Below, in pieces: positions 1 to 64,000 of a stretch of DNA of 64,000 nt. The notes beneath the pieces are model-generated. The model was given only the letters and a program-made list of their open reading frames with translations, had not been told where the DNA came from and ran no database searches. How positions within the stretch are numbered: the first letter of the stretch is position 1; every line of letters starts with the position of its first letter. The stretch spans positions 1,023-65,022 of the forward strand of contig CBDDBE010000003.1 of the NCBI GenBank assembly GCA_965225085.1, written 5' to 3'. This DNA is from an uncultured Candidatus Saccharibacteria bacterium (GTDB lineage Bacteria > Patescibacteriota > Saccharimonadia > Saccharimonadales > EFPC-124). Made by a program: the position numbers and the translations under genes.

Positions 1-584
1 ATGATGCACAGCGTGCTTATCACGAATATATACAGCAGGAAAGTGACCGTCGGCACGCCATCGGATATGAGGTGTTTTGCCATTAGGGAAAGGAACGCCC
101 AGCACAGGAATGACCCGAAGGCGAGCGGAATCCAGGCGGTGCTTTTGGCTTTGTGCGTGCTGTGTGGGTTGATCATGATAGTTGCCGATGACGCAACGAT
201 GAGCCCAATAGCCAGCAGTGCGCGCACGCTGAGATGTGCGCCAAAAAGCGGCACCGCGAGCAGTGAGGTCAGCACGACGTAGCTTTTGGAGAGTACCAGG
301 CTGTAACCAGCATTTGGCGCTAGCTCGATGCTGCGCGTTGACATCGCGTTGCCGTAGTACGATAGCACGATGGCAGTGCCCAGTATCTGTACAAACTGCC
401 AAAGTGTCAGCGATAACGGGGCGTGTGTTGCCGCGGTGGCTACTGCAAAGACCAGGGTCGGGATGGCAAACATCGCTAAATTGTTGAATTGATTCGGCAA
501 CTTGGCCAGTGCGGCGCGGCGCACAACCAAATATAGTCCGACGGAGCAGGCAAACATTATAAGATCGGCAACGAGCCAGTTCAT
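1..584 (-). CDS. DMT/EamA-like polytopic membrane protein, partial (3' end beyond window edge)
   Basis: Not in the supplied track (no stop inside window). My translation from ATG 584..582 reads MNWLVADLIMFACSVGLYLVVRRAALAKLP...LAIGLIVASSATIMI...WIPLAFGSFLCWAFLSLMAKH. It stays open to nt 1 and has several hydrophobic helices. The overlapping + ORFs look random. Confidence 0.5.
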   Translation of the reverse strand, partial: MNWLVADLIMFACSVGLYLVVRRAALAKLPNQFNNLAMFAIPTLVFAVATAATHAPLSLTLWQFVQILGTAIVLSYYGNAMSTRSIELAPNAGYSLVLSKSYVVLTSLLAVPLFGAHLSVRALLAIGLIVASSATIMINPHSTHKAKSTAWIPLAFGSFLCWAFLSLMAKHLISDGVPTVTFLLYIFVISTLCI

Positions 585-675
585 GTGGGGATTATACACG
601 AAGCGTATAAGTGATGATAGGAGGGCGGTCAAAAGTGATGGTGCCCGGCCAACATGGGTCGGCCGGGCTGGTGGT

Positions 676-1026
676 TCAGTCGAATATTTTTCCACAGAGT
701 TCAAGCGCAGCTTTGAAAGAGGCGGTGTCCTGACGTGTAGACGTGACGTCGCCTTCAAAGAGTTGTCGGGCAATGGCCATAAATCTTTGCCAGTCGGCCC
801 GGGAGGCGGCGCCGTATTCTGCGACAAGCTTGTAGTATTGTGCGTCGGTGCGATCGACGCGACCCACGACGAATACTACAGTGCCGACGGTCGCCCCGGA
901 AAATCCTCGCACTCTTTTCTGAAGCGCGTCGATGCCGGCTTGGTCGAGGGGCATGTTCGACATGAAGATGCCGACTGCCTCCTGCCCGTTTTTGCCGAGA
1001 ACCCCGATGATTTTACGGTTTTTCAT
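676..1026 (-). CDS. hypothetical protein (116 aa)
   Basis: ORF 676..1071 trimmed to the internal ATG (MKNRKIIGVLGKNG...), which is preceded by GAGAGGA. Composition looks globular; no motif recognised. The competing + ORF 502..1116 looks random. Confidence 0.5.
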   Translation of the reverse strand: MKNRKIIGVLGKNGQEAVGIFMSNMPLDQAGIDALQKRVRGFSGATVGTVVFVVGRVDRTDAQYYKLVAEYGAASRADWQRFMAIARQLFEGDVTSTRQDTASFKAALELCGKIFD

Positions 1027-1163
1027 GCCATGTCCTCTCGATCGGATCTGAACCGTAGGATAGTATCTCATCTAATATACGTATTCGCAAATGCCAATAG
1101 ATCCACAGCATTATAAAACCACAACATACCAGTGGCTCGGGGTACGCTATACTAAAATCTGCA

Positions 1164-2690
1164 ATGGAACAGAGTTTGGCGCTGGAAGTTATGATGAGTG
1201 GTGCGAGCGTGATGCTAACCGGGCCAGCTGGTTCGGGTAAGACGTTTGTGCTGAATGAATTTATTCGACATGCCAAGAGCGAGGGCAAGCATGTATCGGT
1301 CACGGCCACAACGGGTCTGGCCGCTACGCACCTTAGCGGTAGCACAATTCACGCCTGGAGTGGCATGGGCATTCACGATGAGCTGCCGCCAAAGTTCTTT
1401 GACCACCTCAGCAAGGCGCGGCGAGAGACGATCGAGAAAACTGACGTGCTGATAATCGACGAGGTGTCGATGCTCCATGATTATCGTCTGGACATGTTGG
1501 ACGAAATAACGCGTAAAGTGCGTGGTAGTGATGCGCCATTTGGCGGTCTGCAGGTGATACTGTGTGGGGATTTCTTCCAGCTGCCGCCGGTGAACCGGGG
1601 TGATGGCAGGCAAGGTGGATTTGTGGTGAACTCGGCGGCGTGGCAGGCGTTAGATCCGAGCGTTTGTTACCTGAATGAACAGCACCGTCAGGATGATGAC
1701 GCGTTTTTGGAAATCCTGAATGCACTGCGGGCCGGTGATATCCGTCGTCATCACGCCGAGCAGCTGCTGGGTCGCGTGGCGGCAGAACTTCCGGGCAATA
1801 ACGCCGTGACAGAGCTGTATGTGACGAACATGAACGTCGATAGTATCAACCAAAGCAGACTGGCCGGGATCGATGGCGATGAGCACGTGTATCAGATGGA
1901 AACAACTGGCAGTCAGAACTATGTCGACACATTGAAGCGATCGTGCCTGGCGCTGGAGACACTCACGCTGAAGCTGGGCGCGCTGGTGATGTGCATACGC
2001 AATAGTGCCGACCGGAGGTTTGTGAACGGAAGTTTGGGTATCGTGATCGGCTTTGAGCCGCTGCTGGGTTATCCGATTGTGAAGTTGCGTTCGGGCAAAG
2101 AGCTGACGATTGGGCTCGAGACGTGGGAACTACGTGATGGGGACAAGAAACGCGCGTCGATCACCCAGATTCCGCTGCGGTTGGCCTGGGCTATTACGGT
2201 GCATAAAAGCCAGGGCATGACGCTAGACGCCGCACGGATTGACCTGCGCAAAGCATTTGTAGAAGGCATGGGATATGTGGCGCTTAGCCGTGTGAAGAGC
2301 CTGGATTCGCTTAGCCTGCTCGGCATCAACAACATGGCGCTGAAGGTGAGCCGTGACGCGCTGGAGATTGACGAGCTGCTGCGTGCGCGGGCCAAGCAAG
2401 ACGCGGTGACGTTCGCGCCTTTGGCCGAGAAGGCTAAAACGCGCCAGAGCAATCCCGAGCCCGATAAAAAGAAAAAGCCCAATTCCAACTGGTCCGAGAA
2501 AGTCGCCAAAATGCGCGAGACACACCCCAACGCCTTCAAGCCGTGGGCCGAAGCAGATGACGACCGATTGAAACAATTATTTACTGATGGCAAAGGTTTG
2601 GCCGAACTATCGCAGGAATTTGGCCGTCATCCTGGTTCGATTCATGCCAGATTGAAGAAACATTATGGTGAAGAGGTCGAGGTGAAGTAA
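1164..2690 (+). CDS. Pif1/RecD-like (SF1B) AAA ATPase DNA helicase with Lys-rich linker and HTH-like C-terminal tail
   Basis: Walker A GPAGSGKTF, Walker B LIIDEVSM, CGDFFQLPPV, and C-terminal ITVHKSQGMTLD. Tail reads PEPDKKKKPNSNW...LAELSQEFGRHPGSIHARLKKH. Confidence 0.85.
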   Translation: MEQSLALEVMMSGASVMLTGPAGSGKTFVLNEFIRHAKSEGKHVSVTATTGLAATHLSGSTIHAWSGMGIHDELPPKFFDHLSKARRETIEKTDVLIIDEVSMLHDYRLDMLDEITRKVRGSDAPFGGLQVILCGDFFQLPPVNRGDGRQGGFVVNSAAWQALDPSVCYLNEQHRQDDDAFLEILNALRAGDIRRHHAEQLLGRVAAELPGNNAVTELYVTNMNVDSINQSRLAGIDGDEHVYQMETTGSQNYVDTLKRSCLALETLTLKLGALVMCIRNSADRRFVNGSLGIVIGFEPLLGYPIVKLRSGKELTIGLETWELRDGDKKRASITQIPLRLAWAITVHKSQGMTLDAARIDLRKAFVEGMGYVALSRVKSLDSLSLLGINNMALKVSRDALEIDELLRARAKQDAVTFAPLAEKAKTRQSNPEPDKKKKPNSNWSEKVAKMRETHPNAFKPWAEADDDRLKQLFTDGKGLAELSQEFGRHPGSIHARLKKHYGEEVEVK

Positions 2691-2733
2691 TGATATTCGC
2701 CCGATCCACATGGCGTGTGGACCGGGCGTTCGG

Positions 2734-3012
2734 CTAGATATCCAGGTACCGGTTCTGGAAATACGCTTCGAGCCAATTCTGCAGGTCACTCAGATCCAGG
2801 TGCCCTATCTGCTGTAGCGTGCGCGCCCCGAGTCGGAAGGCCACCTTATTGCGTCGTGACTGGCTTGCCTTGTCGAGGGCTCCTTGGGCGATCAACCCGT
2901 CGATGACCTGCCGAAGGTCTTCGAGGTATTCAGGTGGGTTCGTGAAGGCCGTGAAGACCCCATCACTCGGTGGATTGACGTGGACATTGAAGCGAAGCTC
3001 TTTGCCGGCCAT
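2734..3012 (-). CDS. hypothetical protein (92 aa)
   Basis: ATG preceded by GAAAGGAG; no motif recognised; divergent from the Nudix gene. Confidence 0.55.
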   Translation of the reverse strand: MAGKELRFNVHVNPPSDGVFTAFTNPPEYLEDLRQVIDGLIAQGALDKASQSRRNKVAFRLGARTLQQIGHLDLSDLQNWLEAYFQNRYLDI

Positions 3013-3085
3013 TGGCCAGCTCCTTTCGTGGGTGCGAATGGCGACATCTATATGCTACACTAAAATAAAGCTAATAAAAACAAAC

Positions 3086-3649
3086 ATGACGGACCATCAA
3101 ATAGTAGATATTTTGGACGACGACGGTAGCCCGACCGGTCGTACTACATCCCTGACAGGCGCGCACAAGGCGGGCGAGTGGCATGCGGCTGTGCACATTG
3201 GGCTTTATACAGCAGATCGACGCGTGCTGTTGCAACAGCGCAGCAAAGCTATTATGTTTTATCCCGGTATGTGGGACTTGGGCGTGGCCGGTGCGGTGGC
3301 GGCTGGCGAAAATATTTACGACGCAGCCCTGCGCGAGGTGCACGAAGAGCTCGGTACGCTCGCTCGTCATCTGGAGCCAGTGACGCGCTGGAAATACAAC
3401 CATCATGTGCCCAGCCACGGCATGCATGTCAAAGTATTTCTGTATGCCTTTATCGCCGAGATTGATCCAACGTATCTGCGCCTGCAAGAGGAAGAGGTTC
3501 AGGCCGTGCGCTTACTGCCGGTCCACAGTGCGCATGAGCTTCTTTTCAACCACAAGGGCCTGCCGCATATGCAGCTGCAACCGTACCAGGGGTATTACCG
3601 GCAAATCTTGAAAGCAATCGAAGAGCACTATCGTCATACGCAAACATGA
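3086..3649 (+). CDS. Nudix hydrolase
   Basis: ORF 2819..3649 trimmed to MTDHQIVDILDDDG. Nudix box GVAGAVAAGENIYDAALREVHEELG. Confidence 0.8.
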   Translation: MTDHQIVDILDDDGSPTGRTTSLTGAHKAGEWHAAVHIGLYTADRRVLLQQRSKAIMFYPGMWDLGVAGAVAAGENIYDAALREVHEELGTLARHLEPVTRWKYNHHVPSHGMHVKVFLYAFIAEIDPTYLRLQEEEVQAVRLLPVHSAHELLFNHKGLPHMQLQPYQGYYRQILKAIEEHYRHTQT

Positions 3650-3692
3650 GCAAGTGAGTTACAATACGAGTAGTAAAGATCACGGAGGTAAT

Positions 3693-4862
3693 ATGAAGTT
3701 AAAAATAGGTGCATTTGTAGCGCTCATGGCGCTGGCGGGAATTGTATTCGCGCCGCTCGCGGTCCATGCCAGCGCGATTCGCCATGGTGATCGAGTGTCG
3801 GTTGCTCAGGATGAATCGGTTGATTCGACAGTATTTTTGGCCGGCTCAACCGTTACGGTGGCTGGCGTGGTCCACGGTGATGTCTTTTGTGTAGGGCAAA
3901 ATGTAGACATTACCGGCATGGTCGAAGGTGATGTCTTTTGTGCTGGCCAGACCATGCACATTAGCGGCACCGTCCTTGGCAGTGTTCGAGTGGCTGCTCA
4001 GACGCTGACAATTACAGGGCCTATTGGCCACGGGCTGAGTGTGGCTGCTCAGAGTGCGAGTATCGGCGGTGGCGCCACGGTAGACCAAGATGCGACTATT
4101 TTCGGAAGCATGATTGATCTGGGCGGCAAAGTCGGCCGGGACGCGGTGATTGGCGGCCAAAACGTTACTATTTCTGGCCGAGTTGCCCGCGATGTGACGG
4201 CTCAGGTGCAGGATCTAACGTTGGCGAACGGAAGCCAAATCGGTGGAGCTCTTGACTACACTAGCAGCAACCAGGCAACAGTCGAGCACGGCGCTACGGT
4301 GGTGGGCGCTACGCAACGGCACGATCCACCGGCCCGCAATGAAAGGCAGAGCAATACGGGCACGGCTTCGTTCTGGAACGCAGCCTATTGGTTTGGGGCG
4401 ACGCTGATGTTTGGGCTCGCTTTGCTGCTGGTCGCGCCGCGTACATTTGTATCGACCAAGAAAGTCTTTGCCACAAAAGGCGGCTGGGCTCTTCTGGCTG
4501 GACTTGGTATGCTCATTCTAACGCCTATTGTCGCGGTGATCTTGATGATGACGGTGATCGGCCTGCCACTTGCTATTGCGTTGTTGCTGGCTTGGATCGT
4601 GGCGCTCATAGGCAGCTTTAGCTACAGCTCATATGCTGTTGGGTCATGGATTGCTGAGCGGGCAAAATGGCAGCTGAAGTGGCCGCGCCTATCGGCGTTG
4701 GCACTCGGGGTGTTAACTGTATCGGTCCTGATGCTCATACCTTTTGTCGGCGGACTGTTTGGCTTCGTGGCGTTGATAGGGGGACTAGGCGCAGTCGGTA
4801 TGGCCTTTGTGTCACACGCTAAGAGCTCGGGCACTACTACCCATAAGCACGCTAAAGCGTAA
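3693..4862 (+). CDS. bactofilin-like (polymer-forming, beta-helical repeat) domain fused to a C-terminal polytopic membrane domain
   Basis: GGAGGT SD lies before MKLKIGAFVALMALAGIVFAPLAVHASA (signal/anchor). Repeated units GDVFCVGQNVDITGMVEGDVFCAGQTMHISGTVLGSVRV.... Four or more hydrophobic helices at the C-terminus. Confidence 0.6.
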   Translation: MKLKIGAFVALMALAGIVFAPLAVHASAIRHGDRVSVAQDESVDSTVFLAGSTVTVAGVVHGDVFCVGQNVDITGMVEGDVFCAGQTMHISGTVLGSVRVAAQTLTITGPIGHGLSVAAQSASIGGGATVDQDATIFGSMIDLGGKVGRDAVIGGQNVTISGRVARDVTAQVQDLTLANGSQIGGALDYTSSNQATVEHGATVVGATQRHDPPARNERQSNTGTASFWNAAYWFGATLMFGLALLLVAPRTFVSTKKVFATKGGWALLAGLGMLILTPIVAVILMMTVIGLPLAIALLLAWIVALIGSFSYSSYAVGSWIAERAKWQLKWPRLSALALGVLTVSVLMLIPFVGGLFGFVALIGGLGAVGMAFVSHAKSSGTTTHKHAKA

Positions 4863-4880
4863 ACAACTCAAATAGACTTT

Positions 4881-4914
4881 TAAATTCACCCGCAGCTACG
4901 AGCGGGTGAATTTA
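4881..4914. terminator. bidirectional stem-loop between convergent genes
   Basis: TAAATTCACCCGC (4881-4893) / GCGGGTGAATTTA (4902-4914): perfect 13 bp stem with an 8-nt loop. Confidence 0.6.
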
Positions 4915-4935
4915 ATGACGCTGAAGCTTGGGTCA

Positions 4936-6600
4936 CTAGAAATGTTCGCGCACGTGGCCGAAGCTGTAACCCCAGTCAGCGTTGGCTTTTTTGTGAGGGT
5001 TGAAGATATGGTCTGGGTCCATGATGTCTTTAGCCTGGCGGAAATAGCCGAGGACGGTTGGGCCGTACATTTGCTCCAGCCAAGGGCCACGCACCAGGCC
5101 GTCGTTGTGCTCACCGCTTAAGCTACCTTTGTACTTGAGGATTAGCGTGTTGACTTCTTTCATCGCGGGTTCGAGCTTGGCGCGGTCGCTCGGGTCTTCG
5201 AGCCTCATGAGGGGGATGATGTGAAAATTGCCATCGCCCATATGCCCGGCGACTGTCGCAAAGAGTTTGTATTTGCGAATGATCTGCTGCAGTTGGGGTA
5301 GGAACTCCGTGAGGTGCGGCGGATTGACGACCAGGTCGTCGATGAACGGCGCGGTGTGTTTGTCTTTTACCTTTTCGCGCAGTAGTTTAAAACTTTGGCG
5401 GCGCATCAGCCAGAATTTTTCGCTGCGTCCCTCAGTCGGCGTTTCCTCGAAGCCATTGATCTCGTAGCGAGCACGGTGTTGGCCTAGTTCTCGATGGAGC
5501 GCACGGATTTTTGTACGCACTTCGTCTTCGGTGTCGCCGTTGAATTCAATCATCAGAATCAGCTTTGGGATACCGCGCAGTAGCAGAAGCCCATCGGGGA
5601 TGAGGTTGAGCAGTAGCATTATGAAACGCGCCGGGCCAAGCATCTTCAGGAACGACGGCATAAAGCGAATCGAGAGCCACAGCGTCTGGTCGTCGAAGCT
5701 TTCGAATGTCGCCGGCTTGCTTTCGAGCACCTTTGGGATGAGCTCACCCAGGTCATCCATACCACGAAGGAACAGGACGAGCAGCCCGGAATGCTTGCGG
5801 TGCGGCACTAGTTTGAAGGTAATGTCGGTGGTGAAACCCAAGGTTCCTTGTGCGCCAACGATCAGATTGCACAAATTGAATATGCCTGTTTCGCGGTCCC
5901 ATACATCCCACAGGTTGTAGCCGGTGGAGTTTTTGCTGACGTGAGGTTTGGCGGCTTTTATCTCGTCGTAGTGGGTGTCGACTAGCTGGAATATTTCGCG
6001 GTAGACCTTGCCCTCAAAGTCATTTTGGGTCATTTTCTTATCAAGGTCGGCTTTCTGGAGCGGTTTGACGATGCGCTCTATACCATCGGCAAACACAACT
6101 TTTAGCTCACTCACGAAATTTTCGGTTTTGCCAAACTCGAGTGACTTTTCGCCACCAGAGTTGTTGTTGACCATGCCGCCGATGGTACACAGGTCGCGGC
6201 TGGCTGGATAGCTGGGCATCAGCGCATCGTGTTTGAGCGTCTCGGCCTCGAAGTCACGGTAGAATACGCCGGGTTGAGCATGGCCGGTTGTGGCATCAAC
6301 ATTTTCGATGGCGGTAAAGTATTTGTTGAAGTCGACAATGATTGAGTCGTTTATAGCCCCACCGCTCATGTCTGTCCCGGCAGAGCGCGCCGTGAGCGAC
6401 AGGTCGGGATGTGTTTTCTTTTGTTCGGCTACGAGGCTGACCAGCTTTTGGACATCGGCGCTGTCCTTTGGCATGGCAACCAGGCGTGGTTTGATTTCGA
6501 ATAGTGAGGCGTCATGGCTATATAGCTCCAGCGTTTTGTCGCTGGTATCTACGTCACCGCTAAAGCCTTTCGATTTGAGGGCGTCAATAATGTCTTCCAT
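4936..6600 (-). CDS. FAD-binding oxidoreductase (GlcD / D-lactate dehydrogenase family)
   Basis: 554 aa. N-terminal FAD_binding_4-like region (ARSAGTDMSGGAINDSIIVDF, CTIGGMVNNNSGG) and a C-terminal FAD-oxidase domain (GSLSGEHNDG). Confidence 0.85.
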   Translation of the reverse strand: MEDIIDALKSKGFSGDVDTSDKTLELYSHDASLFEIKPRLVAMPKDSADVQKLVSLVAEQKKTHPDLSLTARSAGTDMSGGAINDSIIVDFNKYFTAIENVDATTGHAQPGVFYRDFEAETLKHDALMPSYPASRDLCTIGGMVNNNSGGEKSLEFGKTENFVSELKVVFADGIERIVKPLQKADLDKKMTQNDFEGKVYREIFQLVDTHYDEIKAAKPHVSKNSTGYNLWDVWDRETGIFNLCNLIVGAQGTLGFTTDITFKLVPHRKHSGLLVLFLRGMDDLGELIPKVLESKPATFESFDDQTLWLSIRFMPSFLKMLGPARFIMLLLNLIPDGLLLLRGIPKLILMIEFNGDTEDEVRTKIRALHRELGQHRARYEINGFEETPTEGRSEKFWLMRRQSFKLLREKVKDKHTAPFIDDLVVNPPHLTEFLPQLQQIIRKYKLFATVAGHMGDGNFHIIPLMRLEDPSDRAKLEPAMKEVNTLILKYKGSLSGEHNDGLVRGPWLEQMYGPTVLGYFRQAKDIMDPDHIFNPHKKANADWGYSFGHVREHF

Positions 6601-6702
6601 ATACTCCTAAGCGTAACCTTGATAGCGAGCAAAAAGCAAGTTTATTACGGATCTACCATTGTGATAAAATAAATATGTCCTACGGTCAATTTTCGAAGGG
6701 GA

Positions 6703-6930
6703 ATGAACATGAAGTTCATTATCGCAACGCAGTCGGACCCAGCGGCCGTTAAGCCGAGGAAGTACTATCTCGAAAAGAAGGGCCGCGAGCATTATACCTG
6801 GCACCTTGGCGAACCGGGTCGTAGACGAGCAGAGCGGTTCAGGACTCGTGCCGAAGCCCAGACGGTCATCGACGGCGGCTTTAGGGATTGTGCGGGTATG
6901 GTCGCTGAAGTCCTCGAGATCGAGTCGTAG
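6703..6930 (+). CDS. hypothetical small protein (75 aa)
   Basis: GAAGGGGA SD; followed directly by a strong intrinsic terminator; no motif recognised. Confidence 0.5.
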   Translation: MNMKFIIATQSDPAAVKPRKYYLEKKGREHYTWHLGEPGRRRAERFRTRAEAQTVIDGGFRDCAGMVAEVLEIES

Positions 6931-6936
6931 CACGCG

Positions 6937-6961
6937 GGGGCGGCATGATGCCGCCCCTTTT
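6937..6961 (+). terminator. intrinsic terminator
   Basis: GGGGCGGCA-tga-TGCCGCCCC followed by TTTT. Confidence 0.75.
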
Positions 6962-6986
6962 AATTTGTTTTACATAAGTTTTTGAG

Positions 6987-7021
6987 GTGACCTCAGCCCG
7001 ATACGCGCGGGCCGAGGTCAC
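6987..7021 (-). terminator. stem-loop immediately after the DUF475 gene stop
   Basis: 14-bp stem GTGACCTCAGCCCG/CGGGCCGAGGTCAC. The single A-C mismatch on + becomes a U-G wobble on the - strand RNA. There is no clear U-tract. Confidence 0.4.
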
Positions 7022-7023
7022 TA

Positions 7024-8136
7024 CTATTTGGCGTGGAGCGTTTCGCCCGTCGCTCCAATGGGCTGGGCAAAGCGCTTCTTAGCGAACAGGCTGTGCAGCC
7101 ACGCCAGGCCGATCAACGACGTGGTTATGCAGCCTATGACCAGGCTGGAGAGGTCGAACCACATCGCCCAGGGCAGCGTGCCGATAGCCCAGAACGTCCC
7201 ATGACCCAGGTATGGATATCTGAGGAACGCATTCGTTGCTACCAGATGCAGCGTCATCCCCCGGACAAAGAGCGCACCGATGCCCAGACCAAGCAGGAGT
7301 AGAATCAGCTTGATGCTACTCTGCACTCGGTCGATCATCGAGAGGCCGCCCATGACGCTGTCGACCGAGAAGGTCGCGTCCTGTACCTCGAGATAACAGA
7401 ACATTGCGAAGGCCAGCAAGCCGTTGAGGCCGGGGTCGCTCGGTGTTCCTCGCTGCTTGGTTGGCCGGTCAGACGTGCGGTCTTGCCGCGCGTTGAGCCA
7501 TCTGGTCAGCAGGCTGAGCGCAGTGTACAGCACGATACTGACCAACCCGGCTCCGATCACGGTGCGATACTGCTGATGCCATTTCAAACACAGCCCGATG
7601 ATCGCACCGCACGCTACTGCAAGAACGGACAAGTGCGGATGCGCACCGCCCAGTCGCTCGAACCAGCGCTCGACTGGCCCAATCCAGTAGATGGTAAGGT
7701 CCTTGCCCTCGGCGTCGGTTTCGTGGTCCTTCGCGAACAGGAACGTTGCGAAGATTTGCAGCAGATACACGCTACCAAAGACCATGACCGGCAAGTGGGC
7801 ATTTAGCAGCTGTTGGGTAAAGGCGTCGGGATGTTTGACGATGCTGGTCAGCGCGCTGCCTATGCTCTCGTGGTTGCCGATAGCAACAATCACGATCGGC
7901 ACGGCGCCCCTCACCCCAAAGACCGCTACCGCAATGCCCCACAACATGAAGCGCTTCTGCCACTTCTTGTTGAGTTTTGCGACGTAGGTGGCATTAACGC
8001 TGGCGTTGTCGAACGAAAGCGCCACCTCTAGTACTGCTAGCATAGCAACGACCATCGCGCTATGCGGCATGGCATAGGCCAAGTAGCCCAGGACGCAGAT
8101 CGCGGCAATACTGGGCCATCCGTAGTATCGCCACAT
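7024..8136 (-). CDS. DUF475 (TerC-related) integral membrane protein
   Basis: ORF 7024..8544 trimmed to MWRYYGWPSIAA. Shows LEVALSFDNASVNA and the WQKRFMLWGIAVAVFGVRGAVPIVIVA motif. Paralog of 24177..25211. Confidence 0.75.
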   Translation of the reverse strand: MWRYYGWPSIAAICVLGYLAYAMPHSAMVVAMLAVLEVALSFDNASVNATYVAKLNKKWQKRFMLWGIAVAVFGVRGAVPIVIVAIGNHESIGSALTSIVKHPDAFTQQLLNAHLPVMVFGSVYLLQIFATFLFAKDHETDAEGKDLTIYWIGPVERWFERLGGAHPHLSVLAVACGAIIGLCLKWHQQYRTVIGAGLVSIVLYTALSLLTRWLNARQDRTSDRPTKQRGTPSDPGLNGLLAFAMFCYLEVQDATFSVDSVMGGLSMIDRVQSSIKLILLLLGLGIGALFVRGMTLHLVATNAFLRYPYLGHGTFWAIGTLPWAMWFDLSSLVIGCITTSLIGLAWLHSLFAKKRFAQPIGATGETLHAK

Positions 8137-8325
8137 GGCGTTCACCCCTTTCGGATGTGATGTAAAAGAACGATCGTCGAGTCGGTTGACACGACGGAGC
8201 ATGGCAAATCCATGCAGGCTGTTATGATAACACCGTGCGGTCACCTTCGCAATTATCTGTACATAGCGACGTACTGTTCTGCCGCGTAGCTCGTGTATAA
8301 TAACTGCAAAAGGGTATATACAATT

Positions 8326-9534
8326 ATGGCAGACGGCGTACAGAAGAAGAGAGTTCTGATTTTGGGTGGAGGCTTCGGCGGTATCAAGACAGCCCTGGGG
8401 CTGAATGACGAAAGCGCGTATGATGTCACGCTGCTGTCGGACAAAACTGACTTCAAATATTATCCGGCTCTGTACCGCTCGGCGACTGGCATGAGTAGGA
8501 CGGCATCTATTATCCCGCTCGATCAGATCTTTCACGGCAAACACATTACGCTACTGCACGAGCATGCACTCAAACTAGATCGTGCGGCCAGCGTCGTCAC
8601 AACTGTATCGGGCAAAAGTATCCCTTATGACATCTTGGTCGTGGCGCTTGGCTCGGTCACGAATTATTTCGGCATCAATGGCCTGGCCGAATACAGTTAC
8701 GGTATCAAGACGATCGAAGAGGCTGAGACGCTCAAGAAACACCTGCACGAACTAATGCTCAACGAACACAAGCCCGACCTGAATTATGTCGTCGTCGGTG
8801 GTGGCCCGACGGGCATTGAACTGGTGGGGGCGTTGCCGCACTACCTGAAGTGGATTATGAAGCACCATGGTATCAAGAACCGACGCATCAACATCGAGCT
8901 GGTCGAAGCTTCGCCCAGGTTGCTTCCACGCATGCCCAAGGATTTGTCGGCTGCTGTGGAACGGCACCTGCGCAAAATGGGGGTCAAGCTGCATTTGGCG
9001 CAAAAGGTCGAGGCCGAAACTGCCGACGCGCTTATCATCAATGGCCGGCCGATCAAAAGCCATACCGTCATTTGGACCGCAGGCATGTCCAGCAACGTGT
9101 TTATTAGCGAGAATGGCTTTACGCTGGATCACGGCAAGGTAGTGGTGGATGAATTTCTGCGCGCCAAGAATGAGCAGGCCGAGAATATCTATGTGATTGG
9201 GGACAACGCCTTAACCGAATATAGCGGCATGGCCCAGACAGCCCTGCACGACGCCGCCTTCTTGGCTCGGAACTTAAGACGCCTCGCGAACGATGACGTG
9301 CCGCTGGCATACAAGCCTAAACGTCCCATATACGTGTACCCGGCCGGGGAGCGCTGGTCGGCTGTGTTATGGGGTCCAGTTCGGATCTACGGCTGGTTGG
9401 GCTGGGCGCTTCGCGAAGCAGCAGACTGGGTGGGCTACCACGACGTCGAACCCTGGTGGAAGGCGTCTGAGCTATTTATGGCCGAAGCCGAGACGGACGA
9501 GATGTGCCCAGTATGTGGAGCCAAAGAAGACTAA
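8326..9534 (+). CDS. ndh: type II NADH dehydrogenase-like FAD/NAD(P) oxidoreductase
   Basis: ORF trimmed to MADGVQKKRVLILGGGFGGI. Second dinucleotide fold VVVGGGPTGIELVG; also GDNA. Confidence 0.85.
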   Translation: MADGVQKKRVLILGGGFGGIKTALGLNDESAYDVTLLSDKTDFKYYPALYRSATGMSRTASIIPLDQIFHGKHITLLHEHALKLDRAASVVTTVSGKSIPYDILVVALGSVTNYFGINGLAEYSYGIKTIEEAETLKKHLHELMLNEHKPDLNYVVVGGGPTGIELVGALPHYLKWIMKHHGIKNRRINIELVEASPRLLPRMPKDLSAAVERHLRKMGVKLHLAQKVEAETADALIINGRPIKSHTVIWTAGMSSNVFISENGFTLDHGKVVVDEFLRAKNEQAENIYVIGDNALTEYSGMAQTALHDAAFLARNLRRLANDDVPLAYKPKRPIYVYPAGERWSAVLWGPVRIYGWLGWALREAADWVGYHDVEPWWKASELFMAEAETDEMCPVCGAKED

Positions 9535-18086: not shown

Positions 18087-18515
18087 ATGATTACCTACTA
18101 CACCGATGGTAGCTGCGAGCCGAATCCCGGGGCGGGCGGGTTTGCCGTAATCCGAGACATGAAGCCGCATATTCTGGGCGGTGAGCCCGAGAGCACGAAC
18201 ATTCGCATGGAAGGTAAGGCGTTGATAGCCGCGCTGAAGGATGCTGACGGCCAGGAGTGCACCATTCATACCGATAGCGAATTCTGGATAAACGTGATTA
18301 CGAAATGGTCGCTGGCATGGGAGAAAAACGGCTGGAAGAAGAAAGGCGGCGAGATAAAAAATCTCGATATCGTTCGCGAAGTATGCCCGCTGTACCGCGA
18401 ATCCAAAGCCAAGCTGGTGTGGGTGCGCGGCCACAATAACGACGAGGGCAACGAGCTGGCCGATCACTGGGCCAACGAGGCGCGCAAGCAACTGCTCGGC
18501 AAGCGCGCCGAGTAA
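18087..18515 (+). CDS. rnhA: ribonuclease HI
   Basis: YTDGSC, IHTDSEF, WVRGHNNDEGNELADHWAN (DEDD catalytic pattern). Confidence 0.9.
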   Translation: MITYYTDGSCEPNPGAGGFAVIRDMKPHILGGEPESTNIRMEGKALIAALKDADGQECTIHTDSEFWINVITKWSLAWEKNGWKKKGGEIKNLDIVREVCPLYRESKAKLVWVRGHNNDEGNELADHWANEARKQLLGKRAE

Positions 18516-18517
18516 GC

Positions 18518-18997
18518 CTATTGAACCATCGTGTCGCCGCCGGGAGTGTTGGTGGTGTCTGGGGCTGTGCTGCCACTGCCGCGGAACATTAGGCGGGGAT
18601 TGAGCGTAACGGTTGTGACCTTGGTCGTGTCTGACGGGTCTAGCGTGAGCATGACGGTGCTGCCCGTTTTAACGTCGGATGCGCTGGCAGCTGCCGTGCC
18701 ATTGGTGTAGGCCGTGCTGCTGGTAAGTGTGTAGGTTTTGTCGGTGTTGTTGAACCGCTCGGTAATGGTGATACTCGTAGCGCTGATAGCTTTGACGGTG
18801 CCAATTCCACGGTTATGCATCATGCCGCCAAAGCGCCCGCCACGGGTGCCGCTCTGAGTGATCGCTGCGCCACTGGCAGCGTTGGTTTGCCTCTGATACG
18901 CCATGCCGGTAAAGAAGCCGGCAATAGGGAGGATGATGAGCGCGGCGACAACCGCCATTTTCTTGTACATTTGCTTCTGATATTCGTGAAGTGCCAT
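18518..18997 (-). CDS. membrane-anchored/secreted Thr/Ser-rich protein (159 aa)
   Basis: ORF 18518..19126 trimmed to the ATG after the AAGGAGA SD. N-terminal anchor MAVVAALIILPIAGFF, then a beta-rich T/S-rich domain. Lies downstream of the ABC exporter. Confidence 0.65.
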   Translation of the reverse strand: MALHEYQKQMYKKMAVVAALIILPIAGFFTGMAYQRQTNAASGAAITQSGTRGGRFGGMMHNRGIGTVKAISATSITITERFNNTDKTYTLTSSTAYTNGTAAASASDVKTGSTVMLTLDPSDTTKVTTVTLNPRLMFRGSGSTAPDTTNTPGGDTMVQ

Positions 18998-19021
18998 GAG
19001 ATTCTCCTTAGTGCTTGATTT

Positions 19022-19119
19022 AGAAAGGTTGCAGGTTGGATAGTTGGAACATTTGCGTTTCCCGCAAAGCCGCTGCTTGCGGCGAGGGCCGTTTCGGCTA
19101 TCCAACCTGCAACCTTTCT
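19022..19119 (+). repeat. structured palindromic element, copy C
   Basis: Perfect 22-bp outer stem AGAAAGGTTGCAGGTTGGATAG (19022-19043) / CTATCCAACCTGCAACCTTTCT (19098-19119). P1 TTGCG-TTTCC-CGCAA at 19053-19067. P2 GCCGC-TGCTT-GCGGC at 19069-19083, followed by GAGGGCC and GTTTC. Confidence 0.8.
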
Positions 19120-19126
19120 CGTCCAT

Positions 19127-20437
19127 CTATTCGTAACGCAGTGCGTCGATCGGGTTTAGCCGGGCGGCCTTGGCGGCGGGATAGATGCCAAAGACGAGTC
19201 CGACTAGGGTCGACACCCCAACGGCCAGTATGACTGAGCTCATGCTGACCGACGGCGTAATGCCGCTGAGCACCCTGCCGAGGTTGGCAGCCGTGAGCGC
19301 CCCGACAGCGATGCCGATCAGCCCACCCGCCAGGCACAGCAGTACCGATTCGAACACGAACTGCTGCATGATGTCGCGCGTTCGGGCGCCAAGCGCCTTG
19401 CGCAGGCCAATCTCGCGGGTGCGTTCGCTGACGGCGACTAGCATGATGTTCATGATGCCGATGCCGCCAACGACCAGTGAAATGCTGGCGATACCGGCCA
19501 GAAGGGTCGTGAACACGCTGGTTGATTGCTTGACTGTGTTGAGCAAATCCTCAGGGGTGCTAACACTAAAGTCGGCGGTTTTGTCGATCTTGCCATGTAG
19601 GCTGAGCAATTTATTTGTGACGCTCGTCTTGGCGGCTTCGGTGGCGGTATCGCTGGTTGCTTTGGCGTAGATCGCGCTGAGGTTGGTGAGGCTGTAGGTA
19701 GCCTGCGCGCTGGTGAATGGGATATAGATTTGGCGATTGGCGTTGTTGAAGCCGCTCTCTTCCTTGCTGGCTAGGACGCCCACAACGGTGTAGGTGTCAT
19801 CCTCGAGCTTGATAGTCTGCCCCACGGCAGTGCCGGTGCCGAATAGGTCGCTCGCTGCTTGGCTGCCCAGGACGGCGACTTTGGCCGAGCCACTGATATC
19901 GCCGTCGGTGAAAGCCTTGCCGCTGGCCACCGTGAGGGCCTGGATGCCAAAGTACGTTGCCTCGGTGCCGCTGATTGTAAAGCGTTGTGTCTGGGCGTTG
20001 CCGCTACTGTCTTTGTCCGGCAGGGTCAGCTCACTGTTGCTACTGGTGTAGCCTGCGACGGCTGCAAGGTTCCAGCTGGCAGCGTTGTCCTTGATAGCCT
20101 TGAGGTCATCCGTAGTCAGCGTCGCCTGGACATTGCGCGGTCCTGGACCGCCACCGTCCATGCGTACGACCCGCTGTCCGCCACTACCGAGCCCGGCCGC
20201 AAACACGCCGCCTGCGTTTGCGCCACTCGGAGCCGCGCCAGACCGGATGGTTACGACATCGGTACCAAGTGAGCTAATGCGACTGGTTATGCGGTTGCTC
20301 GCGCCGTTACCGACAGCCACCAGAGCAATGACCGACGCTATGCCGATGATAATGCCAAGCATGGTCAGGAAACTGCGTCCCTTGCTGCGACCGATGGCGC
20401 GGAAGGCCTGGCCTAAGATTCGGAGTGAGCGTTTCAT
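19127..20437 (-). CDS. ABC transporter permease, MacB/FtsX family
   Basis: N-terminal TM, large periplasmic-type domain, and a C-terminal FtsX-like 3-TM bundle (REIGLRKALGARTRDI). Confidence 0.9.
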   Translation of the reverse strand: MKRSLRILGQAFRAIGRSKGRSFLTMLGIIIGIASVIALVAVGNGASNRITSRISSLGTDVVTIRSGAAPSGANAGGVFAAGLGSGGQRVVRMDGGGPGPRNVQATLTTDDLKAIKDNAASWNLAAVAGYTSSNSELTLPDKDSSGNAQTQRFTISGTEATYFGIQALTVASGKAFTDGDISGSAKVAVLGSQAASDLFGTGTAVGQTIKLEDDTYTVVGVLASKEESGFNNANRQIYIPFTSAQATYSLTNLSAIYAKATSDTATEAAKTSVTNKLLSLHGKIDKTADFSVSTPEDLLNTVKQSTSVFTTLLAGIASISLVVGGIGIMNIMLVAVSERTREIGLRKALGARTRDIMQQFVFESVLLCLAGGLIGIAVGALTAANLGRVLSGITPSVSMSSVILAVGVSTLVGLVFGIYPAAKAARLNPIDALRYE

Positions 20438-20438
20438 G

Positions 20439-21134
20439 TTATTTACTCCTCTTGTCGGCGACGATCTTGCCGTCTTTTAGGGTGATAACGCGGTCGGCGA
20501 ATGCTGCAATTTCTGGCTCGTGTGTGATCAGGATGATTGTTGCTCCCTGTTTGTTGATTTTGCGAAAGAGTCGCATTATTTCTTCGCTGCGTGCTGAGTC
20601 CAGATTGCCAGTTGGCTCGTCAGCCAGGATGAGTGAGGGGTCCATCATCAGCGCCCGTGCCACAGCTACGCGCTGGATTTGGCCACCCGACAGCTGAGCG
20701 CCGGTGTGGGTGGCACGGTCGGCTAGATCAACTTGCTTGAGGAGCTCCTCCGCTCGCTCGTACCGATTGGGCAGGTCGCCATATATAGTGGGGAGCATCA
20801 GATTCTCAAGCACTGTGGTCCGGGGCATAAGGTTGAACTGCTGAAATACAAAGCCGATCTTGCGGTTTCGAAGGTCGGCTCGAGTGTGATTCTTGAGCGT
20901 ACTGACATCTTGTCCGTCGAGCAGGTATGTGCCGTGAGTGGGCGTGTCGAGCAACCCCAGAATGTGCATCATAGTTGATTTGCCTGAGCCGCTTGGGCCC
21001 ATAATTGCGACAAAATCGCCATTTTGAATAGTTAACCGTACGTTTTGTAGGGCTATGGTCTTTTCCTCTCCTGATGTATACATCTTGCCCACATCCTTCA
21101 AGTCTATAACTGGCGGGTGTTGCGTGGTACTCAT
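20439..21134 (-). CDS. ABC transporter ATP-binding protein (MacB/LolD-like)
   Basis: GPSGSGKST, LSGGQIQRVAVARAL, ILADEPTGNLD. Confidence 0.95.
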   Translation of the reverse strand: MSTTQHPPVIDLKDVGKMYTSGEEKTIALQNVRLTIQNGDFVAIMGPSGSGKSTMMHILGLLDTPTHGTYLLDGQDVSTLKNHTRADLRNRKIGFVFQQFNLMPRTTVLENLMLPTIYGDLPNRYERAEELLKQVDLADRATHTGAQLSGGQIQRVAVARALMMDPSLILADEPTGNLDSARSEEIMRLFRKINKQGATIILITHEPEIAAFADRVITLKDGKIVADKRSK

Positions 21135-21259
21135 AAAGTAGCTCCTTGCTGATACTGTCTGTGTTATAACGTACCTTACTGATTGCGAGCTGAGTCGTAG
21201 ATTTGTTTGGATTATGATATAAATATATCGTTAGCTTTGGAGCGACACCTGGAGACGAA

Positions 21260-21586
21260 ATGGCACATTGGACTGATGCATTTAAGGCCAAGCTGGAAGG
21301 CCTCGTCAGATGGTCCGAACCTGATCGCAAGTGGAGCTTTCTCGTGTATCCTACTGGTTGGGATGCCGACGAGATCTCGATGAATCCGGTTACGGGCAAC
21401 GGTAGGCTGCTTGTCGAGGCGCTGGCTGCGAACGGTTTGCCGGACTGTACATACGACATGAACCGAGAGCTACTGAGCGTGCCGAACAATGACAGGCACG
21501 CTTCGGGTCAAGTGTTGCTCCGGACGCTGCAAGAGACCTTCGCGCGGTACGATGGGGACACCATCACCTGGCGCATGGCCGACTAA
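21260..21586 (+). CDS. hypothetical protein (108 aa)
   Basis: GGAGA SD 5 nt upstream; followed by a hairpin; no motif recognised. Confidence 0.5.
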   Translation: MAHWTDAFKAKLEGLVRWSEPDRKWSFLVYPTGWDADEISMNPVTGNGRLLVEALAANGLPDCTYDMNRELLSVPNNDRHASGQVLLRTLQETFARYDGDTITWRMAD

Positions 21587-21591
21587 TGTGT

Positions 21592-21629
21592 TGGGAGAGC
21601 GCTCGACATAGCATTGAGGCGCTCTCCCA
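21592..21629 (+). terminator. stem-loop after the orphan gene
   Basis: TGGGAGAGCGC (21592-21602) / GCGCTCTCCCA (21619-21629). No clear U-tract. Confidence 0.45.
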
Positions 21630-21677
21630 GCGCCAACTCATTTCTACTTTTGACCTGATGCGCTAAAATAAGAAGCG

Positions 21678-22382
21678 ATGCATACACTCGTACACACCAA
21701 TCAAGACGACGCAGCTATGGCTATTGCTCGCGGCATAGATCGAGCGCTAGGGAGCGGTCTGAAGGTGCTCTGGCTTTTATCTGGGGGCAGTAATATTCCT
21801 GTTGAGGTGGCAGCGCTAAGCATATTGCAACATGCCACGCCCGGCACGCTTACGCTTGGCCTTGTTGATGAACGATTTGTGCCGTTGGATAGTCCTGATA
21901 GCAATTGGCATCAGCTGCGTGTGGCCGGGCTGAACGGTGAAAAGGCCACCTTGCTTGCACCAATCATAAACGCCGACGATAGTCTGGAAGCTACTGCGGC
22001 GGACTTTGGAAAGCGCCTCATGGCCGCGATCAAAAAAGCGGATGTCATCATCGGACAGTTTGGCGTGGGGCCAGATGGCCATACAGCTGGTATATTGCCT
22101 TACAGTCCTGGAGTGCATGCGCGGCGGTTGGTTGTTGGTTATGAGGGGCCGGACTTTCAGCGTATTACGACGACGGCTGCGCTGTTTAACAAGCTGAGCT
22201 TGGCCGTGGTGGTTGCCATGGGCGAGCCCAAGAAAGCCCCACTCGAGCGTATGAATACGGACGTGTCGGCTGATGACCAACCAGCTCAACTATTGCTTCG
22301 GGCGCGCGATGTTATTATCTACACTGATCAACCGGTTGCCTGGCGGCCTCAGCCGGCGATTCTGCACCAGGAGAAGCGATGA
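21678..22382 (+). CDS. pgl: 6-phosphogluconolactonase
   Basis: DevB/Pgl-like: LLSGGSN, GLVDERFVP, GPDGHTAG. Overlaps the zwf start by 4 nt. Confidence 0.75.
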   Translation: MHTLVHTNQDDAAMAIARGIDRALGSGLKVLWLLSGGSNIPVEVAALSILQHATPGTLTLGLVDERFVPLDSPDSNWHQLRVAGLNGEKATLLAPIINADDSLEATAADFGKRLMAAIKKADVIIGQFGVGPDGHTAGILPYSPGVHARRLVVGYEGPDFQRITTTAALFNKLSLAVVVAMGEPKKAPLERMNTDVSADDQPAQLLLRARDVIIYTDQPVAWRPQPAILHQEKR

Positions 22383-23866
22383 GCGCCTCGGTACTACCGC
22401 CCGCGGCCATTGTTGTCTTTGGCATAACGGGTGATCTGGCCCGCCGTAAATTGATGCCTGCATTGTACAGCTTGGCGAAGACAGGGTTGTTGCCCGAAGG
22501 CCTCCAGATCATTGGTGTTACGCGAAGCGGCATGACGGTCGACGCGCTTTTGGACGATATTCGTGCCACGCTGGCAGCAAATGGCGAAACGATCGACGAG
22601 CAGACACTAACCCGCCTGGGTGGGGTGACGCTCATCATCACTATGGATATTTCGAAGGTCGATGAATATGCCAAGCTAAAACAGGCGCTCGACGACCACG
22701 AAAAGCGCGTCGCAGCCTGTACGAATCGTCTGTTTTACCTAGCGGTGCCATCACAGACATTTGGATCAATCGCCGAGCTGCTCGGCCAAGCGGGGCTGGC
22801 CGAGGGGTGCGACCACCGGGTTGGCGAAAGTCGCCTGTTGATCGAGAAGCCATTTGGGTATGACCTTCAGTCCGCCCGTGAACTGATTGCGACATTGTCG
22901 CAGCAATTCAGCGAATCGCAGGTGTACCGCGTCGATCATTATCTTGCCAAAGAAACGGTCCAGAATATCCTTACGTTTCGTTTTAGCAATCCGCTTTTCC
23001 GTGCCGTATGGGATGCCGAGACTATTAGTGGTGTGATGATTACCGCGGCCGAGAGCATAGGGATCGAGGGGCGTGTAGCATTCTACGAGCAGACTGGTGC
23101 GCTACGGGATATTATTCAGAGTCACTTATTGCAGCTGCTGGCTTTGGTGGCCATGGAACCGCCTGAGCGGATGGATGCCGAAGCTATCCATGCAAGGAAG
23201 CTTGAGGTACTGCGGGCCATTAAGCCTATCGCACCTGACGAAATTGCCACATCAACTGTTCGCGGCCAGTACGAAGGTTATCTGGAAGAGGTCACCAACC
23301 ATTCCTCGGTGACGGAGACCTATGCCGCTATACGCCTGTCGATTGATACGCCGCGCTGGAAAGGCGTGCCGATCCTCCTCCGTACCGGCAAAGCCCTGGC
23401 CGAGAAGGTGACCGAGATTACACTCATATTCAAAGACAAAGATGGTGCTGGCGACCATCAGAATGCGCTGACGCTGCGAATTCAACCAAACGAAGGAATA
23501 TCGGTGCAATTGCAGGTCAAGAAGCCTGGATTCGATGCCGAATCCGAGGTTGTACAGATGGATTTTTGCTACGATCAACGTAGCACCGGTGCTCACCCTG
23601 ACGCGTACGAGCGGGTGCTGGTTGACGCCTTGCGCGGGGATAAGACGCTGTTTGCAACGAGCGATGAGGTCTTGGCTGCTTGGGCCGTCGTCGAGCATGT
23701 TGTGCAGGCCTGGGCGATGAGTGATGACAATTTAAGGCCTTACGCACGCGGAACATGGGGCCCAGCGGCCGCCGATACTCTTGCGAGCAACGCCGACATG
23801 CAGTGGCTGTCTGACCGCTTACGTATCTGTCAGGTACATACCTTCGATAAAAATAGTAAGGAGTAA
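22379..23866 (+). CDS. zwf: glucose-6-phosphate dehydrogenase
   Basis: FGITGDLARRKL, RVDHYLAKE, EKPFG. Confidence 0.9.
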   Translation: MSASVLPPAAIVVFGITGDLARRKLMPALYSLAKTGLLPEGLQIIGVTRSGMTVDALLDDIRATLAANGETIDEQTLTRLGGVTLIITMDISKVDEYAKLKQALDDHEKRVAACTNRLFYLAVPSQTFGSIAELLGQAGLAEGCDHRVGESRLLIEKPFGYDLQSARELIATLSQQFSESQVYRVDHYLAKETVQNILTFRFSNPLFRAVWDAETISGVMITAAESIGIEGRVAFYEQTGALRDIIQSHLLQLLALVAMEPPERMDAEAIHARKLEVLRAIKPIAPDEIATSTVRGQYEGYLEEVTNHSSVTETYAAIRLSIDTPRWKGVPILLRTGKALAEKVTEITLIFKDKDGAGDHQNALTLRIQPNEGISVQLQVKKPGFDAESEVVQMDFCYDQRSTGAHPDAYERVLVDALRGDKTLFATSDEVLAAWAVVEHVVQAWAMSDDNLRPYARGTWGPAAADTLASNADMQWLSDRLRICQVHTFDKNSKE

Positions 23867-23873
23867 TTTCTAT

Positions 23874-24173
23874 ATGCCCAAGGCAACATGGAATGGCAAG
23901 GTTATCGCCGAAAGTGATGACACGATTCGTATCGAAGGTAATTATTACTTCCCGCCGAGCGCAGTGCACATGGAGTATATGGCGCCAAGCGACACGCATA
24001 CCACATGCCCATGGAAGGGCGAGGCCAGCTATTACAACGTCGTCGTTGACGGACAGACCAACGAGGACGCCGCATGGTACTATCATGAGCCCAAACCTGG
24101 TTCGGTCGCACGCGTTGGCAAGGATTTTCAAGATTACATCGCCTTCTGGCATGGTGTTGAGGTCACGTCCTAA
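23874..24173 (+). CDS. DUF427 domain protein
   Basis: Trimmed to MPKATWNGKVIAESDDTIRIEGNYYFP...CPWKGEASYY..AAWYY, which matches DUF427 as I remember it. Confidence 0.7.
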   Translation: MPKATWNGKVIAESDDTIRIEGNYYFPPSAVHMEYMAPSDTHTTCPWKGEASYYNVVVDGQTNEDAAWYYHEPKPGSVARVGKDFQDYIAFWHGVEVTS

Positions 24174-24176
24174 AGT

Positions 24177-25211
24177 ATGAGCGCCAGAGATAGCTCGCTT
24201 GTGCGAATCTATGCTTTTTCGGGGTTGGCTAGCGTAGCGGTATTGGTATTGGCTGGCATTTGGGGTGGCATAGATGCACTATTGACCGTGCTGGTGCTAG
24301 CCGGGCTAGAGATTACTTTCAGCTTCGATAACGCCATCGTCAACGCCAAGATATTGCAGCACATGTTGGACATCTGGCAGAAGGTCTTTTTGACGTTGGG
24401 CATTGCGATAGCGGTTTTCGGTGCGCGGCTGGTGTTGCCGATTGTGTTGATTGCGGCAACGGCGGGTTTGAGCGCGACGGATGTCGTACGCCTAGCGATT
24501 GAGCGGCCGGATCAGTACGCATCATATCTCACGAGAGCACACCCGATGATTGCGTCGTTTGGTGGGATATTTTTGCTCATGATTTTTATGGAGTTCTTGA
24601 CCGATTACGGTCGCCGAGTGCATTGGCTGCGAGTTATCGAACGTCCCCTTATGAGAGTTGGGCGTCTGCGGCAGGTTCCGCCACTGGTGGCGCTTGCCGT
24701 GTTGGCCTTTACGACGTGGCTGTTGGCTGGGGATACTCGCTTTGAGGTTTTGCTGGCAGGTGTCATCGGACTGGTGACGTACGTGGCCATACGAGGCCTA
24801 GCTGAAGTGTTCGAACAAAAGGAAGAGCGGGAGCTGAAGTCATCGAAGAGTGCGCTCCTGAAGGCCGGCCTGGTTAATTTTGTGTATCTAGAACTGCTTG
24901 ACGCGAGCTTTAGCCTCGACAGTGTGATAGGCGCATTCGCTATCACAAATATGGTGCTGCTTATTGCGGCGGGTTTGGGGCTTGGCGCAGTTTGGGTGCG
25001 CTCTATGACGGTTCATATTGTACGCCGCAATACGCTAAATACGTATCGATATCTGGATCATGGCGCTCATTACGCTATTGGGGCGTTAGCTATCATGATG
25101 CTGCTGAGCATTCGGTTTGAGGTGCACGAGGCGGTTACCGGCTCGATAGGACTTGTCATTATCGGTTTGGCGTTCTTCAGTTCGTGGCGCTACAACCAGT
25201 CGCATGCTTAA
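24177..25211 (+). CDS. DUF475 (TerC-related) integral membrane protein, second paralog
   Basis: LEITFSFDNAIVNA, WQKVFLTLGIAIAVFGARLVLPIVLIA, and a second DASFSLDSVIGAF repeat. Confidence 0.75.
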   Translation: MSARDSSLVRIYAFSGLASVAVLVLAGIWGGIDALLTVLVLAGLEITFSFDNAIVNAKILQHMLDIWQKVFLTLGIAIAVFGARLVLPIVLIAATAGLSATDVVRLAIERPDQYASYLTRAHPMIASFGGIFLLMIFMEFLTDYGRRVHWLRVIERPLMRVGRLRQVPPLVALAVLAFTTWLLAGDTRFEVLLAGVIGLVTYVAIRGLAEVFEQKEERELKSSKSALLKAGLVNFVYLELLDASFSLDSVIGAFAITNMVLLIAAGLGLGAVWVRSMTVHIVRRNTLNTYRYLDHGAHYAIGALAIMMLLSIRFEVHEAVTGSIGLVIIGLAFFSSWRYNQSHA

Positions 25212-25214
25212 GGA

Positions 25215-26135
25215 TTAGCGCTGATCCGACGGTAATTCCTCGCTTGCTTCAACCGCCGCCTGACCGTGCGGTGGGATAATTTGATGCTTTAGCTCGCACA
25301 ATTTGACGAATCCGTCGCTGATAACGGTAACGCCAATGGCTTGCCCGCGGCCTCGGTATGGTTCGCCGGCCTTGATGTCACTGAGTGAACGCAGCACATT
25401 GGCTCGACCAAGCGACTCGATGATGAAATCACGTTCAAAGTTAGCGTCGGGGTGGATCCGGTGCGTCAGCTGCCCGTTGCTCCAGCGGACAGCCACGGCT
25501 CCGGAATCATAGATCGCGGCGCCTACCCATAGCGAGTATTTGCGCCGCAAGAACTGCCGAAAGAGTGTGCGCCAAAACCCTTGATGCTCGTTGGCTGTAG
25601 GTGATTCCCCAGGGTTGTTGCGCGCGTCAACTCGCCAAAATCGAACATGATGGCGATTGCGTGGGCTGTTGCCGACAGGAATCTGGAAGCCCAGGTCTTG
25701 TTTGCGGCCAAAGAGATAGAGCTTGCTGAATGGTGCCGTAACGTACGGCTGATTGAAGAAGAGCGCATAGCCCTCGCGCAGAGTGGTGCGCAGGGTTTTC
25801 TTGTCGGCAATATGCCAGCCGGCCTTTTGCATGGCCCAGACGAGGTCGCGCTCGGAGCGGGCCAGGACGGCAATGTTTACCGGGTCGGAAGCCCATCCGT
25901 CGCTCGTGGTGGTGTAGTGCGGAATGTGGTTGGGCTTGTAGATGAATCTGAGCAGACGGATCGCGGTCGGAATCCCGATATACGCCATCAGGCTATATGT
26001 AACAAGCGCCGCCCACAGCGCTGGAATGCGTCGATCGAGATATGGATAGAGGCCAAACGCAGTAAAGTAGGCAAGCGCGACAACCGCGATAAGGATGCCG
26101 AGACGGCGCAGCACAAGCACAAAAATAGGAACCAT
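25215..26135 (-). CDS. LssY_C-like domain membrane protein
   Basis: Trimmed to MVPIFVLVL. Shows DPVNIAVLA..AGWHIAD..LYLFGRKQDLGFQ..RHHVRFW, which matches Pfam LssY_C from memory. Confidence 0.6.
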   Translation of the reverse strand: MVPIFVLVLRRLGILIAVVALAYFTAFGLYPYLDRRIPALWAALVTYSLMAYIGIPTAIRLLRFIYKPNHIPHYTTTSDGWASDPVNIAVLARSERDLVWAMQKAGWHIADKKTLRTTLREGYALFFNQPYVTAPFSKLYLFGRKQDLGFQIPVGNSPRNRHHVRFWRVDARNNPGESPTANEHQGFWRTLFRQFLRRKYSLWVGAAIYDSGAVAVRWSNGQLTHRIHPDANFERDFIIESLGRANVLRSLSDIKAGEPYRGRGQAIGVTVISDGFVKLCELKHQIIPPHGQAAVEASEELPSDQR

Positions 26136-26202
26136 ATTTGGGTATAGTATACCTGAGAATAGGCTGCATGTCGCTAGCTTTGCAATTACACCGTATCGAG
26201 CT

Positions 26203-26700
26203 ATGCTAGAAGTGATGCAAGCGATTGGTGATATTATTGTTCGGGTTATGGCAGACGGGCTCGTTGTGCCTATCGTACTGATTGCGGCTTGGGTGCTCCT
26301 GCGTTTGCCGCGCGCGGTGCTGTTCGAGCGGCTAAAGCTCGGCGTGATGGTCGGGCTGATTGCGTTACTACTCGCCAAGATCATGAGCGTCCTCTATCAA
26401 GAGGGCGAGCGGCCTTTTATGCTGCTGGGCGTCCACCCCAAGGCGGCATTTTTGAACAACCCCGGCTTTCCTTCGGATCATGTGCTATTTGTGTTTTGTA
26501 TAACTCTAGTGGTGTGGGCTAGTACCAAAAATAAGCCAGTAGCGCTAACGCTGTTGGCACTTAGCATTTTAGTGTCGGTGGGCCGAGTGGTGGCGCTGGT
26601 GCATACGCCGTTGGATGTCGCGGGCGGAGTTGTTTGTGCGCTGGTTGCAGCGTTCGTCGTCTATGGGCGCTCATTCTTCAGATCGTCATTGCCTCGTTAG
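26203..26700 (+). CDS. PAP2-family phosphatase (membrane)
   Basis: Trimmed to MLEVMQAIG. Motifs PSDH and SVGRVVALVHTPLDV. Divergent from the LssY_C gene. Confidence 0.75.
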   Translation: MLEVMQAIGDIIVRVMADGLVVPIVLIAAWVLLRLPRAVLFERLKLGVMVGLIALLLAKIMSVLYQEGERPFMLLGVHPKAAFLNNPGFPSDHVLFVFCITLVVWASTKNKPVALTLLALSILVSVGRVVALVHTPLDVAGGVVCALVAAFVVYGRSFFRSSLPR

Positions 26701-26715
26701 GCATTCTTTCGTACA

Positions 26716-27246
26716 ATGAGCAAGTATATGGCAGAGAATTCAATACCACCCATACCCGCTAGTGCGCCCAGTGACCCAACAGGGTTACTCGTGATGCCGC
26801 AGGGCAAAGAGCTGCTACAAGTGAGTGCCCTGGGTGCAGCTGTTGGATTGCTCACACCACTAGTCGGCTACTTGCTGCAGAAGTTTGCGGTTACACCGTT
26901 ATTTTGCCATCAGGCGTTTCAGGCTATTTGTAGCGCCAATGATTTGACGGCATTTTATGTTGCGACGATTATCACGGGCATTATGGCGATTGCCCTGATG
27001 GCGAATTGGCAGATCTTTCGTCCGCTATTGGTGGCCGTGGCTGCTGCTGCAGCGCTGTGGGGCTTTGCACGGTACGCTCAGCATACAGCGTCAACTGCTG
27101 GCGTGGAGTTTTATGCCACCTCGGCCGCGCTGTATGCTGTATCCTATGCGCTATTTTACTGGCTACTTCGGCTGAAAAGCTTCACACTCAGTGTTGTGCT
27201 GACAGTTGTGGCGGTAATAGCTATCCGCTGGGCGTTGTTGGTCTAA
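26716..27246 (+). CDS. hypothetical polytopic membrane protein (176 aa)
   Basis: Four to five hydrophobic helices; no motif recognised. Confidence 0.6.
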   Translation: MSKYMAENSIPPIPASAPSDPTGLLVMPQGKELLQVSALGAAVGLLTPLVGYLLQKFAVTPLFCHQAFQAICSANDLTAFYVATIITGIMAIALMANWQIFRPLLVAVAAAAALWGFARYAQHTASTAGVEFYATSAALYAVSYALFYWLLRLKSFTLSVVLTVVAVIAIRWALLV

Positions 27247-27268
27247 TATAATTTCGGGAGGGGGCAAG

Positions 27269-28360
27269 ATGGCGACGACGATTATGATTGTACTGTTGGT
27301 GCTGGTTATTTTTGGGTTGGGAGCGCTGCTGTACATGCTGGACATGAGGTTGCGAGACATGAAGGACACCAACGCCACGTCCATGCTCAAGCAAGACCTC
27401 GTCAGCCTGACTGACGGTATATCACAGCTGAAGGATGGCTTGCAGACGCATTTGACTGATCGTCTAGACAAGAACCAGACCATGATGCGCGAATCTATCA
27501 TGAAGCAATTTAGCGAAAGTACCAAGCTCATCACCGATGTGACCGAGCGGCTGGCTAAACTGGACGAGACAAACAAACGCGTGGTGGATGTGGCTGATGA
27601 GCTGAAGCTTCTGCAAAATGTCCTCCAAAATCCTAAGCAACGCGGTGTTTTAGGCGAATACTACCTGCAGACGGTGCTCATGAACGTCCTGCCACCTGAC
27701 CGATTTCAGGCACAGTACAAATTCAAGGATGGCGAGATTGTCGACGCCGCGATTTTTCTGGACCAGGGAAAGGTTTTGCCGATTGATTCTAAATTTAGCT
27801 TGGAAAACTACAATCGCTTCATCGAGGAGCCTGACAAGACCAAGCGTGAGGCGCTCGCCAAGCTGATCCGTTCTGACCTCAAGAACCGCATTGACGAAAC
27901 CAGCAAGTATATCCGCCCTGATGAAGGAACCATGGACTTTGCATTTATGTTCATCCCTAGCGAAGCGATTTATTACGACCTGCTGACCGGCAAAATTGGC
28001 TCAATCACTTCAACCGCGCGCGACCTTATCGAATATGCGTTCCGTGACCGCCATGTTATCATCGTGTCGCCAACGTCGTTTATGGCGTATTTGCAGACTG
28101 TGCTGCAGGGGTTGCGTAGCCTGCAGATCGAGGAGCAGGCCAAGGACATTCAGGTGCGCGTGGGCCAGTTGGGCCGTCATCTGGAGACGTACAATACGTT
28201 TATGCAAAAGCTTGGGGCTAGCCTGGGCACGACTGTCGGACACTTCAACAGCGCTACTAAGGAGCTGAAAAAGGTGGACAAAGATGTCGTGCGCATCGCA
28301 AAATCGCAACCCGTTATCGAGGATGCCTTGCCGCTCGACCGACCATTGGCAGAAGAATAA
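27269..28360 (+). CDS. rmuC: DNA recombination protein RmuC
   Basis: N-terminal TM and coiled coil. The C-terminal region (GVLGEYYLQ...FLDQGKVLPIDSKFSLENY...DFAFMFIPSEAIY) is typical of RmuC. Confidence 0.85.
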   Translation: MATTIMIVLLVLVIFGLGALLYMLDMRLRDMKDTNATSMLKQDLVSLTDGISQLKDGLQTHLTDRLDKNQTMMRESIMKQFSESTKLITDVTERLAKLDETNKRVVDVADELKLLQNVLQNPKQRGVLGEYYLQTVLMNVLPPDRFQAQYKFKDGEIVDAAIFLDQGKVLPIDSKFSLENYNRFIEEPDKTKREALAKLIRSDLKNRIDETSKYIRPDEGTMDFAFMFIPSEAIYYDLLTGKIGSITSTARDLIEYAFRDRHVIIVSPTSFMAYLQTVLQGLRSLQIEEQAKDIQVRVGQLGRHLETYNTFMQKLGASLGTTVGHFNSATKELKKVDKDVVRIAKSQPVIEDALPLDRPLAEE

Positions 28361-28419
28361 CTGACCGTGGTATACTCCAGATATCACATATAAACGACCA
28401 CGGAGGGTATACCACATAT

Positions 28420-29175
28420 ATGGCCAAATCGACAAAAACTTCTCAGAAAACTGTAGATAGTCCGCTATCACTCAAGAAAGCCTCGTTGGGCGGGCAATTG
28501 GTGCTGGGTGCGCTTATTGCCGAGATGTTGGCCAGCGCAGTGCTGACGCTGGCAGCGTTGATGTCGGGCAACAACCCTATTATCGCAGCGGTCACGGTCA
28601 TCGTGCTGGTATTGGTATTTGGTGACTTGTCCGGTGCCAATATCAACCCCGTTGTAACGGTTGCCGCCTGGGCTACTCGCCAGACGACGTGGGTGAAAGC
28701 GCTTGGCTACGTGGTTGCACAGTTGATTGGCGCGATGATTGCGTATGTCATCGTATCCAAGTTCCTGGCCGGTTCGACTACCAGCACCGGCGTCTTTACG
28801 CTGTTTACTAACCCGAACGATGCAGCCAGCTCGTTGCAGCCACGAGCCCCTGGCCAATGGAAGCCAATCTTTGGCGAGCTGGTCGGCGCCGTTATTTTTA
28901 GCTTTGGTGTGGCTAGCGCCATGTTTTACAAGAAGGTCGGGTTCGATCGTGCCTTTGTTATCGGTGGCGCATTGATGGTTGGTTTGATCGCCGCGCTTGC
29001 TGGTAGTCTAGGCGTCGTGAATCCAGCAGTCGCGCTGGGTCTGAGCGGCTTCAGCCAGGGTGGTTGGTGGTCAATTGGCGCATACGCCATTGCTCCACTT
29101 GTCGGTGGTGCGGTTGGCGCGGGTCTATTCAAGCTTTTGAAGCAAGATGTTGACGCGGCAGAGGCCAAAGCCTAA
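28420..29175 (+). CDS. MIP/aquaporin-family channel
   Basis: Two half-repeats carrying GANINPVVT and NPAVALG; six TM segments. Confidence 0.85.
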   Translation: MAKSTKTSQKTVDSPLSLKKASLGGQLVLGALIAEMLASAVLTLAALMSGNNPIIAAVTVIVLVLVFGDLSGANINPVVTVAAWATRQTTWVKALGYVVAQLIGAMIAYVIVSKFLAGSTTSTGVFTLFTNPNDAASSLQPRAPGQWKPIFGELVGAVIFSFGVASAMFYKKVGFDRAFVIGGALMVGLIAALAGSLGVVNPAVALGLSGFSQGGWWSIGAYAIAPLVGGAVGAGLFKLLKQDVDAAEAKA

Positions 29176-29197
29176 GACCGCTGGTATCTTGCCACGC

Positions 29198-29227
29198 AAA
29201 AATAGCCCAGAGTATTGGGCTATTTTT
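29198..29227 (+). terminator. intrinsic terminator
   Basis: AAAAATAGCCCA-gagtat-TGGGCTATTTTT. Confidence 0.8.
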
Positions 29228-29245
29228 GTATGCTAAGCTAAGTGC

Positions 29246-29470
29246 ATGGGATTATTCGTAAAACAAAGCGAGCAGCGGTCGCAGCTGCAGTCAAAGATCG
29301 CAGCTGATCTGTCGGAGCGTCTAAATAAACAACCACTCGGTGCAGATCCGGCGACAACCCGGCCCGCAATTTTGGACAATCAACGCAGCACGAGCCCGTT
29401 AGCCTGGCTGTGGATACTGCTCATCATCGGATTGATCGTCGGCGCCGTATTCGTGGTTATGCCACGCTAG
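29246..29470 (+). CDS. small tail-anchored membrane protein (74 aa)
   Basis: C-terminal helix LAWLWILLIIGLIVGAVFVV; no motif recognised. Confidence 0.4.
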   Translation: MGLFVKQSEQRSQLQSKIAADLSERLNKQPLGADPATTRPAILDNQRSTSPLAWLWILLIIGLIVGAVFVVMPR

Positions 29471-29967
29471 CGGAAGTTGGTAAAGTCGAGTGGAAAGTCG
29501 TAATCCTGCTGTTCGAGCAAGCGCATGACGGCCTGAAGTTCGTCTTTCTTAGGGGCGCTCACGCGAATCTCGACGCCTTGGATTTGAGCTTTGACCTTGG
29601 GGAACTCTTGGCGTAGTAGCGACGTCACTTTTTTGGCTTTGTCCTGGTCGAGTCCCTTGCGAAAGGCAATAGTTTGCGTAACTTTCATGTTGCTATTGAC
29701 TGGCGGGGCGCTTGCATCCAGAATTTTGAGACTCACGCCGCGGGTGGCGAGCTTTTTGCGTACGATATCTAGGATGGCATCGATGTGGTAGGCGTTATCA
29801 CCGGTCACGGTTAGGCCGGTCTTGTCGGGGTCACGGAATTCGACGCTGGCGCTCGTACCTTTCAGGTCATATCGCGTACCGAGCTCGCGTTTGGCCTGGT
29901 CGACCGCGTTGATGACTTCGGCCAGATTATAGTCAGAGATAATGTCAAATGAAAATGTTGTTGCCAT
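29467..29967 (-). CDS. yajQ: YajQ-family (UPF0234) nucleotide-binding protein
   Basis: Trimmed to MATTFSFDIISDYNLAEVINAVDQAKRELGTRYDLKG; full-length YajQ pattern. Confidence 0.85.
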   Translation of the reverse strand: MATTFSFDIISDYNLAEVINAVDQAKRELGTRYDLKGTSASVEFRDPDKTGLTVTGDNAYHIDAILDIVRKKLATRGVSLKILDASAPPVNSNMKVTQTIAFRKGLDQDKAKKVTSLLRQEFPKVKAQIQGVEIRVSAPKKDELQAVMRLLEQQDYDFPLDFTNFR

Positions 29968-30037
29968 GATGGTAGTATACCGTATCCGCCGCCCATCAGA
30001 CATCGAATCGTCAGGGCGGCGGATACAGAGCGTACTG

Positions 30038-30298
30038 TCATGCGGCTCGCCCCTCTCCATCAACCAGGGCAAACCCATCGCCAGAGCGTTGTACGGTGAT
30101 GGTGTCGCCTTGTCCGTACCTGCCCGTCGGGACGAGTATGGAAGACGGAACTTTCCCGCCGGATGTCTCGACCACGATACTGACGGTATCGTAATCGTTC
30201 AGCAAGCGCCCGTGGGCGTGCCTTCCACCCGACGACACGATCTTCGTGATCGTTGCTCTCACTGTGTCCTCCTCATGTGCAAACGCCTCAAACAGCAT
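30038..30298 (-). CDS. hypothetical protein (86 aa)
   Basis: Beta-rich orphan; no motif recognised; start uncertain. Confidence 0.4.
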   Translation of the reverse strand: MLFEAFAHEEDTVRATITKIVSSGGRHAHGRLLNDYDTVSIVVETSGGKVPSSILVPTGRYGQGDTITVQRSGDGFALVDGEGRAA

Positions 30299-30403
30299 GA
30301 AGCGCTTAGCTATTTTATAGCATCTAAGAGATTTATATACTAGATATTTATCATAGGGTACTACAGTTTTTGCGGTAGAGCCGGTATACTACAGACAGCC
30401 ATT

Positions 30404-31456
30404 ATGAATGAGACGGTTACCGCTGCTCGTGACGAGCTTTTGAAACGATTTGACACGCTTGAGACCAAGCGCGACATTTTGAAGGCGCCCGAGCTTCGTG
30501 GCCTGTACGCAACTATGAGGGATGTACCTACTGAGGAACGCCCGGCATATGGGCAGCTGCTGCAGGAGCTCCGTAGCGAGCTCGAGGCAAAGGTGAGCGA
30601 AGCTGAAGAAGCGGCCGCGTCTAGTGGTGTGGCGGCTATTGATGTTACGGCACCGTTTGACGCCAATACGCCCAATGCTATGCGCCCGCGCGTACTCGAT
30701 GCGGCAGCCGGCAGCCGGCATCCACTGATGACCGAGCTGGATGCTGTACTCGATATCTTCTACCGAATGGGGTTCACCGCCATCGAGAGTCGCCAGATCG
30801 ACGACGATTATCATATGTTTGGTGCGCTTAATTTTCCCGAGGGTCACCCAGCGCGCGACGATTACGATACCTTTATGACGGTCGAAACCGACAAAAATGG
30901 CAAGCAATTTATTGCTCCAGCGCACACTTCGACCATGCAGAATCGAGTACTTCGTCAGTTTGCTGACAATCTAGAGGCTGGAAAGCCTATTGCGGTAGTC
31001 ATTCCGGGCCGAGTCTTCCGCAACGAGGACCTCGATGCACGCCACGAGCACACCTTCTATCAGTTAGAGGGTGTCTACGTGGACCGTGGTATTCATGCCG
31101 GAAACTTGCTAGCGACCTTCAAAACGTTCCTTGGCAACTACTACCAGCAGGACATCGAGATCAAAAGTCAGCCATTTTACTTTCCATTTACTGAGCCAAG
31201 CTTCGAGCTGGCGCTGAGCTGCCCGTTCTGTCACAAGCAAGGCTGTAACGTGTGCAGCTATTCGGGATGGATCGAGCTGCTGGGCATGGGTATGATTCAT
31301 CCGCATGTGCTGAGCGAAGCAGGCATCGACCCGAATGAGTTTACGGGATTTGCCTGGGGTGGTGGCATCGAGCGATTGGTCATGATGAAGTACGGCATCG
31401 AGGATGTTCGTCATTTTGAATCAGGAAAATTAGAGTTTTTGAGGCAGTTTGTATGA
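30404..31456 (+). CDS. pheS: phenylalanine--tRNA ligase alpha subunit
   Basis: Class II core: HPARD, FRNEDLDARH, GWIELLGMGMIHP, FAWGGGIERL. Confidence 0.95.
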   Translation: MNETVTAARDELLKRFDTLETKRDILKAPELRGLYATMRDVPTEERPAYGQLLQELRSELEAKVSEAEEAAASSGVAAIDVTAPFDANTPNAMRPRVLDAAAGSRHPLMTELDAVLDIFYRMGFTAIESRQIDDDYHMFGALNFPEGHPARDDYDTFMTVETDKNGKQFIAPAHTSTMQNRVLRQFADNLEAGKPIAVVIPGRVFRNEDLDARHEHTFYQLEGVYVDRGIHAGNLLATFKTFLGNYYQQDIEIKSQPFYFPFTEPSFELALSCPFCHKQGCNVCSYSGWIELLGMGMIHPHVLSEAGIDPNEFTGFAWGGGIERLVMMKYGIEDVRHFESGKLEFLRQFV

Positions 31457-34014
31457 GAGTCGCATTATCGTTATCCAAATTCCACACCAACGAAGATTTG
31501 ACCCAGAAACCAATCGGCGAGCTGGTTGAGCGCATTGGCTCGCAGCTGGGAGCGGTCGAGGAGGTCGTGAGCCTCGCCGAGCAGTATCGAGGTGTCATCA
31601 TCGCGCGCGTGGTGAGCTGCACCGACCATCCCGACGCCGATCGACTGCATGTATGCGTGATTGACGACGGAGGTATCGCTCAGAATGTAGAGCGCGACCA
31701 GAACGGCCATGTGCAAGTAGTGTGTGGCGCGCCAAATGTCCGTGAGGGCTTGCTGGTAGCATGGTTGCCGCCCGGTTCGACGGTGCCCAGCACCTATGCG
31801 ACCGGCGATCCATTTGTACTGGAGGCGCGCAAGCTACGCGGCGTGATCAGCAATGGGATGCTCGCCAGTAGCAAGGAGTTGGGCATCAGCGATGAGCACG
31901 AAGGAATTCTGGAGGTGGACGAAGACGTTGCGCCGGGGACTCTATTCGCGAACGCCTACCATCTGAGCGACCACGTGATAGATATTGAGAACAAAATGTT
32001 CACCCATCGCCCTGATTGTTTTGGCGTGTTGGGCGTGTACCGCGAGATTGCAGGGATATACCACCAAAAATTTGAAGGGCCGGATTGGTACGCGCGTGAT
32101 GTGTATTCGCTAGAACCTGAAGCTTCCGAGCTGTCGTTGTCAGTTGTGAATGAGCTGCCCGAGCTGGTGCCGCGCTTTGTGATGGTTCCTATGAGCGGAA
32201 TTGAGGTCAAGCCAAGCCCAATCTGGCTGCAAGTGCACCTGATGCGAGCTGGCATTCGGCCGATCAACAACGTCGTTGACGTTACGAACTACCTGATGTA
32301 TCTCACCGGTCAGCCGCTGCATGCGTACGATTATGACAAAGTGAAGGCACTGGGCGGCACACAGAGCGCCGATATTACGGTGCGTTATCCTCGCACGGGC
32401 GAGAGGATTAACTTGCTGAACGGCAAGGATATCGAGCCGCATACACGCGCCGTTATGATTGCTACGGGTGAGCATCTCATCGGTGTGGGAGGTGTCATGG
32501 GCGGCAAAAGCACCGAGGTGGACGACCATACAACCAATATCATCCTGGAGTGCGCCACCTTCGACATGTACTCCGTGCGTCGCACCAGCATGGCGCATGG
32601 TCTGTTTACCGATGCTGTGACACGGTTCAACAAGGGCCAATCGCCGCTGCAAAACATTCGGGTTCTGGCCAGGGCTGTTCATGAGCTTCGAGCTCTGGCA
32701 AATGGCAAAGTCGCTGGCCCGGTTATCGATGACAATCACGTTGATCCAGGTGCGCTTGAACGCGACAGTTTATATTCACCGGTCAAGGTAACTCCAGACT
32801 TTATCAATGAACGACTAGGCCTGCGCCTTACAATGTTCGAGATTAAGCAGCTCCTAGAGAACGTGGGGTTCATGTTCCCTCTCATTACAGATCAAGATTT
32901 GAATTTTCCCATGGAGATCAAAGCCCCTTTCTGGCGAACGGATATCGAAATACCTGAGGACATTGTTGAGGAAGTTGGACGCCTGTATGGCTATGATCAT
33001 TTGCCACTTGAGCTACCACGACGCGATCTTGCGCCAGCAGCCCAAAATCCTGATTTCGAAATTCGCAGTCGCATCCGCGAAACATTAGCACGCGCTGGGG
33101 CAAACGAAGTCCTGACCTATACATTTGTGCACGGCAAGCTGCTCGAAAAGGCCAGCCAAGATATCGCAAGCGCCTTCCAGATCAGTAATGCGCTGAGTCC
33201 GGACCTGCAATACTATCGTCTGAGCCTGACGCCAAGTCTGCTTGACCTGGTGCACGGCAACATCAAGGCCGGCTATGACCAATTTGCGCTGTTCGAGATG
33301 AACAAAGTGCATGGCAAGTCAGAGGTGGACGAGGGCGGATTACCACGAGAATTTGCGCGGATTGCCTTGGTGTTTGCCGCCGAGCCCAAAACCGCCGAGA
33401 AGTATGCCGGGGCTGCGTATTTCCAGGCAAAGGAATACCTCGTCGACTTACTAGGAGGCTTTGGCATCGCAGACGGATTGACATTCCAGCTGCTGCAGGA
33501 CGCAGACTTCAGCCAGCACGCATTGTTTCAGCAGATGCTACAGCCGTTCGAGCCGAAACGTTCTGCCGTGGTGATGAATGGCGAAAAACTAGTCGGAGTC
33601 GTAGGCGAGTACAGGCAAAGTGTTGCAAAAGCCCTGAAACTGCCAGCCTTTGCGGCTGGGTTTGAGATATTTGGCTCAACCTTCGAGCACGCACGTGGCC
33701 GTCAGTATACTCGGTCCTCCAGGTTCCCGAAGGTAGAACAGGACGTATCGCTAAAGGTACCAGCTGATGTCGCGTATGGCGAGCTGCACCAGTGTGTTCT
33801 GCGGGCTGTTGATTCTTTGCGGCCGGCTGATACCCTGTTTACGATTGCGCCAGTGGACATCTACCAGAGGCCTGACGATGAGGCGCACAAGCAAGTAACC
33901 TTCCGGCTGAGTATTGCCAGCTACGAGCGAACATTGCAGGCTGAGGAGATCAATACCTTGCTTGACCAAGTGGCTACGCAAGCAACAGAGCGTTTTGGCG
34001 CCGAAAGGATATAG
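31453..34014 (+). CDS. pheT: phenylalanine--tRNA ligase beta subunit
   Basis: 853 aa with tRNA-binding, B3/4, B5 and FDX-ACB-like regions. Overlaps pheS by 4 nt. Confidence 0.95.
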   Translation: MRVALSLSKFHTNEDLTQKPIGELVERIGSQLGAVEEVVSLAEQYRGVIIARVVSCTDHPDADRLHVCVIDDGGIAQNVERDQNGHVQVVCGAPNVREGLLVAWLPPGSTVPSTYATGDPFVLEARKLRGVISNGMLASSKELGISDEHEGILEVDEDVAPGTLFANAYHLSDHVIDIENKMFTHRPDCFGVLGVYREIAGIYHQKFEGPDWYARDVYSLEPEASELSLSVVNELPELVPRFVMVPMSGIEVKPSPIWLQVHLMRAGIRPINNVVDVTNYLMYLTGQPLHAYDYDKVKALGGTQSADITVRYPRTGERINLLNGKDIEPHTRAVMIATGEHLIGVGGVMGGKSTEVDDHTTNIILECATFDMYSVRRTSMAHGLFTDAVTRFNKGQSPLQNIRVLARAVHELRALANGKVAGPVIDDNHVDPGALERDSLYSPVKVTPDFINERLGLRLTMFEIKQLLENVGFMFPLITDQDLNFPMEIKAPFWRTDIEIPEDIVEEVGRLYGYDHLPLELPRRDLAPAAQNPDFEIRSRIRETLARAGANEVLTYTFVHGKLLEKASQDIASAFQISNALSPDLQYYRLSLTPSLLDLVHGNIKAGYDQFALFEMNKVHGKSEVDEGGLPREFARIALVFAAEPKTAEKYAGAAYFQAKEYLVDLLGGFGIADGLTFQLLQDADFSQHALFQQMLQPFEPKRSAVVMNGEKLVGVVGEYRQSVAKALKLPAFAAGFEIFGSTFEHARGRQYTRSSRFPKVEQDVSLKVPADVAYGELHQCVLRAVDSLRPADTLFTIAPVDIYQRPDDEAHKQVTFRLSIASYERTLQAEEINTLLDQVATQATERFGAERI

Positions 34015-34019
34015 CTGCC

Positions 34020-34844
34020 ATGAAGCCTTCGGGCAAGATCGGGTTTTTTGACTCTGGGGTGGGCGGACTGGTCGTCGCTAGCCAGGTAATGGCCAAATTG
34101 CCGCAGTACGATTATGTGTACCTCGGCGACACGCAGCACAAGCCCTACGGCCCTAAGCCGGCTGCCGAAATTCGCGGTTATGTTCAGCAGGCGTTGCCTT
34201 ATCTGTTTGACGCGGGGTGCGAGCTGGTAATTTTGACATGTAATACTGCCTCGGCTCAGGCGCTTAGCTTTATCCAGCGACAATATTTGCCGCGCTACGC
34301 TCCGCATCGCCATGTTTTGGGAGTGATCGTGCCGGCTGCCGAGGCAGCGGTGCTCGCTACCAGAACAAACGCCATTGGCGTGCTGGGGACCCAAGGCGCA
34401 GTCGATTCTCGGGCGTTTGCCGAGGAGATCCAGAAGCTTCGCCCCGAGGCTGTTGTGTACCAGCAGGCGGCACCCGAATTGGTCTCGATGATAGAATCTG
34501 GCCTGCATCACGGCCCAGAAATGACTATGATGCTGCGGCATTATCTGCAGGCGCTGCTCGGCATGAACATCGACACGCTCGTCTTGGGGTGCGGACACTA
34601 TGAACTGATCGCCGAGCAAGTTGCGGCGATAGCCGGGCCTGGCGTGACGGTCATCTCGGAGGCGGCGATAGTCGCAGACCGAGTGCAGGATTACCTCTTC
34701 CGCCACCCAGACATCAGCCACGGCTTGTCGCAAGGCGGCTCACGCCGGATATGCTACACCGCCAACGCAGAGTCGTTTTCGCCCATTAGCCAAGAATTCT
34801 TCGGTGCCCCCGTGCAGGCCGAGCAGGTAAATCTGGGCGCATGA
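34020..34844 (+). CDS. murI: glutamate racemase
   Basis: FDSGVGGL, LTCNTASA, VLGCGHY. Confidence 0.9.
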   Translation: MKPSGKIGFFDSGVGGLVVASQVMAKLPQYDYVYLGDTQHKPYGPKPAAEIRGYVQQALPYLFDAGCELVILTCNTASAQALSFIQRQYLPRYAPHRHVLGVIVPAAEAAVLATRTNAIGVLGTQGAVDSRAFAEEIQKLRPEAVVYQQAAPELVSMIESGLHHGPEMTMMLRHYLQALLGMNIDTLVLGCGHYELIAEQVAAIAGPGVTVISEAAIVADRVQDYLFRHPDISHGLSQGGSRRICYTANAESFSPISQEFFGAPVQAEQVNLGA

Positions 34845-35317
34845 CCATGGACCGACCTGGCATACAAACAGCGCGAGCAGTCATATTTGACTCCGAGGGC
34901 CAGTTGCTACTTATCGAACGGCACAAGGACGGCAAGCAGTATTTTGTCTTGCCTGGTGGTCATGTCGATGGCGGCGAAACGCCCGAGCAAGCGGTGGTGC
35001 GCGAAGTTCTGGAGGAAACAAGCTGCAACGTTATGGTGCGTCAATTGCTCTACACATCCAGTGATGATATCGCCCATCACGACCAGAGGATTTATCTGTG
35101 CGAATACCATGGCGGCGAGCCTGCGCTGCAGCCGAATAGCGTCGAAGCACAGGCGCAGCGTTCAGGCGTGCCCCAACAGTGGCTGCCTGGGTGGTTTCGC
35201 ATCGAAGATCTGCAAGACAAGCAGGTGTTCCCGCAGGGGCTGCTGAAGTACCTGGATGCAGACCGGGCGCTGAATTTTCAGCACAACCCATACAAAATCA
35301 TCGAACGCCAGGTATAA
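34841..35317 (+). CDS. Nudix hydrolase
   Basis: Nudix box LPGGHVDGGETPEQAVVREVLEETS. Overlaps murI by 4 nt. Confidence 0.8.
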   Translation: MTMDRPGIQTARAVIFDSEGQLLLIERHKDGKQYFVLPGGHVDGGETPEQAVVREVLEETSCNVMVRQLLYTSSDDIAHHDQRIYLCEYHGGEPALQPNSVEAQAQRSGVPQQWLPGWFRIEDLQDKQVFPQGLLKYLDADRALNFQHNPYKIIERQV

Positions 35318-35349
35318 TAAAGAGCAGCAGCTAAAGAGGGATTTTTATC

Positions 35350-35874
35350 GTGGCAGTCAACAAACAGACGATGCAGCGTATCGTCATCGGTATCATTGCG
35401 CTGACAATGACCGTCGGTACGCTCGGGGCGTACTTCTTGATCATTTTGCAGACCAAGGACAGTAGCCAGACCCAACAACCACAGCAACAGTACACCCAGT
35501 ATCCGGTTGATCCGACGGCATACAAGGTTTCGGGTGCAGTTAGCAAGCTTGAGTCGACCGATCTGACCGTTGGGGCCGGCGACGAAGCGAAAGTTGGTGA
35601 CACGGTAAGGGTGCACTATAAAGGCACGTTTGCGCAGGGCGGGCAAAAGTTTGATAGCAGCTACGACCGCGGCGAACCAGCAACGCTCAAAATTGCACAA
35701 GGGCAGGTCATCGATGGATGGGTACAGGGCATACCCGGTATGAAGGTAGGCGGCAAACGCCGTCTAGTGATCCCGTCTAGCCTCGGCTATGGCGCTACGG
35801 GCAATCCGCCATCTATTCCACCCAGCACCGACCTTGTGTTCGAGGTTGAGCTCCTGGCGGTCAATCCGAAGTAG
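35350..35874 (+). CDS. FKBP-type peptidyl-prolyl isomerase with N-terminal membrane anchor
   Basis: GTG start. Shows VRVHYKGTF..G..FDSSY, VIDGW..GIPGMKVGGKRRLVIPSSLGYG, LVFEVELL. Confidence 0.85.
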   Translation: MAVNKQTMQRIVIGIIALTMTVGTLGAYFLIILQTKDSSQTQQPQQQYTQYPVDPTAYKVSGAVSKLESTDLTVGAGDEAKVGDTVRVHYKGTFAQGGQKFDSSYDRGEPATLKIAQGQVIDGWVQGIPGMKVGGKRRLVIPSSLGYGATGNPPSIPPSTDLVFEVELLAVNPK

Positions 35875-35886
35875 GGGGTACTGGAC

Positions 35887-35920
35887 ATATAGCGCATTGT
35901 AAATCACGAGTGCGCTATAT
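35887..35920 (+). terminator. stem-loop after the FKBP gene
   Basis: ATATAGCGCA (35887-35896) / TGCGCTATAT (35911-35920). Confidence 0.45.
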
Positions 35921-35952
35921 ATACTAAAGTTAAACAGAAAGGCATACTAAAC

Positions 35953-36234
35953 ATGGCAAAAACAATTAGCATTTATACGACAAATACCTGCGTGTACTGC
36001 GTACAGGTTAAGAAATTCCTAGAGAAGAAGGGCCTGACCTACACGTTGATTAATCTAGACGAAACCCCGGAGAAGACATACGAGCTGATGGAGCTAACGG
36101 GTCAGCTAGCCGTACCCGTCACTGTCGTGGCCGATGACGAGACCGACATCAAGGATGTGACGGTCGGCTGGAACCCGGCTAAGCTAACAAGCGCAGTCGC
36201 TTCGATGGTGGCGCCAACGTCGCAGGCCGCGTAA
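35953..36234 (+). CDS. glutaredoxin/NrdH-like thioredoxin-fold protein
   Basis: CVYC redox motif near the N-terminus; 93 aa; immediately upstream of trxB. Confidence 0.7.
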   Translation: MAKTISIYTTNTCVYCVQVKKFLEKKGLTYTLINLDETPEKTYELMELTGQLAVPVTVVADDETDIKDVTVGWNPAKLTSAVASMVAPTSQAA

Positions 36235-36235
36235 T

Positions 36236-37201
36236 ATGGCCGCGCAGAAAGTTTACGATCTGGCGATTATTGGTGCTGGCCCTGCGGCGTTGTCGGCTGC
36301 GGTATATACAACGCGGGAAGATATCTCGACTGTCCTGCTCGAGAAGGGCGCTGTTGGTGGTTTAGCTGCGGTGACTGACTGGGTAGATAATTATCCAGGC
36401 TTTAGCAAGGGAATCAGCGGGTTGGACTTGGCCCAGGAGCTCGAGGCGCAGGCCGAGCGGTTTGGCGCCCAGATTGAATATGCCGAGGTGAAGAGTATCT
36501 CTGACGATGGTGAGACCAAAGTCTTGTCTGTCGTCGATGGCGAAGACATCCGCGCCAAGGCCGTGCTGATCGCAACAGGGACCGACTACAAAAAGCTTGG
36601 GGTGCCTGGCGAGGCAGAATATTATGCCCGAGGCGTGCATTACTGCGCGACCTGCGACGGAGCGTTTTATCGCGACAAGCGCCTGGTCGTGGTAGGCGGT
36701 GGCAACTCTGGCGTGCAGGAAGCACTCTTCTTGACCCGTTTTGCGACGCATATTGATTTGCTCGTTCGTACGACCGTCAAAGCTTCGGATATTTTGCAGC
36801 GCGACCTAGCCAAAAACGATAAAATCACTGTCCACCTCAACACCACAACCGACGAGATTGTCGGTGCCGACAAGAAAGTGACCAAAGTCCTAGCCACCAA
36901 AGACGGCCAAAAAACAGAATTTGAAACCGACGGCGTGTTTGTATTTGTAGGCCTCAAGCCGAACACGGCGTTTCTGGCAGGCGGGCCGATCAAGCTCGAT
37001 GAGTTTGGATTTGTCATGGCTGGCGAAGATCTGTTGACGACGATGCCTGGTGTCTATGTAGCGGGCGATGTGCGTTCAGGCGCGACTATGCAGATCGCCA
37101 CTGCGGTGGGTGAGGGCGCAACAGCGGCGCTGAAGATTAGACATTTTCTGGAGCAACACTCGCGCGAATACGCGACCATAGCGAATCAAGCCTCGGCGTA
37201 A
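36236..37201 (+). CDS. trxB: thioredoxin-disulfide reductase
   Basis: IIGAGPAALSAA, CATCDG, VVGGGNSGVQEA. Confidence 0.95.
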   Translation: MAAQKVYDLAIIGAGPAALSAAVYTTREDISTVLLEKGAVGGLAAVTDWVDNYPGFSKGISGLDLAQELEAQAERFGAQIEYAEVKSISDDGETKVLSVVDGEDIRAKAVLIATGTDYKKLGVPGEAEYYARGVHYCATCDGAFYRDKRLVVVGGGNSGVQEALFLTRFATHIDLLVRTTVKASDILQRDLAKNDKITVHLNTTTDEIVGADKKVTKVLATKDGQKTEFETDGVFVFVGLKPNTAFLAGGPIKLDEFGFVMAGEDLLTTMPGVYVAGDVRSGATMQIATAVGEGATAALKIRHFLEQHSREYATIANQASA

Positions 37202-37237
37202 CACAATTTCCCCATCGAATTACGCAGGATATGAACC

Positions 37238-37262
37238 CGCCCTGGCCGGTATGGCCAGGGCG
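37238..37262. terminator. stem-loop between convergent genes
   Basis: CGCCCTGGCC-ggtat-GGCCAGGGCG; perfect 10 bp. Confidence 0.55.
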
Positions 37263-37267
37263 TTGTG

Positions 37268-37552
37268 TTAGGGGGTGGTGGTCAGGGTGATGCTGGCGAC
37301 CCTGGAAGTGTGAACCTCGCTGCCACTCCTCCAGATGGTGAAACCGGCGCCACGCCTGACCCTCTCGCCGATCAGGGCTTGACCCACCGGGAACTTCGGC
37401 CCCTCGAGCGTCACGAGGCCAACCGGGCTGCGCCGTGGGCGGATCGTGTAGACAGATCCACTCTCGGTGCAGATGGTCGCCACGACCGTGGCGCCGGTTT
37501 CGCGGGGGTCGAAGCTCTCGACGGACGTAACCGTCACTGTTTCCATGAGCAT
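37268..37552 (-). CDS. hypothetical protein (94 aa), G+C-rich orphan
   Basis: Beta-rich. My hand count of 37281-37380 gives 64 G+C per 100 nt, against 52 for trxB 36301-36400. Confidence 0.45.
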   Translation of the reverse strand: MLMETVTVTSVESFDPRETGATVVATICTESGSVYTIRPRRSPVGLVTLEGPKFPVGQALIGERVRRGAGFTIWRSGSEVHTSRVASITLTTTP

Positions 37553-37645
37553 ACACTTCCTATTCGCGTGCTGCGGATGAAGAACTTCGATATTATATAC
37601 GTCTTATTGTGTTCTGTCAAGCATGAGGAGTACGTAGCGCGCAGA

Positions 37646-38335
37646 CTATTGTGTGCGTAGCTCACTAAATTTGTCTGGATTATCTGTAATAATGCCGTCA
37701 ATCCCCAGCCGTTTTAGCTGCTTGGCTTCCTCGAAGCTATTTACGGTGTAGGCATAGGTATAGAGGCCGCGGCGTTTCGCCAGCGATATGATGAACGGCG
37801 TGAGCGCCGAGATGTGGTAGAAGCCGACAGCACTGAGCTTGACGCTTCGGAGCCAGCGAAATCGTACTGGCCAGATTTGTAGGAGGCTGTAAGGAATTTT
37901 CTTGTCGAGTTTGTAGGCTGAGCGTAGTACCGCCGGCGAAAACGATGACATCAGGAAGTGGTCGTAGGGGTAGCCCTTTTTGACATAGGCACGAATGAGT
38001 TCGACAACCTGCGGGACGCAGTCGGGGCTTTTGATCTCAATGTTAATCTTGGCCTTCAGGCCGATAAATTCTATGGCCTCCTCGAGTGTTGGGATTGTCC
38101 CGCCGCGCTTCATTTCGAGCGACTGGAGCTCGGCAACGGGCGCTTTGTGGACTGCTAGCCGTTTGCTAGCAACGCGTCGTGTGGTGCGGTCGTGTACTAG
38201 GACAATATGTCCGTCCTGCGTTCGACGAACGTCAAATTCGACAAAATCAACGCCTACGGCGAGCCCAGCTGCGATAGCTGCCAGTGTGTTTTCGGGCGCC
38301 AGCCCAGCCGCGCCTCGATGTCCCATGATGAGCAT
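37646..38335 (-). CDS. glycerophosphodiester phosphodiesterase
   Basis: MGHRGAAGLAPENT, VEFDV, GIDGIITD. Confidence 0.85.
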   Translation of the reverse strand: MLIMGHRGAAGLAPENTLAAIAAGLAVGVDFVEFDVRRTQDGHIVLVHDRTTRRVASKRLAVHKAPVAELQSLEMKRGGTIPTLEEAIEFIGLKAKINIEIKSPDCVPQVVELIRAYVKKGYPYDHFLMSSFSPAVLRSAYKLDKKIPYSLLQIWPVRFRWLRSVKLSAVGFYHISALTPFIISLAKRRGLYTYAYTVNSFEEAKQLKRLGIDGIITDNPDKFSELRTQ

Positions 38336-38392
38336 AGTATCAGTGTATCACCTCGGCTGCTTCTTGGGGTGATGTGGTTTTGACAAGGTTTC

Positions 38393-38433
38393 AAAAAGCC
38401 CTCCCCGGCCGACGTATTGTCGGTGGGGAGGGC
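38393..38433 (-). terminator. intrinsic terminator after the upstream orphan
   Basis: GCCCTCCCC...GGGGAGGGC stem. The A-run 38393-38397 reads as a U-tract on the - strand. Confidence 0.6.
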
Positions 38434-38438
38434 GGGCG

Positions 38439-38750
38439 TCAGAAGTCGATCCCGGCGCGGCGGAACATTGCCTGGACCACGCCAACCTTGCTCATGTGCA
38501 CGAACATGTAGTGGGCGTGGCTGGTCAGGTCAAAGCTGATGGGCTCGCGACCCTCGACGAACAGCACTGCCGCGTAGAACGGAGCGCCGTCATTCTCTTC
38601 CCTCGGCTTCACGATCAGCAGCACCTTCACCGACCCGCAGCCAGTGGGATTGGCGACGGTGTACTCCGTCGAGCCGTAAGACTCGTCGCCGATCGTGACC
38701 TTGTCGCCATCAACCATGACTGGTTCGCGTATGATCGTAACGCCCTGCAT
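38439..38750 (-). CDS. hypothetical protein (103 aa), G+C-rich orphan
   Basis: ORF 38439..38846 trimmed to the ATG after the GAAGGAGA SD. No motif recognised. Confidence 0.5.
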   Translation of the reverse strand: MQGVTIIREPVMVDGDKVTIGDESYGSTEYTVANPTGCGSVKVLLIVKPREENDGAPFYAAVLFVEGREPISFDLTSHAHYMFVHMSKVGVVQAMFRRAGIDF

Positions 38751-38888
38751 GGCATTCTCCTTCTGAGAGAAGTTGCAACGTAATCTTGCTTGACGAAAAG
38801 CTACTATACTCCTGCTAGCGTTGGTCGTCAATAGATTTGTGCCCACATTGTGCTACACTAGTCGTGTTGGTAGTAATAAGGAAACAAT

Positions 38889-39419
38889 ATGGCAAATTTT
38901 AATCAAGTTCTTACCCCTGGTGACGTCGATGAGGGCATGCTCAACACCGTTGTCGAGATCTCGCAGGGTTCGATACTCAAAATAGAGTGGGATCGCAAGC
39001 GAGCGGCCTTCATGTTGGACCGCGTGGAGCCAGCGATTTTTGCAAAACCGTGTAACTATGGCTTTATTCCGCAGACACTCGACGAAGACGGCGATGAGCT
39101 GGACACGTTGATCGTGTGTGATGAGCCAATCCCGACCGGCGTGTGGTTGGAAGCTAAGATCCTAGGAGTCCTAAACTTCGAAGACGACGGCGAGGCCGAT
39201 CACAAGGTTGTGGTTGTGCCAGCAGATGATCGCAATACTGGTGATAGCATCAATACTCTGGACGACTTGGGCGAGCGCTGGAAGCAGCAGATCGAGCACC
39301 ACTTTACGCATTACAAGGATATGAAGAAGCCAGGAAGCACCAAGGTGCTGGGTTGGGGTGATGCTGAGGCTGCCAAAGCCATTGTGCGCGAGTGTATCGA
39401 GCGTTACAAACAGCAATAA
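38889..39419 (+). CDS. ppa: inorganic pyrophosphatase (family I)
   Basis: VVEISQGS, YGFIPQTLDEDGDELD, DHKVVVVP. Confidence 0.95.
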   Translation: MANFNQVLTPGDVDEGMLNTVVEISQGSILKIEWDRKRAAFMLDRVEPAIFAKPCNYGFIPQTLDEDGDELDTLIVCDEPIPTGVWLEAKILGVLNFEDDGEADHKVVVVPADDRNTGDSINTLDDLGERWKQQIEHHFTHYKDMKKPGSTKVLGWGDAEAAKAIVRECIERYKQQ

Positions 39420-39440
39420 GCATGTAAGCTTTGCAAAATG

Positions 39441-39475
39441 AAAACGCCGCATACTTGTGCGGTGTTTTGTTTTGG
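39441..39475 (+). terminator. intrinsic terminator of ppa
   Basis: AAAACGCCGCA-tacttg-TGCGGTGTTTT followed by GTTTT. Confidence 0.7.
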
Positions 39476-39516
39476 GCCACCACCGAAACGGTCGGGGCGG
39501 CCCAAAACGGCTGCGA

Positions 39517-39669
39517 TCAGTGGCGGGAGATGAACGCCAGAATGCCGAGCACCGTGATGCCTGCTCCGCATGCAAACATGACGGTCGTGAAGTACTCGGG
39601 CTTCTGATGCAGTATCCAGCCGATAATGATGAGCACGAGACCAACAGCTCCCCCAAGACGAAGAAGCAT
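39517..39669 (-). CDS. small two-helix membrane peptide (50 aa), below the track cut-off
   Basis: My translation: MLLRLGGAVGLVLIIIGWILHQKPEYFTTVMFACGAGITVLGILAFISRH. GAAGGAAAG lies upstream and a hairpin lies downstream. Confidence 0.35.
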   Translation of the reverse strand: MLLRLGGAVGLVLIIIGWILHQKPEYFTTVMFACGAGITVLGILAFISRH

Positions 39670-39773
39670 GTAAATCACCCCGCTTTCCTTCTCTGGCTAC
39701 AAGCCCTTCTGATGTGAACGAGCTTGCTGTTATTTATATAGTAACGCCGCACAAAATGCACGAGCAATGCTAG

Positions 39774-39802
39774 TTGCTGCCGGGCAATCAGTTGTATACA
39801 AT
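39774..39802 (+). promoter_or_regulatory. candidate promoter of gap
   Basis: TTGCTG - 17 nt - TACAAT, about 45 nt upstream of ATG 39846. Sequence match only. Confidence 0.35.
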
Positions 39803-39845
39803 GAAGCCTAGAAATACGTACAAAAAGTGGTGGAGGGCGCACACT

Positions 39846-40862
39846 ATGAAGACGAAGATTGCTATTAATGGGTTCGGGCGTATCGGGCGCACAGCGTTCA
39901 AGATCGCTTTTGAGCGAAGTGATTTGGAGATAGTAGCGGTCAACGACCTGACCGATACAAAGACGTTGGCGCATCTACTTAAACATGATTCATCGTATGG
40001 TGCCTACGGCCATGAGGTGAGTTATGACGAGACCGGAATTATTGTAGACGGGCAGCATATCAAAGTCCTGGCCGAGAAAGATCCGGCCAACTTGCCTTGG
40101 GGCGCGCATGGCATCGACGTCGTCATCGAATCGACGGGGTTTTTCGTAAAGCCAGAGTTGGCCATGGCACATGTCGAGAAAGCTGGCGCCAAGAAAGTGG
40201 TGCTGAGTGCACCAGCTAAGGGTGACGGCGCGAACACCATCGTACTAGGCGTTAACGAAGACACTCTGAAGGATGCGGGCGAGGTCATCAGCAACGCCAG
40301 CTGCACCACTAACTGTATTACTCCGGTTGCGGCGGTGATCGAGAACGCCTTTGGCATCGAGAAAGCTATGATGACTACCGTGCACAGCTATACGGCCAGC
40401 CAGCGCTTGCAGGATGCCCCAGCAAAGGACCTGCGTGAAGCGCGCGCAGCAGCCGAAAATATCGTCCCCACGACAACAGGCGCATCGATCGCCGCAGCCA
40501 AGGCTTTGCCCGCGCTCGAGGGCATTTTTGGCGGCCTGAGCGTCCGCGTTCCCACCCCAGTCGTCAGCATGAGCGACTTTGTGATTATTACCAAGCGCGA
40601 TGTGACGGTCGAGGAGGTCAATGATGTCTTCCGCAAGGCCGCAAAGGAGCCGTATTACCAGGGCATCCTGGACGTAACCGACGAACAGCTGGTCAGCAGC
40701 GACTTCAAAGGCAATAGCCACTCGGCTATTGTTGATCTACCGCTCACGGCTGTTATCGGTGGGAACATGCTAAAAGTTGTCGCGTGGTATGACAACGAAT
40801 GGGGTTATAGCAATCGCCTGGTCGAGTTGGTCGCCGACATTGGCAAGCAATTGCACGCGTGA
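39846..40862 (+). CDS. gap: type I glyceraldehyde-3-phosphate dehydrogenase
   Basis: Trimmed to MKTKIAINGFGRIGR. Active site SNASCTTNC; also WYDNEWGYS. Confidence 0.95.
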   Translation: MKTKIAINGFGRIGRTAFKIAFERSDLEIVAVNDLTDTKTLAHLLKHDSSYGAYGHEVSYDETGIIVDGQHIKVLAEKDPANLPWGAHGIDVVIESTGFFVKPELAMAHVEKAGAKKVVLSAPAKGDGANTIVLGVNEDTLKDAGEVISNASCTTNCITPVAAVIENAFGIEKAMMTTVHSYTASQRLQDAPAKDLREARAAAENIVPTTTGASIAAAKALPALEGIFGGLSVRVPTPVVSMSDFVIITKRDVTVEEVNDVFRKAAKEPYYQGILDVTDEQLVSSDFKGNSHSAIVDLPLTAVIGGNMLKVVAWYDNEWGYSNRLVELVADIGKQLHA

Positions 40863-41311
40863 TGAAAGTGTTTATTGGCGCCGACCATGCGGGGTTCCAG
40901 ATGAAGGCTACTGTGCTCGCGCATTTGAGCAAGGCTGGTTATGACGTCGAGGACGATGGGGATAAGCAGCTGGATCCAGCAGATGACTATCCGCAATTTG
41001 CGTATACGGTCACAACGAAGGTTTTAGGCGATGACGATAACGATGCGCGTGGTATATTGCTGTGCGGCAGCGGCCAAGGAATGTGCATCGCGGCAAATCG
41101 CGTGCGGGGTATTCGCGCGGCGTTGTGCTGGAACGCCGAGACGGCTCGCGAGACCCGCAACGACAACGACAGTAATGTGTTGTGTGTGCCAGCGCGGTTC
41201 TTGAGCAATGACGAAGCACTGGCGGTTATCGATACCTGGCTCGAGACGCCTTTTAGCCAAGCTACGCGCCATGTGCGGCGTATCGGCGAGATTGAGGAGC
41301 TGTACGGCTGA
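40859..41311 (+). CDS. rpiB: ribose-5-phosphate isomerase B
   Basis: GADHAGF, LLCGSGQGMCIAANR. Overlaps gap by 4 nt. Confidence 0.9.
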   Translation: MMKVFIGADHAGFQMKATVLAHLSKAGYDVEDDGDKQLDPADDYPQFAYTVTTKVLGDDDNDARGILLCGSGQGMCIAANRVRGIRAALCWNAETARETRNDNDSNVLCVPARFLSNDEALAVIDTWLETPFSQATRHVRRIGEIEELYG

Positions 41312-41943
41312 TGCCTGTTATTTGCCCAACTGTTACCGCTACGAATCCGCACGAATATCGCGAACAAATGGCACGAATTGAGCCATTTGCGCCGCGCGTT
41401 CATATCGATTTTGGTGACGGCGATTTTACGACCAAGATGGTTGGCATCGTGCAGGCATATTGGCCGGAACACATGATCGCCGACCTGCACGTGATGTACC
41501 GCCACCCGTATGCCCAGCTCGAGACGATTATTAGCCTCAGGCCAAACATGGTTATTATTCATGCCGAATCAGAGGATGACAGCTTGGCGATGTTGCTGGA
41601 GCTGCAAGCGGTTGGCATCAAAGCTGGCCTTGCGCTACTGCAGTCCTCGCAACCCGAAAAATACGCTAACTTGATTTCGCATGCCGACCACGTGCTACTC
41701 TTTGGCGGCAATCTGGGGCACCAAGGCGGCACGGCTGATATGTCGGTGCTCCGGAAGGTTGGCGATATCCGCGCCATCAACCCGACTATCGAGCTGGGTT
41801 GGGACGGCGGCATCACTGCCGAAAACGCGCCGCTACTGGTAGAGGCAGGAATCGAAGTGCTGAATGTCGGTGGATTTATCCAACACGCTGACGATCCAAA
41901 AGCCGCATATGAACAGATCGCAAAACCGCTCGCAATTATATAA
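41311..41943 (+). CDS. divergent ribulose-phosphate 3-epimerase-like TIM-barrel protein
   Basis: Size and context fit Rpe. HIDFGDGDF replaces the usual H.DVMDG.FVPN, and G.DGGI is present. Assignment is tentative. Confidence 0.55.
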   Translation: MPVICPTVTATNPHEYREQMARIEPFAPRVHIDFGDGDFTTKMVGIVQAYWPEHMIADLHVMYRHPYAQLETIISLRPNMVIIHAESEDDSLAMLLELQAVGIKAGLALLQSSQPEKYANLISHADHVLLFGGNLGHQGGTADMSVLRKVGDIRAINPTIELGWDGGITAENAPLLVEAGIEVLNVGGFIQHADDPKAAYEQIAKPLAII

Positions 41944-41972
41944 GTTTGATTTAACCCGACGAATTTGAGAGA

Positions 41973-42006
41973 GCCTGGCTGCACGACCACAATCGTGCAG
42001 CCAGGC
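41973..42006. terminator. bidirectional stem-loop
   Basis: GCCTGGCTGCACGA-ccacaa-TCGTGCAGCCAGGC; perfect 14 bp. Confidence 0.65.
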
Positions 42007-42011
42007 CAGTA

Positions 42012-42314
42012 TTACCGTGCGCGACGTAGCTCGAGGTACGGCCCAGTACTGGCTGGCTTGGCCTCTAGGGGGAGGCCATAGCCGGTGACGTGGTGGCTAA
42101 TGGCGCCATCGTATAGGGCGAACGTAACTGGAAGGGCGACGCCTCTCAGCGTGGCGACACGGACGGCTCGACCCTGGAGATCATGCAGGACAGTAGCGTC
42201 AGGCAGCTCCCAAAGCTCGCTGCTTGTAATTCTGAGGATCCATCCTCCGGTCGGTGTTTGGTGGGGCATGTAGGCGTGATACTGATCGGTGGTTGCAGTT
42301 TCGCGCACGTGCAT
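42012..42314 (-). CDS. hypothetical protein (100 aa), orphan inside the sugar-phosphate cluster
   Basis: Opposite strand to all neighbours; no motif recognised. Confidence 0.45.
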   Translation of the reverse strand: MHVRETATTDQYHAYMPHQTPTGGWILRITSSELWELPDATVLHDLQGRAVRVATLRGVALPVTFALYDGAISHHVTGYGLPLEAKPASTGPYLELRRAR

Positions 42315-42451
42315 GCTTTACTCCCTAGTTCGTCGGGTACAATGGGCAGCTAGGTCGCGCCCGATTGATGTCCTCATGGTCGCCTAGATATTGAAGGTTG
42401 TCAATCTTGGGCTTTCAGTCTGCAAGCATGAGCCGTATAATGAATATAAAT

Positions 42452-43306
42452 ATGGCCAGTTACACCATTCCCCAGTTGGAGCAAAAAGCCAATATCATCC
42501 GCCAGGATATTATCCGTATGCTAGAGCACGCCGGCAGCGGTCATTCGGCTGGCCCGCTTGACCTGACCGACATTTTTACGGCGCTGTATTTTGCAATCAT
42601 GAAACACGATCCCAAGGATCCTGACTGGCAGGAGCGCGATATTCTCATCCTCAGCAATGGCCACACCGTGCCGGTGCGATATGCGACAATGGCCGAAGCA
42701 GGATATTTTGACAAGAAAGAACTGATGACCCTGCGCCGATATGGCAGTAGACTCCAGGGTCACCCAGAACGGTTGCGACTGCCCGGGCTCGAGACAACGT
42801 CAGGCCCATTAGGCTCTGGTCTGAGCCAGGCCGCCGGGATGGCACGTGCACTTCAGATGGACAGCAACCACACCCGTTGGGTGTACTGCGTGATGGGCGA
42901 TGGTGAGCTGGATGAAGGCAATATCTGGGAAGCTGCCATGTTCGCGGGTAAGTATAAGTTACAGAACCTGATTGGCATTGTTGATCGCAATAACATCCAG
43001 ATTGACGGCAACACTGAAAACGTTATGCCGCTGGAAGACCTGCGTGCAAAGTGGGAGGCGTTTGGCTGGCATGCGCTGGAGATCGATGGGCACAATATCG
43101 AGTCTATCATTGACGCGTGCAGCATGGCGCGTGCAATTGTCGAGAAGCCAGTTGTGATTATCGCACATACTATCCCCGGGAAGGGCGTGCCATTTATGGA
43201 ATACGATTATCATTGGCACGGTGCACCGCCAAATTCCGAGCAGGCTCGCGAGGCGCTGCACAAGCTTCGGACGCTAGGTGGCAAGATTAGGAGCGAGCAT
43301 GAGTAA
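42452..43306 (+). CDS. transketolase, N-terminal (TPP-binding) subunit
   Basis: GSGHSAGPL, LSNGH, MGDGELDEGNIWEA. The start could also be 42398 or 42428. Confidence 0.9.
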   Translation: MASYTIPQLEQKANIIRQDIIRMLEHAGSGHSAGPLDLTDIFTALYFAIMKHDPKDPDWQERDILILSNGHTVPVRYATMAEAGYFDKKELMTLRRYGSRLQGHPERLRLPGLETTSGPLGSGLSQAAGMARALQMDSNHTRWVYCVMGDGELDEGNIWEAAMFAGKYKLQNLIGIVDRNNIQIDGNTENVMPLEDLRAKWEAFGWHALEIDGHNIESIIDACSMARAIVEKPVVIIAHTIPGKGVPFMEYDYHWHGAPPNSEQAREALHKLRTLGGKIRSEHE

Positions 43307-44288
43307 CATGAATATGCACTTAGTGTCCAATATCGGAGATGAAGACATCAAGCGCGAGCCGATTCGCGCTGGATTTGGGCGGGGGCTAGCCGAGGCTGGG
43401 CGACGCGACGAACACGTCGTGGCACTGTGCGCCGACCTGACAGACTCAACCAAGATGGGCGAGTTTGCCAAGACCTTCCCCGAACGCTTTACCCAGGTGG
43501 GCATCGGCGAGCAGAACCTTGTAACGCTCGGCGCTGGCATGGCAGCCATGGGCAAGATTCCCTTCGTAAGCAGCTACGCAGCATTTAGCCCGGGCCGCAA
43601 CTGGGAACAGATACGCACAACTATCGCGCTGAACGACCGCCCGGTCAAGATAATCGGCTCGCATGCTGGCGTCTCTGTTGGCCCTGACGGCGCGACCCAT
43701 CAGATGCTCGAGGATATCGCCATTATGCGCGTCATGCCGAACATGATTGTCGTGGCACCTGGTGATAGTGTCGAAGCCGAGAAGGCTACGTTGGCGCTCG
43801 CCACGAATGGCAAGCCTAGCTACATGCGCCTAGCTCGCGAAGGAACGCCCGTTTTCACTACGGCCGATACGCCATTCGAGCTTGGCCGCGCCTATGTGTT
43901 GCGCGCTGGAACTGATATTACACTTATTGGCACTGGCACTATGACCTACCAATGCCTCGTGGCCGCCAAAATGTTGGCCGGCGATGGCATCGAAGCCGAA
44001 GTGTTGCACGTACCGACAGTCAAGCCACTAGATACCAAGACTATTCTGGCAAGCGCTAAAAAAACCGGTCTGGTTGTGACCGCTGAGGAGGCTCAGGCCG
44101 CTGGAGGATTGGGCGGCGCTGTCGCGGAACTATTGAGCGAGCGATTACCTACCCCTGTTCGTCGGATAGGTATGAAGGATCGTTTTGGTGAATCGGGCGA
44201 ACCTGACCAGCTGTTGAGTGTCTTTGGCCTCACTGGTATGCACATTGCCATGCATGCTCATGAGGTGCTCGGTATGTACCGCGCATAG
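43299..44288 (+). CDS. transketolase, C-terminal (pyrimidine-binding) subunit
   Basis: FPERFTQVGIGEQN, GPDGATHQMLEDIA. Its ATG overlaps the N-subunit stop by 8 nt. Confidence 0.9.
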   Translation: MSNMNMHLVSNIGDEDIKREPIRAGFGRGLAEAGRRDEHVVALCADLTDSTKMGEFAKTFPERFTQVGIGEQNLVTLGAGMAAMGKIPFVSSYAAFSPGRNWEQIRTTIALNDRPVKIIGSHAGVSVGPDGATHQMLEDIAIMRVMPNMIVVAPGDSVEAEKATLALATNGKPSYMRLAREGTPVFTTADTPFELGRAYVLRAGTDITLIGTGTMTYQCLVAAKMLAGDGIEAEVLHVPTVKPLDTKTILASAKKTGLVVTAEEAQAAGGLGGAVAELLSERLPTPVRRIGMKDRFGESGEPDQLLSVFGLTGMHIAMHAHEVLGMYRA

Positions 44289-44329
44289 CGAGTTTTTTGG
44301 CGTTATCCTACGAGGCATCGGGAGGATCC

Positions 44330-44623
44330 ATGACCAGAAAAGACAATTTGGCGTTTACCTTTAGGGCGACGAGCCGGGGGCTACTACTAGAGGTGGCGTA
44401 CCAACGGGCAGGCAACTCGCCTTGGCACAGGGACACCCCAATCCTGAAGGTCATCGATCGGGTTGAGGCGGCAATCTGCCGAGTGGCTGCAGTCCAACGT
44501 CTAGAAAGCGGGTTCACACAGTGGCATGTGTTTCGGGCATTTATCGTCATCAAGCCCGATGCAGACATCGAAGCCGCAAAGGCCAATGTAGAGAGGGCGG
44601 TCCGTGCTGCCCTTGCGGCGTGA
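44330..44623 (+). CDS. hypothetical protein (97 aa), orphan inside the sugar-phosphate cluster
   Basis: ATG 44330 is preceded by GGGAGGA; the track's TTG 44297 is an alternative start. A hairpin follows. Confidence 0.45.
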   Translation: MTRKDNLAFTFRATSRGLLLEVAYQRAGNSPWHRDTPILKVIDRVEAAICRVAAVQRLESGFTQWHVFRAFIVIKPDADIEAAKANVERAVRAALAA

Positions 44624-44629
44624 CACCTG

Positions 44630-44660
44630 ATGGGCGATATGATTAACGCATATCGCCCAT
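44630..44660 (+). terminator. stem-loop after the orphan
   Basis: ATGGGCGATATG-attaacg-CATATCGCCCAT; perfect 12 bp. Confidence 0.55.
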
Positions 44661-44798
44661 TCGAGAAATAAAAGTTATCCCGAGCACATCGCAGGAGAGC
44701 TCCCGGCTCGGGAGTTGCTATATGAGCGAGCTTTTGGCACCCTGGACATACCGGCACAAGCATAAGTGCTATACTGAACATAAAACAGGAACCTCCAT

Positions 44799-45710
44799 AT
44801 GGCACTTACAATTCAACAGATTCGCGATAACTGTATCCGCGCTCGGCACCTCATGCAGCGTTCACGTCAGCAGCATTTTGCAGTGGGTGCGTTCAATATC
44901 GACAACCAAGAAACCTTGATTGCAGTCGTCAAGGCAGCTCAGGCCAAGCAAGCACCGGTGCTTGTAGAGGTTAGCGATGGCGAGGTCAAGGCGATCGGCC
45001 TGGACAACATCCGCGACATGGTCGACAATTACCGCTACGAATACGGTGTCGAGATGTTTATCAACCTCGACCACAGCCCCAGCGTGGAGGCGGCCAAACG
45101 CGGCATTGATGCCGGGTTCGAATTTATACATATCGATATTTCGCAGGCCAATCACGATGCGGGCCGCGACGAGATTATAAAAGGCACGAAGGAAGTCGTA
45201 GAGTATGCGCGGTTTACCGGGGCGCTGGTGGAAGCTGAGGAGCGATACTTTATGGGTTCGTCCAACCTGCACACCGAAACGATCGATTACGAAGAGGTCA
45301 AAAAGTACGAGACAAAGCCGAGCGAAGCAGCCGACTTTGTGGCACAGACAGGCATTGATACGCTGGCGGTCCAAATTGGAAACCTTCACGGCCTGTACCC
45401 GGTCCCGAAGGAGCTGAACCTCGAGCTTTTGCAACAGATTCGAGATGCAGTCGAATGTAATATCAGCCTGCATGGTGGCAGCGGCACGCCTGGGCATTAT
45501 TTCGAAGAGGCGGCACGCATAGGGGTCAGCAAGGTGAACATCAACAGCGATATGCGCTACGCCTTTCGCAAAACGCTCGAGAAGACTTTGGCCGAGCACC
45601 CTGACGAGTACGCTGTGGTAAAGCTTATACCTGAGGTGTATGGGGCGGTCCAAAAGGTGGTCGAGTCCAAGATCGATACCTTCGCGTCAGCCGGCAAGGC
45701 AGTGGTGTAA
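44799..45710 (+). CDS. fba: class II fructose-bisphosphate aldolase
   Basis: AVGAFN, NLDHS, SLHGGSGTP. Confidence 0.9.
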   Translation: MALTIQQIRDNCIRARHLMQRSRQQHFAVGAFNIDNQETLIAVVKAAQAKQAPVLVEVSDGEVKAIGLDNIRDMVDNYRYEYGVEMFINLDHSPSVEAAKRGIDAGFEFIHIDISQANHDAGRDEIIKGTKEVVEYARFTGALVEAEERYFMGSSNLHTETIDYEEVKKYETKPSEAADFVAQTGIDTLAVQIGNLHGLYPVPKELNLELLQQIRDAVECNISLHGGSGTPGHYFEEAARIGVSKVNINSDMRYAFRKTLEKTLAEHPDEYAVVKLIPEVYGAVQKVVESKIDTFASAGKAVV

Positions 45711-46675
45711 TGGCGCACAAATTGCGCATGCTGGCAATTGGCACTGCGACCCAGGATGTGTTTTTGCGTAGCCAAGCGTTAAAGCCACACCGTCAGGACG
45801 GAAAATACTACGAGCAATTTCTGCTGGGCGCCAAGCTGGCAGTCGACGAGGTGACATTTGCAACTGGCGGTAACGCAATGAACGCTGCGGTGACATTTGC
45901 ACGGCAAGGTCTGGAGAGCGAATTTATGGGAATCCTCGGGACGGAGCCTGCGGGCCAGGCAGTTATGAACGCCCTGGATATCGAAGGGATCGGCGCGCAT
46001 CATGTCGTGCAGGACGATCGTTTTCAGACCAGCTACTCAACCGTGTTGCTTGCCTCTAACGGCGAACGAACCATCTTGAATTACCACGGTACTCACGTGC
46101 ATGATTCTGGCGCGCCGCTCGATCTTGACGTTGTAGCGCAGGCTGATTGGCTATATCTGTCGTCGGTCGGGTCTATGCCGCTTTTGGAAAAATTGGTGAG
46201 CATCGCTGCCAAGAACGGCGTACAAGTTGCCCTCAATCCATCTGGCGCTGAACTCGCCGAAGCCGACAAGCTGCGTACATTGCTGGAGGACGTCGCGGTA
46301 TTGCTGGTCAATAAGGACGAGATGAAGCAAATTGTGGAGGGTAATACGCTGGAGGAGTTGGTGCGGCACGGTACCAACTTTGTGCGGACGGTGGTCGTGT
46401 CTGACGGGCCAAACGGTGTAATGGCTACCGATGGTGTCCAGATCATGCAGGCTGGCGTGTACGAGGACGTGCCGGTTGTTGACCGCACGGGTGCAGGTGA
46501 TGCATTTGGGTCGGCCTTTGTTGCCTGGCATGCAATGGGTAAGGGGCTGGACGAAACGTTAACCTTCGCCAGCGCAAATGCGACTTCGGTCGTAACCAAA
46601 GTTGGCGCGACAGCCGGGATCTTGCATAGCCATGCCCATTTGCACCACATGCCGCTCAAAGTGAAGAAATTTTAA
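45710..46675 (+). CDS. PfkB-family carbohydrate kinase
   Basis: GGNAMNAAV and the signature DRTGAGDAFGSAF. Its start abuts the fba stop. Confidence 0.8.
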   Translation: MAHKLRMLAIGTATQDVFLRSQALKPHRQDGKYYEQFLLGAKLAVDEVTFATGGNAMNAAVTFARQGLESEFMGILGTEPAGQAVMNALDIEGIGAHHVVQDDRFQTSYSTVLLASNGERTILNYHGTHVHDSGAPLDLDVVAQADWLYLSSVGSMPLLEKLVSIAAKNGVQVALNPSGAELAEADKLRTLLEDVAVLLVNKDEMKQIVEGNTLEELVRHGTNFVRTVVVSDGPNGVMATDGVQIMQAGVYEDVPVVDRTGAGDAFGSAFVAWHAMGKGLDETLTFASANATSVVTKVGATAGILHSHAHLHHMPLKVKKF

Positions 46676-46725
46676 GGCATAATTGTATTTTAAAAAGCGC
46701 CCTAGGGCGTGAGTGGGTTGTGACT

Positions 46726-46753
46726 AGCCAGGGGCGGTATCTCGCCCCTGGCT
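46726..46753. terminator. stem-loop between convergent genes
   Basis: AGCCAGGGGCG-gtatct-CGCCCCTGGCT; perfect 11 bp; followed by TTAT. Confidence 0.65.
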
Positions 46754-46777
46754 TTATGCGGACTTGGATGGTCGCGA

Positions 46778-47005
46778 TCAGTGATCGTTGGGGGCGGCGT
46801 AGAACATAATGCGACCCTCGGCCACGAAAAACAGGCTCCTCCAAGCCTCTACGCCAGGTATGGGCATCAGCGTAGGTGTACCGCCCTGGCTAAACAAGGC
46901 CACAAGTGTTTCTCCTCCGTTGGCCTTTTTCAGTTGGCCCATGAGGTCGAGAAGGCTTACTTCATCGTCATACAGGCGACGAAGACCGTCGGTGATATCG
47001 GCCAT
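46778..47005 (-). CDS. hypothetical protein (75 aa)
   Basis: ORF trimmed to MADITDGLRRL after the AAGGAGA SD. No motif recognised. Confidence 0.5.
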   Translation of the reverse strand: MADITDGLRRLYDDEVSLLDLMGQLKKANGGETLVALFSQGGTPTLMPIPGVEAWRSLFFVAEGRIMFYAAPNDH

Positions 47006-47122
47006 TGCAATTCTCCTTGTTGTGACCGGCTGATGAGGCAACAATATCGTATAATTGTGGCGCTAAGCCGTCAATATTTTACAGTAAGAAAAGCCAACTC
47101 GCTTGTGCTAAAGTAGATACAT

Positions 47123-48355
47123 ATGGCAAATCTACTTCGTGATTTATTGGATGCAAAGGAGCCGCTGTTTAGCCTGAGCCTCAAGCAGTTGGAGGGCGCG
47201 TCGGGGCGTCATGGCATTGATGCCAAGCTCATTGGCGACATCATCGAGAAAACACACAAGGCTACCAGCGAGCTCGGCCTCGACCACGGCGATACAACCG
47301 GACGCGAGCTTTATCATGCGCTGCTGGCCAAGATAAAAGAGCATGACGAGCACCTGGCGCGAGCGATTGGCGGGCACGACGCCGAGGACGTGCAGAAGCT
47401 GCTGCCCCTCATCAAGGCCGCGGTCGAGAAAGCGGATGTACCTAAAAGCTGCTGGGTGCTGAAGAAAAGCGTTGCTCGTGAGATGCTTCGTCAAACGCCT
47501 CCGCCCACGGTCATGAAGCTGCTCGGGTATCGCTCGATCGACTCTATGCTCAAGCACGAGAACCTAGCAGAAGTGTACGGCGCACTGCGTTTTGCCGAAA
47601 GCCCCGAATGGCTCAACGCCTTCAACGAGCAGTACAAGAGCCTGAAGCCGAGTGATTTTGAGACGCGCGAGATCGAATTTGTAGTGATGCCCCGCGAGCG
47701 ATGGGGTGACATTGCCGAGCATTTTGTGGCCAAAAAGCGTCACAACATCACGCATCTGAAGGAACTGGGCGTGGTGATTATGCTCCCTGTTAAGCTGGCG
47801 AAGCTGCCTGGCATTACGATTACCGACATGCCGCTGATGTTTCACTACATCAACGAGATACGTCTGTACAGCGCATACTTCAAGTTGCAGCAGGTGAAGA
47901 AGGATTTTGGAACGATCTTTGTCGACACGCTGATTGCCGACCCAGGCAAGGCAGCGGTCATGGCGGGTAGCCATGTGCATTGGCGGGTTATACAGCGATA
48001 TTTTGGCAAGCTCGAGAACGAATATCATCCGGAAATTTTCGAGCCCCATGTGCAGCCAGAGGATCTGCATTGGCGCAAGGCTGAGGAGGCGCTGTACCTT
48101 ATTGACCCGGAGCTTGGATTTTGGCGAGATATGGACTACGTGGCGCGGTACGAGGATGGCCGGCCAATCGCCTTTAACCTCATGGATGTGTCGGTGGGGT
48201 ATTGCACCGGTGCGCCATACGAGAAGCGAGTGATTTATCATTTCCGTGAGAGCTTGTGGAACGAGATCTTCATACGGTATATGGGGCAGAAAACGCTGGA
48301 GCAGCAAGTGTTGCAGCAGCTCGATAATGACATGATAGCGCCCGAAAAGTTGTGA
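47123..48355 (+). CDS. hypothetical protein (410 aa), conserved-looking, function unknown
   Basis: Long ORF with natural composition. The antisense ORF 47564..48394 looks spurious. No motif recognised. Confidence 0.7.
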   Translation: MANLLRDLLDAKEPLFSLSLKQLEGASGRHGIDAKLIGDIIEKTHKATSELGLDHGDTTGRELYHALLAKIKEHDEHLARAIGGHDAEDVQKLLPLIKAAVEKADVPKSCWVLKKSVAREMLRQTPPPTVMKLLGYRSIDSMLKHENLAEVYGALRFAESPEWLNAFNEQYKSLKPSDFETREIEFVVMPRERWGDIAEHFVAKKRHNITHLKELGVVIMLPVKLAKLPGITITDMPLMFHYINEIRLYSAYFKLQQVKKDFGTIFVDTLIADPGKAAVMAGSHVHWRVIQRYFGKLENEYHPEIFEPHVQPEDLHWRKAEEALYLIDPELGFWRDMDYVARYEDGRPIAFNLMDVSVGYCTGAPYEKRVIYHFRESLWNEIFIRYMGQKTLEQQVLQQLDNDMIAPEKL

Positions 48356-48399
48356 AGTGTGGGCCGCCCGAGGTTTTAGCCCCGGGCGCCCCATACCAC

Positions 48400-49323
48400 T
48401 TAATCGAGGGTCACGCCAGTCTTGCGCAGCTCAGCCTGCAGTACTTCGACCTGGCGGCGCTTTCCAGCGATCAGCAAGTCGAGTTCGCGCTCCAAAGCGT
48501 CGATGTGCTGCTGCCAGCCGATGACGCGCGAAAGCGGCCGCGCAGCGATAGCGTCCATCTGCGCGTAGCAATGCCGGATGTAGCTGGCGAAGTGCTTCTG
48601 GGCCGTGACAAATGCGTCACGCGTGCGCTGCGCAGGAGCCGCCGGAACTTCCAGGTAGTTCACGGCTATTGCGTTGTGCAGCCACGCCCCGAAGCCATCC
48701 GGCGGACAGACATCTGCCGCGCGCATGATCGCACCCCAGACGGTCGCCGGCTGCGGGTTGGGGATACCCATCTGGCTACCCCGCGTGGTCTGGGCGCCGT
48801 AAGTCGAGGCCCAGATCACACCGGTCTGAAAGAGCCGGGATGGGGTGTTTAGTCCTCTGCGCCGCATGAACGTATTGACTGCGTCGGCAGTCACCCATTC
48901 GGACGTCACGTTCAGGCCTGCGCCGGGGTTGTACACGCCGTGTGGTGCTTCCGAGCGAAAGGTGCTGGCGCAGTGATGGGCATCGTGCGTGTACAGCGCC
49001 AGGCCAAACGCTTGACGAACTGCAGCCGGCATCTTGCCCTCGTTGCCGTCGGCATAGGCGTCTGCAGCGCACAGCCCATGGAGCATAGTGCTGCGGAAGT
49101 GGTTGGCGTTGTGATACGCCGGCCGGAACCGAGCCACCGACTGGTCGGCGTAGCTAAACGTACGCGCCTGCAGGTCAGCAAACTCACGTGTGCTGATGGG
49201 GTCGAGCTCACGTCCATCTGGCCGAAACGCCTGGCAGTCAGCCCGCAGGCTATCCGGCAGCTGGTACCATGACAGCATTTCATGCTCGTTGATGTACGGG
49301 CGCCAAAGTCCGAGGTCGGTCAT
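48400..49323 (-). CDS. possible HD-domain metal-dependent phosphohydrolase with C-terminal coiled coil
   Basis: Trimmed to MTDLGLWRPY. Shows an H...HD...D-like pattern (YHNANHF, YTHDAHH, MRAADV). Weak assignment. Confidence 0.5.
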   Translation of the reverse strand: MTDLGLWRPYINEHEMLSWYQLPDSLRADCQAFRPDGRELDPISTREFADLQARTFSYADQSVARFRPAYHNANHFRSTMLHGLCAADAYADGNEGKMPAAVRQAFGLALYTHDAHHCASTFRSEAPHGVYNPGAGLNVTSEWVTADAVNTFMRRRGLNTPSRLFQTGVIWASTYGAQTTRGSQMGIPNPQPATVWGAIMRAADVCPPDGFGAWLHNAIAVNYLEVPAAPAQRTRDAFVTAQKHFASYIRHCYAQMDAIAARPLSRVIGWQQHIDALERELDLLIAGKRRQVEVLQAELRKTGVTLD

Positions 49324-49413
49324 GGCTACGTCCCTTCGATGTGGTAAAGTACGGACAGGCAGAATTACCGGTCCAGGCGGTATTGTATCTACAGAGGTAC
49401 AAAGAATATATTT

Positions 49414-49434
49414 GTTGTGCATTATCTGCACAAC
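49414..49434. promoter_or_regulatory. palindrome in a divergent promoter region, candidate operator
   Basis: GTTGTGCA-ttatc-TGCACAAC, 20 nt upstream of the TrmB-like regulator ATG. Confidence 0.3.
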
Positions 49435-49454
49435 TAGCATAAAAGAGGACACAT

Positions 49455-50276
49455 ATGACCCAGGACAGCGACGTCATAGCAGAGTATTTCGCACGGCTAA
49501 AGTTAGAGCCGGAGATTGCCGATATCTATACAGCGCTCAATACGCATGGCCCCCAAAGCATTTCGGACCTGGCGCGTCATTCTGGCGTTGAGCGTACACG
49601 TATTTATCGCTTGCTTGACCAAATGGCCGACCTGCATTTATGTGAAACAGAGATCGACTACAAGCGAAGCGTTATTCGCCCTGCACCAATCGAAAACGTG
49701 CAGCTGCTGATAGCCCGCCGCGAGCAAGAGCTGCGCGATCTGCAGGCCGAGTTTGGGCAGATGCAAAAGGCGCTCGAGCACCACAAGGCCTCGCTTGCGC
49801 CAGCTACTAGGGTGCAGTTTTATAAGGGCATGGCCGGGCTGAAACAAATGTTCTGGAATCAAACGCGCACACAGACCGAGGGCGTCTCGATATTGTTCGA
49901 CAGCATGCAGACGCATACTCGGAGCGTATTTTTCGAGCGATGGGTTCGAAAGTGTAACGAGCGCAACCTGCACTTTAGGAGTGTGGTTGGCGATCATTTC
50001 GTAGATTCGATTCGCAGTTGGTACGATGCGCATCAAAACGAGCGACTGCAGCATTGGGAGGGGCGTTACGTGCCCAGTGACGTCTTTGACATAACCCATT
50101 CGATGGTTGTCTATAATGACGTTACGGCGTACTTTAACTGGGGTGAAGATGAGATATTTGGGATCGAGATCTACAACCAGCAGCTGGCGGATTCCCAGCG
50201 GCATTTCTTTGAGATGGTGTGGGGGCAAGGTCAGGAACTGACGAGCGAGCAGACACGGGCCAACGTCGTTCAGTAA
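49455..50276 (+). CDS. TrmB-family transcriptional regulator
   Basis: N-terminal wHTH ISDLARHSGVERTRIYRLLDQM, a coiled-coil linker and a C-terminal effector-type domain. Confidence 0.7.
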   Translation: MTQDSDVIAEYFARLKLEPEIADIYTALNTHGPQSISDLARHSGVERTRIYRLLDQMADLHLCETEIDYKRSVIRPAPIENVQLLIARREQELRDLQAEFGQMQKALEHHKASLAPATRVQFYKGMAGLKQMFWNQTRTQTEGVSILFDSMQTHTRSVFFERWVRKCNERNLHFRSVVGDHFVDSIRSWYDAHQNERLQHWEGRYVPSDVFDITHSMVVYNDVTAYFNWGEDEIFGIEIYNQQLADSQRHFFEMVWGQGQELTSEQTRANVVQ

Positions 50277-50319
50277 GCTGCTTGTCGCTTATGCTTTGAC
50301 GCCGTATACTGGGATAGCA

Positions 50320-50919
50320 ATGAGTAAGTATCAAATTTGTGTTTCTGGTGCGGCCCAGGGTCTGACTGTCGAATATGCCCACAATTTGGCCTATCATTTG
50401 GGGGCGGAAATCGCCAAGCGTGGTCATGTACTACTGACTGGCGCTACCTCGGGCCTGCCTCAATATGCTGCTGACGGCGCTCACGAACATGGTGGCATTA
50501 GCATTGGCTTCTCGCCGGCTAGCACCTACCGCGAGCATATTCATAGTTATCGACTGCCTTTTGAGGAATTTGACTACATCAACTTTACCGGTATGGACTA
50601 CGTCGGTCGTGACATTCACCTTGTGCGCTCCAGCGACGCTGTTATCACCGTTGGCGGGCGGATGGGCAGCCTGCACGAGTTCAGTACGGCTATCGAAAGC
50701 CATAAAGTTCTTGCGGTACTCAGCGGTAGCGGCGGTTTGGCGGATTTTATACCGACGCTTCTGGAGAATGTCGAAAGCCCGGGCAAGGAAAGCATCATCT
50801 TTGATGTCGAACCCGAGAAGATAGTGCAGCGGGTTATTGCCGAGCTTGATAAACGTTATGCTGATTTTAAACATCAGATCGAGAAGGCCCCGCGGCCGGG
50901 ATTTCACCACGCTGGTTAG
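50320..50919 (+). CDS. TIGR00725/LOG-like (SLOG) Rossmann-fold protein
   Basis: ICVSGAA, LLTGATSGLP, ITVGGRMGSLHEF; these match the family from memory. Confidence 0.6.
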   Translation: MSKYQICVSGAAQGLTVEYAHNLAYHLGAEIAKRGHVLLTGATSGLPQYAADGAHEHGGISIGFSPASTYREHIHSYRLPFEEFDYINFTGMDYVGRDIHLVRSSDAVITVGGRMGSLHEFSTAIESHKVLAVLSGSGGLADFIPTLLENVESPGKESIIFDVEPEKIVQRVIAELDKRYADFKHQIEKAPRPGFHHAG

Positions 50920-50931
50920 ATCGGTGAGATA

Positions 50932-50960
50932 TTGACTTTATAGATTTTTATTGTTATAAT
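50932..50960 (+). promoter_or_regulatory. near-consensus sigma70 promoter with extended -10
   Basis: TTGACT (50932-50937) - 17 nt - TGT TATAAT (50952-50960), in an AT-rich patch directly after the upstream stop. Confidence 0.6.
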
Positions 50961-51135
50961 AATTAAATCTGACCACGTTTAGTCTGAAAAGGAGTTGGCG
51001 TGATGCAGACGACCGGCAAGAGGCTGGACAAGCGCTACCATACAGGGCGCTAACCCAACACCTCCTCCCGTGTTCCAATCGTAGTACTGCCCTGAATGAG
51101 CGCGGGAGATTCCCGACTCACTCAGGAGATACACC

Positions 51136-52032
51136 ATGAGCAACATCTTCGACAACACCCAGCGTGTGCGTACGAACTGCAAGGATGGTCAGGACCCCGA
51201 GGTCCTGGTGATCGACTGTTTCGACCAGCTGTGGGGTGCCTACCTCGATCGGCTACCGGCTGGTACCACCTACCGGCTGGTGCGATTTCTGCCCCAGGCA
51301 GATATCACGCCCGGGCTGCGGCTCATCGTCATCCAGGGCCGGTCGTACACCAGCGCACTGCACGGGGATGTCACCAACACGATGATGTTCCTGAAGCGAG
51401 CACGTGACAAGTACGGCTTCAAGGGCAAGATGGTCGTGGCCAGCAGCCTGCTCAGCACGGCTGACGCGCGGGATCTGAGCGTCGTGTTCGGTGATCAGGT
51501 CATGGCGATGAGCAAAGACCGGCTCTTCTCTCAGGAGGAGAAGGAGCTGCTGGCCGGAATTCTTCGGCACCGCACGCCCCGTGAGGTACTCGAAGAACTG
51601 GTCGAATCCTACGCCAACGCCACCAATCCTGGTGCTTCAGATGACTTTGAAGCCGCAGGATCGGTGCTGGAGTGGCTGGACTGCTTCGCCAAAATCGTGC
51701 GAGACGGCAGTCCGAGGGATGTATACGAACACCTGGTGATGCTCGAGCCCGAGCACGACAGCCGCTGCACCTGCTGGGATCTGGACGATCCGCAGGAGCG
51801 GTGGTGGCACGAGCACCACACGCTGCTCAACCGAGCCTACCTGGAGATCATCTTGGCGGCGCCGGACGAGCTGTTGTACTGGTTGGCCAGCGAGCTTCAC
51901 GCGGACCTCGCTTCGCCCGATCGGTACATCGATGGCGACGGACCCTTCGGGCGATTCGTCCGCAAGGACTGCGGCCGTCTGCTACAGGGTTTCCTGCGGC
52001 TGGACGGTCCGGAGTCGGGCTGGGTCGACTGA
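51136..52032 (+). CDS. hypothetical protein (298 aa), GC3-rich orphan
   Basis: AGGAGA SD 6 nt upstream. 32 of the first 40 codons end in G/C, against 26 of 40 for gatB. The N-terminal half is vaguely flavodoxin/receiver-like (VLVIDCFD, KMVVASS). No motif recognised. Confidence 0.65.
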   Translation: MSNIFDNTQRVRTNCKDGQDPEVLVIDCFDQLWGAYLDRLPAGTTYRLVRFLPQADITPGLRLIVIQGRSYTSALHGDVTNTMMFLKRARDKYGFKGKMVVASSLLSTADARDLSVVFGDQVMAMSKDRLFSQEEKELLAGILRHRTPREVLEELVESYANATNPGASDDFEAAGSVLEWLDCFAKIVRDGSPRDVYEHLVMLEPEHDSRCTCWDLDDPQERWWHEHHTLLNRAYLEIILAAPDELLYWLASELHADLASPDRYIDGDGPFGRFVRKDCGRLLQGFLRLDGPESGWVD

Positions 52033-52042
52033 CCCGGCCAAC

Positions 52043-52080
52043 GGCCCCACCCACTCTTCGGAGTGCGGTGGGGCCTTTTC
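52043..52080 (+). terminator. intrinsic terminator
   Basis: GGCCCCACCCACTC-ttcg-GAGTGCGGTGGGGCC followed by TTTTC. Confidence 0.75.
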
Positions 52081-52103
52081 TATCGGGGCAGATTGATTTT
52101 ATA

Positions 52104-52127
52104 TAAAAGCGGGCCCTGAGGCCCGCT
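52104..52127 (-). terminator. terminator of the convergent lipoprotein gene
   Basis: AGCGGGCC-ctga-GGCCCGCT, preceded on + by TAAAA (a U-tract on the - strand). Confidence 0.55.
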
Positions 52128-52134
52128 GCTCGTG

Positions 52135-52686
52135 CTATGGAGTCGTTCGATGTGCGGCTGCGAACTTCAGGAAGCCTGGCGTGCCAGCCACACAAGTGTT
52201 GAAATACTCATTGCCGCTCAGGCGTGTAGCCAGCGTGCCAAACGTGTTGTTGCTGACTGCTATCGACGTGCCGCCCAATGGGTCATTGAGAAACATCGGG
52301 CCAAGGTTAGCCGCATTTTGCGGGCGCGGCGGCGAGGCAATGCTTGCCGAAACACCCTTACACATGCCCACCGTAACGGTAACGCCTATGTAGCCGTTGC
52401 TATCCCAGGTATATGCTGACAGATCATTCTTGTTGGTGTGAATCGTAATCAAGCCATTGGTATCAGCCTGAAGTCGATCCGCCAGATCAGTGACGGCACG
52501 ATCACGGTGCTGTCCGTCGACAATATTTCGCTCCTGGCAGGCTGCCATCAAGCCGACGACCAATGCGACAAGGCACAGGCCTACGATTCGCCACCGCCAC
52601 CGCTGCAGTCCGCCGACAATACCACGCGGCCATCGTCGTATCTGCACGAATTCCACCTCTTCTCTGAGTAGACTGAAGCCTATCAT
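52135..52686 (-). CDS. putative secreted/lipoprotein (183 aa), start uncertain
   Basis: Arg-rich n-region, hydrophobic [17 protein letters not shown] with a Cys after the helix. The listed ATG lies only 22 nt from the uvrB start, so the true start may be further in. Confidence 0.5.
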
Positions 52687-52708
52687 ATCATACAGAGACT
52701 GTTACGCA

Positions 52709-54703
52709 ATGACCTGGGAATGTTACAATAAAGGGGTGAGCTCATTTGAATTACATAGTGAATACCAGCCGACGGGTGATCAGCCGCGTGCGATCGCCTC
52801 GCTTGTGGATGGGCTCAAAAAGGGCAAGCGCGAGCAGACGCTCTTGGGTGTAACAGGGTCGGGCAAAACATTCACCATGGCCAACATCATCCAGGCCCAA
52901 CAAGTGCCGACTCTGGTGCTGGTGCACAACAAAACCCTTGCCGCCCAGCTATACAGTGAGTTTAAGCAATTCTTTCCTGACGCTGAAGTGCACTACTTTG
53001 TGAGCTACTTCGACTACTATCAGCCTGAGGCTTACATTGCCAGTAGCGACACCTACATCGAAAAGGACAGCGATATCAACGAAGAGATCGACCGCTTGCG
53101 CCATGCCGCAACGGCGTCACTTTTGACTCGGCGCGATGTCATTATCGTGGCGAGCGTCAGCTGTATATACGGCATTGGTTCGGTTGAGGATTATGGCGCC
53201 ATGGCGATCCACCTGAAGAAGGGCGAGCTGCGCAAACAAGACAAGTTCATGCGGCACCTGTCCGACATCCAGTATCAGCGCAATGACATTGACTTTCACC
53301 GCGGCACCTTCCGGGTCCGCGGAGATGTGGTAGACGTGTTCCCGGCCGGCGGCGAGCTGGCGTATCGTGTTGAGTTTTTTGGTGACGAGATTGACCGTAT
53401 CACCCAGGTTAACCCGCTGACAGGCGAAATAACGCAGGAACTTGACACGGCAAGCATTTTTCCCGGTAGCCACTACGTAACGCCGCGCGAGAAAACTTTG
53501 ATGGCCATCGACAAGATTCGCGCCGAGGGCCAGGAGCGCACCAAATGGTTTGAGGCGAATGGCAAATTGCTGGAGGCGCAACGTCTGAATCAACGTTTGA
53601 AGTTCGACCTCGAAATGCTAGAGGAGACGGGTTTCGTGAAGGGCATCGAGAACTACAGCCGGTACCTGACCAACCGCGCCCCAGGCGAGCAGCCGGCGAC
53701 GCTACTCGACTATTTCCCAGATGATTTTTTGCTGTTTGTGGATGAGTCACACCAAAGCCTGCCGCAGGTGCGTGGCATGTACAATGGCGACCGTGCCCGC
53801 AAAGAGATTCTGGTCGAGTACGGCTTCCGTCTGCCCAGCGCGCTGGATAATCGCCCGCTGACCTTCACCGAATTCGAGCGTCATATCAACCAAACAATCT
53901 ACGTCAGCGCCACACCCGGCGAGTACGAGCTTAGCCATGGTGGCGAGCCCGTGCAGCAGATCATTCGGCCGACTGGATTGCTTGATCCGCCCATCGAAAT
54001 TCGCCCAATTGATGGCCAGATTGATGACCTCATTGCCGAAATACGCGAAACCATTGGCAAGGGCCAGCGCACGCTCGTCACAACCCTTACCAAGCGCATG
54101 GCTGAGGACCTGAGTGATTATCTGGGTGAGCTGCAGATCAAAACCGCCTACCTCCATTCTGACGTTGATACGCTCGAACGAAGCGACATCTTGCGTGATC
54201 TGCGCACCGGCATATACGACGTGCTGGTTGGGATTAACTTGCTTCGTGAAGGATTGGACTTGCCCGAGGTGAGCCTGGTAGCAATCCTGGACGCAGACAA
54301 AGAGGGCTTTTTGCGCAGCAGCCAAGCGCTTATCCAGACGGTAGGCCGTGCCGCCAGGCACATTGATGGGCATGTCATTATGTATGCTGACAACCTGACC
54401 GACAGTATGCGTCGCACCATTGAGGAGACCAATCGCCGTCGTACTATTCAGGAAGCCTACAATCGCGAGCACGGCATAACCGCGCGTGGCGTGGCCAAGA
54501 AAATCGACGAAGGTTTGCGTGCCATCATCCCGCAGGAAGCAAAGGACGCCAAGCGCGACCTCAAGAAGATTCCAAAAGACGAAATTCCAAGCGTCATTCG
54601 CGACCTCACCTCGCAAATGGATTTGGCAGCCGCCAACCTGCAGTTTGAGGAGGCGGCGGAGCTGCGTGATATAATTTCAGATTTGAAAGCAAAATTGTTA
54701 TGA
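52709..54703 (+). CDS. uvrB: excinuclease ABC subunit B
   Basis: Trimmed to [26 protein letters not shown]. Shows [15 protein letters not shown] and the C-terminal UVR motif FEEAAELRD. Confidence 0.95.
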
Positions 54704-54704
54704 G

Positions 54705-54737
54705 TCTCTGGCCGGCCGTAGCGCGGCCAGCCAGAGA
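54705..54737. terminator. stem-loop between convergent genes
   Basis: TCTCTGGCCGGCC / GGCCAGCCAGAGA. The single C-A mismatch on + becomes G-U on the - strand. Confidence 0.55.
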
Positions 54738-54745
54738 AATCGGCA

Positions 54746-55036
54746 TCAATCTGCCGGCCATGCTCGCTGAAGCGCGTGCAGGGCGAGGCCGTTTGACTTG
54801 ACGTGCGATAGGTCCAGCTGAATGACCTGGGACGGCGTGATGTGGCCGTCGGCGAGGGCGTACAGCTGAAGCTCGACCAGGCTATTTTGCCCAGCGTTCC
54901 CATCACGGAGGCGGACACGCGCATCGCACAGTTTAGCAAAGTCGGTTTGCAGGACCCAGCCCGCTTCTCGAGGCCCCTTGGCCCGCCATGAGGTGTAGTT
55001 GACAACGAGCCAACCGACGAGCTTCTGATCGGACAT
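54746..55036 (-). CDS. hypothetical protein (96 aa), paralog of the upstream gene
   Basis: Trimmed to MSDQKLVGWLVVNYTS after the GAAGGAG SD. Shares its N-terminal pattern with 55062..55448. Confidence 0.5.
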   Translation of the reverse strand: MSDQKLVGWLVVNYTSWRAKGPREAGWVLQTDFAKLCDARVRLRDGNAGQNSLVELQLYALADGHITPSQVIQLDLSHVKSNGLALHALQRAWPAD

Positions 55037-55061
55037 GTTTACTCCTTCATTGAGAGACGTG

Positions 55062-55448
55062 TCACAGCTTGGTGGCGGTGAATTGGCCAACGAGCTCAAA
55101 GTCCGCCACACCAGCGAGTGGCAACTCGTACTTTCGGCCACGCCGGATAACTGGCGGATCCCCTTGCACTAGCACGTATCCAGCTATCGTGCCGACCCAG
55201 CGCATCTGAGTGTACGTCTGGAACGCATCGATATCGAATCCTTCACCACGCAGTTGCTGGTCGGTGAGCCCGCTTGCCCCAATCGACGTCGAGAGCTGGG
55301 CGCCCGTGAGCTCATGCTCCTTATAGCCAGCCAGCCTGGTCTTGAGGTGCTCGTAATCACTCAACGATACCCACTGTATGGGTCGAGAGCCGCCATCCGT
55401 GTATCGTACGACAAGCCTGCCAACGATTTCGGTTGGTTGCGTGTTCAT
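55062..55448 (-). CDS. hypothetical protein (128 aa)
   Basis: MNTQPTEIVGRLVVRYTDGG...; no motif recognised; 25 nt upstream of its paralog. Confidence 0.55.
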   Translation of the reverse strand: MNTQPTEIVGRLVVRYTDGGSRPIQWVSLSDYEHLKTRLAGYKEHELTGAQLSTSIGASGLTDQQLRGEGFDIDAFQTYTQMRWVGTIAGYVLVQGDPPVIRRGRKYELPLAGVADFELVGQFTATKL

Positions 55449-55578
55449 GCTCGTTACCTTTCTTGGGGGAGCGAGGACGAGATTTATTTTAGCATGATGT
55501 GTACGTTTGTCAAAAGGGCAGTATTAGCAAAATATCAACCTCGGAGTGGTATACTGGCCTACATAAGGGGCTAATATT

Positions 55579-56343
55579 ATGGCAACAGAAACAGCAACTG
55601 CATCAACAGAAACGCCGAGCAGATCACGTACTATTGCACGGCAGCTAAATGGCACGAGTTTCCTGACACTCGAGCATATCGGATATTTTGTATTGGTGGC
55701 ACTTCTGCCGACGGTCCTCGGGATGGGCATACTGGCGGCGCTCGACCTGTGGTCCAACGGCGGTAACGCATCGATAATGCCCATGACGTATACCACACTG
55801 CCGATTCTAAGCGCTGGTGGTACAACCATGGCAATCGAGGCAGTAGCGGCACTGATAGTGCTCGCAGCCATGCTCTATGTGCTGCGTCGTCGTGTCGCCG
55901 CAGAATATGACAAACGCCCTGGTTATCGCAATCGCCTGGCATATAAATTGCCAGTTTATACCGCGCTCGGTTTACTCGTGGCTGCTACAGCAAGCTCACT
56001 CATATCCATGGTGGCGGTCTTTCTCAATTCGCTCACCCAAATCGGAGTGAATGGTGCCGATATCGGCAGGCTGTATATGAACGAATTCGTGCCGGCGCTC
56101 TTGATGTTCGCGCTATACGGGCTAAGTGGCTGGTATGTAGCATGCCTTGCTAAGGGTAAGGATTCTAGCAAGCTCTTTGTCGGGTTGGTTGAGCTGCTCG
56201 CAGTTGTAGTCTGCATCGCACTGTTCGTAACAACCCTCAGCATTAACCACCAAGGGCGCAGTACTCCGCCAAATCCTGGTGGCCCTATCCAGCCACAGCC
56301 ATATCCATATCCCGGTATCAACGACAACTATCTCAACTATTAG
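55579..56343 (+). CDS. hypothetical polytopic membrane protein with Pro-rich tail (254 aa)
   Basis: Five to six hydrophobic helices. C-terminus PPNPGGPIQPQPYPYPGINDNYLNY. Confidence 0.6.
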   Translation: MATETATASTETPSRSRTIARQLNGTSFLTLEHIGYFVLVALLPTVLGMGILAALDLWSNGGNASIMPMTYTTLPILSAGGTTMAIEAVAALIVLAAMLYVLRRRVAAEYDKRPGYRNRLAYKLPVYTALGLLVAATASSLISMVAVFLNSLTQIGVNGADIGRLYMNEFVPALLMFALYGLSGWYVACLAKGKDSSKLFVGLVELLAVVVCIALFVTTLSINHQGRSTPPNPGGPIQPQPYPYPGINDNYLNY

Positions 56344-56397
56344 CTCGAAAAAATCAGTGCGGCCGCGCATGCCCTCTGTTATACTATAGGTTACGTT

Positions 56398-56694
56398 ATG
56401 ACACATTCCACCATATCTATTCAAGATGTCCGCTACATTGCTCAGCTGGCGCATATTGCCGTCAGTGATGATGAAGCAAACAAGCTCATGGGCGAGCTCA
56501 ACACCATTCTGGGGTACGTCCAGCAGTTGGATACGCTCGATACGACCGACATAGAGCCAACCTATCAAGTGACCGGGCTACGCAACGTTTTCCGTGATGA
56601 TGAGGTTATTGACTACAACGTATCGCAGGAAGCGTTGCTGGGGAACGCCCCACACGTTCAGGACGGTCATGTTAAGGTGCCCAAAGTACTATGA
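56398..56694 (+). CDS. gatC: Asp/Glu-tRNA amidotransferase subunit C
   Basis: VRYIAQLAHIAVSDDEANKLMGELNTILGYVQQL. Confidence 0.9.
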   Translation: MTHSTISIQDVRYIAQLAHIAVSDDEANKLMGELNTILGYVQQLDTLDTTDIEPTYQVTGLRNVFRDDEVIDYNVSQEALLGNAPHVQDGHVKVPKVL

Positions 56695-58112
56695 GTAGTA
56701 CCATCTACGAGCTAAAAGCCGACTTGAAAGCGGGCCGTAAAAGCGCGGTCGCGCTGGTTGAGGAAGCTCTCGCGAAGCTCAAACAGACCCAGGACAAATA
56801 TAATATTGTTATCGAGCTCGCCGAAGAGCGGGCATTGACGCGGGCGCGAGATATTGACGCTCGGCGGACAGCAGGTGAGGAGCTGGGCAGGCTCGCCGGT
56901 ATTCCTTTCGTGGCCAAGGACAACTTTTTGGCTTTTGGCGCGCATACAACGGCTGCTAGCAATATTCTTCGTCCATTCATGGCGCCATATCAGGCGACAG
57001 CGATTGAACGGCTTGAGGCTGAAGGGGCTATTCTGGTTGCCAAGGTTAACCTTGACGCATTCGGTCATGGCGCCAGCACCGAAAACAGCGATTTTGGCCC
57101 TACCAAAAACTCTGTCGACACCGAGCGAGTGGCTGGCGGCTCTTCGGGCGGTTCAGCGGTGGCGGTAGCCCTTGGCATCGTACCGTTTGCACTCGGCACA
57201 GATACCGGTGGGTCGACTCGTCAGCCAGCCAGTTTTAACGGCGTCGTAGGACATAAGCCAACGTATGGGTCAGTTTCGCGATATGGCGTCGTGGCTATGG
57301 CCAGTTCAACCGATACCATTGGCACACTTGCTCAAAATATTGACGATGCGGCTCTGGTATTTGATTGTATGGCAGGCAAGGACGAACGCGACAGCACGAC
57401 GCTTCCAGAGCGTCCGGCCAGCTATCTACCCGCGGACAACCCCGTGAAAGCCAAGCTTCGCATTGGGCTTATTAAAGAATACATGGGTGAAGCACTGTCC
57501 GATGACGTACGGCAACAAATTCTAAAGCGTGCAGATGACCTCCGAGCTCTTGGTCATGAGGTCAAAGAGGTAAGCTTGCCCTCGCTTGATCTGTCGCTTG
57601 CAATTTACTATATCGTCATCCCGGCTGAAGTCAGCTCTAACCTGGCGCGTTACGATGGGGTGAAATATGGCCTGAGCGCCGAGCAAGCCAAAGCACTCGA
57701 TCAAGTGTATGGCATGAGCCGTGACCAAGGTTTTAACGTCGAGAACAAACGTCGCATTCTGATTGGCACATATGTGCTCAGCAGTGGATACTACGACGCC
57801 TACTACCGTAAGGCGCAGATAGCTCGTACGATGCTTATCGATCAATTCAGGAAGGCATTCGAGGATTTTGATATGCTGATTGGCCCGGTTGCCCCAACGA
57901 CGGCCTTCAAGCTTGGTGAAAATACCGACGATCCGCTCAAAATGTACCTTGCAGATCTCATGACTGTTGCTCCTAGCTTGGCAGGCTTGCCGGCTACGAG
58001 CGTGCCGTCTGGTAATGGCGAGAATGGCTTGCCAGTCGGTCTGCAGCTTATTGGTAAGCAACGCGATGATGGGCTTTTATTTGCAGTAGCAAAACAATTG
58101 GAGAATGTGTAG
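56691..58112 (+). CDS. gatA: Asp/Glu-tRNA amidotransferase subunit A
   Basis: Amidase signature GGSSGGSAVAVA; also FVAKDNF. Confidence 0.95.
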   Translation: MSSTIYELKADLKAGRKSAVALVEEALAKLKQTQDKYNIVIELAEERALTRARDIDARRTAGEELGRLAGIPFVAKDNFLAFGAHTTAASNILRPFMAPYQATAIERLEAEGAILVAKVNLDAFGHGASTENSDFGPTKNSVDTERVAGGSSGGSAVAVALGIVPFALGTDTGGSTRQPASFNGVVGHKPTYGSVSRYGVVAMASSTDTIGTLAQNIDDAALVFDCMAGKDERDSTTLPERPASYLPADNPVKAKLRIGLIKEYMGEALSDDVRQQILKRADDLRALGHEVKEVSLPSLDLSLAIYYIVIPAEVSSNLARYDGVKYGLSAEQAKALDQVYGMSRDQGFNVENKRRILIGTYVLSSGYYDAYYRKAQIARTMLIDQFRKAFEDFDMLIGPVAPTTAFKLGENTDDPLKMYLADLMTVAPSLAGLPATSVPSGNGENGLPVGLQLIGKQRDDGLLFAVAKQLENV

Positions 58113-58115
58113 TTT

Positions 58116-58520
58116 ATGGATTCGATTCTGATGATCTTTCTGGTGTTGATTGTGCTGATTGGGCTAGCACTGTTGGTTGGAATGGGGCAATTTACGCGTC
58201 GTCGAAGCGGCCTCGACCCCAAGTACTACCGTGACAAATGGGCCAAAATTGAACAAGTACAAAAAATGGGGGAAGCCGGTTGGCAGGTAGCGATTATACA
58301 AGCCGACAAGTTGCTTGACCAAGCATTGAAGGAACGCGGTTTTGCTGGAGAGACAATGGGCGACCGACTCAAAAGTGCTCATGCTGGCGACAAAATCTGG
58401 GCTGCACACAAAGTCCGTAACCGCATTGCACACGAAACTGACGTCAGGCTCAATGCGATAGTTGTTAGCCAGGCACTCCGCGGATTCAAGCAAGGCCTGA
58501 AGAACGTGGGGGCATTATGA
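58116..58520 (+). CDS. membrane-anchored small protein with Rx4H (HEPN-like) motif, inside the gat operon
   Basis: N-terminal TM ILMIFLVLIVLIGLALLVGM and an alpha-helical body carrying AAHKVRNRIAHE (nt ~58416-58433). Starts 3 nt after the gatA stop and overlaps gatB by 4 nt. Confidence 0.6.
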   Translation: MDSILMIFLVLIVLIGLALLVGMGQFTRRRSGLDPKYYRDKWAKIEQVQKMGEAGWQVAIIQADKLLDQALKERGFAGETMGDRLKSAHAGDKIWAAHKVRNRIAHETDVRLNAIVVSQALRGFKQGLKNVGAL

Positions 58521-60004
58521 TCGACAAGACACTCTTCGAGAAGTATGAGCCGACAATCGGCATCGAATGTCACGTTCAGCTGCGTACTCGGAGCAAACTT
58601 TTTAGCGGAGCGGACAATGACGCGCGTGACAAGGCGCCCAACACAACCGTCAGTCCACTTTGTTTTGGCCTGCCTGGCACATTGCCAGTACTCAACCGCG
58701 AGGCGGTGAACCTTGCCATTCGCGCAGGCATCGCTCTGAACGCAGAAATTGCGCGCGTCAGTAGCTTTGACCGCAAGCATTATTTTTATCCTGATCTGCC
58801 CAAAGGCTACCAGATTACACAGCTGGAGCGTCCGACTGTCGGCCGAGGGCAGATTGATGTGCCGCTGGGCGAAGGGGCATTTACCGTGCGTATTACGCGT
58901 GCCCACATCGAGGAAGACGCCGGAAAGCTGACGCACCCAGAAGGTGCAGACTACAGCCTAGTCGACCTCAATCGTGCCGGAACTCCCCTGATCGAGGTGG
59001 TGTCTGAGGCTGATATGCATAGCCCCGAGCAAGCAAAGGCCTATGTTCAGGAGCTATATTTACTCATGAAATACGCTGGCGTGACAAATGGCGACCTCTA
59101 CCAAGGCAACATGCGCTTTGACGTCAACATTTCCGTAGCGCCAAAGGGAAGCGACACGCTTGGTACCCGAGCAGAAGTTAAAAACCTTAACTCCTTCCGA
59201 AGCGTCGAGCGTGCCGCCCAGTACGAATTCGAGCGCCAAGTTGGGCTGCTGGAGAAGGGCGAGAGGATCGTTCAAGAAACTCGCGGCTGGAACGATGCCA
59301 AGCAGAAGACGTTTAGCCAGCGTAGCAAGGAAGAGGCGATGGACTATCGCTATTTCCCTGATGCCGATTTGCCGCCGGTTGGACTCAGTGATGAACAAAT
59401 CGAAGCCGTCCGCAAAGAGGTTGAGCCGCTCTTGCCGACCAACGTTCGCAGTGAGCTAAAACGCCTCGGCGTCGATTCTGACACCATAGAGACTTTTTTG
59501 CTACAAGATGCACTAAGTGACCTTGGGCTTAATTATTTTCATACAGTCAGGCTTATCGGCGAAAAAGCCGGCGCATCGGCTGCGCTATTCGCGGCTAATT
59601 TCCTAGCAAATCGCGACATTAAGTATCGAGCTGACCACCCTGAAGATAAAAATCCATTGCCAACAGTCCAGCAATTCATTGACGTCTTTACTATGTATCA
59701 AGCCGGAGAATTGAGCTCGAATGGGGTAGACGCGCTCCTTGTCGCGCTGAGGGGCAAATCCTCTGTCGGAGTAAAGGAAGTTGCCGAAGACATGGGGTTG
59801 AGGCAAGAAAATAACAGCGCTGCCATCGAAGTTTTCGTGGATGAAGTCCTAAACGATCCAGCCAGCGCCAAAGCTATCGACGATATCAAAAACGGCAACG
59901 ACCGTGTCATTGGTTACCTGGTAGGTCAAGTTATGAAAAAATCCCAGGGCAAAGCCAACCCAGCCATGGTTAGCGAACTCATTAAGAAGCGCCTCAGTCA
60001 GTAA
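58517..60004 (+). CDS. gatB: Asp/Glu-tRNA amidotransferase subunit B
   Basis: IGIECHVQL, FDRKHYFYPDLPKGYQITQ, and a C-terminal YqeY-like tail. Confidence 0.95.
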   Translation: MIDKTLFEKYEPTIGIECHVQLRTRSKLFSGADNDARDKAPNTTVSPLCFGLPGTLPVLNREAVNLAIRAGIALNAEIARVSSFDRKHYFYPDLPKGYQITQLERPTVGRGQIDVPLGEGAFTVRITRAHIEEDAGKLTHPEGADYSLVDLNRAGTPLIEVVSEADMHSPEQAKAYVQELYLLMKYAGVTNGDLYQGNMRFDVNISVAPKGSDTLGTRAEVKNLNSFRSVERAAQYEFERQVGLLEKGERIVQETRGWNDAKQKTFSQRSKEEAMDYRYFPDADLPPVGLSDEQIEAVRKEVEPLLPTNVRSELKRLGVDSDTIETFLLQDALSDLGLNYFHTVRLIGEKAGASAALFAANFLANRDIKYRADHPEDKNPLPTVQQFIDVFTMYQAGELSSNGVDALLVALRGKSSVGVKEVAEDMGLRQENNSAAIEVFVDEVLNDPASAKAIDDIKNGNDRVIGYLVGQVMKKSQGKANPAMVSELIKKRLSQ

Positions 60005-60023
60005 GCCACCCCAAAAGGAGAAA

Positions 60024-60569
60024 ATGCCAATGCAGGCCTGGAAGCGAATTGAACCAACCGTGTACCACAAAGTCGGTTGGCGGCGGATTACGACAAAGAC
60101 ATTCCTGCTACCTGATGGGCAGAAGCATACTTTTGACGTTATGTACCTGGACGGACAACAATTTGCCTGTATAGTCGCGCTGACGAAGGACCGCCAGGTG
60201 GTGATTGCTCGCCAATTTCGACCTGGCCCGGAGAAAGTCATGGATGATTTGCCCGGCGGATTTGTAGATAAAGGCGAGAATCCCGAAGCAGCGGCCAAGC
60301 GCGAGCTGCTGGAGGAAACAGGCTACCAGGCGGGCAACATGACCTACCTCGGCGCGTTCCACAAGGACGTGTATATGAATGCAACCTGGCATGCGTTCCT
60401 CGCTACGGACTGCGTAAAAGTGACCGATGATCTACAGCTCGACAGTGGCGAGCAGGTCGAAGTCGACTTGATATCGATAGATCGGCTCATTGAAAATGCT
60501 ACACACGACCGCATGCAAGACCATGCCGCTGTACTGATGGCGTATGATACGTTGAAAAAGGAGCAATAA
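60024..60569 (+). CDS. Nudix hydrolase (ADP-ribose pyrophosphatase-like)
   Basis: Nudix box LPGGFVDKGENPEAAAKRELLEETGY. Confidence 0.8.
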   Translation: MPMQAWKRIEPTVYHKVGWRRITTKTFLLPDGQKHTFDVMYLDGQQFACIVALTKDRQVVIARQFRPGPEKVMDDLPGGFVDKGENPEAAAKRELLEETGYQAGNMTYLGAFHKDVYMNATWHAFLATDCVKVTDDLQLDSGEQVEVDLISIDRLIENATHDRMQDHAAVLMAYDTLKKEQ

Positions 60570-61132
60570 TGCCAGTACCGCACCTCATTGTTATTCATGG
60601 CATGCCTGCGACGGGCAAAACAACGCTCGCTAGGCAACTTGCCAAGGACCTGGGTCTGCCACAAATCGGTAAAGACGACATCAAGGAACTGCTCTTTGAC
60701 CGTATGGGCGTAGGTGACCGGGAATGGTCGAGGACGCTTGGTATCGCTACGAGTGAAATGCTATACCCGTTGCTTATTACCTTGCTGAAAACAGGCCAAA
60801 GCCTTATTGTGGAAAGTGCGTTTGACCATAAGTTTACTGTGCAGCGCTTAGCCGAAATCGTGCGTGACACACAGGCCTCTTGCATAGAAATTTACTGCAC
60901 CGTCGATGGACACGAGCGTCGCCGACGTTTTATCGAACGAAACGAAAGTGGCGCCAGGCACCCTGGCCATGTTGACGCCACCAATTACGACGCTTCGAGC
61001 GAAGAAACCGACAAACGCACTTATGCACCGCTGGATATTGGAAAGTTGATAAAAATTGATACGCTAGAGTTTGGAAAGCCCGAATACGCAAAACTGCTGA
61101 CACGGCTTCACCGCGAGCTTGCAGACAACTAA
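60569..61132 (+). CDS. P-loop kinase/ATPase (AAA_33-like)
   Basis: Walker A GMPATGKTTLA at the N-terminus; 187 aa; substrate unknown. Confidence 0.6.
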   Translation: MPVPHLIVIHGMPATGKTTLARQLAKDLGLPQIGKDDIKELLFDRMGVGDREWSRTLGIATSEMLYPLLITLLKTGQSLIVESAFDHKFTVQRLAEIVRDTQASCIEIYCTVDGHERRRRFIERNESGARHPGHVDATNYDASSEETDKRTYAPLDIGKLIKIDTLEFGKPEYAKLLTRLHRELADN

Positions 61133-62036
61133 ACAAAGGAAGGGACAACACGTGAAGACACCAACCAAAGCCATTATTGCCGCCGCCGGACTGGGCACTC
61201 GCTTCCTGCCGCAGACCAAGGCCATGCCCAAGGAAATGCTTCCGATTGTTGACAAACCAGTTATACAGATCATAGTCGAGCAATTGGTTGCAGCCGGGGT
61301 AGAGACAATCATTATTGTGACAGGTTATACCAAGCGTGCGCTGGAGGATCATTTTGATCGATCCGAAGAGCTCGAAAATGAGCTCCGCGCCAAGGGCAAA
61401 GATGACCTTGCCGATCAGGTAGAAAAGATCGGAAACCTCGCGAATTTTGTCTACGTGCGACAAAAGGGTACGCCCAAAGGCAATGCCCGACCGGTTCTGA
61501 ACGCCCGGCATCTTATCGACGATGACGAGCCATTTTTTGTAATATTTGCCGATGACTTCTTCCGTAGCCAAGTGCCATATCCGCTGCAGCTCCTCGAAGC
61601 GTACAACAAAACCAACAGTAGTGTCATCTCGCTGGTAAAGGTTGAGCCCGAGGACACAACGCGTATCGGCATTGCCATCCCCAAAGGCGAAGAGGAAGAC
61701 GGGATTATCAAAATCGTAGGCTTTGTCGAGAAGCCAGGGCCTAAAAAGACGCCTTCGCTGTACGGGTCGGTCGGCAGCTATTTGCTAACGCCAGATATCT
61801 GGCCACTTCTCGAAAAGGAGATACCTGGCGTGGGTGGCGAGCTGGTGCTCGGTGACGCAATTGGCGAACTCGCCAGCCAAACCGCCGTATACGGCAAGGT
61901 TATCGATGGCGTGTGGCACGACGCTGGCGACAAATCCCGTTACCTGCAGGCAATTGTCGATCATGCATTAGTTGACCCTACGATTGGGCCCGGTTTCCGC
62001 GAGTACTTACAGAAGCGACTGGCGCAAAAACCCTAA
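61119..62036 (+). CDS. galU: UTP--glucose-1-phosphate uridylyltransferase
   Basis: AAGLGTRFLPQTKAMPKEMLPIVDKP. The true start may be GTG 61152. Confidence 0.85.
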   Translation: MQTTKQRKGQHVKTPTKAIIAAAGLGTRFLPQTKAMPKEMLPIVDKPVIQIIVEQLVAAGVETIIIVTGYTKRALEDHFDRSEELENELRAKGKDDLADQVEKIGNLANFVYVRQKGTPKGNARPVLNARHLIDDDEPFFVIFADDFFRSQVPYPLQLLEAYNKTNSSVISLVKVEPEDTTRIGIAIPKGEEEDGIIKIVGFVEKPGPKKTPSLYGSVGSYLLTPDIWPLLEKEIPGVGGELVLGDAIGELASQTAVYGKVIDGVWHDAGDKSRYLQAIVDHALVDPTIGPGFREYLQKRLAQKP

Positions 62037-62086
62037 AACGAACCATGCCGGGTATGCTACCATGAGGGTATAAGCATGGGGGAATT

Positions 62087-62347
62087 ATGGGACTACTAAG
62101 TTGGATCATTCTGGGCGGATTAGCCGGTTGGATCGCCTCGATGATTGTGGGCGTCGACAAGTCCATGGGCATAATGAAAAACATCCTTGTGGGCATCATC
62201 GGCGCACTGATCGGCGGTTTTGTACTATCTGTCTTTGGTGGGGTTGGCGTTACCGGCTTTAATATTTGGAGCCTACTGGTCGCTGTTCTGGGCGCGGTCA
62301 TTCTGCTGGCAATCGTAAAGGGAATGAACGGTGGCGGCAAGAAGTAA
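62087..62347 (+). CDS. GlsB/YeaQ/YmgE-family stress membrane protein
   Basis: MGLLSWIILGGLAGWIASMIVG...; three TM segments. Confidence 0.8.
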   Translation: MGLLSWIILGGLAGWIASMIVGVDKSMGIMKNILVGIIGALIGGFVLSVFGGVGVTGFNIWSLLVAVLGAVILLAIVKGMNGGGKK

Positions 62348-62392
62348 AAGTGCTATACTGGGACTAGATAACTCAAAGGATTCCTAAACATT

Positions 62393-62668
62393 ATGGATGC
62401 TTCCCAAGTTCTCGTCGTCATATTGGCCACTGCGTTGGCGGTTTTTTTGGTGCTGGCTATTATTCTCATTGTCGTACTTATCAAGGTTGCCAAGCAAATT
62501 CAGCGCGTAACCACAAGCGTCGAACGTGCAGCTACCGGGTTTGAAGGCGTCATGGGCAGCATCCAGAAGGCGGTTGCACCTGCGGTTGTGTCACGCTTTG
62601 TGATAGACCAGATTCAGCGTTTTACCGATCGACAGAATAAACACAGCAGGAAAGACAAGGAGGATTAG
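62393..62668 (+). CDS. DUF948 (YtxG-like) membrane-anchored protein
   Basis: N-terminal TM plus a helical domain. Sits next to a YtxH-like gene, as in the ytxG-ytxH pairing I recall from Firmicutes. Confidence 0.5.
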   Translation: MDASQVLVVILATALAVFLVLAIILIVVLIKVAKQIQRVTTSVERAATGFEGVMGSIQKAVAPAVVSRFVIDQIQRFTDRQNKHSRKDKED

Positions 62669-62671
62669 CGT

Positions 62672-62995
62672 ATGAAGAAAGCAAAATTTGGACTCGGGCT
62701 GATCGTCGGCGCACTCGCTGGCGTCGTAACAGGGTTGCTCACAGCCCCAAAAAGCGGCAAACAGACGCGTGATGATTTAAAGCGCAAGAAAAACGAAGCT
62801 AAAAATCAAGCCGCCACAAAAGCAGAAGAAATGAAGGACAAAGCGGCTGCAAAGGCCAAGGAAGCGCAATCGGCCGCCCAAAGCGTCGTCGATGATGCTA
62901 TGTCGCGAGCAACCGACCTTAAGGACCGCGCCACTCGGGCAACCGATAGCGCCAAAAGTGCCTGGCACGATGATCCCAAAGCTGGCAAGAAATAA
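62672..62995 (+). CDS. YtxH domain protein
   Basis: LGLIVGALAGVVTGLLTAPKSGKQTRDDL followed by a Lys/Ala-rich helix. Confidence 0.7.
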   Translation: MKKAKFGLGLIVGALAGVVTGLLTAPKSGKQTRDDLKRKKNEAKNQAATKAEEMKDKAAAKAKEAQSAAQSVVDDAMSRATDLKDRATRATDSAKSAWHDDPKAGKK

Positions 62996-63012
62996 AGAAC
63001 AGTCTCACGTAG

Positions 63013-63297
63013 ATGACTAATCCTCTGCATAAACTAGCTAGCGATCAAGCCAAAGGCTCAGCTCGCGGTCTGCTGGAAGAGCTGTTCGAGGATTATTATA
63101 GGCATCGTTTTCGAATTTATAAGATGAACTTTGTGCGTGGAATGGTCTTTGGATTTGGTAGCGTTATCGGTGGGACGCTGATGATCGCACTCTTGCTGTG
63201 GGTGTTATCATTCTTTAGCGAGCTGCCTTTCGTGGGGCATTTTACGCAGACTATTCAGCATTCTATCGAGCGCAGCACAAAATCACCCATAAAATAA
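63013..63297 (+). CDS. small membrane protein (DUF5665-like, from memory)
   Basis: YKMNFVRGMVFGFGSVIGGTLMIALLLWVLS. Confidence 0.45.
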   Translation: MTNPLHKLASDQAKGSARGLLEELFEDYYRHRFRIYKMNFVRGMVFGFGSVIGGTLMIALLLWVLSFFSELPFVGHFTQTIQHSIERSTKSPIK

Positions 63298-63390
63298 CAA
63301 CCCCTTCGCGGGTCTATAGGTGAGCATCGCGCCCAGATTGACTCTTCAGACGCTACAGCGTACCATGTTTGTGAGCCGTAAAGGTGGCCC

Positions 63391-63756
63391 ATGACGAGAC
63401 AGGAGCTGCACATGAGCGACATTGGTGGCCATAGACCATCCGTCGAGACGTTGGTTGGCGTTACGTTCGCCAAAAGCATAGTGCTGTCGGCGATAAAGGC
63501 TGCAATCACGTTTGCTAGCCATACAGTCAGTCTCTCGCTCCCCGGGCATGGTGAGCACAGTTTTGGGCTTCACTACGATCCCGAAACGGGCAACTTTTAT
63601 TTCTTTGTGCTCGATCGAGAGAGCGCGAGGCTTGTCCTTGTAACAGAGGAAGGTATCGTGTTGAGGCAGAAAAACGTGGACGATCAAGTCCTCGCGTTTA
63701 GGCTCGGAAACCAGCCGATGCAGTTGGCTGGCGCACGGTTCGAGCTCCGGGATTAA
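63391..63756 (+). CDS. hypothetical protein (121 aa)
   Basis: Orphan followed by a hairpin; start uncertain (internal ATG at codon 8). Confidence 0.45.
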   Translation: MTRQELHMSDIGGHRPSVETLVGVTFAKSIVLSAIKAAITFASHTVSLSLPGHGEHSFGLHYDPETGNFYFFVLDRESARLVLVTEEGIVLRQKNVDDQVLAFRLGNQPMQLAGARFELRD

Positions 63757-63759
63757 CAG

Positions 63760-63785
63760 GGCGCCCGACCACCATGTCGGGCGCC
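63760..63785 (+). terminator. stem-loop after the orphan
   Basis: GGCGCCCGAC-caccat-GTCGGGCGCC; 10 bp. Confidence 0.6.
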
Positions 63786-63883
63786 TAAACTATGTACTTA
63801 TATTGACAACACTTGGTGCCTAGCCACAAACCCCGCATCTGGCTATACTAAATACAGACAAAGTGGAGGGGATAGTAGCCAAA

Positions 63884-64000
63884 ATGGCAAAAGAGCTCAA
63901 GCCATCTGATTACGTGCATTTGCACAATCACACGCATCACAGCCTATTGGACGGCCTGCAAAAAGCACCGGACATGGTTAAGCATGTGAAGGCGATGGGC
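63884..64000 (+). CDS. dnaE: DNA polymerase III alpha subunit, N-terminal PHP domain (partial, runs off window)
   Basis: My translation: MAKELKPSDYVHLHNHTHHSLLDGLQKAPDMVKHVKAMG. GGAGGGG SD upstream. Not in the track because it has no stop in the window. Confidence 0.8.
   Translation, partial: MAKELKPSDYVHLHNHTHHSLLDGLQKAPDMVKHVKAMG

Follow-up and report, generated by a model that had tools for sequence, protein, structure and literature searches.

Like the hairpin family reported here, the Correia (NEMIS) elements of Neisseria and the ERIC (IRU) elements of enterobacteria are dispersed and intergenic, sometimes lie between cistrons, measure ~100-150 nt, are insertion-polymorphic and form long hairpins on co-transcribed mRNA. 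RNase III or RNase E cleaves them there, and they alter mRNA stability. REP/BIME elements and REPINs, which RAYT (HUH Y1) transposases mobilise, resemble the family in being short extragenic palindromes. They sit between cistrons or at the 3' ends of genes, face either way and frequently form adjacent inverted pairs; they also stabilise the mRNA upstream of them and are recognised in the form of single-strand hairpins. The duplexes of REP/BIME, ERIC and Correia elements act as RNase III substrates or as barriers to 3' exonucleases. Integron attC sites, which are read as folded single strands, are also imperfect palindromes with a conserved structure and much free sequence, and the ITRs of AAV, a structural analogy only, are also T-shaped, with two small hairpins on a long stem. 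In TIGR-Tas arrays, reported from CPR bacteria and phages, a unit with short conserved motifs likewise lies between variable palindromic stems (PMC12045711). The present family, found in three copies (A, B and C) in the 64-kb stretch of DNA analysed here (the window), differs from the Correia, ERIC, REP and attC elements in what it conserves: the stem is unique to each copy and the apex is kept.

Copy C lies between two cistrons of an ABC transporter operon (Table 1), and is present in the operon mRNA as its reverse complement, with its core antisense to the operon. The orthologue of the downstream cistron in the related locus L013 has a weak DUF5666 match. The initial annotation of the window had described copy C as the third copy of a repeated structured element, inside the operon and antisense to its genes; its coordinates for the element, the permease stop codon and the Shine-Dalgarno (SD) sequence proved exact to the base, the core is indeed common to copies A and B, and the outer stem is, as it had stated, a perfect 22-bp pair unrelated to the stems of A and B.

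Table 1. Features of the copy C locus, of the other copies in the window and of the divergent T2 copies (window coordinates unless a locus is named).
Feature	Position	Strand	Remarks
ABC ATPase gene, first in the operon	20439..21134	-	Pfam PF00005
MacB/FtsX-type ABC permease gene, cistron upstream of copy C	19127..20437	-	PF12704 + PF02687
Permease stop codon, cta = TAG	19127..19129	-	7-nt gap to copy C (19120-19126)
Block absent from nearest relative, ~118 nt	19009..19126		between permease stop and SD
Copy C, whole element, 98 nt	19022..19119	core +	80.4 bits, E 2.8e-21, model R1
P1 outer 5' arm, AGAAAGGTTGCAGGTTGGATAG	19022..19043		copy-specific; perfect pairing with 19098-19119
Inner P1 5' side, TTGGAAC	19044..19050	+	partner GTTTCGG 19091-19097
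P2 hairpin, TTGCG-TTTCC-CGCAA	19053..19067	+	100% paired in family, compensatory changes
P3 hairpin, GCCGC-TGCTT-GCGGC	19069..19083	+	100% paired in family
Conserved 3' junction GAGGGCC and inner P1 3' side GTTTCGG	19084..19097	+
P1 outer 3' arm, CTATCCAACCTGCAACCTTTCT	19098..19119
SD of downstream cistron, tctcctt = AAGGAGA	19003..19009		12-nt gap to copy C (19010-19021)
ATG of downstream cistron	18997-18995	-
Cistron downstream of copy C	18518..18997	-	159 aa, N-terminal hydrophobic segment
Copy A	13125..13229	core +	82.8 bits
Copy B	13239..13335	core -	94 bits
T2 copy	L027:11811-11934	-
T2 copy	L027:~12566-12668	+
T2 copy	L013:715-806	+
T2 remnant	L014:~500-545

Copy C contains the longest local inverted repeat of the window, followed by B and then A. 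An inverted-repeat finder returned arms of 29 nt (19022-19050 and 19091-19119), 90% complementary and 40 nt apart, and the stem comprises the perfect 22-bp outer part, or 29 bp if G-U pairs on the + strand are counted. The predicted fold reaches -63.7 kcal/mol on the + strand (z = -10.1) and -56.6 kcal/mol on the - strand (z = -8.6), and on neither strand did any of 200 shuffled sequences fold as well. The + strand folds better because three pairs of the inner P1 that are G-U on + become A-C on -, so that this segment pairs on the + strand only.

At least 14 copies of the element were found, 13 complete and one cut by a contig end: three in the window, two in one Candidatus Saccharibacteria MAG (L001, L002) and nine on JGI soil metagenome contigs (L003-L011). 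The window itself probably also belongs to this lineage, judging from the elements that it shares with the MAG, from its relatives in the same samples and from a dense layout typical of small genomes. All 14 follow one plan, in which a ~60-nt module sits on copy-specific arms; the elements are 93-124 nt long and the copy-specific stem spans 16-28 bp (mean ~22 bp). Folded as single-stranded DNA or RNA, the module forms a three-way junction of an inner 5-bp helix and the 5-bp hairpins P2 and P3, whose loops are conserved, and a small purine-rich internal loop, often with tandem G-A/A-G, separates it from the arms. The inner helix ends in AAC...GTT, which is invariant across the family, and is followed by AU and then by P2 (consensus YKGCG-UUYYC-CGCMR), the most conserved part of the family. 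The P2-P3 linker is usually GACUGA, has another sequence in copy A and is missing in copy C; P3 (consensus GSCGC-UGYUU-GCGSC) follows, in compensatory variants GCCGC/GCGGC, GGCGC/GCGCC and GCCAC/GTGGC, and then GARGGCC. In a 13-sequence alignment (A1), 90.8% of cells are paired and 18 pairs are changed on both sides; none of 500 shuffles reached the A1 pairing values, controls with slid partners gave only 38-58%, and RNAalifold recovered P1, P2 and P3 independently. A possible pseudoknot between the P2 loop and the GAGGG of the 3' junction is accompanied by one compensatory change.

A search with covariance model R1 also found a divergent subfamily, T2, which keeps P2 and GAGCTGYTTGCGA and has lost P3 pairing (Table 1). 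The T2 copies of L013 and L014 occupy an orthologous site adjoining rmuC and share 92% identity over 36 nt, compared with ~73% for the genes of these two loci, which could mean purifying selection for a host function. The model gave one further weak match in the window (13975-14057, +; 21 bits, E about 0.001-0.003), which lies inside a dehydrogenase gene and contains CCGAGGGCC; we take it as chance because it has no flanking inverted repeat. Two long hairpins without the T1/T2 core were noted elsewhere: one in L011 (1517-1620; 17-bp stem, 70-nt loop) and one in L013 (18698-18772; 21-bp stem, 33-nt loop).

Conservation stops at the edge of the module. Mean identity is 88% in the core, a value raised in part by ascertainment, since a sequence pattern served to retrieve most copies and biases the census, a lower bound, to near-consensus cores; in the arms it is 29%, the random level. 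Identity gives way to randomness abruptly, 5-8 nt outside AAC...GTT. Copies L002, L005 and L006, for example, have cores identical over 54-63 nt and unrelated arms, and in the window A, B and C share a ~55-nt module and nothing else (for a 37-nt piece of this core, 0 chance matches are expected). No two copies share arms, contrary to the expectation for a simple copy-and-paste element. Comparison of arms with one another in both orientations gave no similarity beyond chance (the best-looking case, A against C with 15/22, is within the null), no source of the arms was found within +-6 kb of each copy beyond shuffled controls, and the arms are absent at empty sites. Arm 17-mers treated as 'spacers' matched viral contigs only at chance level, and the matches do not extend.

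The arms do share a composition. Taken together, the 5' arms hold 143 C against 84 G, and in 14 of 17 copies a C-rich 5' arm faces a G-rich 3' arm; copy C, whose 5' arm is G-rich, is the strongest exception, and L027b is also reversed. The polarity of a palindrome is the same on both strands, and a hand count of seven ordinary intergenic hairpins of the window gave the polarity of the arms, which points to hairpin function as the level at which the bias was selected or arose. Mismatches within the arms, tallied by hand as G-U against A-C, number ~12 to 7 and give no clear strand signal.

We compared the operon with those of five relatives, fetched via the permease protein (L033, L012, L013, L015 and L014). 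In the first four, only 12-16 nt separate the permease stop from the next ATG, compared with 129 nt in the window, and in these relatives the space holds just the SD and no hairpin. The nearest relative, L033 (84% aa), reads ...CGTTACGAATAA-AGGAGAATCATC-ATGGCACTTCACGAATAT, and the window, in operon orientation, reads ...CGTTACGAATAG-(ATGGACG + 98-nt element + AAATCAAGCACTA)-AGGAGAATCTC-ATGGCACTTCACGAATAT, with nearly identical flanks. Because the empty sites have no hairpin, the entire ~118 nt, arms included, represents an insertion in the window lineage. Judged from these alignments, a member of a dispersed hairpin family inserted here, as copy C, in this lineage alone. The initial annotation had proposed this comparison of orthologous operons, which returned an empty site in these four relatives, and had suggested that a mobile ~55-nt unit inserts into the loops of pre-existing hairpins. 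The sharp edges of the module agree with such a unit, but the pre-existing hairpin does not hold at site C, where four relatives have none and both arms are new.

The junctions of site C allow a TA duplication (AATA/G...CACTA/AGG, against AATAAAGG in L033) and the L006 copy is flanked by ATTC on both sides; no consistent target-site duplication was found in the flanks of the other copies. In the fifth relative, L014, the same junction between the permease stop and the next gene carries an unrelated imperfect palindrome of ~290 nt (L014:11312-11605; DNA fold -74.6 kcal/mol, z -6.9), so the junction has been repeatedly invaded by hairpin DNA.

Filled and empty sites recur elsewhere. The 594-aa neighbour of the L004 copy is LepA, with named relatives in Saccharibacteria/Saccharimonadales. 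The spacer after lepA holds an element with an antisense core in L004, elements with sense cores in L003 and L025, the three having unrelated arms, and a T2 copy in L027/L028; it is empty and without a hairpin in L026, L029 and L030-32. Strain-level alleles were sought downstream of lepA, and that clade is simply empty. Copies A and B, which are 9 nt apart with mutually inverted cores, lie in an intergenic region of 320 nt that measures 85 nt in L012, where element and hairpin are absent. Copy B is 84-93% identical to copies from other samples, 73% to A and 71% to C, which argues against simple homogenisation within the genome. A and B lie between divergent genes, a short way upstream of a promoter: directly after copy B comes TTATTTT and then TTGCCA-17-TATGAT (13336-13369), the only sigma-70-like promoter of the region, which would serve a glycerol-3-phosphate-dehydrogenase-like gene at 13409.

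Copies also cluster: the three of the window fall within 6 kb, its remaining 58 kb hold none even when filters are switched off, and two in L027 fall within 0.8 kb. Decayed remnants occur in L013, L014 and L003. Beside the full copy of L003, at a distance of 12 nt, is an inverted core fragment (5403-5430; CAACAT and the P2 hairpin, 21 nt), and the surrounding 250 nt contain further imperfect inverted repeats, which suggests local rearrangement. With respect to the nearest gene, ~4-5 cores are sense and ~6 antisense, copy C and L007 being antisense within co-directional gene pairs, and most copies lie 7-50 nt after a stop codon. Several contigs (L001, L005, L008 and L025) end inside an element, as expected of a repeat; the elements thus break metagenome assemblies.

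The elements lie in ordinary core chromosome, among genes such as PheST, GAPDH, transketolase, UvrB and GatA. A Pfam scan of the 40 larger window ORFs found no transposase, reverse transcriptase, HUH-type, integrase or Nop-domain gene, the gene tables of related loci list no transposase, reverse transcriptase or HUH-type protein, and no tRNA genes are present. The window also contains a PIF1-like helicase (1164-2690), a 402-aa ORF without Pfam match (3654-4862) that includes two tandem 51-nt direct repeats, 75% identical (3864-3965), two TerC/DUF475 paralogues (7024-8544, -; 24177-25211, +) and a zeta-toxin/AAA_33-like kinase adjoining a NUDIX gene (60024-61132). The core pattern has no match in viral contigs; a relaxed pattern gave eight, rejected as chance since all lie in coding sequence without flanking repeats, and phage and plasmid collections yielded only 25-nt chance matches to the core.

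On the operon mRNA, the reverse complement of copy C folds into the same 22-bp stem, here with three small apical hairpins, so that the duplex of more than 22 bp expected by the initial annotation does form in the predicted fold; in operon context, the SD of the downstream cistron is predicted to be largely unpaired. The uninterrupted 22-bp duplex on this strand reaches the length of an RNase III substrate (~20 bp). The short stop-to-start distance of the relatives suggests coupling, and the insertion would remove it. A hairpin of about -57 kcal/mol would also block 3' exonucleases, give a double-strand-specific cleavage site, or both, and either effect would shift the ratio of upstream to downstream cistron expression. 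By analogy with the Correia, ERIC and REP/BIME elements, the hairpin probably acts as processing or stability punctuation on the operon mRNA, with an altered ratio of permease to downstream protein as the most likely consequence. The roles that the initial annotation named for it, an RNase III-type processing site, an attenuator or a stabiliser, are plausible through the same analogy.

We therefore favour the reading, with a probability of roughly 0.55, that copy C is a lineage-specific insertion of a non-autonomous mobile hairpin family, MITE/REP-like, that affects the mRNA by analogy with such elements. We infer mobilisation from filled and empty sites, clustering, mixed orientation, subfamilies and decay; most likely, a trans-acting enzyme that copies or mobilises the element would recognise it by the conserved junction. 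Counting against this reading are the transposase, reverse transcriptase and HUH-type genes that the window and the related gene tables lack, the missing conserved terminal inverted repeats and clear target-site duplication, the arms that no two copies have in common, and the well-preserved L013/L014 remnant. The most credible alternative, though an unlikely one, is a structured RNA selected by the host, in which the junction binds a protein or is otherwise functional and the duplex serves as a processing stem, for example for RNase III, or in which the whole is a cis-acting stability element of 3'-UTRs and intercistronic regions. The conserved loops and junction with covarying stems, the narrow ranges of stem and element length, the position of most copies shortly after a stop codon, the polarity that the arms share with the seven hand-tallied window hairpins, the well-preserved L013/L014 remnant and the possible pseudoknot would all suit a host RNA. 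Against it, the cores are sense about as often as antisense, copy C and L007 are antisense within co-directional pairs, and the arm mismatches give no clear strand signal; A and B, moreover, are upstream of a promoter between divergent genes, some copies are decaying, and relatives differ in having the element at all. A further proposal, raised by the initial annotation as an antisense RNA, is an independent small-RNA gene on the + strand, whose transcript would regulate the ABC operon by pairing with the mRNA. Although copy C has its core 'sense' on + and folds better there, no sigma-70-like promoter precedes it and no terminator-like site follows it on that strand, which leaves the proposal without support; the insertion is only ~118 nt long, the G-U bias of copy A is opposite, and orientation across the family is unrelated to gene direction, all of which makes this very improbable. 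We give a similarly slim chance to an intrinsic (factor-independent) terminator or attenuator within the operon. A very stable hairpin right after a stop codon, as at the 3' ends of genes next to other copies, would fit, but a terminator is a G+C-rich hairpin followed by a U-tract, and the scan found no T-run after the stem of copy C on either strand, nor after most other copies, nor consistent T-runs in the flanks of 15 copies. Copy C is thus not a canonical intrinsic terminator; the classical A-tract/hairpin/T-tract terminators of the window (29185-29240, 4880-4915) look different, and the downstream cistron is conserved with its strong SD kept. That the element is part of a longer coding region has a negligible probability. 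The ORFs 18518..19126 and 10632..13157, which the initial annotation had seen to read through copies C and A, both exist, but the orthologous proteins start at the Met of 18997 and 13088, so the extensions are spurious, a by-product that these elements generate. The orthologues compared lack the sequence entirely, in agreement with the non-coding status originally proposed; conservation follows base pairing and not codons, and six-frame core peptides had no match in a protein database.

The origin of the arms separates the remaining proposals. A ~60-nt module with its own short terminal inverted repeat (ACAAC...GTTGT) could insert into the apical loop of a long hairpin that was already in place, for instance a terminator, which would account for the sharp boundaries, for arms that are unrelated even on identical cores, for their ordinary-hairpin polarity and for copies in either orientation after stop codons. 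Plain hairpins with stems of 16-20 bp do exist, ~8 in 300 kb of these genomes, so that a two-step route, hairpin first and core afterwards, is possible in general; a plain hairpin between convergent genes in L033 (5262-5306) has a 16-bp perfect stem (~20 bp in the RNA fold). We nevertheless regard this route as distinctly improbable for the family, since the empty sites of the four operon relatives, of L012 at A/B and of the lepA spacers have no hairpin, no orthologous pair of a plain hairpin and a hairpin with core was found, the arms (~22 bp mean) exceed the usual 12-15-bp hairpins of the window, and adjacent inverted pairs (A/B; L003) would be hard to obtain. A more speculative idea, quite unlikely in our estimate, is that only the ~60-nt T-shaped junction is inherited and the ~22-bp arms are made afresh at each insertion, which would make this a new kind of mobile unit in CPR bacteria. 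Fold-back (hairpin-primed) synthesis on a short tail, either new or captured, is one way in which fresh arms could arise, and this would explain perfectly paired, unrelated arms on identical cores as well as the extra non-palindromic junction bases, the adjacent inverted pairs and both apex orientations. In a variant, the long duplex may be a processing stem that frees a small, conserved junction RNA from whichever host transcript contains it. Two adjacent hairpins in L026 (20460-20527 and 20545-20612) have unrelated stems of 26 bp and 24 bp and loops of 16-20 nt that are mutual reverse complements (GACCCGTTCTGTGCGA / CCTCGCACAAGACGGGTCGT), the same design as A/B in the window with a different apex family; this second family hints that an arm-making process is general in these genomes.

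For the favoured reading, a mobile hairpin family inserted at site C, the consequences extend beyond one operon. The genomes of Saccharibacteria and other CPR bacteria are tiny and densely packed, and gain and loss between relatives indicate that even 12-nt gaps inside operons can be invaded, an event that can rewire operon expression.

The family is apparently undescribed: a literature search found no description of it, and it is best placed as a MITE/REP-like dispersed hairpin repeat with the opposite polarity of conservation. Rfam 15, whose families include hammerhead, twister, twister-sister, pistol, hatchet, HDV-like and Y RNAs and riboswitches, gave 0 matches in the window at gathering thresholds, and at E<=10 only long-hairpin miRNA models far below threshold. 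By eye, hammerhead CUGANGA/GAAA and box C/D motifs are absent, and the CUGA-bearing J2/3 linker is itself missing in A and C; resemblances to parS, DUS, attC and CRISPR repeats are short coincidences. The solitary copies form no TIGR stem-loop array: TIGR-Tas loci are tandem arrays beside a Nop-domain gene, and within each unit variable spacers of 8-12 nt separate box C from box D (PMC12045711), whereas the present copies have a conserved interior that lacks box C, no RUGAUGA occurs on either strand, and no Tas gene occurs among the 40 larger window ORFs (Pfam) or in the gene tables of related loci. In attC sites, the R/L boxes at the stem base are conserved and the apex varies, the reverse of the present element, and the sites stand in cassette arrays beside an integrase, in contrast to solitary copies with no integrase; the element is not an attC site in this sense. 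AAV ITRs also have an asymmetric apex that can face either way between its flanks ('flip/flop'), as here in L003/L025 against L004, but their stem is conserved, with Rep-binding and nicking sites, they form the ends of a linear genome, and there is no sequence similarity. REP elements conserve a stem with a GTAG end within a genome, and not the loop, and go with a RAYT gene; the present stems are copy-specific, the gene tables hold no RAYT-like/Y1 transposase and the copy number is apparently low (3 in 64 kb). Like MITEs, the family is dispersed and multicopy with filled and empty sites, but its terminal inverted repeats, at 29% arm identity, are not conserved; in Correia and ERIC elements it is these repeats, the stem, that are conserved while the centre varies, and Correia elements duplicate TA where no clear duplication is seen here. 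A conserved three-way-junction apex on a stem of free sequence thus follows a logic unlike that of MITEs, REPs or attC sites, and this inversion points to a structure-specific enzyme not yet known, or to an unrecognised RNA module.

Follow-up and report, generated by a model that had tools for sequence, protein, structure and literature searches.

The locus between the SLOG gene and uvrB

The window, by which we mean the whole 64,000-nucleotide stretch that was analyzed, encodes at 51136-52032 (+) a two-domain protein of 298 aa, here called ORF298. The gene upstream of it encodes a SLOG cluster-4 protein (PF18306, E 5e-32), which agrees with the SLOG-like identity given in the preliminary description. 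ORF298 has its own sigma-70-type promoter at 50932-50960 (+), located in a patch with 30% G+C (50920-50999) and composed of a -35 TTGACT (50932-50937), a 17-nt spacer, and an extended -10 TGtTATAAT (50952-50960), in which the TATAAT hexamer at 50955-50960 is preceded by TG. This promoter had been described at these positions before, and it fits the consensus at 11 of 12 positions, in addition to the TG. However, it is not the best promoter match in the window, as had been claimed, since a scan of the whole window gives a 12/12 site at 37620-37592 (-); a second match with 11/12 and TG is found at 55513-55486 (-). From the last base of the -10, at 50960, and the ORF298 start codon, ATG at 51136, with a predicted transcription start near 50967, the leader has about 169 nt, where about 170 nt had been estimated.

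ORF298 is followed by an intrinsic terminator at 52043-52080 (+), a G+C-rich hairpin (52043-52075; -36 kcal/mol, z -4.7) and then UUUUCU. A second intrinsic terminator faces it from the minus strand at 52098-52127, with the structure AGCGGGCC-UCAG-GGCCCGCU followed by UUUUAUAUAAAA; its hairpin at 52127-52108 with the U-run has z -4.0. Both terminators lie where they had been placed from the letters. The second belongs to a convergent orphan membrane gene at 52135-52686 (-), encoding 183 aa (or 170 aa, if translation begins further downstream); its product has a hydrophobic segment at the N-terminus and a lipobox-like motif, LMAAC. This gene has host-like composition (GC3 0.60) and occupies the same strain-specific gap as ORF298. 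A word-index search of 5.8 billion proteins with the 183-aa protein gave only the self-match.

The order PfkB, p410, SLOG, uvrB is kept in about 16 Saccharimonadia genomes, as found by tblastn of the window proteins at 39 uvrB loci. In these genomes the SLOG gene is followed by uvrB, without ORF298, and in four of the loci (L005, L008, L009, and L013) the gap between the two genes is 12-55 nt. In the window, ORF298 and the convergent gene lie between them, and neither has a counterpart in any related uvrB locus examined. The time of the insertion is bounded only loosely because the nearest comparison genomes share just 72-78% UvrB identity. On neither side of the insertion is there an integrase or transposase gene, a target-site duplication, or a terminal repeat, and a search for flanking direct or inverted repeats gave nothing convincing. 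Rfam at the gathering score, tRNA included, has no match anywhere in the window.

The composition of ORF298 agrees with an acquired gene, as had been proposed. Within the 64-kb window, over which all the composition statistics were calculated, ORF298 (GC 0.620) has a GC3 of 0.79, the highest among 60 ORFs of at least 120 aa (mean 0.627, sd 0.056), and it ranks second of 52 in synonymous-codon chi-square. Furthermore, no other 1-kb window has as large a tetranucleotide distance as 51001-52000 (z 4.7). The markedly different codon-ending bias noted by hand is thus confirmed, and the hand counts were exact: 32 of 40 codons end in G/C in ORF298 and 26 of 40 in gatB, and the G+C per 100 nt is 63 at 51181-51280 and 55 at 58561-58660. 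These results support the conclusion that the ORF298 cassette is an insertion, acquired horizontally by this soil Saccharimonadia genome. As for the source, none of the homologues found is from a cultured Actinobacterium or from a named isolate plasmid or phage. Similarly, isolate phages and plasmids yielded nothing credible in tblastn with ORF298 and with the protein P0023.

ORF298 and its protein family

ORF298 has no match at E ≤ 1 in Pfam, PHROGs, NCBIfam, or PADLOC, in keeping with the initial failure to recognize a motif in it. It had also been called an orphan, and this does not hold. An exhaustive HMMER search of 1.84 billion representative proteins at E ≤ 0.001 gave 34 matches, ORF298 itself and 33 others, of which 32 are credible; the match to P0009, an internally repetitive protein, is probably spurious. 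None of the 33 is named or annotated. Twelve members are of full length, with 26-34% identity to ORF298, and the remaining 20 or so have the C-terminal domain only. The highest identity among the credible matches is 42%, for the C-terminal domain alone, while the full-length members do not exceed 34%. The C-terminal domain also occurs by itself, joined to N-termini of other kinds, and in one case it is carried by a large mobile element. The family was missed by word-index searching, which recovered only ORF298 itself and P0033 when the single protein and the family profile were used as queries. This work defines a very rare and hitherto unnamed two-domain family, a predicted pseudo-receiver joined to a helical domain with the signature CxC-x(9-16)-WxHxxH.

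The AlphaFold model of ORF298 made on the family alignment has a pLDDT of 89.5, whereas that from the single sequence is unusable (pLDDT 46). In the former, residues 1 to about 145 form the N-domain, with strands at 23-26, 46-49, 63-67, 98-102, and 122-125 and helices between them, a (β/α)5 flavodoxin-like arrangement. The PDB entries that align compactly with it in Foldseek are receiver domains, with TM(target) of 0.62-0.69, probabilities of 0.96-1.0, and E-values of 0.01-0.2; small GTPases and succinyl-CoA synthetase beta are also on the list, and the search of viral structures gave only receiver-like or GTPase-like matches. The model and the Foldseek results bear out the flavodoxin/receiver-like fold suggested earlier for the N-terminal half. 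As in REC domains, D27 follows β-1, S103 follows β-4, and K127 follows β-5. However, β-3 ends in Q67-G68, with Gln67 at the position of the phospho-accepting Asp, as placed from the secondary structure of the model; the family consensus here is VVIQG. The Pfam REC domain is not matched by ORF298 at E ≤ 1, nor by any of the 33 members, hhalign against CheY gave a probability of 0.6%, and the search of PDB sequences with the family profiles found nothing credible. The C-terminus of P0030 was considered as a receiver-like domain and rejected, with no statistical support (hhalign 0.6%). The N-domain is, on the model, a CheY-like pseudo-receiver fold without the phospho-acceptor Asp, and the resemblance is structural only. 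KaiA and AmiR likewise have a receiver-like domain without the phospho-acceptor ahead of a helical output domain. Unlike theirs, the C-domain of ORF298 is not ANTAR and is not KaiA-like by sequence, and neither fold is among the top 50 Foldseek matches.

The C-domain (residues 168 to 298, approximately) is helical in the model on the family alignment and His/Trp-rich, as had been noticed. C211, C213, and H225 are invariant across the family, and W223, H228, and N232 are nearly so. These conserved positions suggest a probable Cys2His2 metal site, with C211-x-C213 (51766-51774), H225 (51808-51810), and H228 (51817-51819) as putative ligands. The SWIM zinc finger (PF04434, CxCxnCxH) has a similar hydrophobic stretch before CxC and its next metal-ligand residues on a helix, and there is a partial match to the SWIM profile, over its first 24 positions, in one of the 33 members, P0028 (E 0.009), with 15.9 bits against the Pfam cut-off of 19.6. 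In contrast to SWIM, the second ligand pair in the ORF298 family is HxxH rather than CxH, and a helix, not strands, precedes CxC in the model. What is the function of ORF298? We infer a regulatory or adaptor role rather than an enzymatic one.

The cassette in other genomes and its leader

Five full-length members are available with their DNA: the window, L082 (the cassette of the P0004 homologue), L090, L092, and L094. They have in common an extended -10 promoter, an upstream ORF (uORF) of 16-17 codons, a strong Shine-Dalgarno, a buried RBS, and a covarying alternative pairing, and the cassette is found again in this form in a small number of other uncultured genomes, at unrelated sites in the chromosome and with 26-34% protein identity. 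An extended -10 of the TGnTAYAAT type is at the corresponding place in all four other cassettes. The window and L094 have a -35 TTGMYT at 17 nt, which L092 lacks; in L082 and L090 it is approximate, read by eye as ATTGCY with a spacer of 18-19 nt. The promoter/start-site motif TGTTATAATAATTAAATC (50952-50969, +), which is single copy in the window, recurs in L082 at 17 of 18 bases, with one A/T difference. Its 15-nt core TAWAATAATTAAATC was found, among 87 loci compared, only in L001, which is the window's own locus, and in L082-L084. The homologous cassettes also have strong end hairpins (z -5.1 to -8.6).

The GC3 of the family gene is the highest of its locus in all seven contexts, 0.74-0.92, compared with 0.32-0.69 for the neighbors; in L090 it is 0.92, next to L35 and L20 genes at 0.66-0.69. 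GC1 is also raised, at 0.61-0.67 versus about 0.52-0.62 in the neighbors. One C-domain homologue is located beside transposase and anti-restriction genes on a 192-kb IMG/VR element of 60% G+C, the other genes of which have GC3 of 0.80-0.83. Two scans of metagenome contigs with family patterns and a viral scan with an N-domain pattern gave no match. The four matches of a viral scan with the common Shine-Dalgarno/start pattern were due to chance, and none is a family member. There is no sign of a conserved partner gene, as the 307-aa neighbor showed no similarity to the 305-aa gene of L085, nor did the convergent 183-aa gene to the downstream genes of L094 and L007. Integron attC-like 3' sites were considered and rejected, since the cassettes have their own promoters, are at scattered single sites, and lack R'/R'' core sequences.

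All the leader elements are on the forward strand. In the window, the uORF has 17 codons, from GTG at 51000 or ATG at 51003 to TAA at 51051-51053, with the peptide (V)MQTTGKRLDKRYHTGR and a strong Shine-Dalgarno, AAGGAG, at 50989-50994. The whole element (50989-51053) has a counterpart in all five leaders, with 16-17 codons and, 5-8 nt ahead of the start codon, a strong Shine-Dalgarno of the AAGGAG/GGAGG type. Overall, there is little conservation among the leader peptides, and no recognised stalling motif is conserved among them; those of L092 and L094 have MTYFxQxRP in common, despite three synonymous codon differences. Just past the uORF stop is a C/U-rich segment 1, CUCCCGUGUUC (51065-51075), which lies next to the stop in every leader, 0-13 nt downstream. 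It is complementary to segment 2, GAGCGCGGGAG (51098-51108), the 5' arm of an RBS-burying hairpin at 51090-51128. The outer stem of this hairpin, CCCUGA-UGAG with CUCA-UCAGG, takes in the main Shine-Dalgarno of ORF298, AGGAG at 51124-51128. RNAalifold recovers the apical hairpin, CGGGA-GAU-UCCCG (51103-51115), in all five leaders, and the common hairpin has a C-G to U-A compensatory change.

The pairing of segments 1 and 2 has 11 bp, including 2 G-U pairs, and a duplex energy of -19.9 kcal/mol (shuffle p 0.0015). On average over the five leaders, a segment 1 pairs with its own segment 2 at -18.3 kcal/mol, versus -12.4 for cross pairings. With the arms set objectively from the alignment columns, the true assignment ranks best among 120 permutations, in a covariation of five sequences only and for a pairing that was spotted before being tested. 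The calculated cost of opening the RBS is 6.9 kcal/mol in the window and 11.5-19.7 in the four homologous leaders. In the minimum-energy folds, four of the five leaders have the Shine-Dalgarno paired, that of the window only partly; in L090, the start-codon region is paired rather than the Shine-Dalgarno (unpaired probability 0.67). Compared with shuffled sequences, the L082 leader folds much better (z -4.9) and that of the window weakly better (z -1.4). When a stalled ribosome was modeled by masking, the opening cost shifted by -3 to +3 kcal/mol with inconsistent sign, dropping by 1-3 kcal/mol in four leaders and rising in L092. Equilibrium folding of the leaders thus shows no uORF-dependent switch. 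A CAUAC motif is present in the loop of a hairpin around the uORF stop in four of the five leaders. Rfam gave only noise for the leader, even at E ≤ 10, and since there is no match, a conserved leader with a uORF and covarying alternative pairings would be a new cis-regulatory element. The earlier suggestion of a specially regulated gene has thus been borne out and extended, with the conserved uORF and the candidate covarying RNA switch found in distant homologues as well.

Proposed mechanism, alternatives, and comparison with known systems

Our proposal, which we consider somewhat more than an even bet, is that a horizontally acquired, self-contained single-gene cassette, encoding a leader-gated pseudo-receiver/helical protein, has been inserted between the SLOG gene and uvrB. 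The near-consensus extended -10 promoter probably transcribes the cassette constitutively, and the leader would gate the translation of ORF298. The C-rich segment 1 has two possible, alternative partners, the uORF sequence and the 5' arm of the downstream hairpin, and this hairpin, when intact, is predicted to bury the main Shine-Dalgarno and the start codon. The most likely logic is translational attenuation of the ermC/cat type. If a ribosome paused in the uORF, the C-rich segment would be freed and could invade the hairpin, opening the RBS; this is the candidate direction of the switch. The regulatory or adaptor protein would then be made only under translation-related stress.

Could the apparent insertion have another origin? 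A chimera of assembly or binning, in which foreign reads were joined into a Saccharibacteria contig, might be suspected for a window that resembles a metagenome-assembled genome and contains a compositionally distinct segment of about 1.2 kb. It is scarcely credible, since there are host genes on both sides in one contig, an independent Logan assembly (L001, run SRR9179560) reproduces the identical 9.2-kb arrangement with both junctions at 100% identity, and four further members, from other assemblies, have housekeeping genes on both sides as well. It is also very improbable that ORF298 is a native gene, inherited vertically and lost in the relatives, with a GC3 due to expression-linked codon bias. 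The mean GC3 of the host is 0.63, so the bias runs in the host's preferred direction, and ORF298 is outside the eight least host-like ORFs when these are ranked by a simple likelihood of synonymous choice. However, this explanation is already largely refuted by the absence of ORF298 from all related loci, in several of which SLOG and uvrB abut, by the lack of anything above 34% identity at full length (42% for the C-domain alone) in the 1.84 billion representatives, by the high GC3 of the homologues beside their neighbors, L35 and L20 included, and by tetranucleotide usage that is the extreme of the window. The family-wide GC3 points to something other than ordinary amelioration, either a hidden G+C-rich gene pool or unusual selection on the transcript. 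In the latter case, GC3 would be kept high by selection, perhaps for strong mRNA structure or for avoidance of A/U-specific ribonucleases, rather than being the residue of recent transfer from a G+C-rich donor pool. Members only 26-38% identical to ORF298 are all GC3-rich in differing hosts, the gene travels with an A+T-rich promoter, and the GC3 of the gene loosely tracks that of the host, all of which would fit. We nevertheless regard transcript selection as rather unlikely, since GC1 is raised too, as expected from long residence at about 60-65% G+C, and the mobile-element member is in 60% G+C DNA among genes with similarly high GC3. Furthermore, we know of no such mechanism documented for a whole gene family.

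The leader itself can be read in other ways than as an attenuator. It may act as a riboswitch for a ligand or as an operator to which a protein binds, perhaps ORF298, or it may be a structure that a helicase or an RNase opens; the uORF would then be incidental or a separate small gene. The equilibrium modeling without a uORF-dependent switch, the CAUAC loop motif as a possible binding site, and the poor overall conservation of the peptides are in favor of such a leader. Its chances seem modest, as Rfam has no match even at E ≤ 10, the uORF is kept in presence, length, Shine-Dalgarno strength, and position in all five leaders, MTYFxQxRP persists through synonymous changes in L092 and L094, and the covarying segment adjoins the uORF stop every time. 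A more specific possibility is that the cassette confers inducible resistance or immunity to a ribosome-targeting compound of the actinobacterial host or its neighbors, and is switched on by drug-stalled ribosomes in the leader. Saccharibacteria live on Actinobacteria, and the layout parallels the erm, cat, and cmlA cassettes, with a strong constitutive promoter, a leader peptide, a buried RBS, a single gene, and a terminator, all of it horizontally mobile and G+C-rich. We find this distinctly unlikely, since no resistance enzyme, ribosome-protection factor, or efflux component that is known resembles the protein, the searches gave no homologue from any cultured organism, plasmid, or phage, and the peptides have no recognised stalling motif in common.

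The cassette is of interest because Saccharibacteria, in common with the rest of the CPR bacteria, have tiny genomes, whose gene regulation and gene gain are poorly understood. The present case is a testable example of both, a single-gene insertion bounded by synteny and a conserved, putatively regulatory leader. A wider and rather speculative idea is that there is an unrecognised class of promiscuous single-gene cassettes among Saccharibacteria-like uncultured genomes, each with its own promoter, a new ribosome-sensing leader-peptide riboregulator, and a new pseudo-receiver/zinc-domain protein for epibiont-host or anti-phage conflict, and fed from a G+C-rich reservoir. If so, the reservoir could be mobile elements or the actinobacterial hosts, and the uniform donor-like codon usage would be the trace of exceptionally frequent, recent transfer into reduced genomes usually regarded as isolated in genetic terms.

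In its organization, the cassette resembles the ermC, cat86, and cmlA-type attenuators. It has a short uORF with its own Shine-Dalgarno, a main RBS in a hairpin, and mutually exclusive pairings that tie the uORF region to that hairpin, and its one gene, equipped with a promoter and terminator of its own, is on horizontally moved DNA. It differs from these attenuators in having no sequence or Rfam relationship to them, no known stalling motif, and a regulated protein outside the resistance families, and in the location of the competitor segment, which is not within the uORF but 0-13 nt past its stop. A second comparison is with phage 'morons' and genomic islets, the concept of Hendrix and Juhala, which are independent promoter-gene-terminator units inserted between conserved genes, often of deviant composition. 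The present cassette is similarly self-contained, of distinct composition, and located between genes that are adjacent in relatives. Unlike morons, however, it is in a bacterial chromosome, not a prophage, with no phage genes nearby, and its promoter, leader, and gene recur together at unrelated chromosomal sites, with proteins that are 26-34% identical.

The ORF298 unit and its composition

ORF298, a 298-aa reading frame at 51136–52032 (+) with AGGAG 7 nt 5′ of its ATG, lies between a SLOG gene and uvrB. The preliminary description had reported a promoter, an ORF, a composition shift, two terminators and a SLOG-like neighbour here, and each was found where it had been placed. The upstream gene encodes a SLOG cluster-4 protein (PF18306, E 5e-32), and both terminator hairpins, that of ORF298 and that of the convergent gene, are far more stable than shuffled controls (z −4.7 and −4.0). 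The promoter consists of TTGACT (50932–50937), a 17-nt spacer and TATAAT (50955–50960), with TG before the −10, and it matches at 11/12 positions in a patch of 30% G+C. It had been called the best promoter in the window. A scan of both strands of the whole window found three sites with at least 11/12 matches; since one of the others scores 12/12, the ORF298 promoter is among the best, but not the single best. The top match is a perfect sigma-70 site, TTGACA-17 nt-TATAAT, at 37620–37592 (−), which overlaps the ends of ORFs 37265–37660 (+) and 37646–38335 (−). A search of the whole 64-kb window against Rfam gave nothing at gathering score: no tRNA, rRNA, riboswitch or other known RNA.

The earlier hand counts of G/C-ending codons (32/40 versus 26/40) and of G+C per 100 nt (63 versus 55) are exact. 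The GC3 of ORF298, 0.79, is the highest of 60 ORFs in the window (mean 0.627, sd 0.056), its synonymous-codon chi-square ranks second of 52, and 51001–52000 is the most deviant 1-kb segment of the 64 kb by tetranucleotide usage (z 4.7). Homologous genes behave similarly: at none of the seven contexts with DNA does any other gene of the locus reach the GC3 of the family gene. The values are 0.79 in the window (neighbours, mean 0.63), 0.80 in L082 (0.42–0.67), 0.74 in L085 (0.32–0.64; housekeeping genes, 0.35–0.43), 0.80 in L087 (0.51), 0.92 in L090 (0.66–0.69, for L35 and L20), 0.78 in L092 (0.51–0.62) and 0.87 in L094 (0.48–0.64). The GC1 of the family genes is raised too. The family's GC3 is most simply read as the outcome of repeated, recent uptake from a G+C-rich pool not yet sampled, and selection on the transcript is a possible source of it as well. 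Expression-linked codon bias does not account for the pattern.

Insertion at a variable junction

Related loci were collected with uvrB (52709–54703), which adjoins the insertion, from Saccharimonadia/Saccharibacteria assemblies of soil and other sources whose UvrB is 72–78% identical to that of the window. By these matches, the window belongs to a Saccharibacteria (TM7) genome. Comparison by tblastn of the window proteins shows that the order g42398, g43278, g44799, PfkB, p410, SLOG, uvrB, gatA, gatB is kept in about 16 genomes. In four of these loci (L005, L008, L009 and L013), only 12–55 nt separate the end of the SLOG gene from uvrB, and no ORF298 orthologue was found at this junction in any related locus. 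Three other window genes likewise have no counterpart by tblastn at the uvrB loci compared: a convergent 183-aa gene (52135–52686, −), a TrmB-like HTH regulator (49455–50276) and a 307-aa gene (48400–49323, −). The four genes therefore represent two strain-specific insertions, one on either side of SLOG. The convergent gene encodes an N-terminal hydrophobic segment and a lipobox-like LMAAC motif; its GC3 of 0.60 is host-like, unlike that of ORF298, and a word-index search of 5.8 billion proteins returned only itself. The second insertion (48400–50276), between p410 and SLOG, carries the regulator and the 307-aa gene, which has a GC3 of 0.74 at a GC of 0.63, encodes an HDAHH motif and matches a PHROG ‘phosphohydrolase’ weakly; 48251–49500 is the second tetranucleotide outlier of the window (z 4.0).

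Longer gaps between SLOG and uvrB in L003 (7855–9967), L004 (9305–9988), L006 (9376–9960) and L011 (8785–9992) contain one to three prepilin-like genes each, with N-terminal QRGFTxIE and a hydrophobic helix. The gap in L007 holds another GC3-rich orphan (9448–9900, −). This 150-aa, membrane-anchored protein has a GC3 of 0.89 in a genome of 45% G+C and is placed and oriented like the convergent gene of the window, just 5′ of uvrB; the two show no sequence similarity. Given these varied contents, the SLOG–uvrB junction is a recurrently variable site in Saccharimonadia. No repeats or mobility genes were found in the flanks of the insertion. A separate Logan assembly, built from one sequencing run, has the identical arrangement throughout, which argues against a chimera. 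The proposal of an acquired cassette is thus borne out by relatives without ORF298 at the locus and by its deviating composition within the window.

A conserved cassette with a structured leader

Five full-length cassettes were compared, those of the window, L082, L090, L092 and L094. An extended −10 of the type TGnTAYAAT is present in all five. The window and L094 also have an evident −35 TTGMYT at 17 nt, of which L082 and L090 show an approximate form and L092 none. The window and L082 have TGTTAWAATAATTAAATC in common; this 18-mer is unique within the window, and its 15-nt core was otherwise absent from the loci compared at that stage. Every leader contains a uORF of 16–17 codons, served by a strong Shine-Dalgarno sequence of the AAGGAG/GGAGG type. 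The peptides of L092 (MTYFDQTRP) and L094 (MTYFKQSRP) are accompanied by three synonymous differences, and in 4/5 peptides His-Thr is at the C-terminus or within two residues of it. The corresponding CAUAC lies 0–2 codons 5′ of the uORF stop in the window (51039–51043), L082, L090 and L094; it is in the loop of a hairpin around the stop in the window and L090 and unpaired in a larger loop there in L082 and L094. The pentamer might act as a signal in the peptide or in the RNA. A strong hairpin follows the stop codon of the family gene immediately in all five, and for family members known without DNA sequence, too, the gap upstream spans 216 nt or more. Conservation extends over the entire cassette. 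The gene 3′ of it is convergent in five of seven contexts (L082, L092, L094, the window and the contig of the homologue P0033), so cassettes tend toward gene-end junctions, co-oriented with the upstream gene.

An apical hairpin, in L092 GGUGCGGGG-AUU-CCCCGCACC, is kept in the five leaders and is recovered by RNAalifold with a compensatory C-G to U-A change. In all five, a long stem encloses it and takes the main Shine-Dalgarno sequence and the start codon into pairing; by calculation, opening the ribosome-binding site costs 6.9–19.7 kcal/mol. Furthermore, the 5′ arm of the hairpin has its complement, in every leader, in a C-rich segment 0–13 nt 3′ of the uORF stop, and the segment/arm pairs covary: CUCCCGUGUUC/GAGCGCGGGAG, CUCUCCGCA/UGCGGGGAG, CCCCCACA/UGUGGGGG, CCCCGCA/UGCGGGG and GCCCUCACA/UGUGAGGGC. 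With arms set by alignment columns, the mean is −18.3 kcal/mol for own pairings versus −12.4 for cross pairings, the true assignment ranks first among 120 permutations, and the best upstream partner of each arm is the stretch directly after the uORF stop. One A of the L094 arm is mismatched inside the hairpin and paired in the alternative helix. In ribosome-free minimum-energy folds, the C-rich segment pairs with uORF sequence; since it can pair with either the uORF or the hairpin arm, the leader is laid out in four segments as a translational attenuator is.

We suggest that the strong promoter would yield an mRNA with its main ribosome-binding site closed. Translation of the uORF would follow, and a ribosome held there would deprive the C-rich segment of its pairing partner in the uORF, so that the segment could invade the hairpin and weaken the stem that covers the Shine-Dalgarno sequence. 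Equilibrium modelling of this switch gives a shift of just 1–3 kcal/mol for four leaders and, for L092, one of opposite sign. The elements and their covariation are seen in the leaders themselves; that the switch depends on the ribosome, and in which direction, is what we infer. uORF-dependent translational control of ORF298 is reasonably probable, and activation by the stalled ribosome is somewhat less likely than not. The conserved uORF, closed ribosome-binding site and covarying pairing agree with the earlier suggestion of special regulation.

The protein family and related systems

ORF298 had been described as an orphan. A word-index protein search returned only ORF298 itself, and an exhaustive HMMER search against 1.84 billion representatives gave 34 proteins, one of them ORF298; thus, distant relatives exist, but none is named. 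P0009 (561 aa, with internal repeats) was set aside as probably spurious. Twelve members are full length (about 290–400 aa, 26–34% identity). The remaining matches, about 20, share only the C-terminal ~125 residues with ORF298, some as stand-alone proteins of 127–185 aa and others with differing N-terminal extensions. Each cluster is a singleton or a pair, on 1–6 contigs, and isolate plasmids and phages yielded no member. This is a new, very rare protein family. Cys-211, Cys-213 and His-225 are invariant and Trp-223, His-228 and Asn-232 nearly so, with the signature CxC-x(9-16)-WxHxxHxxxNxAVWE. Two full-length members, P0016 and P0033, are in tandem on a contig of JGI sample 3300048101 (4490–5413 and 5768–6718), flanked by pentose-phosphate and ATP-synthase genes and each with an upstream gap of about 330–350 nt; the pair is a tandem duplication or else two cassettes side by side. 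A C-domain-only homologue without the CxC and His residues (L088, 9878–10366; hhalign 98.4%) lies near a transposase, a large helicase (phrog_62 fragment) and an anti-restriction gene on IMGVR_UViG_3300017963_000003, a contig of 192 kb and 60% G+C predicted to be viral or mobile.

The AlphaFold model has a mean pLDDT of 89.5 with the family alignment versus 46 without it. Residues ~20–145 form a (beta/alpha)5 domain, and the PDB structures that align with it compactly are CheY-like receiver domains (TM 0.62–0.69 on target), in line with the receiver-like fold suggested for the N-terminal half; small GTPases and succinyl-CoA synthetase beta are also among the structure matches. The domain matches receivers in fold, but not in phospho-acceptor or profile, and it shows no relationship to them at the sequence level. 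Gln-67 (family consensus VVIQG) ends beta-3 at the position of the phospho-accepting Asp, so we regard this domain as a pseudo-receiver. The C-terminal half is modelled as helical, as anticipated, with CxC in a loop preceding the helix that bears both histidines. Its sole resemblance to a known family is a partial, sub-threshold SWIM match of one member, and the family C-domain lacks the SWIM zinc finger signature. CxC…HxxH is probably a Cys2His2 metal site, and we infer a regulatory or adaptor role for the protein.

The cassette is real, acquired and specially regulated. The proposed switch follows the same logic as ermC/cat attenuation, and the leader shares its working layout with the leader-peptide attenuators of inducible resistance genes, to which it is unrelated. 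It has no Rfam family, and the element is probably new. The whole unit is similar to a phage ‘moron’ or genomic islet, but it is located in a chromosome and recurs as a conserved cassette. Mobile single-gene units and leader-peptide control are both known already, and the ORF298 cassette is a variant of these.
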